A DNA stretch of 24,000 nucleotides. Origin: Bacillota bacterium (GTDB lineage Bacteria > Bacillota > Clostridia > Acetivibrionales > DSM-1351). The stretch spans positions 1 through 24,000 of the forward strand of contig JAEZRV010000048.1 of assembly GCA_023444055.1 (NCBI GenBank), read 5' to 3'. The position numbers and the translations under genes were made by a program. The notes beneath the pieces were generated by a model. The model was not told the origin of the DNA. It did no database searches and saw nothing but the letters and a program-made list of their open reading frames with translations. This document shows positions 1 through 24,000 of this stretch, piece by piece; position 1 is the stretch's first letter, and every line of letters begins with the position of its first letter.

Positions 1-1
1 A

Positions 2-1762
2 GTAGAAACAAAAGTAAATGGAACATTAATCACCACTACAGAATATGCATATGACTACAATGGAAACCAGCTGACTACAACAGTAAATGGAGCAATAACA
101 GTAAATGAATACGATTGTTGGAATCAGTTGATAACAACCATGACAAACACAGGAACAACAATAAACGCATACAACGGAGAAGGTTACAGAGTTTCAAAAA
201 CAGTAAACGGCACATTGACAAGATATTTGTATGAAGGCGACAAGGTAGTTTTAGAGTTAGACAACTCAGGAAATGAGACAGCTAGAAACGTGTATGGAAG
301 CAACCTGATAATGAGGGAAGCAATCAGGCCTGACAACTCAAACATATTTGACACCTACTTCTATCTGTACAATGGACATGCTGACGTAACAGCACTGCTA
401 AAACCAGATGGAAATATAGCTGCAACCTACTACTATGATGCTTTTGGTAACATAACCGCAACAGGCAGTGCCAACAACAGCATAACCTTCGCAGGCTACC
501 AGTATGATAAGGAAACCGGCTTATACTACTTGAACGCAAGAATGTACGACCCAAAGACAGCAAGATTTTTGCAGGAAGATACATACACTGGAGACAGGAA
601 CGATCCGTTGAGTTTGAACCTATACACCTACTGCCACAATGAACCGTTGATGTACTATGATCCAGATGGACATCACTGGAAATATTTATGGATTGATGAT
701 TTAATTAATAAGTTTGCAGGTAGTCATATTGGTGAAGACAGTACAGAAAGAACATTAATAACGCCTGAAGCATATGGTATCGAAAATAGTCTGCAACACC
801 TGAAAAAAGAAGCAGTAAAAAGAGGAGATAAAAAATTAATTAAAGTTTGTGACAAAAAAATTAATGATTTATACAAGTATGGTAGTGTAGAAACAATTGT
901 TGAAACCCACCTAAAATATGCTGCTCCTGCGGTTGCTGTGCCATTAGCAGTATCAGCTGCAATAGTTGCTCCAGAGGCTTTAGCGGTTTCAATGCCATTA
1001 TTAACGAAAGTTTCTACAACCCCTATAGGAAATTATGTGCTAAACAACGGTGATAAACTAATAAACAAAGGCAATACTGTAATGTGGGGAGTTCAAACAG
1101 GTAGTGATATAGCAACTGGTAACTTCAATTCAGTACCTATGGATATGTTGGGCACTTTTGAATCATTTATGTTTGGAAAGCAATTCAGTACTGCTAATGG
1201 TGCACCTCTGTGGAGTAAGAATACAAAACAACAATATATAGGGAAAAATGCAGTACAAAAGGGATATCTGAATGCAATACAAGGTGTTAATAGGGGAACA
1301 GAAGTTTCTGAGGTTGGAAGTGCCACTGAAAAGATGTATAGTGTAAGAGGTGCACAAGTAACTGAATCCCAGTTCGCAAATCTTAGGAAAAAAGCTGTGT
1401 ATCAAGCATGGGAAAATGAAAAGCAGTTAGTACGATCAACAGGTAAAGGAACCAGAGAATGGACTGCAGAAGAAATGCAGGAATTATTATCAGCTAAACC
1501 AGGAAGAGGTGTTACTGGTTATGAAGGACAACATATGAAATCAGCAGAAGCATATCCTGATTTTGTTGATGTCCCAGATAATATCCAATTTTTAAAGGGC
1601 AGACAAATGCCAGTTAATGAACATATTAACGCTCATGGAGGTAATTATCAGAATCCTACTAATTGGTATTACGATCCACTATCAGGAAATGCAATTGATT
1701 TTGGTGATATTGTTCCTTGGAAACCATTTGAGATACGTGGGGGCAAAGTAATTCAGAGATAA
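2..1762 (+). CDS. Rhs/YD-repeat polymorphic toxin, 3' part (5' end outside window), ending in a colicin-DNase-like HNH nuclease toxin domain
   Basis: Frame is open from nt 2 (VETKVNGTLITTTEYAYDYNGNQL, YD repeats), so the ATG at 128 is internal. Rhs core-end motif LYTYCHNEPLMYYDPDGH ends at nt 673. C-terminus EWTAEEMQELL..GVTGYEGQHM..PDNIQFL..NEHINAHGG (His codon 1532-1534; H-x3-H at 1622-1636) resembles colicin E9/pyocin-type HNH DNase domains. Confidence 0.9.
   Translation, partial: VETKVNGTLITTTEYAYDYNGNQLTTTVNGAITVNEYDCWNQLITTMTNTGTTINAYNGEGYRVSKTVNGTLTRYLYEGDKVVLELDNSGNETARNVYGSNLIMREAIRPDNSNIFDTYFYLYNGHADVTALLKPDGNIAATYYYDAFGNITATGSANNSITFAGYQYDKETGLYYLNARMYDPKTARFLQEDTYTGDRNDPLSLNLYTYCHNEPLMYYDPDGHHWKYLWIDDLINKFAGSHIGEDSTERTLITPEAYGIENSLQHLKKEAVKRGDKKLIKVCDKKINDLYKYGSVETIVETHLKYAAPAVAVPLAVSAAIVAPEALAVSMPLLTKVSTTPIGNYVLNNGDKLINKGNTVMWGVQTGSDIATGNFNSVPMDMLGTFESFMFGKQFSTANGAPLWSKNTKQQYIGKNAVQKGYLNAIQGVNRGTEVSEVGSATEKMYSVRGAQVTESQFANLRKKAVYQAWENEKQLVRSTGKGTREWTAEEMQELLSAKPGRGVTGYEGQHMKSAEAYPDFVDVPDNIQFLKGRQMPVNEHINAHGGNYQNPTNWYYDPLSGNAIDFGDIVPWKPFEIRGGKVIQR
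311..673 (+). repeat. Copy 1 of 363-nt Rhs core-end homology block (direct repeat with 2626-2988)
   Basis: Encodes MREAIRPDNSNIFDTYFYLYNGHADVTALL...YYDPDGH. By eye roughly 85-90 percent identical to 2626-2988, with a perfect 62-nt run at 521-582 = 2836-2897. Confidence 0.9.
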
Positions 1763-1782
1763 ATAAACAGGAGGCTTATTAG

Positions 1783-2298
1783 ATGAGTGAAAGACAAATT
1801 CCTAGTATATTAAAACCCTTTTTCATTGAAATAGATAAATATGCAGATGGAGTTCATGAACTTAATGATGGCTCAAATGAATTAAGCATAACTGCTTTAG
1901 AAAAGGAGATGAATGTAAGATTACCGAGCTTATATAAAGATTTCCTAAAAGCTTGCAACGGCGGTGACTTGTTTTCAGGTGGGACAATACTTGGAAAAGT
2001 TTATGAACCATCTGAAGGTTCTATGAAACATGGGGTGTTTTACTTAAATAGGGGAAATAGACCTGAACACAAATGGCCCGGGATGCCTTCATACTATTTT
2101 ACTATTGCAGATACCAATTATGGTGACATCATATGCATTAACTTAAATAGTAGTGATGGACAAGATTGCGAAATTATTCAGTGGAGTCATGAATCAGGCA
2201 AAGTATCAAGAAGCTGGAGCGGTTTACTTGAATGGCTTAAAGAGGAATTGAGTCAAGGTGCAATGATGTTTGACTACGATGGGAACCTAAAGGATTAA
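1783..2298 (+). CDS. SMI1/KNR4 (SUKH-1) family immunity protein for the upstream HNH toxin
   Basis: AGGAGG at about 1770 precedes the ATG. LPSLYKDFLKACNGGDLF is the hallmark SUKH-1 motif. It sits immediately downstream of the toxin tip. Confidence 0.85.
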   Translation: MSERQIPSILKPFFIEIDKYADGVHELNDGSNELSITALEKEMNVRLPSLYKDFLKACNGGDLFSGGTILGKVYEPSEGSMKHGVFYLNRGNRPEHKWPGMPSYYFTIADTNYGDIICINLNSSDGQDCEIIQWSHESGKVSRSWSGLLEWLKEELSQGAMMFDYDGNLKD

Positions 2299-2312
2299 TA
2301 TCATAAAATATA

Positions 2313-2345
2313 GGATAGGTGTAACAGCCTACCCTTTTGTTTTAT
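2313..2345 (+). terminator. Rho-independent terminator after the toxin-immunity pair
   Basis: GGATAGG (2313-2319) / CCTACCC (2328-2334) stem with one mismatch and an 8-nt loop, followed by TTTTGTTTT. Confidence 0.6.
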
Positions 2346-2375
2346 AAAGATTAATAGCAGACGCTCTGTAAGCGC

Positions 2376-2625
2376 TTGATTTTAATGCGCCTTGTTCCAA
2401 AAAACGGTAATGGAAATGCTCGACTTGTATTCGATGGAAATGAAAAGTGTACAACCAATACCTACAATGAGCAAAACAAGGTAATATCATCAAGTAAATC
2501 AGCATCAGGTATAACACACGAAACCACATACAACTATGATGCTAATGGAAACCAAATAACAGCAACCGATTGGCTTGGAAATACAACCACAGCAATGTAC
2601 AGGAAAAATCCTATGACGCATTATA
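2376..2625 (+). pseudogene. Displaced YD-repeat fragment, out of frame with the downstream rhs-CT module
   Basis: Translation contains YD repeats (TTYNYDANGNQITATDWLGNTTT). It has no SD and only a TTG. The frame differs from 2626-4275, which has a stop at 2614-2616 just upstream. It is not colinear with the main gene: the segment YNGEGYRVSK...ARNVYGSNL is missing. Confidence 0.7.
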
Positions 2626-2988
2626 ATGAGAGAAGCAATCAGGACAGACGGCTCAAACATATCTGACACCTACTTCTATCTGTACAACGGACATGCAGAC
2701 GTAACGGCACTGCTAAAACCAGATGGAAATATAGTTGCAACCTACTATTATGATGCTTTTGGAAACATAACCGCAACAGGCAGTGCCAACAACAACATCA
2801 CCTTTGCAGGCTACCAGTACGATGCTGAAACAGGTTTATACTACTTGAACGCAAGAATGTACGACCCAAAGACAGCAAGATTTTTGCAGGAAGATACGTA
2901 TTTAGGCGATAGGAATGATTCGCTGAGTTTGAATTTGTATACGTATTGCCTGAACAACCCATTAGTGTATTATGATCCTACAGGACAC
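2626..2988 (+). repeat. Copy 2 of 363-nt Rhs core-end homology block
   Basis: Direct repeat of 311-673, offset 2315 nt. Confidence 0.9.
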
Positions 2989-4275
2989 AATGTTGTAAGT
3001 GATGATGAAGCGATGGAAATAACCGAAAAAATAAAAGCACATAATAGGAAAAAATACACTAACTTAATAGACAAGCATGAAGATTTATTTGAGATATTTG
3101 ACGAATATACTGCTGACTATAAAAGTACCGAAGAATATGCGGAATACATGGATATGAAATCTGTTTCTGGTACTCTGTCTTCAATAAAGAGTGAAATTGC
3201 TTCAAAAGGATTTATAAGTTCAGATGATGGAATGAAACTACATCAAGGAATTTTGAGTTTTAATAACTCAGTATTTGAAGCAACGACTAGTGATAAGTAT
3301 AGAACTGCAATGAGTTTATTTACCGATAAAGTGAATTCATCGAATCCATACGATGTTATAAATAATGGTAACATAATTTCGAAGTATAATTCATTTAGCT
3401 TTATTGAACGTATGGCTGAAGGATATGATACTAATGGTGCTCTAATAAAACTTGCAAAAATAGAAGCACTATCGGGAGAAGATGAAATTACATATGCCGA
3501 TTATTATCTGATGACCACAGAGCAAACAAGAGCAGCTATGGATATGAGTACTTATAACATTGCTATGATTGCTATGGGGAAATTCTACTACGGAAATATA
3601 GGAAGTGGCAAAGGCAAAATAACTAGTAGTGATATTGAAGCCAGTCGACTTGATGCTTTGGAAGCAAGAGGCTATAATATAGTAACATTTGGAAAAAATA
3701 CAGGAGGGAATACCTCTAAATATAGACTTAATACAGGATTTAAAGGGAGGTTTACTTTAAAGGGAACGTCGACTGAGGGGGCTGGTAATCTTGGTAGGTA
3801 TGCAAAGAAACCGTTAAATCAATCAGACTTTATTGGTACACTTGATGAAAGTTTTGTTAACTTAAGTACATCAAAGAAAATAGATGCTGCTTTTGGCGAG
3901 ATAGAAAGTGCATTTGGTAAGTCCTACTCAAACAAAATTAGTGAACTTTACAATTCATCATCACAAAACTTTATTAAGTCAGCTGATGACTTGGGAGTAT
4001 TTAAACTAGACGTAAGAGGAAACCCAATTATTGAGATTAATAAGAACATTGGTAACTCTAAAGTTATGGCAAATACTATATTACACGAAGTAAGGCATTT
4101 AAGGCAGTACAATAAGCTAGGGATTAGTCCTAAAGGATGGAATGCACTCAGTGATGAGTTCGTAGAAAGGTTTGCAACATCAACAAACCTTTGGCAGGGA
4201 AAGAAAATGGGATTATCTCCAGAAGACTTAGGAATCTTCCAGAACTACTATAATGGATGGAGGGGAATTAAATGA
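2626..4275 (+). CDS. Orphan Rhs C-terminal module: Rhs core end plus an HExxH (putative Zn-metallopeptidase-like) toxin domain
   Basis: The first 121 codons are near-identical to 311-673 of the main gene and end in YYDPTGH (nt 2988). From 2989 the sequence is unrelated to the main gene. HEVRH lies at 4084-4098, with acidic SDEFVE about 20 aa downstream. No SD precedes the ATG at 2626. Confidence 0.8.
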   Translation: MREAIRTDGSNISDTYFYLYNGHADVTALLKPDGNIVATYYYDAFGNITATGSANNNITFAGYQYDAETGLYYLNARMYDPKTARFLQEDTYLGDRNDSLSLNLYTYCLNNPLVYYDPTGHNVVSDDEAMEITEKIKAHNRKKYTNLIDKHEDLFEIFDEYTADYKSTEEYAEYMDMKSVSGTLSSIKSEIASKGFISSDDGMKLHQGILSFNNSVFEATTSDKYRTAMSLFTDKVNSSNPYDVINNGNIISKYNSFSFIERMAEGYDTNGALIKLAKIEALSGEDEITYADYYLMTTEQTRAAMDMSTYNIAMIAMGKFYYGNIGSGKGKITSSDIEASRLDALEARGYNIVTFGKNTGGNTSKYRLNTGFKGRFTLKGTSTEGAGNLGRYAKKPLNQSDFIGTLDESFVNLSTSKKIDAAFGEIESAFGKSYSNKISELYNSSSQNFIKSADDLGVFKLDVRGNPIIEINKNIGNSKVMANTILHEVRHLRQYNKLGISPKGWNALSDEFVERFATSTNLWQGKKMGLSPEDLGIFQNYYNGWRGIK

Positions 4276-4652
4276 GACTAGATATTAATTTACTAAATAG
4301 TAGATATAGTTCTACAGAAAAATCAATTCCTGTTGTGATAAAACTATCATCAGATGAAGAAGTAGAGATAGCAGAGAAGATTGATTTAAGGGAGATACTC
4401 CTTCTACAAGGGGAGGATGCTAAGGCTGGAACATATACTTCATGCCGATTAGGCTTACCCAGAGATACCTTTATAGTATCAAAGCAAAAACCACATTACA
4501 TTGTCTATGACGTTTATGAAGATTGCAGGGACATAGATATTGAACCAGGGGAGTATGATATTTCTATAAAACTCAAGGCCTTTGTGAAAGTAGATGAGGA
4601 TAATTTTGAGACAATTGAGCTAGGCGGAAAAAAAGCTATTACAATTGAATAG
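4272..4652 (+). CDS. Putative cognate immunity protein of the HExxH rhs-CT (126 aa, no recognised family)
   Basis: ATGA start/stop overlap with the toxin ORF (4272-4275), implying translational coupling. Size and position are typical of immunity genes. Confidence 0.6.
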   Translation: MRLDINLLNSRYSSTEKSIPVVIKLSSDEEVEIAEKIDLREILLLQGEDAKAGTYTSCRLGLPRDTFIVSKQKPHYIVYDVYEDCRDIDIEPGEYDISIKLKAFVKVDEDNFETIELGGKKAITIE

Positions 4653-4893
4653 AAATATTCCACTATACGCTACAACAATTTACCCCTGTTGAGATAACAA
4701 AGCCAAGTATTTTTCATGCTGATAACGTTGATATTGTATGATAACAAACTAAATGAATCCCGCCTACCTTTAAAAGAGGGCGGCGGAGGCAACCAACTTT
4801 AAAATCAAGTCCTATTAAAGAGAGAATAGAGTACATATATACTACTACTCCCTTAGTAGGACTTTCTTTTTTGATAGTGATTGATAGAGACCA

Positions 4894-4930
4894 AGCCCCG
4901 CCGCCGATTTCAATTGTAGGTGGCGGGGCT
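4894..4930 (+). terminator. Strong GC-rich stem-loop: possible terminator or structured-RNA/DNA element
   Basis: AGCCCCGCCGCC (4894-4905) pairs with GGTGGCGGGGCT (4919-4930): 12 bp including one G.U, with a 13-nt loop. The downstream sequence is only moderately U-rich (TCGTCTGTGATTGTTGTT). Confidence 0.4.
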
Positions 4931-5176
4931 TCGTCTGTGATTGTTGTTAAACACTCTCTAATACTAACCACTTGATAGTAATATAAGTGACATAGAATTG
5001 AATTATATGTCTATGGTAATAAAGGTGTATTGCCCCCCACCGAAGGGCGGGATTTGGTTAAAATAAGCGAATTGTAGTGTAAGGAAAATACATAAAATCT
5101 ACTGGTGTAACCTATGAAAAAGTAAATCCGCAACAGTAAATATATCTTAATATCTATACATAAATTCAGCCTTGTT

Positions 5177-5272
5177 GTCTAAAATTTAGGATTCAGAATA
5201 TAATTTCTGTGTCCTAAAAATTAGAACTCTGCGTCCTAAAATTTAGAACCCTGTGTCCTAAAATTTAGGCAC
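5177..5272. repeat. Array of four palindromic repeats, consensus CTGYGTCCTAAAATTTAGRAC; three are in tandem with a 22-bp period
   Basis: Copies start at 5177 (GTCTAAAATTTAGGA), 5211, 5233 and 5255. The core CCTAAA-N-TTTAGG is an inverted repeat. The last copy extends to the 20-bp near-palindrome GTGTCCTAAAATTTAGGCAC (5253-5272). Confidence 0.85.
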
Positions 5273-5352
5273 GAATAAATACAAGAGAATAACTACAAGA
5301 AGAACAAAGACAAGATTACCGTTTTCGCTCCGCTCAACGGACACTTGAAGGG

Positions 5353-5381
5353 TTGAAATATTGATTCTTTGGCTCTATAAC
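5353..5381 (+). promoter_or_regulatory. Candidate sigma-A type promoter TTGAAA-17 nt-TATAAC
   Basis: The -35 is at 5353-5358 and the -10 at 5376-5381. It would produce a leader of about 280 nt ahead of the recombinase start at 5661. This is sequence match only. Confidence 0.3.
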
Positions 5382-5660
5382 GCTACGACAGTCTCAAATA
5401 ATTTCTCGCAGATAATATGTATCTACCTGAGACCGCCCCGCCTAACCGCCTTTTTCAAGGCACTGGGCGGGGTGCTTTCATTTAAAAATACTATCAAAAT
5501 AATCAATATAGTTACCTCTGTAATAACCAATATCCTGTTGAAATACTTTCTGAAAAGGTCTATAACCTTGTTTACAAGTTCATTTAGTAAACAGATTAAC
5601 CCGCCCCACTTGGGCGGCGTTACGAAAACTCAAATTATCGTTACAGGAGGTGAAAAAGCA

Positions 5661-6440
5661 ATGGATAAAGCAGTTGGATATGTTCGTGTAAGTACTATGG
5701 GGCAAGTTAAAGACGGTTATTCTCTTTCCTATCAGACCGAGGAAATACAAAAGTATGTCGCCACCCACAACCTTGATTTAATAGGTATCTATGAAGACAA
5801 AGGGATAAGCGGGGCGAAGGTTGATGAAGATGATTTAACTATAGCAAGAGAAGGACTACAGGAAATGCTATCAGCGGTAAGGTGGCAGGAAGCAAAGTAT
5901 GTAATTGTACTTAATACCTCCCGCCTTTGGCGTTCAGATTTAGTTAAAGTACTTATTCATAGGGAACTAAAGCGGAATAACGCTGAAATACGGTCTATAG
6001 AGCAATCTAACTACAGCATTTATACTAAAGACCCCACTGACATATTAGTAAACGGTATGCTTGAACTTCTAGACCAGTATCAACGACTAGAAATAGCTTT
6101 AAAACTTGGTAGGGGCAGAAAGAAGAAAGCCCAACAAGGCGGTTATGCAGGTGGGCGGGTTGCCTTTGGATACTCTGCTAAGAAGTCACAGAAGGCTTTA
6201 GAAGTAAATGAAGAACAGGCTAACACTGTAAGGAGGGTGTTTGAAATCAAACAGAGGAATCCCGCCCTCTCACTATCACAGATAGCTTCTATAATCAATC
6301 TAGAAGGCTTTAAAACTACACAAGATAAAGAGTTTACCAAGGTTCAAATCAAGCGTATTCTTGACCGTAAAGACTTCTATAGTGGTATCTATCACTACGG
6401 ACAAATAGAAGCCAAAGGGGAGCATATTGCAATTATCTAA
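5661..6440 (+). CDS. Serine recombinase (resolvase catalytic domain plus recombinase domain), short 259-aa form lacking zinc-ribbon/coiled-coil domains
   Basis: AGGAGG at 5645-5650 lies 10 nt upstream of the ATG at 5661. N-terminus MDKAVGYVRVSTMGQ carries the catalytic Ser motif; DKGISG and SRLWRS are present. GGRVAFGYS and GEHIAII match the large-serine-recombinase recombinase domain, but the ORF stops right after the HxAII motif. The in-frame extension back to 5361 has no protein-like character. Confidence 0.85.
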   Translation: MDKAVGYVRVSTMGQVKDGYSLSYQTEEIQKYVATHNLDLIGIYEDKGISGAKVDEDDLTIAREGLQEMLSAVRWQEAKYVIVLNTSRLWRSDLVKVLIHRELKRNNAEIRSIEQSNYSIYTKDPTDILVNGMLELLDQYQRLEIALKLGRGRKKKAQQGGYAGGRVAFGYSAKKSQKALEVNEEQANTVRRVFEIKQRNPALSLSQIASIINLEGFKTTQDKEFTKVQIKRILDRKDFYSGIYHYGQIEAKGEHIAII

Positions 6441-6464
6441 AATGCAATAACAGGAGGTTTTAAC

Positions 6465-6656
6465 ATGCAAGTAAGACTATTGACAGTATACAGCACAACA
6501 GTAAATAATTCCGAAGTGCCGCAAATACGAATACAGGGAAAATGGCTTGAAAGGCTGGGATTCAAGCCTAATGTGAAAATAATCGTTGAAGAAAAATATG
6601 GACAGCTATTGCTCAGAATAGTACAAATCTGTGAAGTAGGGAGAGAAGGAACATAA
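6465..6656 (+). CDS. SymE-like / AbrB-fold (SpoVT-AbrB) small protein, 63 aa
   Basis: AGGAGG at 6452-6457 precedes the ATG. VPQIRIQGKWLERLGFKPNVKIIVEEKYGQLLLRIV matches the SymE_toxin / AbrB-like pattern (P-x-hRLxGKWLxxxGF....v.v....g.L.I). Confidence 0.7.
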   Translation: MQVRLLTVYSTTVNNSEVPQIRIQGKWLERLGFKPNVKIIVEEKYGQLLLRIVQICEVGREGT

Positions 6657-6658
6657 AT

Positions 6659-6840
6659 AACAGGTATTACGCTCTTGAAATTTCCGCAATTCATATGTCA
6701 ATACGTATAAGTTGTTAGAGGTACTTACATACAAGTAAAGAATGGATATGCTTTTAGTCCCCTTGCGGGTCTCTTTAAGAGACTAACGCTCAATAGCTGA
6801 GGTTGCAACTATTCTTTACAGGATTAGAAAGGGTGGTCTT
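6659..6840 (+). ncRNA. Candidate IS110 bridge (guide) RNA in the non-coding left end
   Basis: The position matches the bridge RNA of IS110-subgroup elements. Short stems are visible, e.g. GTCTC-TTTAA-GAGAC (6769-6783) and TACTT-ACATAC-AAGTA (6722-6737). The structure was not verified. Confidence 0.4.
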
Positions 6841-8076
6841 ATGAACCATTATAAACTCAATTACTCCTATGTCGGTGTTGATACCCACAAGGAGTTCCAT
6901 GTTGCTGTAGTTATTAACTTCTTCAATGAAAAACTGGGGGAAGTTAAGTTTGATAACAAGCCCGCCACCTTTGGTGCAATGCTTGGTAAAGTTAAAAAGT
7001 TAAGCGGAGAATTAACTCCTGTATTCGCTCTTGAAGATGTGGGCGGCTATGGAAGGAGTTTAGCTGTATACCTTACGGAGAAGAAGGAAACTGTTAAGGC
7101 TGTTAATCCTGCTCTTGCTAATGACAGAAGAAAGAGTACGCCAACCTATAAGAAGGATGATAGCTTTGACGCTCTAACGGTAGCAAAGGTCTTGAAAGAA
7201 GACTTTGACGAACTTCCTACAGCTAATCCAACGGATATTTACTGGGCGTTAGCCCAATTGGTAGGACGGCGGGATTCACTTGTAAAGAATACCGTCATCA
7301 TACAGAACCAATTACACGATATGTTGAAACATCACTATCCTTCATATAGGAAGTTCTTTACAGAGATAGATTCACAGACAGCCTTAGCATTTTGGGAAGA
7401 ATATCCCGCCCCACATTGCTTGGAAGGTGTTACTCTAGAACAGTTTACGGTATTCTTGAATAAAGCAAGTCATAATATATGTTCTACAAAGAAGGCACAG
7501 GCGATTTTAGAACTGGTGGCGGCTGATGGTAATACTCAACGAGAATATCAAGCTACAAGAGATACTATAGTAAAGAGTATAGTTAAACAGATTAAGTTCA
7601 ACAAGCAGGAGATAGCAGATACAGAGAAGGAAATGGTAGCTATACTGGCTGAAATGGGTTACAAACTTGAATCTATGCCTGGGATTAGTACCGTTACCGC
7701 CGCCAACCTTATAGCAGAGATAGGGGACATTAAAAGATTTCCTAATGCTGATAAGTTAGCGAGATTTGCTTCTATTGCTCCTGTAAAATATAGTTCGGCG
7801 GGGAAGGGAAATGACCAGAAGGCTAAACAAGGTAACAGAACATTACACGGTATATTCTACTTTCTAGCAGTACAACAGGTACAGACACATCCTAAGACAA
7901 AGAAACCACGAAATCAAGCCTTCTATGACTACTATCAGAAGAAGCAGAAGGAAGGTAAATCAAAGCCACAGGCTCTAACATGTGTAATGAGAAGGTTATG
8001 CACTATCATATATAGCATGATGAAGTACAAGACAGAATATGTTATGCCTGTTATTCCCAATGAGGAAGCAGTATGA
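6841..8076 (+). CDS. IS110-family transposase/recombinase (DEDD N-terminal domain plus Transposase_20 C-terminal domain)
   Basis: YVGVDTHKEFHVAVV is the N-terminal DEDD motif. MPGISTVTAANLIAEIGDIKRFPNADKLARFASIAPVKYSSAGKG is the typical C-terminal helix-hairpin-helix/Ser region. SD GAAAGGGTGG lies upstream. Confidence 0.92.
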   Translation: MNHYKLNYSYVGVDTHKEFHVAVVINFFNEKLGEVKFDNKPATFGAMLGKVKKLSGELTPVFALEDVGGYGRSLAVYLTEKKETVKAVNPALANDRRKSTPTYKKDDSFDALTVAKVLKEDFDELPTANPTDIYWALAQLVGRRDSLVKNTVIIQNQLHDMLKHHYPSYRKFFTEIDSQTALAFWEEYPAPHCLEGVTLEQFTVFLNKASHNICSTKKAQAILELVAADGNTQREYQATRDTIVKSIVKQIKFNKQEIADTEKEMVAILAEMGYKLESMPGISTVTAANLIAEIGDIKRFPNADKLARFASIAPVKYSSAGKGNDQKAKQGNRTLHGIFYFLAVQQVQTHPKTKKPRNQAFYDYYQKKQKEGKSKPQALTCVMRRLCTIIYSMMKYKTEYVMPVIPNEEAV

Positions 8077-8092
8077 TAGAATAAAATTGTCC

Positions 8093-8153
8093 TCTGTATT
8101 GATAATGCCCCATGGTGGGGCAATTATTTTAGGTGGAGTATTTTCAATGCAGA
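8093..8153 (+). repeat. Leader module copy 1 (hairpin, T-tract, SD, ATG)
   Basis: TCTGTATTGATAATGCCCCATGGTGGGGCAATTATTTTAGGTGGAGTATTTTCAATGCAGA. Hairpin GCCCCA/TGGGGC at 8107-8121, SD-like GGTGGAG at 8132-8138, ATG at 8147. It is a direct repeat of 8614-8674, offset 521 nt. Confidence 0.85.
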
Positions 8154-8215
8154 TGGAATATGCGAATCTATATAATATAGCACAAGAGAAATTTAACGAA
8201 ATTAGGATGTGTTAA
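8147..8215 (+). CDS. Possible 22-codon leader uORF (MQMEYANLYNIAQEKFNEIRMC) from the conserved SD/ATG
   Basis: The conserved GGTGGAG lies 8 nt upstream. The TAA stop (8213-8215) is 1 nt before the ATG at 8217. Translation is untested. Confidence 0.25.
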   Translation: MQMEYANLYNIAQEKFNEIRMC

Positions 8216-8216
8216 A

Positions 8217-8612
8217 ATGCTTGATTGGACTGAAAGTACAACGATTAAGATCATTGCATTATATAAATACAAAGGTATTGAGTTTGATACTATCTTTACT
8301 ACAATTTTTAATATAATTAAGAAAGGGATTGGTGTAGACCCTGTGCAGTGGATTGAAGAGATGAGGAAAAATAGAATAAAGGGATTAAATGCCGCACAAA
8401 AAGCGGCTTTCAACAGTTTGCCTTTACTGTTTTGGATTTGTGAAGAAAATAAATTAAAATCTTCCTTTAATCAAGCACTAGACCATGTATTAATAACTGA
8501 AGGAATAGATATTGCTAGTGTACAGATGGATTTGTACTATGAATATTTGAATCCAAGTGATGAAATGAAAAAAGAGAAGTATTTGGCACAAGGGTATAAA
8601 AGAAAAAGATAA
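8217..8612 (+). CDS. Hypothetical protein, 131 aa, no family recognised
   Basis: Clean ORF with a weak AGGA 9 nt upstream. It is followed directly by leader module copy 2. Confidence 0.55.
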   Translation: MLDWTESTTIKIIALYKYKGIEFDTIFTTIFNIIKKGIGVDPVQWIEEMRKNRIKGLNAAQKAAFNSLPLLFWICEENKLKSSFNQALDHVLITEGIDIASVQMDLYYEYLNPSDEMKKEKYLAQGYKRKR

Positions 8613-8613
8613 A

Positions 8614-8674
8614 TCTGTATTGAAAATGCCCCACAGTGGGGCTTATATTTTGGGTGGAGTATTTTCAATGCAGA
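8614..8674 (+). repeat. Leader module copy 2 (hairpin, T-tract, SD, ATG)
   Basis: TCTGTATTGAAAATGCCCCACAGTGGGGCTTATATTTTGGGTGGAGTATTTTCAATGCAGA. Hairpin at 8628-8642, SD at 8653-8659, ATG at 8668. Differences from copy 1 fall in the hairpin loop and the T-tract, while the stem and a 22-nt SD-ATG block are identical. Confidence 0.85.
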
Positions 8675-8700
8675 GGGGACTAGTAGGCTTGAATACTTGA
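8668..8700 (+). CDS. Possible 10-codon leader uORF (MQRGLVGLNT) from the conserved SD/ATG
   Basis: Its stop TGA (8698-8700) overlaps the TTG (8697-8699) that opens the deaminase ORF, in a TTGA arrangement. Confidence 0.25.
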   Translation: MQRGLVGLNT

Positions 8701-9185
8701 GAGGTAAATATGGAACCCTAACTCCTAATGAGATTAACCAACGTATTAATTTAAGAGGGGCTGTAGCTGACGAGTATGCTAGATTGAAAGCTCAAGGATT
8801 AAGTAAAAATGATATGGGTCCAGCACTCGCAGGTGTTTTCGACAAAAAGACAGGACAGTATTTCTTTGGTTTGAATGCAAGAGGTCCTGAGATTCCAAGT
8901 AACCTTTCAACTGAAATGGCTACAAGATTTAATGATATGCCAGTTGATGTTATAAACAGTTATGTTAAGACTAAAGGGGCAGGCTCACATGCTGAAATAT
9001 ATGCATTAAATGAAGCATGGTTAGCACGTCCTGGCGCAGCTCCATCTGACTTCATGATGTATGTAATAAATGCAGGTGGTAAAGCACCTACAAGGGGAAT
9101 GCTTATTCCACGTTGCCCACATTGTGAATATTTAACAAGTGGAGTAAAATATATACCTGAGGTGATGAAGTATGGCAAAAAATAA
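8697..9185 (+). CDS. Nucleic-acid deaminase toxin domain protein (CDA fold, YwqJ-like); start uncertain
   Basis: GSHAEIYALNEAW (H-A-E zinc/catalytic motif) and IPRCPHCEYL (PCxxC) are present. The frame is open back to 8613 but has no in-frame ATG, only the TTG at 8697 without a clear SD. A YwqK-like gene overlaps its end. Confidence 0.8.
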   Translation: MRGKYGTLTPNEINQRINLRGAVADEYARLKAQGLSKNDMGPALAGVFDKKTGQYFFGLNARGPEIPSNLSTEMATRFNDMPVDVINSYVKTKGAGSHAEIYALNEAWLARPGAAPSDFMMYVINAGGKAPTRGMLIPRCPHCEYLTSGVKYIPEVMKYGKK

Positions 9186-9591
9186 CCGTATTGAAGAAGA
9201 TATGCTAGAGTTTGATGATGATGTTAAATGTTATAATGGGGTTCCATTTACTGGTATAGGATTTGAAAAATATCCAAATGGTAATTTGAAAAGTGAAACT
9301 CCTTATGAAGATGGGTTCCAGAGTGGAACCAGTAGGGAGTGGTATTCAACAGGACAGACTATGTGTGAACTAGAGTGGAAAAAAGGTGCTAGATTCTCTA
9401 AGAGAAAGTGTTGGTATCAAAATGGCGTAGTAAAGTCAGTTTCAAATTACGAATGGGGTATAGAACTTAATTATAAGGAGTATAATGAGAAGGGTGAATT
9501 AGTTACGGATAGAGAACTCGACCCTAATTCACCTGATTCGCAGTATGCAGTTCTACTAAAGTTTAGGCAAGTCTATGGAGAGCAAGAATGA
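9172..9591 (+). CDS. YwqK-like MORN-repeat-variant immunity/antitoxin protein
   Basis: GAGGTGA SD. Overlaps the deaminase ORF by 14 nt. Repeats of the pattern G....W/Y..G....E..Y..G (YPNGNLKSETPYEDGFQSGTSREWYSTGQTMCELEWKKG...WYQNGVVKSVSNYEWG) are as in the YwqK family paired with YwqJ deaminase toxins. Confidence 0.75.
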   Translation: MAKNNRIEEDMLEFDDDVKCYNGVPFTGIGFEKYPNGNLKSETPYEDGFQSGTSREWYSTGQTMCELEWKKGARFSKRKCWYQNGVVKSVSNYEWGIELNYKEYNEKGELVTDRELDPNSPDSQYAVLLKFRQVYGEQE

Positions 9592-10262
9592 TATTTTGCT
9601 AAAGCTTTACGAACAGCTTGGTCAGCTCGGCGTGTAGTCTCTGGTAAGCGAAAGTTAGGGGATAGTTTTAAAACCCAATTACAGGCTGTTTGAAGAGAAA
9701 TGCGATGCCCTATAGAAACATAGACAGGTTTGATATTATCTTGGGTTCTCAACACATTACCAATAGTTTCTTTGTTATCAATTAGGGGCGCATAGTCGCC
9801 CCTTTTTATTCCTATTTCTGCTGTTTCACCAATTAATCTTGCTTTGCCGCAACCAATGGTAGGCACATCAAAAAGCACGCCTAAGTGACAAGATAGTCCG
9901 GCGCGTCTTGGGTGAGCAAGCCCATGCCCATCGCAGATAATAACGTCTGGAGTGATACTTAATTGCTGTAATGCTTTTGCTATGGGGGGAAGTTCTCTAA
10001 ATGAGAACAAGCCAGGGATATAGGGGAATTGAACAGTATCTTCAGCAATTTCAGTTTCAACAACTTCAAGGGAGTTTACATCTAATATTACTACTGCTGA
10101 AAATAGTTTATCACTATGCTTGTCATAAGCAACATCAACACCTCCAACATATCTAATATCATTTAACATATCTTCTTTTATAACTTTTCTGGCAATGTCT
10201 GATTGAAGAACTAAGGCTTCTTTTTCACTCAGGTTCCATGGATGTATAAAATTAGGTGTCAT
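9573..10262 (-). CDS. nfi: Endonuclease V (deoxyinosine 3' endonuclease)
   Basis: Full-length match of pattern: GGVDVAY, FPYIPGLFSFRELPP, ICDGHGLAHPRRAGLSCHLGV. SD AAGGAGA upstream on the minus strand. Confidence 0.92.
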   Translation of the reverse strand: MTPNFIHPWNLSEKEALVLQSDIARKVIKEDMLNDIRYVGGVDVAYDKHSDKLFSAVVILDVNSLEVVETEIAEDTVQFPYIPGLFSFRELPPIAKALQQLSITPDVIICDGHGLAHPRRAGLSCHLGVLFDVPTIGCGKARLIGETAEIGIKRGDYAPLIDNKETIGNVLRTQDNIKPVYVSIGHRISLQTACNWVLKLSPNFRLPETTRRADQAVRKALAKYHSCSP

Positions 10263-10543
10263 AAGCTTGTCATCTCCTTAATTAACTATATTATATCATA
10301 AAGGAGTAAAAGTGAGCTGCTATGGATTATATTGAAGGTAATTGTACTTTAGAACAGGCCGTTAGTAATATGGAGCAAAAAGTTATTTTATATCTAAATG
10401 AATAAGCTAGTTTTTTGAAATAATGACCTTTTTCTTTGTTTCTACTGTCACATTTTTTTAATTTGAATAACCAAGCATAAAAATATATAATAAATATAGG
10501 TATAATTACTCAGTATATATTTCTAAAACTTGGAGCTGATTTG

Positions 10544-11710
10544 ATGAAGAAATTGAAAGAAGCACTTTCAATTGTACTTAGCGTTGCATCAATATTTGGG
10601 GCCTCTTTACCTGCATATGCACCAAATAATATAATTGAAGAGGTTATTGCTACATATGTGCCTATTAATGAGTTAGACAAAAATGCTACGTATGTTGCAT
10701 TAGGTGATTCTATTACAACAGGATATGGTCTAGAAAATTTCAACAGTAATGATATTAAAAATAAATCAAGTGCAAAAAGTTTTGCTAATAAATTAAGCGC
10801 TAAATTAGGTAAAGAAGCTGTAAACTTGGGTGTAGATGGAATGGATTCAACTAGACTTTTACAAATGATTTCCAATCCTGCAACAGAAGAACAGGAAGCT
10901 ACAGTAGCTCAAATAGAGAAGGCGGGAGTTATAACTATTTCTATAGGTGGAAATGACGTTTTTCTTGCATTAGCAGGGGTTATGAATGAAGAACTTGGGA
11001 ATGGCAAAAATCTTTTTAATGCTAGCAAACAGGATATTCTAAAAGTAACAATGGAGCTGCTTTTTAATAAAAGTGCTAAAGAGAATTTAAACAATAAAGT
11101 AATTGCAGCTACAAAAATGTTTATTGGAGACCCTGAATATAATAAAGATGGGAACTTTTCTAATATAATAAGCACAATAAAAGAGTTAAATACTGATGCT
11201 CGAATTGTAGTACAAACAGTTTATAATCCATATGATTTACAGATTACAGACTTTTGTAATTCGGCAGTAGAGTCTATAAATGCAAAGATAATTAATGACT
11301 CTGAAAATGGTAATAATTACTTAGTAGCTGATGTATATTCAGCTTTTGCAAAGGCTAAATCAGGTACGATACTTGTGAATTCTGATACGGGAAAGACCTT
11401 TGATCCACATCCGACTGCAAAAGGGCACGAGGTTATTTATACAGTAATTGCTTCTGCTTTGCAAAATAATACATTACCATATAAAATAAAAACTGCTATT
11501 GTAAATGGAAAATTGACGGATAGTGTCTATCAAGGAGAACTGCTTTTGACTGTAACACCAAATAAAGACTACAAAGTGCCAAAAAGTATTTCAGTTACAA
11601 TTGGAAGCGGTGCTAAAGTAATTCTTGATGTAAACAGCAATGGCATGGCATCAATGCCAATAGCTGATGTTGGGTCAGATATTATGGTTAGTGGGATTTG
11701 TGTTAATTGA
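10544..11710 (+). CDS. Secreted SGNH/GDSL-family hydrolase with a C-terminal beta-rich domain
   Basis: Signal peptide MKKLKEALSIVLSVASIFGASLPAYA. Block I YVALGDSITTGYG, block II ISIGGNDV, block V DPHPTAKGHEVI. GGAG lies 8 nt upstream of the ATG at 10544; the ORF track starts at the TTG at 10541. Confidence 0.85.
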   Translation: MKKLKEALSIVLSVASIFGASLPAYAPNNIIEEVIATYVPINELDKNATYVALGDSITTGYGLENFNSNDIKNKSSAKSFANKLSAKLGKEAVNLGVDGMDSTRLLQMISNPATEEQEATVAQIEKAGVITISIGGNDVFLALAGVMNEELGNGKNLFNASKQDILKVTMELLFNKSAKENLNNKVIAATKMFIGDPEYNKDGNFSNIISTIKELNTDARIVVQTVYNPYDLQITDFCNSAVESINAKIINDSENGNNYLVADVYSAFAKAKSGTILVNSDTGKTFDPHPTAKGHEVIYTVIASALQNNTLPYKIKTAIVNGKLTDSVYQGELLLTVTPNKDYKVPKSISVTIGSGAKVILDVNSNGMASMPIADVGSDIMVSGICVN

Positions 11711-11768
11711 CGATAACTGATTACTCTTCCATCGTCCATGACATCTAGGAGGCTTCAGTATATTCAAA

Positions 11769-11922
11769 AGTATTGGCTTTAGAATAATCCGAATTATCGT
11801 CTTTAGACTAAAACCAAAGTATCAGCTATGACATAATATAAATCATTAGATTTACTTAATTTAAAGCATTTGGTTTTAGTATAATCACAAATATGGTTTT
11901 GGCCTAAAACCAAAGTATCAGG
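11769..11922. repeat. Duplicated unit of about 57 nt containing TTGGYTTTAG and CTAAAACCAAAGTATCAG elements
   Basis: CTAAAACCAAAGTATCAG occurs at 11807-11824 and 11903-11920. Its complement TTTGGTTTTAG occurs at 11869-11879 and could pair with either copy. Confidence 0.6.
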
Positions 11923-11959
11923 GCTTTAGCAAATTATTATTGACTAAGAAAGGGAAAGA

Positions 11960-12601
11960 ATGAGATTATTTTTTGCAATTGAGTTTAAAGAGGAATTAAA
12001 AGAATTTTTATTTAACATACAACAAGATGTTAGAGAGCACTGTATGGGAGGTAATTTTACTTCAAAAGATAATTTTCACTTGACATTACGATTTATTGGT
12101 GAGCAAAGCCCTAGTCAAGCAGAGCAATTGATAGCTGTGCTTAAAGATACTGCTATTAGCTTTAAAAATAGTATTAATAGCTTTAAAGATAGTGAATTAA
12201 AGTTAACGAAAAAACTACAGCCTATGCAAGACGGAGGCTCTCCAGAGTTTGAGATAGGGGTTAATACGTTTGGGTTTCAATTAAGGTTAAATAAGATTGG
12301 CAAATTTGATAGGGGAAATAAAAAAATTATATGGGTTGGGCTAAAGAGAAGCCGAGAGCTTGAAAATTTATATAATAAACTTGAAAATACTCTGTTAAAT
12401 TATGGGTATAGCAAAGAAGATAGAGGCTTCAATCCACATATAACATTGGCAAGAGAAGTTAAAATAGAGGATTTTGAGCAGGTGGTAAATAAAATAGAGA
12501 TTAATACTTTACCAATCAATGTCAATGCTATTTCACTTATGGAGAGTAAACGAATTGATAACAAGCTATGTTATGTTCCTTTAATGAGAGCTGAATTTTA
12601 A
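11960..12601 (+). CDS. thpR: RNA 2',3'-cyclic phosphodiesterase (2H phosphoesterase, LigT/ThpR family)
   Basis: Two H-x-T-L motifs (FHLTLRFIG and PHITLAR); N-terminus MRLFFAI. It is longer than typical because of a central insert. Confidence 0.85.
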   Translation: MRLFFAIEFKEELKEFLFNIQQDVREHCMGGNFTSKDNFHLTLRFIGEQSPSQAEQLIAVLKDTAISFKNSINSFKDSELKLTKKLQPMQDGGSPEFEIGVNTFGFQLRLNKIGKFDRGNKKIIWVGLKRSRELENLYNKLENTLLNYGYSKEDRGFNPHITLAREVKIEDFEQVVNKIEINTLPINVNAISLMESKRIDNKLCYVPLMRAEF

Positions 12602-12658
12602 CTTGTTATTAGCCATTAGATTATAAAATAATAAATAAGTTCCAAATATAAATGGAGA

Positions 12659-12693
12659 AGCGCGAGATAAGACATTTTATCACGTGCTTTTTT
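12659..12693 (+). terminator. Rho-independent terminator of thpR
   Basis: AGCGCGAGATAA / TTATCACGTGCT stem (one mismatch, one G.U), 6-nt loop, then TTTTTT. Confidence 0.65.
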
Positions 12694-13061
12694 GTTAGTA
12701 ACTTAATTTTCTAACTCAATTTTCCAAGCTCAAAATTGAAGAGGTTCAAACTTATTAATGAAAAATTCCATATTGATTGACAAGTGTATAGCTTAGCGAA
12801 TTTCTGTTATTCAAACTTATAATATGGAAAAATGCATAGTATATGATAGAATGAAGTAATTTTGGTGTAATAACCCAAAATTTTTAAAAAATTTTGTTAT
12901 TTTGTAAAGAAACAACTTGAAAACAAGTTAATAGTAACGTAAGATTAATAGTGTAGGTACAAAATGTACCTAATGTAATATTATAACAAAATATAAGTTA
13001 TCGTAGTGGTTATTTTACATATCATTGTATAAAAATAATATAATTTATAAAGGAGATTATT

Positions 13062-15257
13062 ATGGACACAAATATTAAAAAACGAGGAAAGAAATTATTT
13101 ATTACTAATAAATTTTTAATTCTTAGAAGATTGAAAATAATGACCAGATTAATTGCATCCTTTATTTTATTATTAGTTGCTGCATTATTGATTACTGGTA
13201 TATCCTCATACAACTCATCAACCGAAACAATAGATGATAAAGTAAAAAGATACTCATTGCAGGTCATGGATCAAACAAGCGTTATATTAGAAAATAAAAG
13301 TACTAGAATGAAAGCATATTTTAATGACATTGGTTTGGATCGAAATATTCAAAATGCAATTTTAAAGTACGATTTAGGTAGCGCTTATGATCAATATGAG
13401 CAAGAACAAATTATTCAACAATATCTAAATACAAAGTTTATAGATGATGAAGTAGAGTATTGTGCTCTATTATATGGTGACGATTTTTCTAAAATTAAAT
13501 TTTTCAATTGTGGACAAGAAGAACTTAATCCTGAAAAGATATCCAAAGCAGATGTTAAAGGTTTACAATGGTCATATATGGATTTCGTACTAAATGGTAA
13601 ACCAGTAAGATACTATGGTGCTTTACAGAACATAAAAGGTATTAATAGTGGAGGGGTTATCGCTAAAATGGTATTAATTCCAAAACAAAATTATCTTTCT
13701 AGTGGATTTAATAATCTGGATATTGGAAAGTATTCAGATACAGATGAAGCATTTCCGATATTTGTGGTAAATGGTGACGGAACAATATTAGCATCAAGAA
13801 ATGAAAAAAGCTATCCTGTTGATTCATCAAATGATAATTCAAAACTTATAAATAATGAAATCAAAAAGGTAATAGAAGATAAAGTTAAGGAAATTGAAAA
13901 GCTTAAAAATAAAAAAACACTTACGACATCAGAAAAAACAAAACTTGCGAATTTAGAAGAAAGACTAGATAAAAGCCGTAAATCTGGCAATCTAGATATT
14001 AAAGTAGGTGGTGTTGATAGCCTTGTTACATATTCTCAAATAGGGGATAAAGATTGGTATATTTTATCTGTTATTCCGTACAAATATTTAAATAGTGCTG
14101 CAAATGAATTACGGACCAAGATTATTTTTATTGGATTTATTTGCATAATATTTGCATTCTTGCTATGTATAATTATTGCTCAAAGTGTTTCGAAGCCTTT
14201 GAAAAAGCTTGCTTTAACTATGAAAAATGCAAAAAGCGGTGATTTGACAGAAAAGGTATTAGATGAAGGTAAAGATGAAATTGCAGAAGTTTGTAATAAC
14301 TATAATGATATGATTTCGAATATAAGTTCTCTTATTTTAAAAGTAAGAGAATCTTCGCAGTATGTATTTGCTTCTGCCAATACTATATCAACAGCTTCAG
14401 AATCAACATTTACTATTTCTGAACAAATTGCTCAATCAATTGAAGAAATGTCTATGGGTTCTACAAATCAAGCTTCAGAAATAAATGGCAGTGTTATGGA
14501 CATAAATAATCTGTCAGAAGGTATAACATTAGTTGAAGAAAACGTATCACATGTAATATCAATTGCCAACAATATAAGTGGATTAAATTCAACTGCATCT
14601 AATACTATTAATGAGCTAAATATAAAATCTGCTCAAGTAAGTGATACAACGAATAAAGTCTATTCAAACATAAATGATTTGAGCAGCAGTATGAAGGAAA
14701 TTCAAAAGATACTAAAGATGCAAAATACTATTTCGGAACAGACAAATCTTCTGGCGCTAAATGCATCAATTGAGGCTGCTCGTGCCGGTGATGCTGGAAA
14801 GGGATTTGCTGTAGTTGCAAGTGAAGTTAGTAAGTTGGCTGACAAATCAAAAGAGTTTAACAGTATTATAAATAATATTATTGCATCTATAGGAAATAAA
14901 ACCGATGATACTGTTGGAGAGGTGCTTAAGTCAAATGAGGTAGTTAAAGAGCAGATAAATGCAGTTAAGGATACAGAAAAATTGTTTGAAACAATGTTTG
15001 CATCAATGGAAAATGTGTTGGCTAATATTAAGATGACTGAAAAATCAGTGTCAGACATAATGAAGTCAAAAAATAATGTAACCGAATCAATGGGAAATAT
15101 ATCAGCAGTTGCACAAGAATCAGCTGCTGTAACACAACAGATTTCTGCTAGTACGCAAGAACAAATAACTTCGTCTAATGAATTATTTAACCAAGCGAAA
15201 GACTTGAAAGAGCTAGCTGAAGCTTTGAACGTGGAGATAACAAAATTTAGAATTTAG
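13062..15257 (+). CDS. Methyl-accepting chemotaxis protein (periplasmic sensor domain, HAMP, MA signalling domain)
   Basis: AAAGGAG SD. Two TM segments. Highly conserved signalling hairpin [38 protein letters not shown]. Confidence 0.9.
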
Positions 15258-15316
15258 ACTTTTAAACGAAATAAAAGTAAATTACTCAAACTTCGCAGTT
15301 GAATACTCTACTTTGA

Positions 15317-15357
15317 AAAATCCTCTAAAATGATTATAAAAATCTTTAGAGGATTTT
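15317..15357 (+). terminator. Terminator hairpin after the MCP gene (A-tract/T-tract, potentially bidirectional)
   Basis: AAAATCCTCTAAA (15317-15329) pairs perfectly with TTTAGAGGATTTT (15345-15357): 13-bp stem, 15-nt loop. Confidence 0.7.
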
Positions 15358-15527
15358 GTATTCTCAACAATTGTATTGACTTTAGTTAAATGATACAATA
15401 AATAATGCTTCTTAAGTGTAATACACGTTTGAAAACAACAGTTGTTAGCCCAATAAAGGAGGATAAGTCCATACAGGTATATAAATTGAATTCTATTATT
15501 CTGTATAATCGGGTATGGATACATATT

Positions 15528-16679
15528 ATGAATAAAAAAATTGTTAAAACAATTTGCATGGTCGCAGTTTTTGTTTTTTTTACGTCAAATACATATGCCG
15601 CAAGTAATATAACATTAGAAATTGATGGTAAGCGGGTAGAAAACTCGGTAAAAGTGATAGATGGGAAAAAGTACATATTATTAGATAGCTTAGCTAAAAA
15701 CTTAGAAACAGTAGAAGTAAATAGCAATAGTCAATCTATCGGAATTTATTCTAATACCAATTCAATTACTAAAATAGTTTCAAAGGTTAGTCCATCTGTT
15801 GTTGGAATTATTGGAAAGCTGAAGGAAAGCAGTTCGGATTATAATGAGACTTCTGATAACATGATTTTTGGGACAGGTGTTATATACAGGAGTAATGGAT
15901 ACATAATAACAAATGCCCATGTTGTTAAAGATATGGATCGAATTGTGGTCGTATTATCAAATAGCAAAGCATACAAAGCCAGGCTTAAAGCGATAGATGA
16001 AAGCTTGGATTTAGCAGTTATTAAAATTGATAAGGGTGGTCTTCAGACGGCAACCTTTGGAAATATTTCAGATGTTGCAGTTGGACAGGATGTTATTGCT
16101 ATTGGTACACCATTATCCTTTAGTTTAAGAAATTCAGCCACAAAAGGTATTATTAGTGGGATGAATAGGTCTGCTGATGGAGAATACAGATTTATTCAAT
16201 CAGATGCAGCTATAAATGGAGGAAATAGTGGTGGCCCTTTGGTAAATATGAAAGGGGAAGTTATAGGGATTAATTCAGTAAAGCTAGTTGGTTTTGGAGT
16301 AGAAGGTCTTAATTTCTCTATTCCGATAGACACTGTAAAGTATGCTATCAAGCATTTTGAAAACTTTGGTAAAATACAAAGACCATATCTTGGTATTAGC
16401 TTTACAGATAGTATTACATCCCAATATGGTTTGCCTAGTACTAGCGAAGGAATTACTGTTAAAGATATTGAGGAGGGTTCACCCGCAGAGGAATATGATA
16501 TTGAGGTTGATGATAAAATAGTTTCAATCAATGGAACGAGTGTTAATTCAGTTATTGATTATAATGAAGAAATGCTGAAGTACCTGCCAGGCAATAAAGC
16601 AACTTTCAAAATAATTCGGGACAAGAAGCAGCTCTATATTAATGTCATATTTGGTGAAAAGGAGCCTGACTATGAATAA
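15528..16679 (+). CDS. HtrA/DegP-like trypsin-family serine protease with an N-terminal stalk (copper amine oxidase N-terminal-like) domain and a C-terminal PDZ
   Basis: Signal peptide MNKKIVKTICMVAVFVFFTSNTYA at the ATG at 15528; the upstream ORF extension is not protein-like. TNAHVV (His), DLAVIKI (Asp), GNSGGPLVN (Ser). PDZ-like ITVKDIEEGSPAEEYDIEVDDKIVSINGTSV. Confidence 0.88.
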   Translation: MNKKIVKTICMVAVFVFFTSNTYAASNITLEIDGKRVENSVKVIDGKKYILLDSLAKNLETVEVNSNSQSIGIYSNTNSITKIVSKVSPSVVGIIGKLKESSSDYNETSDNMIFGTGVIYRSNGYIITNAHVVKDMDRIVVVLSNSKAYKARLKAIDESLDLAVIKIDKGGLQTATFGNISDVAVGQDVIAIGTPLSFSLRNSATKGIISGMNRSADGEYRFIQSDAAINGGNSGGPLVNMKGEVIGINSVKLVGFGVEGLNFSIPIDTVKYAIKHFENFGKIQRPYLGISFTDSITSQYGLPSTSEGITVKDIEEGSPAEEYDIEVDDKIVSINGTSVNSVIDYNEEMLKYLPGNKATFKIIRDKKQLYINVIFGEKEPDYE

Positions 16680-18624
16680 GAAAAAAACGATTATAAGTAT
16701 TTTCGTTGTAGTAGCTATTTTTACAGCTTGCTTTACAAGTACATATGCAGCAGATAATGACAAAATGATTATAGAGCTAAAGATAGGGAGCAATTTAGGC
16801 AAAGTAAATGGTAAAACATCTCAAGTTGAAAAGCCTTATGTGGTTAACAAGATAGTTATGGTTCCTTTATCATGGGTAACGACAGCCATCGGTGCTGAGG
16901 TAAATAAAAAAGATAACTCAAAGATAGAAATAATTTATGGGGATTTGGAGGCTGAGCTTTCAATTGGCAGTAAAAATTATACTGTTAGTTCTGAAACCCA
17001 AAAGCTTACAGCTACTCCCGTAATTAAGAATAACATAACAATGGTTCCTCTTGAATTTATAACAAAAAATTTCCCTGTAAGTGTGACCTGTGATATAAAT
17101 AAGGGCAACATTAAAATTGTTTTAGAAGATGATGGAGCATTAAGCGACTTATCCTTTTTAACAGGAGGAATAAGCAGTAAAAAGCTTGGGAACAGCTTCT
17201 ATGGTTGGAGTTTAAGTATTCCATCCGGTTCAAGAGTAGTATCTAACAATTATAAATCTAATACTGTCAATATAGTAAATGATAGCAGAAATTTGTATAT
17301 CTATGTCAGTGTAAGTAATAAGGATGATATGACTTTGACAAAGTTATACGATTTAATTTCTGAAGATGATAGCAGTGTTAGTGAATCTAAACTGGATTTA
17401 AAAGCTGATATCCCTTATTTTGAATATGCAACAGAATCCGATTACGATGAGACTTGTCGTGTTAAAGTGTTTGAAAAGGGTGATTATTTTTATCATTTAA
17501 CAATAATGTGTGATGATGAACTCGTAACTCCGGAAAAACTAATGGCGGACAAATTCTACGAAAATATAGTAAGCTCCTTTGATTTAAACTATAAAGGCAA
17601 TGAAAAAAGTGTAGAGGATATATCAAAGGTTAAGGATGGAAAAGTCAGATTCTATAATTATGTAAGCTTAAACGAAACATCAAAATACTTAACATGGTCA
17701 ATGGATATACCGGTAAAATGGGAAGATACATTATTATACGGTGATCCTTTGACAACAACAATAAACTTTGACAAAAAGTACTATATGAAAATAACCACTA
17801 ATACTCTTGACGAAGGTGTAGATTTAAAACAATATGTTGATGAAATAAAGAACCGCTATGATAAGAATTTTAATCCGAAATTGTATTCGTTTATAGGCTT
17901 TGATTCCACTACTGTTGCAGGGATGGAGGCTGTTACTCTAAAATTCAATATAAAATTTGGAGAAAAGGTTTACTATGTTGAGGAACTATACTTTGTTAAG
18001 AATGGTTTTGTTTACGAGGTTTCATTCTATCTACCTGAAAAAGGGTATGAAGATTTAATAAAAGAAGCTATTAATATTATTGATAAAATGAATTTCAATG
18101 CTTTTAATAAACAAAATTTTTTGAGAGATCTTGAATTGTATAAAAGTAAAAACTTAGGAGTACGTGTGTCTAAACAGGATGACATTTGTAATTTTGTAAA
18201 TAAAAAATACAATTGGACTGCAGACATTCCAGGCTATTGGATAAAAGATAGTTATGATGACTCTGTGTTTACTTTTAAAAACGATCAGACTGCTACTTCT
18301 ATTGGAATAAGTGCCATCGAAAAGGATAGTGATTATGAAGCAAATTCTACTGAAAAATCGGAATTTGGAATGGATATGATAGAGTTATTGTATAAAGTAA
18401 AGCCTACAATAAGCGAAACAAATGAAAAGGGCTTGAAAATTAAAAATTATACATATAGAATGGAAAATGCAGATAGCGATTTGTATGGAACTATAGTATT
18501 TAAGGTCTTTGAAAAAAATAATACTATATACTGTTTTGAAAGTGAAATATATGATTTAGAAGCAACAGAAAAAGCAATAAATGAAATAGATAGCATTTGG
18601 AAATCCTTTAAGATAACTGAATAA
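16672..18624 (+). CDS. Secreted protein with copper amine oxidase N-terminal-like (stalk) domain; remainder unknown
   Basis: AAAAGGAG SD. The ATG at 16672 overlaps the htrA-like stop by 8 nt. Signal peptide MNKKKTIISIFVVVAIFTACFTSTYA. Stalk-domain pattern KIGSNLGKVNGKTSQVEKPYVVNKIVMVPLSWVTTAIGAEV. Confidence 0.75.
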   Translation: MNKKKTIISIFVVVAIFTACFTSTYAADNDKMIIELKIGSNLGKVNGKTSQVEKPYVVNKIVMVPLSWVTTAIGAEVNKKDNSKIEIIYGDLEAELSIGSKNYTVSSETQKLTATPVIKNNITMVPLEFITKNFPVSVTCDINKGNIKIVLEDDGALSDLSFLTGGISSKKLGNSFYGWSLSIPSGSRVVSNNYKSNTVNIVNDSRNLYIYVSVSNKDDMTLTKLYDLISEDDSSVSESKLDLKADIPYFEYATESDYDETCRVKVFEKGDYFYHLTIMCDDELVTPEKLMADKFYENIVSSFDLNYKGNEKSVEDISKVKDGKVRFYNYVSLNETSKYLTWSMDIPVKWEDTLLYGDPLTTTINFDKKYYMKITTNTLDEGVDLKQYVDEIKNRYDKNFNPKLYSFIGFDSTTVAGMEAVTLKFNIKFGEKVYYVEELYFVKNGFVYEVSFYLPEKGYEDLIKEAINIIDKMNFNAFNKQNFLRDLELYKSKNLGVRVSKQDDICNFVNKKYNWTADIPGYWIKDSYDDSVFTFKNDQTATSIGISAIEKDSDYEANSTEKSEFGMDMIELLYKVKPTISETNEKGLKIKNYTYRMENADSDLYGTIVFKVFEKNNTIYCFESEIYDLEATEKAINEIDSIWKSFKITE

Positions 18625-18747
18625 CTCAACTTTCAAATATATAGCGTTACTCTACAAATTGGCAGAATGCAAGGAACATCTTCCCTGATGCCCTAAGCCT
18701 TTAAACTATTAAATTTAAAATAAATATTAAAAACATATAGGTAAAAA

Positions 18748-20037
18748 ATGAGAGAAAAAATACAACCATTGGCATATAGAATGTCACCAAGGACAATTGA
18801 AGACTTCGTTGGGCAAAACCATATCATTGATAAAGATAAAATGCTTTATAGAATGATAAAAGCAGATAGGATTACTTCGATTATTTTATATGGACCTCCG
18901 GGTACAGGCAAAACCTCTCTTGCCAGAATAATTGCAAATACTACCGAGTCCAGCTTTGAAAAGCTGAATGCTGTTACTTCTGGTGTTGCAGATATAAAGA
19001 GGATTGCGGCAGATACAAAAAATCCAATGCTAAACCCTAAAGGCAGAACAGTGCTTTTTATAGATGAGATTCATCGTTTTAATAAGTCTCAACAGGATGC
19101 GCTTCTCCCATTTGTAGAGGACGGGTCAATTGTTTTAATTGGTGCCACCACAGAGAATCCTTTTTTTGAGGTTAACAAGGCGTTAATATCAAGGTCTACG
19201 GTATTTATGCTGAAGCCTCTTGAAAAAAAGGATATTAAGAAACTTATAATGAATGCTATTAAAGACAAGGAAAGAGGTTTGGGAACATACAATATAAATA
19301 TTTCTGAGGATGCACTTGATTATTTATGTGAGGTTTGCTCGGGAGATGCTAGAACGGCGCTTAACTCTATTGAGTTGGCTGTGCTTACATCTGAGCTTGA
19401 TGAGAATGGGATTATAGACATTAACCTTCATACAATTGAGGAATGTGTTCAAAAGAAAGCAATTCGATTTGATAAAAACGGGGAAGAGCACTATGATAAT
19501 ATAAGTGCATTTATAAAATCAATGCGTGGAAGCAATCCTGATGCTACAGTATTTTACTTGGCAAGAGCCTTGTATGCAGGAGAAGATGTGGAGTTTTTAG
19601 CAAGGAGAATTATAATATGTGCATCAGAGGATGTTGGAATGGCTAATCCAACTGCTTTGCAGGTGGCGGTTGCGGCGGCACAGGCAGTAAAAATGATTGG
19701 AATGCCAGAAAGCAGAATAATTCTGTCTCATGCGGCAGTTACTGTGGCATGTAGTCCTAAATCAAATTCAGCATACGTTGCTATAAACAGAGCTTTATCA
19801 GATGTTGAAACAAAAAACACAGGAAGTGTGCCAATGCACCTAAGAAATGCTCCCGCAAAGGGTATGGAGCAGCTTGGATATGGGAAGGGCTATAAGTATG
19901 CTCATGACTATGAAAACAATATTGTGAAGCAAGAGTTTTTCCCTGACGAGATGATAGGTACTCTATATTACAATCCTACTGGAAATGGTTACGAGGCAAA
20001 AATAAAGACATGGTTAGAAAATTGGAGAGAAACTTGA
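18748..20037 (+). CDS. rarA: Replication-associated recombination protein A (AAA+ ATPase, MgsA/RarA)
   Basis: Walker A YGPPGTGKTSLARIIA, Walker B LFIDEIHRFNK, C-terminal MgsA domain YDNISAFIKSMRGSNPDA..YLARAL. Confidence 0.92.
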   Translation: MREKIQPLAYRMSPRTIEDFVGQNHIIDKDKMLYRMIKADRITSIILYGPPGTGKTSLARIIANTTESSFEKLNAVTSGVADIKRIAADTKNPMLNPKGRTVLFIDEIHRFNKSQQDALLPFVEDGSIVLIGATTENPFFEVNKALISRSTVFMLKPLEKKDIKKLIMNAIKDKERGLGTYNINISEDALDYLCEVCSGDARTALNSIELAVLTSELDENGIIDINLHTIEECVQKKAIRFDKNGEEHYDNISAFIKSMRGSNPDATVFYLARALYAGEDVEFLARRIIICASEDVGMANPTALQVAVAAAQAVKMIGMPESRIILSHAAVTVACSPKSNSAYVAINRALSDVETKNTGSVPMHLRNAPAKGMEQLGYGKGYKYAHDYENNIVKQEFFPDEMIGTLYYNPTGNGYEAKIKTWLENWRET

Positions 20038-20123
20038 TAAACGAATCTTAAAGGACAGAAAAAATGTTGGACTTTTTGACATAAGTAAACCTATTTGCAA
20101 ACAAAAGAAATGGAGAGATTTTT

Positions 20124-20315
20124 ATGAGGAAAAGAATTTTAGCATGGATTATGTTAGTTGGTTTTGTACTTTTAATTGTAAACATGGTGACTGTTCAGAT
20201 GTTTATGGGACCAAGCATTATGGTTTACGCAATAATAGTTGTCTGGTTCATATTAGGTAACAAGTCAACGCCTAATGGCAATGAGAAACCTATAAATAAT
20301 AAAAAAGTTGATTAG
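20124..20315 (+). CDS. Small membrane protein (63 aa, two predicted TM helices)
   Basis: GGAGAG SD; hydrophobic segments ILAWIMLVGFVLLIV and IMVYAIIVVWFIL. Confidence 0.5.
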   Translation: MRKRILAWIMLVGFVLLIVNMVTVQMFMGPSIMVYAIIVVWFILGNKSTPNGNEKPINNKKVD

Positions 20316-20425
20316 AAGTACAACTGTTAGTTATTAGTGTATGTAGAGTGACTAGTATAGAATAATTATTGCATCTTCTTGAAATAATATCCCATTATGG
20401 TTATTTTAAAGAAGAGGTGGCAAAT

Positions 20426-20707
20426 ATGATAGTTGCAGTTCAATCAATGTTTTCCAGTATTGCAGAGAAGCTTAAACAAAGAGGCTATACAGTTGTTGAT
20501 TTGTATAATTATTCTAAACCTATAGATGCAGTGGTTTATGAGGGGGATAGTTTTAATTTCTCAGCAATAACTGAAGAAAATACAAGTGCTTTTATTAATA
20601 TGAATGGCAAATCAACTTATGGTGTATTTATTGTATGTTCAAATGGCAAGAGCATTGAAGAAATTGATTATATGCTAAAGACAAGGTGCTACAGTTCCTT
20701 TATTTGA
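20426..20707 (+). CDS. YkuS-family (UPF0180) small protein
   Basis: GAAGAGGTGG SD before the ATG at 20426. MIVAVQSMFSSIAEKLKQRGYTVVDL resembles the YkuS N-terminus. The track start at 20369 lacks an SD. Confidence 0.6.
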   Translation: MIVAVQSMFSSIAEKLKQRGYTVVDLYNYSKPIDAVVYEGDSFNFSAITEENTSAFINMNGKSTYGVFIVCSNGKSIEEIDYMLKTRCYSSFI

Positions 20708-20868
20708 ATAAATGCGTTTACTCAATTTATACTAATTTGTATTTTATAATATGTCTTTTTTATATTTTAAATACAAATTAGTATTATTTAATGCTTGCAT
20801 TATTAATTAAAATATGCTAACATTTGATTAAATCATAGTAAACTGATTGGAATTAAGGTGATTAAAAT

Positions 20869-21306
20869 TTGAGGGTGTCAACAAAAGGTAAATACGGACT
20901 TAAAGCAGTTGTTGATTTAGCGATAAATTATGCTGATGGGCAAATATCTATAAAGAGTATTGCTCAAAGACAAGGTATTTCTGAAAATTATCTTGAGCAG
21001 CTTTTTGCATCGTTGAAAAAGTCTGGAATAGTTAAGAGTGTTAGGGGTGCTCAGGGAGGTTATATGCTTTCTAAACCTGCAGAAAGAATAACAGTAGGTG
21101 ATGTGTTAAGATCGCTAGAAGGAGCACTTTGCCCTGCGGAATGTATTGATTTGGATTTCCCTACAGAATGTGAAAAAGTAGATACATGCGCAACGGCACC
21201 AGTTTGGGTTAAATTAAGAGACAAGATTAATGAGGTGGTTGATTCAATAACAATCGACGATCTTGTAAAGGATTACGAATTAAAAAATAAAAACGTTTCT
21301 ACTTAG
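20869..21306 (+). CDS. iscR: Rrf2-family transcriptional regulator (IscR/CymR-like)
   Basis: TTG start with AAGGTG SD. MRVSTKGKYGLKAVVDLA and the wHTH ISENYLEQLFASLKKSGIVKSVRGAQGGY. Three clustered Cys (CPAEC...C). Located upstream of nifS-nifU. Confidence 0.85.
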   Translation: MRVSTKGKYGLKAVVDLAINYADGQISIKSIAQRQGISENYLEQLFASLKKSGIVKSVRGAQGGYMLSKPAERITVGDVLRSLEGALCPAECIDLDFPTECEKVDTCATAPVWVKLRDKINEVVDSITIDDLVKDYELKNKNVST

Positions 21307-21425
21307 TCTGTTAATTGTTATTCAAAAGGGGTATAGTATTACAGGGTATAATAAATAAAATATAAAAAATTATGTAGCAACGCAAATTATCTACGTTGTT
21401 TGTACTAATAAAAGGAGTGTTTTTT

Positions 21426-22610
21426 ATGGCAGACAGAATTATTTATTTGGATCATGCTGCAACCACATATGTTAAACCTGAAGTTTTTGACGCTATGAAG
21501 CCATATTTTTGTGAACATTTTGGTAATGCGTCTTCAATATATAGCATAGGTCGTGACAGTAAAAAGGCAGTTGAGGAAGCTCGTGAAAAGGTAGCAAAAG
21601 CAATAGGTGCTCAGCCAAAAGAGATATATTTTACAGGTTCAGGAAGTGAAGCTGACAACTGGGCATTAAAGGGTATTGCAGCTGCTAATAAACAAAAGGG
21701 TAATCATATTATTACTTCAGTAATTGAGCATCCAGCGATTTTAAATACATGTAAATATCTTGAAGGAGAAGGGTTTGAGGTTACATACCTTCCAGTTGAT
21801 GAAGATGGTCTTGTATCCTTGGATGATGTGAGAAATTCTATTAAGGACAATACTATTTTAATAAGTATAATGTTTGCAAACAATGAGATTGGAACTATAC
21901 AGCAAATTCAGGAAATTGGTGCAATTGCTCGTGAAAAGGGTGTATTATTTCATACTGATGCTGTACAGGCTGTAGGAAATATATTTATTGATGTTGAAAA
22001 GCTGAATGTTGACTTATTATCACTATCCGGTCATAAATTCTATGGACCTAAAGGTATAGGTGCTCTATATGTAAGAAAAGGTGTTAAGATTTCTTCGATG
22101 ATACATGGTGGACAGCAGGAAAGAGGAAAGAGGGCAAGTACTGAGAATATTCCTAGTATAGTTGGTTTAGGTAAGGCAATTGAGCTTGCAACAGAGAATT
22201 TAGAAGAGTACAATAAAAAAATTATTGCTTTAAGAGAGAAACTAATTGAAGGTCTTATGGCAAAAGTTCCATACATTAGACTTAATGGCCATAGATCTCA
22301 AAGACTACCAGGCAATGTGAATATTTCTTTCCAATATATTGAGGGAGAGTCATTATTGCTTATGCTGGATATGAAGGGCGTATGTGGTTCAAGTGGCTCA
22401 GCATGTTCTTCAGGTTCATTAGATCCTTCTCATGTACTATTAGCTATTGGACTTCCTCATGAGATAGCACATGGCTCATTAAGATTGAGCTTTGGTGATG
22501 AGAATACAGATGAAGATGTGGAATATTTGCTAGAGGTAATTCCTAATATTGTATCAAAACTTAGAGATATGTCACCTCTTTATGAGGCAGTTAAAAATAA
22601 ACAGAAGTAG
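21426..22610 (+). CDS. nifS: Cysteine desulfurase (NifS/IscS class I)
   Basis: [28 protein letters not shown] (PLP Lys), active-site loop [11 protein letters not shown]. Confidence 0.93.
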
Positions 22611-22715
22611 TTGCATTACTATAGTTTTGCTCTATGATAGAAAATCTCTGAGAAGAGGTTTTCTACGGACTATTTACAAAATTTTGTGCCCAAAAGGGGC
22701 GTAGGAGGTATATAT

Positions 22716-23168
22716 ATGTATAGTGAAAAGGTTATGGATCATTTTACAAACCCGAGAAATGTTGGAGAAATTGAAGATGCAAATGGAGTAGGACAAGTTG
22801 GAAATGCTAAATGCGGCGATATTATGAAAATGTATTTAAAAATAGAAGACAATATCATTGTTGATGCTAAATTTAAAACTTTTGGCTGTGGTGCCGCTGT
22901 TGCTACAAGTAGTATGGCAACTGAACTTGTAATAGGAAAAACAGTTGAAGAAGCAATGAAAATAACTAACAAGGCTGTTGCAGAAGCACTTGATGGTTTG
23001 CCACCTCAAAAGATGCATTGCTCAAATCTTGCTGAGGAAGCAATTGCAGCAGCACTACAAGATTATAGAAGAAAAAATGGTGAGTTGCCAAGTGAAAATA
23101 GTGACTGCACAGGTTGTTGCAGTAGCTGTGGGCATAGTCATGGACGTGAAGAAGATTTTGATGAATAA
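22716..23168 (+). CDS. nifU: Fe-S cluster assembly scaffold (IscU/NifU N-terminal type) with Cys/His-rich tail
   Basis: GTAGGAGG SD. HFTNPRNVG, GNAKCGD, FKTFGCGAA, MHCSNLA (three conserved Cys). Tail CTGCCSSCGHSHG. Confidence 0.92.
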   Translation: MYSEKVMDHFTNPRNVGEIEDANGVGQVGNAKCGDIMKMYLKIEDNIIVDAKFKTFGCGAAVATSSMATELVIGKTVEEAMKITNKAVAEALDGLPPQKMHCSNLAEEAIAAALQDYRRKNGELPSENSDCTGCCSSCGHSHGREEDFDE

Positions 23169-23217
23169 TAGTGAGATTATGGAATTAAAATTGTATTAAT
23201 GTGTTGGGAGAAGTTTA

Positions 23218-24000
23218 ATGAGCTCAAAAAAAGTAATGCTAGGTATGAGCGGCGGCGTAGATAGTTCTGTGGCTGCCGCCATTTTATTGCAGCAAGGTTA
23301 TGAAGTAATAGGTGTAACCCTTCAGATATGGCAGGATATGGATGAGGAAAGGCAAAAGTCTGAGGGTGGTTGCTGCTCTCTATCTGCGGTAGACGATGCA
23401 AGAAGGGTTGCAAATAAGCTGGGTATACCATACTATGTACTTAATTTTAAAGATATTTTCAATAAAAGTGTTATTGATTATTTTAAGGAGGAGTATTTCA
23501 AGGGTCGTACTCCAAATCCTTGTATTGCTTGTAATAGGCATGTTAAATGGCAGGCAATGTTGGACAAGGCTGTTTCAATGGGAATAGATTATATTGCCAC
23601 AGGGCACTATGCTAAAGTAATGCATGATGCTGATTCTAATAGATATGTACTTAAAAAATCAGTTACTGACAGAAAAGACCAGACTTATGCTCTTTACAAC
23701 TTAACTCAGGAGCAGCTAAGCAGAACACTAATGCCTGTAGGCGATTATCCAAAAGAAAAAATAAGGGAAATGGCAAAGGAAATTGGGTTGTCTGTTGCTT
23801 CAAAACCAGATAGTCAAGAGATTTGTTTTATTCATGATAATGACTATGGAAAATTTCTCAGCGAAAATTGTGATAGGGAGATAGTACCTGGCAAATTTGT
23901 TGATACTAAAGGAAATGTTTTAGGTGATCACAAAGGGATTGTTCATTACACAGTTGGACAGAGGAAGGGGCTTGGAATCGCATTTGGCAAGCCTATGTTT
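23218..24000 (+). CDS. mnmA: tRNA 2-thiouridine(34) synthase MnmA (3' end outside window)
   Basis: Not in the ORF track because it runs off the window. Translation [38 protein letters not shown] (PP-loop SGGVDSS), NPCIACN, and DQTYAL further on. Confidence 0.92.

What the first reader, a model, noticed from the sequence alone, without database searches (positions are those of the whole stretch)
8613..9185. Deaminase toxin ORF is one nucleotide out of frame with its only good SD/ATG, across a GGGG run
The YwqJ-like deaminase frame is open from 8613 but contains no ATG; the first candidate start is the TTG at 8697, without a clear SD. The strong SD/ATG at 8653-8670 is in the +1 register. A single extra G in the run GGGG (8675-8678) would give ATG CAG AGG GGG ACT AGT AGG CTT GAA TAC TTG..., that is MQRGTSRLEYLRGKYGTL..., a continuous deaminase of about 172 aa. 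Possible explanations follow. (a) A frameshift-inactivated toxin gene. (b) Expression by termination-reinitiation at the TTGA overlap. (c) Low-frequency -1 ribosomal slippage on A-GGG-GA. (d) Slipped-strand switching, which is unlikely for only four G. Any of these would keep a potentially mutagenic enzyme at very low levels. Compact stand-alone toxin deaminases are also of practical interest as base-editor scaffolds.
Basis: seen in the sequence. Interest (0 to 1): 0.7.

Follow-up and report, generated by a model that had tools for sequence, protein, structure and literature searches.

The report
Start-less orphan deaminase toxin module
The "frameshifted" deaminase gene is the detached tip of a longer bacterial toxin. 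It has no start codon of its own, and the nearby ribosome-binding site and ATG belong to the end of a neighbouring IS110-type mobile element, so no G is missing.

Summary

**What the sequence shows**
- ATG 8668 lies +1 relative to a YwqJ-type deaminase frame that is open from 8613.
- GGGG is at 8675-8678.
- The first in-frame start is TTG 8697.

**Why no G is missing**
- The GGGG is simply the codons GAG-GGG (Glu-Gly).
- The same in-frame E-G occurs where the deaminase module begins in several long toxins. One of them, in Brevibacillus, carries the identical 8-mer GAGGGGAC.
- The SD and ATG lie in a 64-nt element present twice in the window. It is the right end of an IS110-family element.
- A relative of that element (89% identical transposase) has the same end and the same G4 junction, in the same phase, in front of an unrelated ORF.
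- Five independent assemblies all show G4.
- TTG 8697 is a conserved leucine codon that reads CTA or TTA in homologues.

**What it is**
This is an orphan toxin/immunity cassette: a start-less toxin tip, a YwqK-like immunity gene with a strong SD, and endonuclease V. The kind is well known.

**More interesting side observation**
An RNA loop encoded upstream of the transposase is complementary to the G-run junction. It covaries with that junction across more than 10 related elements, which all sit in front of mostly start-less ORFs, several of them recognisable toxin tips.

The parts
8673..9185 (+). Orphan YwqJ-type deaminase toxin C-terminal module (EGTSRLEYLRGKYG...KYGKK*, 170 codons), with no start codon of its own
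   Evidence: Pfam PF14431 E 5e-13. Homologues are 44-72% identical and mostly form the C-terminus of 270 to >2000-aa toxins. The AlphaFold model has pLDDT 80.5. HAE is at 8988-8996 and PRCPHC at 9108-9125.
8673..8682 (+). Module boundary GAGGGGACTA: codons E-G-T, containing the G4 run 8675-8678. It is also the site complementary to the IS110 LE RNA loop.
   Evidence: In-frame EG occurs at the same place in L017, L028, L035, P0002, P0003, P0006 and P0009. There is 9-nt perfect complementarity to 6755-6763, reached by 7 of 2000 shuffles.
8697..8699 (+). TTG called as the start by ORF finders; in fact the conserved Leu of the (D/E)YLR.KYG motif
   Evidence: Homologues read CTA, TTA, TTG or CTG here. 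The best anti-SD pairing is -5.5 kcal/mol at 17 nt, which is ordinary for TTGs in this window.
8594..8672 (+). Solo copy (copy 2) of the IS110-family right end. It contains the hairpin at 8628-8642, the SD-like GGTGGAG at 8653-8659 and ATG 8668.
   Evidence: Direct repeat 8093-8156 / 8614-8677, 88% identical. It is 84% identical over 102 nt to the sequence that follows the transposase stop in L038. It folds to -26.2 kcal/mol, z -3.8.
8668..8700 (+). 10-codon ORF MQRGLVGLNT* in the +1 register. It arises from the RE tail ATGCA being joined to the module.
   Evidence: Its length is not conserved at related junctions.
6841..8076 (+). IS110-family transposase (DEDD_Tnp_IS110 + Transposase_20)
   Evidence: Pfam E 9e-26 and 3e-20. 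More than 1000 homologues were found, some named 'IS110 family RNA-guided transposase' by NCBI.
8077..8152 (+). Right end of the intact IS110 element (copy 1 of the repeat). Here it abuts GATGGAAT, not the matching target.
   Evidence: There is no complementarity between the LE loop and the copy-1 flank.
6736..6830 (+). Structured non-coding RNA region upstream of the transposase (bridge-RNA-like loop). The guide-like segment TAGTCCCCT is at 6755-6763. The left boundary of the element is not mapped.
   Evidence: The consensus fold of 6 elements has 10 pairs with compensatory changes. Guide and flank covary across elements. There is no Rfam match.
8217..8612 (+). ORF131, function unknown (candidate orphan immunity gene). 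It lies between the two RE copies, in the same frame as the deaminase module and separated from it by a single TAA.
   Evidence: No Pfam hit. One homologue was found in 1.8 billion representatives, 48% identical. That homologue lies just downstream of an HNHc_6 nuclease gene.
9172..9591 (+). YwqK-like (MORN_2) immunity gene with its own strong SD (GAGGTGA). It overlaps the toxin's 3' end by 14 nt.
   Evidence: Pfam PF07661 E 1.6e-9. SD -13.0 kcal/mol. Homologues lie downstream of the deaminase in all 29 genome loci.
9573..10262 (-). Endonuclease V, convergent with the immunity gene and overlapping it by 19 nt. Probable third member of the cassette.
   Evidence: Pfam PF04493 E 2.8e-74. EndoV lies next to the deaminase-immunity pair in 22 of 29 genome loci. 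B. subtilis ywqJKL is described in preprint PMC13648612.

Best explanation
Bases 8673-9185 are an orphan C-terminal toxin module of the YwqJ deaminase family. It is the enzymatic tip of a long secreted polymorphic toxin, detached from its N-terminal delivery region. It lies at the far end of an Rhs toxin island, followed by its cognate immunity gene and an endonuclease V gene.

The module begins at the motif E-G (GAG GGG). This motif marks the start of the module in full-length homologues, so the G4 run is ordinary coding sequence in its original phase.

Immediately upstream is a solo copy of the right end of an IS110-family element. The SD-like GGTGGAG and the ATG belong to that end. The end finishes with ATGCA, so the ATG falls +1 to the module wherever this end meets a module in codon phase.

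The module has no start codon of its own, because TTG 8697 is a conserved leucine codon. It is therefore most likely not translated, or only at trace level. The immunity gene has a strong SD and ATG, and together with EndoV it is the expressed, selectable part, protecting against YwqJ-type toxins from neighbours.

Shown here: homology and truncation, the IS origin of the SD and ATG, and G4 as the ancestral state.

Inferred: silence of the toxin, expression of the immunity gene, and ssDNA cytidine deaminase activity with lesion-directed protection by EndoV (by analogy with B. subtilis).
For: **1. The deaminase is normally the tip of a long toxin.**
- It is the C-terminal domain of long ORFs in at least 17 of 29 genome loci.
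- Conservation extends upstream of TTG 8697: SRLEYLRGKYG matches SR(L/I)(D/E)(Y/E)LR.KYG.

**2. G4 is in-frame coding sequence.**
- In-frame GAG GGG occurs at the module start in uninterrupted toxins (L017 GAG GGG ACG, L028, L035) and in P0002, P0003, P0006 and P0009.

**3. The SD and ATG belong to the IS end.**
- The 64-nt repeat containing them follows the IS110 transposase stop in the window (copy 1).
- It does the same in L038 (transposase 89% identical) and L039 (67%).
- In L038 the same ...ATGCAGAGGGGACTAG junction precedes an unrelated 158-codon ORF in the GAG-GGG phase.

**4. The transposase-upstream loop matches four G.**
- TAGTCCCCT has four C, complementary to AGGGGACTA.
- Relatives have CCCCC opposite GGGGG and CTCCC opposite GGGAG.

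**5. The sequence is reproducible.**
- G4 is identical in L001-L003 and L037.

**6. Start-less modules are the rule at these junctions.**
- 11 of 15 related IS/ORF junctions have no in-frame start near the module start.
- The L066 Tox-SHH module has none in 142 codons.
- Other deaminase orphans are truncated at other points: L004, L048 and L011.

**7. The immunity gene looks expressed.**
- Its SD scores -13.0 kcal/mol, against -7.1 for ATG 8668 and -5.5 for TTG 8697.
- The ATG and SD of the repeat lie in a hairpin of z -3.8.

**8. The pattern is published.**
- Poole et al. 2011 describe orphan CT fragments that lack initiation signals but keep the demarcating motif, followed by immunity genes with their own SD and start (PMC3150448).
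Against: - The 190-codon frame is intact in a 34% GC genome; the chance of staying open at random is about 9e-8. The catalytic residues are also intact. The module is therefore either recently detached or under selection, which leaves room for some expression.
- The cassette shares no homology with the resident rhs genes, so the usual 'reservoir for recombination' rationale does not obviously apply here.
- The E-G alignment relies on a linker of variable length. MAFFT did not place the window's EG under the homologues' EG.
- No uninterrupted allele of this exact toxin was found.
- There are no expression data.
Confidence: 0.8

Rival explanations
1. A stand-alone deaminase toxin gene (ATG 8668, 172 aa) was inactivated by loss of one G from an ancestral G5 run.
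For: One extra G gives a continuous ORF with an SD/ATG. Short stand-alone-looking homologues with an ATG just upstream of the motif exist: P0005 (MKGISNPELSR...) and P0002. A true 1-nt frameshift does exist in a homologue, L032 (AAT AAA TAT reads AAT AAT AT).
Against: GAG GGG is in phase with the E-G motif of full-length toxins, and L017 has the identical GAGGGGAC. The ATG and SD are part of an IS right-end repeat that is also found before unrelated sequences. L038 has the same G4 and the same +1 offset before a different ORF. The complementary loop has C4.
Confidence: 0.03
2. The arrangement is a recoding or coupling device giving trace expression. Either translation reinitiates at TTG 8697 after the 10-codon uORF terminates (TTGA overlap), or a -1 slip on G-GGA moves ribosomes from the uORF into the deaminase frame.
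For: The uORF stop overlaps TTG 8697. tRNA-Gly could re-pair from GGA to GGG (own reasoning). The toxin ORF is intact. Orphan Rhs toxins can be expressed internally (PMC7043789). L038 also has a 10-codon uORF.
Against: The site is not an X XXY YYZ heptamer. The 61 nt downstream fold worse than shuffles (z +1.56), and 8650-8730 has z +0.9. The SD and ATG are sequestered in a strong hairpin. The uORF has 4 codons in L039 and 22 at copy 1, and there is no ATG at all in L005, L040 and L046. TTG is a Leu codon that varies synonymously. The similarity of L038 is shared ancestry of the same IS end, not independent conservation.
Confidence: 0.07
3. The RE/(E/K)-G junction is a working recombination site. 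The IS110-type recombinase, guided by its upstream RNA loop, integrates at or recombines between the first codons of toxin C-terminal modules. This would displace or exchange toxin tips and create the start-less orphans.
For: Guide and junction covary in more than 10 elements. The junction always reads (E/K)-G-x and opens ORFs of 100-380 aa, each different, including YwqJ, Tox-SHH and DUF637+CT. L040 and L044 are 100% identical through the transposase stop, and then carry a different RE and different downstream ORF. The window has two RE copies in front of two different cassettes.
Against: No N-terminal toxin ORF runs into the left end in any of 15 loci. No second copy of the site was found upstream. 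Only one RNA loop was identified, and the element's left boundary is unmapped. Simple site-specific parasitism of a conserved sequence followed by rearrangement explains most of the data. Most downstream ORFs have no recognised toxin domain.
Confidence: 0.12
4. Sequencing or assembly error in the homopolymer.
For: Homopolymers are error-prone on some platforms (general knowledge).
Against: Five assemblies from different samples are identical over the region. G4 is short. G4 is the in-phase state in homologues.
Confidence: 0.01

Closest known systems
Orphan toxin-CT/immunity modules of CDI and Rhs loci (Poole et al. 2011, PMC3150448; Koskiniemi et al. 2014, PMC3967940)
   Same: It is a C-terminal toxin fragment without translation initiation signals. 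It begins at the motif that demarcates the CT in full-length toxins, is followed by an immunity gene with its own SD and start, and sits downstream of a full-length toxin locus.
   Different: The module is not an rhs fragment and has no homology to the resident rhs core; the 300-nt repeat D1 belongs only to the other orphan at 2623-2922. The demarcating motif is (E/K)-G rather than VENN or PxxxxDPxGL. The module abuts an IS110 right end.
Bacillus subtilis ywqJ-ywqK-ywqL (LXG deaminase toxin, immunity protein, EndoV; preprint PMC13648612, Sept 2026)
   Same: It has the same three gene families in the same order: PF14431 deaminase, MORN_2 immunity and Endonuclease_5. The toxin domain is about 50% identical to the Bacillus-type loci L019 and L021.
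   Different: Here the toxin lacks the LXG/PT-TG delivery part and a start codon. EndoV is convergent and overlapping rather than co-oriented. It belongs to a class that is 59-65% identical across Paenibacillus, Brevibacillus, Aneurinibacillus, Chitinimonas and Ketobacteraceae, but only about 30-37% identical to the co-oriented class. Its activities are untested.
IS110/IS621 bridge-RNA-guided recombinases (Durrant et al. 2024; Hiraizumi et al. 2024; Siddiquee et al. 2024 - cited from my own knowledge)
   Same: It has a DEDD transposase with a structured RNA encoded upstream. An internal-loop segment of that RNA is complementary to the DNA flanking the element and covaries with it.
   Different: Only one binding loop was recognised here. 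There is no Rfam match. The ends are not mapped. The flank recognised is the first codons of toxin C-terminal modules, a target class I did not find reported.
   Same: There are two overlapping frames across a short G run, with an SD-like sequence nearby.
   Different: There is no slippery heptamer, no stimulatory structure, no conservation of the arrangement and no tract-length variation.

Membership tests
YwqJ-like deaminase toxin domain (PF14431) | Profile match above the curated cut-off | tested here: met
   49.8 bits against a cut-off of 25.9, E 5e-13, covering profile positions 3-134 of 138.
YwqJ-like deaminase toxin domain (PF14431) | Zinc/catalytic motifs H-A-E and P-C-x-x-C intact | tested here: met
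   HAE at 8988-8996 and PRCPHC at 9108-9125; these columns are invariant among 13-15 homologues.
YwqJ-like deaminase toxin domain (PF14431) | Deaminase (CDA-like) fold | tested here: inconclusive
   The model has pLDDT 80.5. The top Foldseek PDB hits are blasticidin-S, cytidine and tRNA deaminases, but E is at least 0.2 and TM is 0.3-0.5.
YwqJ-like deaminase toxin domain (PF14431) | ssDNA cytidine deaminase activity and toxicity neutralised by the downstream protein | not testable with these tools
   Known only for B. subtilis YwqJ.
Full-length polymorphic toxin (LXG, Rhs, CdiA-like) | N-terminal trafficking or delivery domain fused upstream of the toxin domain | tested here: not met
   Homology ends at 8673. 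Upstream is IS right-end sequence and the TAA of ORF131.
Orphan toxin-CT/immunity cassette | CT-only fragment lacking translation initiation signals | tested here: met
   There is no in-frame ATG before 8814. TTG 8697 is a conserved Leu codon with an ordinary SD score.
Orphan toxin-CT/immunity cassette | Starts at the motif that demarcates the CT in full-length relatives | tested here: met
   E-G at 8673-8678 corresponds to EG in L017, L028, L035, P0002, P0003, P0006 and P0009. The linker length varies, so the alignment is not unique.
Orphan toxin-CT/immunity cassette | Followed by a cognate immunity gene with its own SD and start | tested here: met
   MORN_2 protein at 9172-9591 with SD -13.0 kcal/mol. 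Homologues follow the deaminase in all 29 genome loci.
Orphan toxin-CT/immunity cassette | Lies downstream of a full-length toxin locus | tested here: met
   The rhs 3' end with Tox-GHH and a SUKH immunity gene is at 128-2298, and a classical rhs orphan is at 2376-4652.
Orphan toxin-CT/immunity cassette | Retains a stretch homologous to the resident full-length toxin (substrate for reactivating recombination; typical but not defining) | tested here: not met
   No repeat links 8600-9600 to the rhs genes.
Programmed -1 ribosomal frameshift site | Slippery heptamer X XXY YYZ plus a stimulatory structure, conserved among relatives | tested here: not met
   The sequence is C AGA GGG GAC. The downstream fold has z +1.56. 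The arrangement is absent or different at related junctions.
Slipped-strand (phase-variable) homopolymer | Tract-length polymorphism among isolates | tested here: not met
   G4 in the window, L001, L002, L003 and L037.
IS110-family insertion sequence | DEDD_Tnp_IS110 plus Transposase_20 domains | tested here: met
   the homologues are named IS110 family.
IS110-family insertion sequence | Bridge/seek RNA with a target-binding loop and a donor-binding loop | tested here: inconclusive
   One structured loop with a covarying guide-like segment was found. No second loop was identified, and there is no Rfam hit.
IS110-family insertion sequence | Defined ends shown by comparison with an empty site or with several insertion sites | tested here: inconclusive
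   The right end is defined by copy 1 versus copy 2 versus L038. The left end is not mapped. No empty site was found, and the element is single-context in this organism.

The most novel reading that the evidence does not exclude
A clade of IS110-family recombinases may be directed by their upstream-encoded RNA loop to the first codons ((E/K)-G-x) of polymorphic-toxin C-terminal modules. Integration or recombination at that site could be a mechanism, not merely a parasite, that displaces and exchanges toxin tips and leaves behind arrays of intact but start-less toxin/immunity cassettes. The window's deaminase module would be one of these. The weaker claim, RNA-guided targeting of the module boundary alone, I put at about 0.6. 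The stronger claim, functional cassette shuffling, is scored here.
Probability: 0.15. Interest if true: 0.8.

Novelty: new member of a known kind. Interest (0 to 1): 0.35.

Why it matters
**For the finding itself**
It matters little. It removes a false lead: there is no frameshift and no recoding, and no G needs repairing. It also shows that the 162-aa "gene" in public annotations (P0001) is an ORF-caller artefact. The true unit is a 170-codon toxin tip that must be given a start codon to be expressed. This is useful for anyone wanting to test it as a compact deaminase. By homology to B. subtilis YwqJ it is probably an ssDNA cytidine deaminase.

**Two side results**
- The deaminase / immunity / endonuclease V trio, recently shown to be functional in B. 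subtilis, is conserved across Firmicutes and some Proteobacteria, in two orientation classes.
- IS110-type RNA-guided recombinases repeatedly sit exactly at the 5' boundary of toxin C-terminal modules, with guide and site covarying. If these recombinases take part in toxin-tip exchange, the long-standing question of how polymorphic toxin loci acquire and array new tips becomes experimentally tractable.

Tried and rejected
- **Rfam:** a permissive scan (E up to 1) of 4600-9800 gave no match, so the upstream RNA is not a curated family.
- **Exact-pattern scan:** searching JGI metagenomes for the RE tail GGTGGAGTATTTTCAATGCAG gave nothing.
- **Contig look-up for P0005:** this C. sporogenes stand-alone-looking homologue is not on record, so I could not test whether an IS end supplies its in-frame ATG.
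- **Foldseek versus PDB:** only weak deaminase hits, not used as evidence.
- **ORF131:** the word-indexed search found only itself, and the full HMMER search found one homologue. The 22-codon ORF before it does not resemble the C-terminus of the HNHc_6 protein upstream of that homologue. The idea that it is the tail of a nuclease toxin is therefore unsupported.
- **Organism name:** no source name is attached to any exact-match protein.
- **'Cassette leader' idea:** I asked whether the 64-nt element is a generic leader preceding every cassette. No second copy exists in L011, L039, L040 or L046, so I prefer a solo IS right end.
- **Simple insertion into an intact toxin gene:** no N-terminal toxin ORF runs into the left end in 15 loci, and no second copy of the site lies upstream. 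This remains unresolved.
- **Stop-codon read-through from ORF131:** it is in the same frame with a single TAA. I rejected this because the intervening sequence is IS-derived and ORF131 has no trafficking domain.
- **RE hairpin as a second bridge-RNA loop spanning the circle junction:** the RE architecture is not conserved in L040 and L046, so I dropped it.
Full report
**1. The observation**

- ORF131 ends with TAA at 8610-8612.
- The same frame stays open from 8613 to the stop at 9183-9185 and encodes a YwqJ-like deaminase. Pfam PF14431 scores E 5e-13, and the HAE and PRCPHC motifs are intact.
- GGTGGAG lies at 8653-8659, ATG at 8668 and GGGG at 8675-8678.
- The ATG is +1 to the deaminase phase. 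It opens MQRGLVGLNT*, whose TGA overlaps TTG 8697, the first ATG/GTG/TTG in the deaminase frame.

Two details need correcting.
- In-frame ATGs do exist, from 8814 on, but they lie inside the domain.
- The SD is moderate: -7.1 kcal/mol, against -13.0 for the immunity gene.

The sequence is reproducible. Three short metagenome contigs from different samples and an 18-kb contig are identical across the region.

**2. Context**

The window (34% GC) opens inside an Rhs polymorphic-toxin island. In order it contains:
- the 3' end of an rhs gene with a Tox-GHH nuclease tip (128-1762) and a SUKH immunity gene (1783-2298);
- a classical rhs orphan that repeats 300 nt of the rhs core at 90% identity (2376-4275), with its small downstream ORF (4272-4652);
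- a serine recombinase (about 5661-6440) and a SymE-like ORF (6465-6656);
- an IS110-family transposase (6841-8076);
- ORF131 (8217-8612);
- the deaminase frame, followed by a MORN_2 / YwqK-like immunity gene (9172-9591);
- a convergent, overlapping endonuclease V gene (9573-10262, minus strand).

**3. The deaminase is the tip of a longer toxin**

Homologues are 44-72% identical. In at least 17 of 29 genome loci the domain ends an open frame with 200 to more than 2000 codons upstream of it.

Conservation does not stop at TTG 8697. The residues encoded upstream, SRLEYL, align with SR(L/I)(D/E)(Y/E)L in the homologues. The TTG is the conserved Leu of YLR.KYG and reads CTA, TTA, CTG or TTG elsewhere. 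Its best anti-SD pairing (-5.5 kcal/mol, 17 nt away) is ordinary for TTG triplets in this window. The public 162-aa protein P0001 is therefore an ORF-caller product.

**4. The G-run is in phase**

In the deaminase frame the run reads GAG GGG ACT, which is E-G-T. An E-G sits 4-9 residues before the SR.. motif in several uninterrupted toxins:
- L017 in Brevibacillus, 849 codons: GTT GAG GGG ACG, containing the same 8-mer GAGGGGAC;
- L028: ATA GAG GGG GCG;
- L035: ATT GAG GGG ATG;
- proteins P0002, P0003 (with a PT-HINT domain), P0006 and P0009.

The linker between E-G and SR.. varies in length, so this alignment is plausible rather than unique. MAFFT did not choose it.

**5. The SD and ATG belong to an IS110 right end**

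The 64 nt at 8614-8677 are an 88% identical direct repeat of 8093-8156. Copy 1 begins 17 nt after the transposase stop codon.

L038 carries a transposase 89% identical to the window's (84% at the DNA level). In L038 the same element follows the stop and ends ...GGTGGAGTATTTTCAATGCA|GAGGGGACTAGAGGTCTTGAA. It continues into a 158-codon ORF unrelated to the deaminase, open in the GAG-GGG phase. L039 (67% identical) has ...CTCAATGCA|ACGGGAGTAAGT and yet another ORF.

The window's copy 2 matches L038 from just after the stop codon through 8693. It is therefore a complete solo right end, joined to the module exactly as in L038. Because this end finishes with ATGCA, its ATG is +1 to any module joined in codon phase. 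This is geometry, not a mutation.

In two further deaminase loci with other IS110 lineages, the end abuts GAGGGGGTAAGT with no usable ATG. These are L005/L006 and L011, whose transposases are 59% and 52% identical to the window's.

Both copies of the element fold into long hairpins (-26.2 kcal/mol at z -3.8, and -22.4 at z -3.2), with the SD and ATG in stems.

**6. An independent check on four G**

The region upstream of the transposase forms a conserved stem-loop-stem, with 10 compensatory pairs among six elements. Its 5' internal-loop segment, TAGTCCCCT (6755-6763), is the exact reverse complement of AGGGGACTA (8674-8682). Only 7 of 2000 shuffles reach this match.

The segment at the same position covaries with the flank in relatives:

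| Element | Loop segment | Flank |
|---|---|---|
| L046 | CGTCCCCTT | AAGGGGACG |
| L040 | CGTCCCC | GGGGACG |
| L057 | CCGCACCCTT | AAGGGTGCGG |
| L074, L076, L082, L128 | AATCCCCCTT | AAGGGGGATT |
| L117 | CGTACCCT | AGGGTACG |
| L011 | TTGCCCCCT | AGGGGGTAA (one G:T) |
| L039 | TTGCTCCC | GGGAGTAA (one G:T) |

Four C opposite four G, and five opposite five, argue that G4 was the state of this junction when the element arrived. The flank of copy 1 (GATGGAAT) does not match the loop. Copy 2 therefore looks like the original junction, and the present order (transposase - RE1 - ORF131 - RE2 - deaminase) looks like a later rearrangement or the remnant of a second element. I could not reconstruct it.

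**7. Recoding options**
- The sequence C AGA GGG GAC is not a tandem-slippage heptamer.
- The 61 nt downstream fold worse than shuffles (z +1.56), and 8650-8730 has z +0.9.
- The uORF length is 10, 10, 4 and 22 codons at the four junctions that have this end. Other lineages have no ATG.
- In 11 of 15 related junctions there is no in-frame start codon near the module start. The Tox-SHH module of L066 has none in 142 codons.
- Other deaminase orphans are truncated at different points: L004 has a stop 14 codons before the Leu codon that corresponds to the window's TTG 8697 (itself TTG there too), and L048 keeps 24 extra codons and a fortuitous ATG.

Lack of a start is thus the norm for these modules, not a lesion peculiar to this locus.

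**8. What it is and how it works**

The best description is an orphan toxin-CT/immunity cassette. [quoted passage not shown]

I infer that the toxin tip is silent or nearly so. The immunity gene, and probably EndoV, would be the working parts, protecting against YwqJ-type toxins delivered by competitors.

By homology with B. subtilis YwqJ, the enzyme is probably an ssDNA cytidine deaminase. EndoV probably acts on the resulting lesion (preprint PMC13648612). Neither activity was tested here.

Two points weigh against complete silence.
- The frame is intact over 190 codons in an AT-rich genome; the chance of this at random is about 9e-8.
- Orphan Rhs toxins in Salmonella are expressed from internal promoters (PMC7043789).

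**9. Comparison with what is known, and novelty**

The toxin family, the immunity family, the EndoV partner and the orphan architecture are all known. This is a new member of a known kind.

It differs from classical rhs orphans in two ways: it has no homology to the resident rhs gene, and it is joined to an IS110 right end.

I found no report of IS110 elements aimed at toxin-module boundaries. One preprint notes only that IS110 and other transposases are enriched near WXG/PT-TG toxins.

**10. Open problems**
- No N-terminal toxin ORF runs into the left end of any of 15 elements, and no second site copy lies upstream. These are therefore not simple insertions into intact toxin genes within the sequence I could see. 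The recombinase might sit at one end of a much larger integrated element.
- L040 and L044 are 100% identical through the left flank and transposase up to the stop codon. They are then 86% identical for about 85 nt, and unrelated beyond that.
- The window and L039 share a resolvase directly upstream of the IS110 gene.

These observations allow a more novel reading, RNA-guided exchange of toxin tips, but they do not establish it.

Noticed in passing
window 6736-6830 (guide-like 6755-6763) and 8673-8682; L011, L038, L039, L040, L046, L057, L066, L070, L074, L076, L082, L083, L117, L128: A structured RNA loop encoded upstream of the IS110 transposase contains a segment complementary to the DNA just past the element's right end. 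The segment covaries with that DNA across more than 10 related elements. Read as codons, the site is always (E/K)-G-x, and it opens a different 100-380-codon ORF in each case. These include the YwqJ deaminase, Tox-SHH and DUF637+CT.
   Followed up: partly
L066 2806-3231; also L038, L039, L046, L074, L076, L082, L083, L128, L070, L011: The intact ORFs behind these IS110 ends mostly lack any in-frame start codon near their beginning (11 of 15). The 142-codon Tox-SHH module of L066 has no ATG, GTG or TTG at all and is followed by a SUKH-like ORF. Why such ORFs stay open is unexplained.
   Followed up: partly
window 9573-10262 (-); L008-L036: Endonuclease V lies directly next to the deaminase-immunity pair in 22 of 29 genome loci, in two classes. 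The convergent class is 59-65% identical to the window's EndoV even in Chitinimonas and Ketobacteraceae. The co-oriented class (Bacillus, Clostridium, Sporosarcina, Streptococcus) is 29-38% identical. This extends the B. subtilis-only survey of the 2026 preprint and suggests that EndoV travels with the cassette.
   Followed up: partly
L040 versus L044: Two metagenome contigs are 100% identical over 1764 nt (left flank, upstream RNA region and the whole transposase gene). They drop to about 86% identity exactly after the stop codon for about 85 nt and are unrelated beyond that. The right end and the downstream ORF seem to have been swapped as a unit.
   Followed up: partly
window 5618-6441 and 6735-8151; L039 2009-4306: A 259-aa serine recombinase sits directly upstream of the IS110 gene both here and in L039 (74% and 66% DNA identity). 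The window has a SymE-like ORF (6465-6656, PF08845) inserted between them, and L039 also has an Imm50 gene upstream. The mobile unit may be larger than a plain IS.
   Followed up: partly
window 8217-8612; L047 847-1242: ORF131 has a single homologue (48% identity) among 1.8 billion representative proteins. That homologue lies 47 nt downstream of an HNHc_6 nuclease gene, so ORF131 may be an orphan immunity or inhibitor gene. ORF131 is in the same frame as the deaminase module, separated from it by one TAA.
   Followed up: partly
window 8093-8159 and 8614-8680: Each right-end copy is an imperfect long palindrome. The outer stem pairs TCTGTATTGA with TCAATGCAGA and encloses the hairpin GCCCCAnnnTGGGGC (z -3.2 and -3.8). 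A sigma-70-like TTGAAA-N18-TATATT (8620-8649) overlaps it. Its role is unknown; it could be a terminator, an outward promoter or part of the element's RNA.
   Followed up: partly
L032 about 5990-6060 (Streptococcus panodentis): A homologous deaminase gene carries a true one-base deletion in AAT AAA TAT (it reads AATAATAT), which breaks the frame inside the conserved LRNKYG motif. This is what a real frameshift in this family looks like.
   Followed up: no
window 5206-5271: Three tandem 22-nt repeats (TCTGTGTCCTAAAAATTAGAAC) lie in the 1-kb non-coding stretch upstream of the serine recombinase. They may be a recombinase or replication-protein binding array.
   Followed up: no
window 2626-4275: The rhs orphan's C-terminal tip has an HEVRH motif and a weak DUF6782 metallopeptidase match (E 0.04). 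It may be an uncharacterised metallopeptidase toxin. Its putative immunity ORF is at 4272-4652.
   Followed up: no
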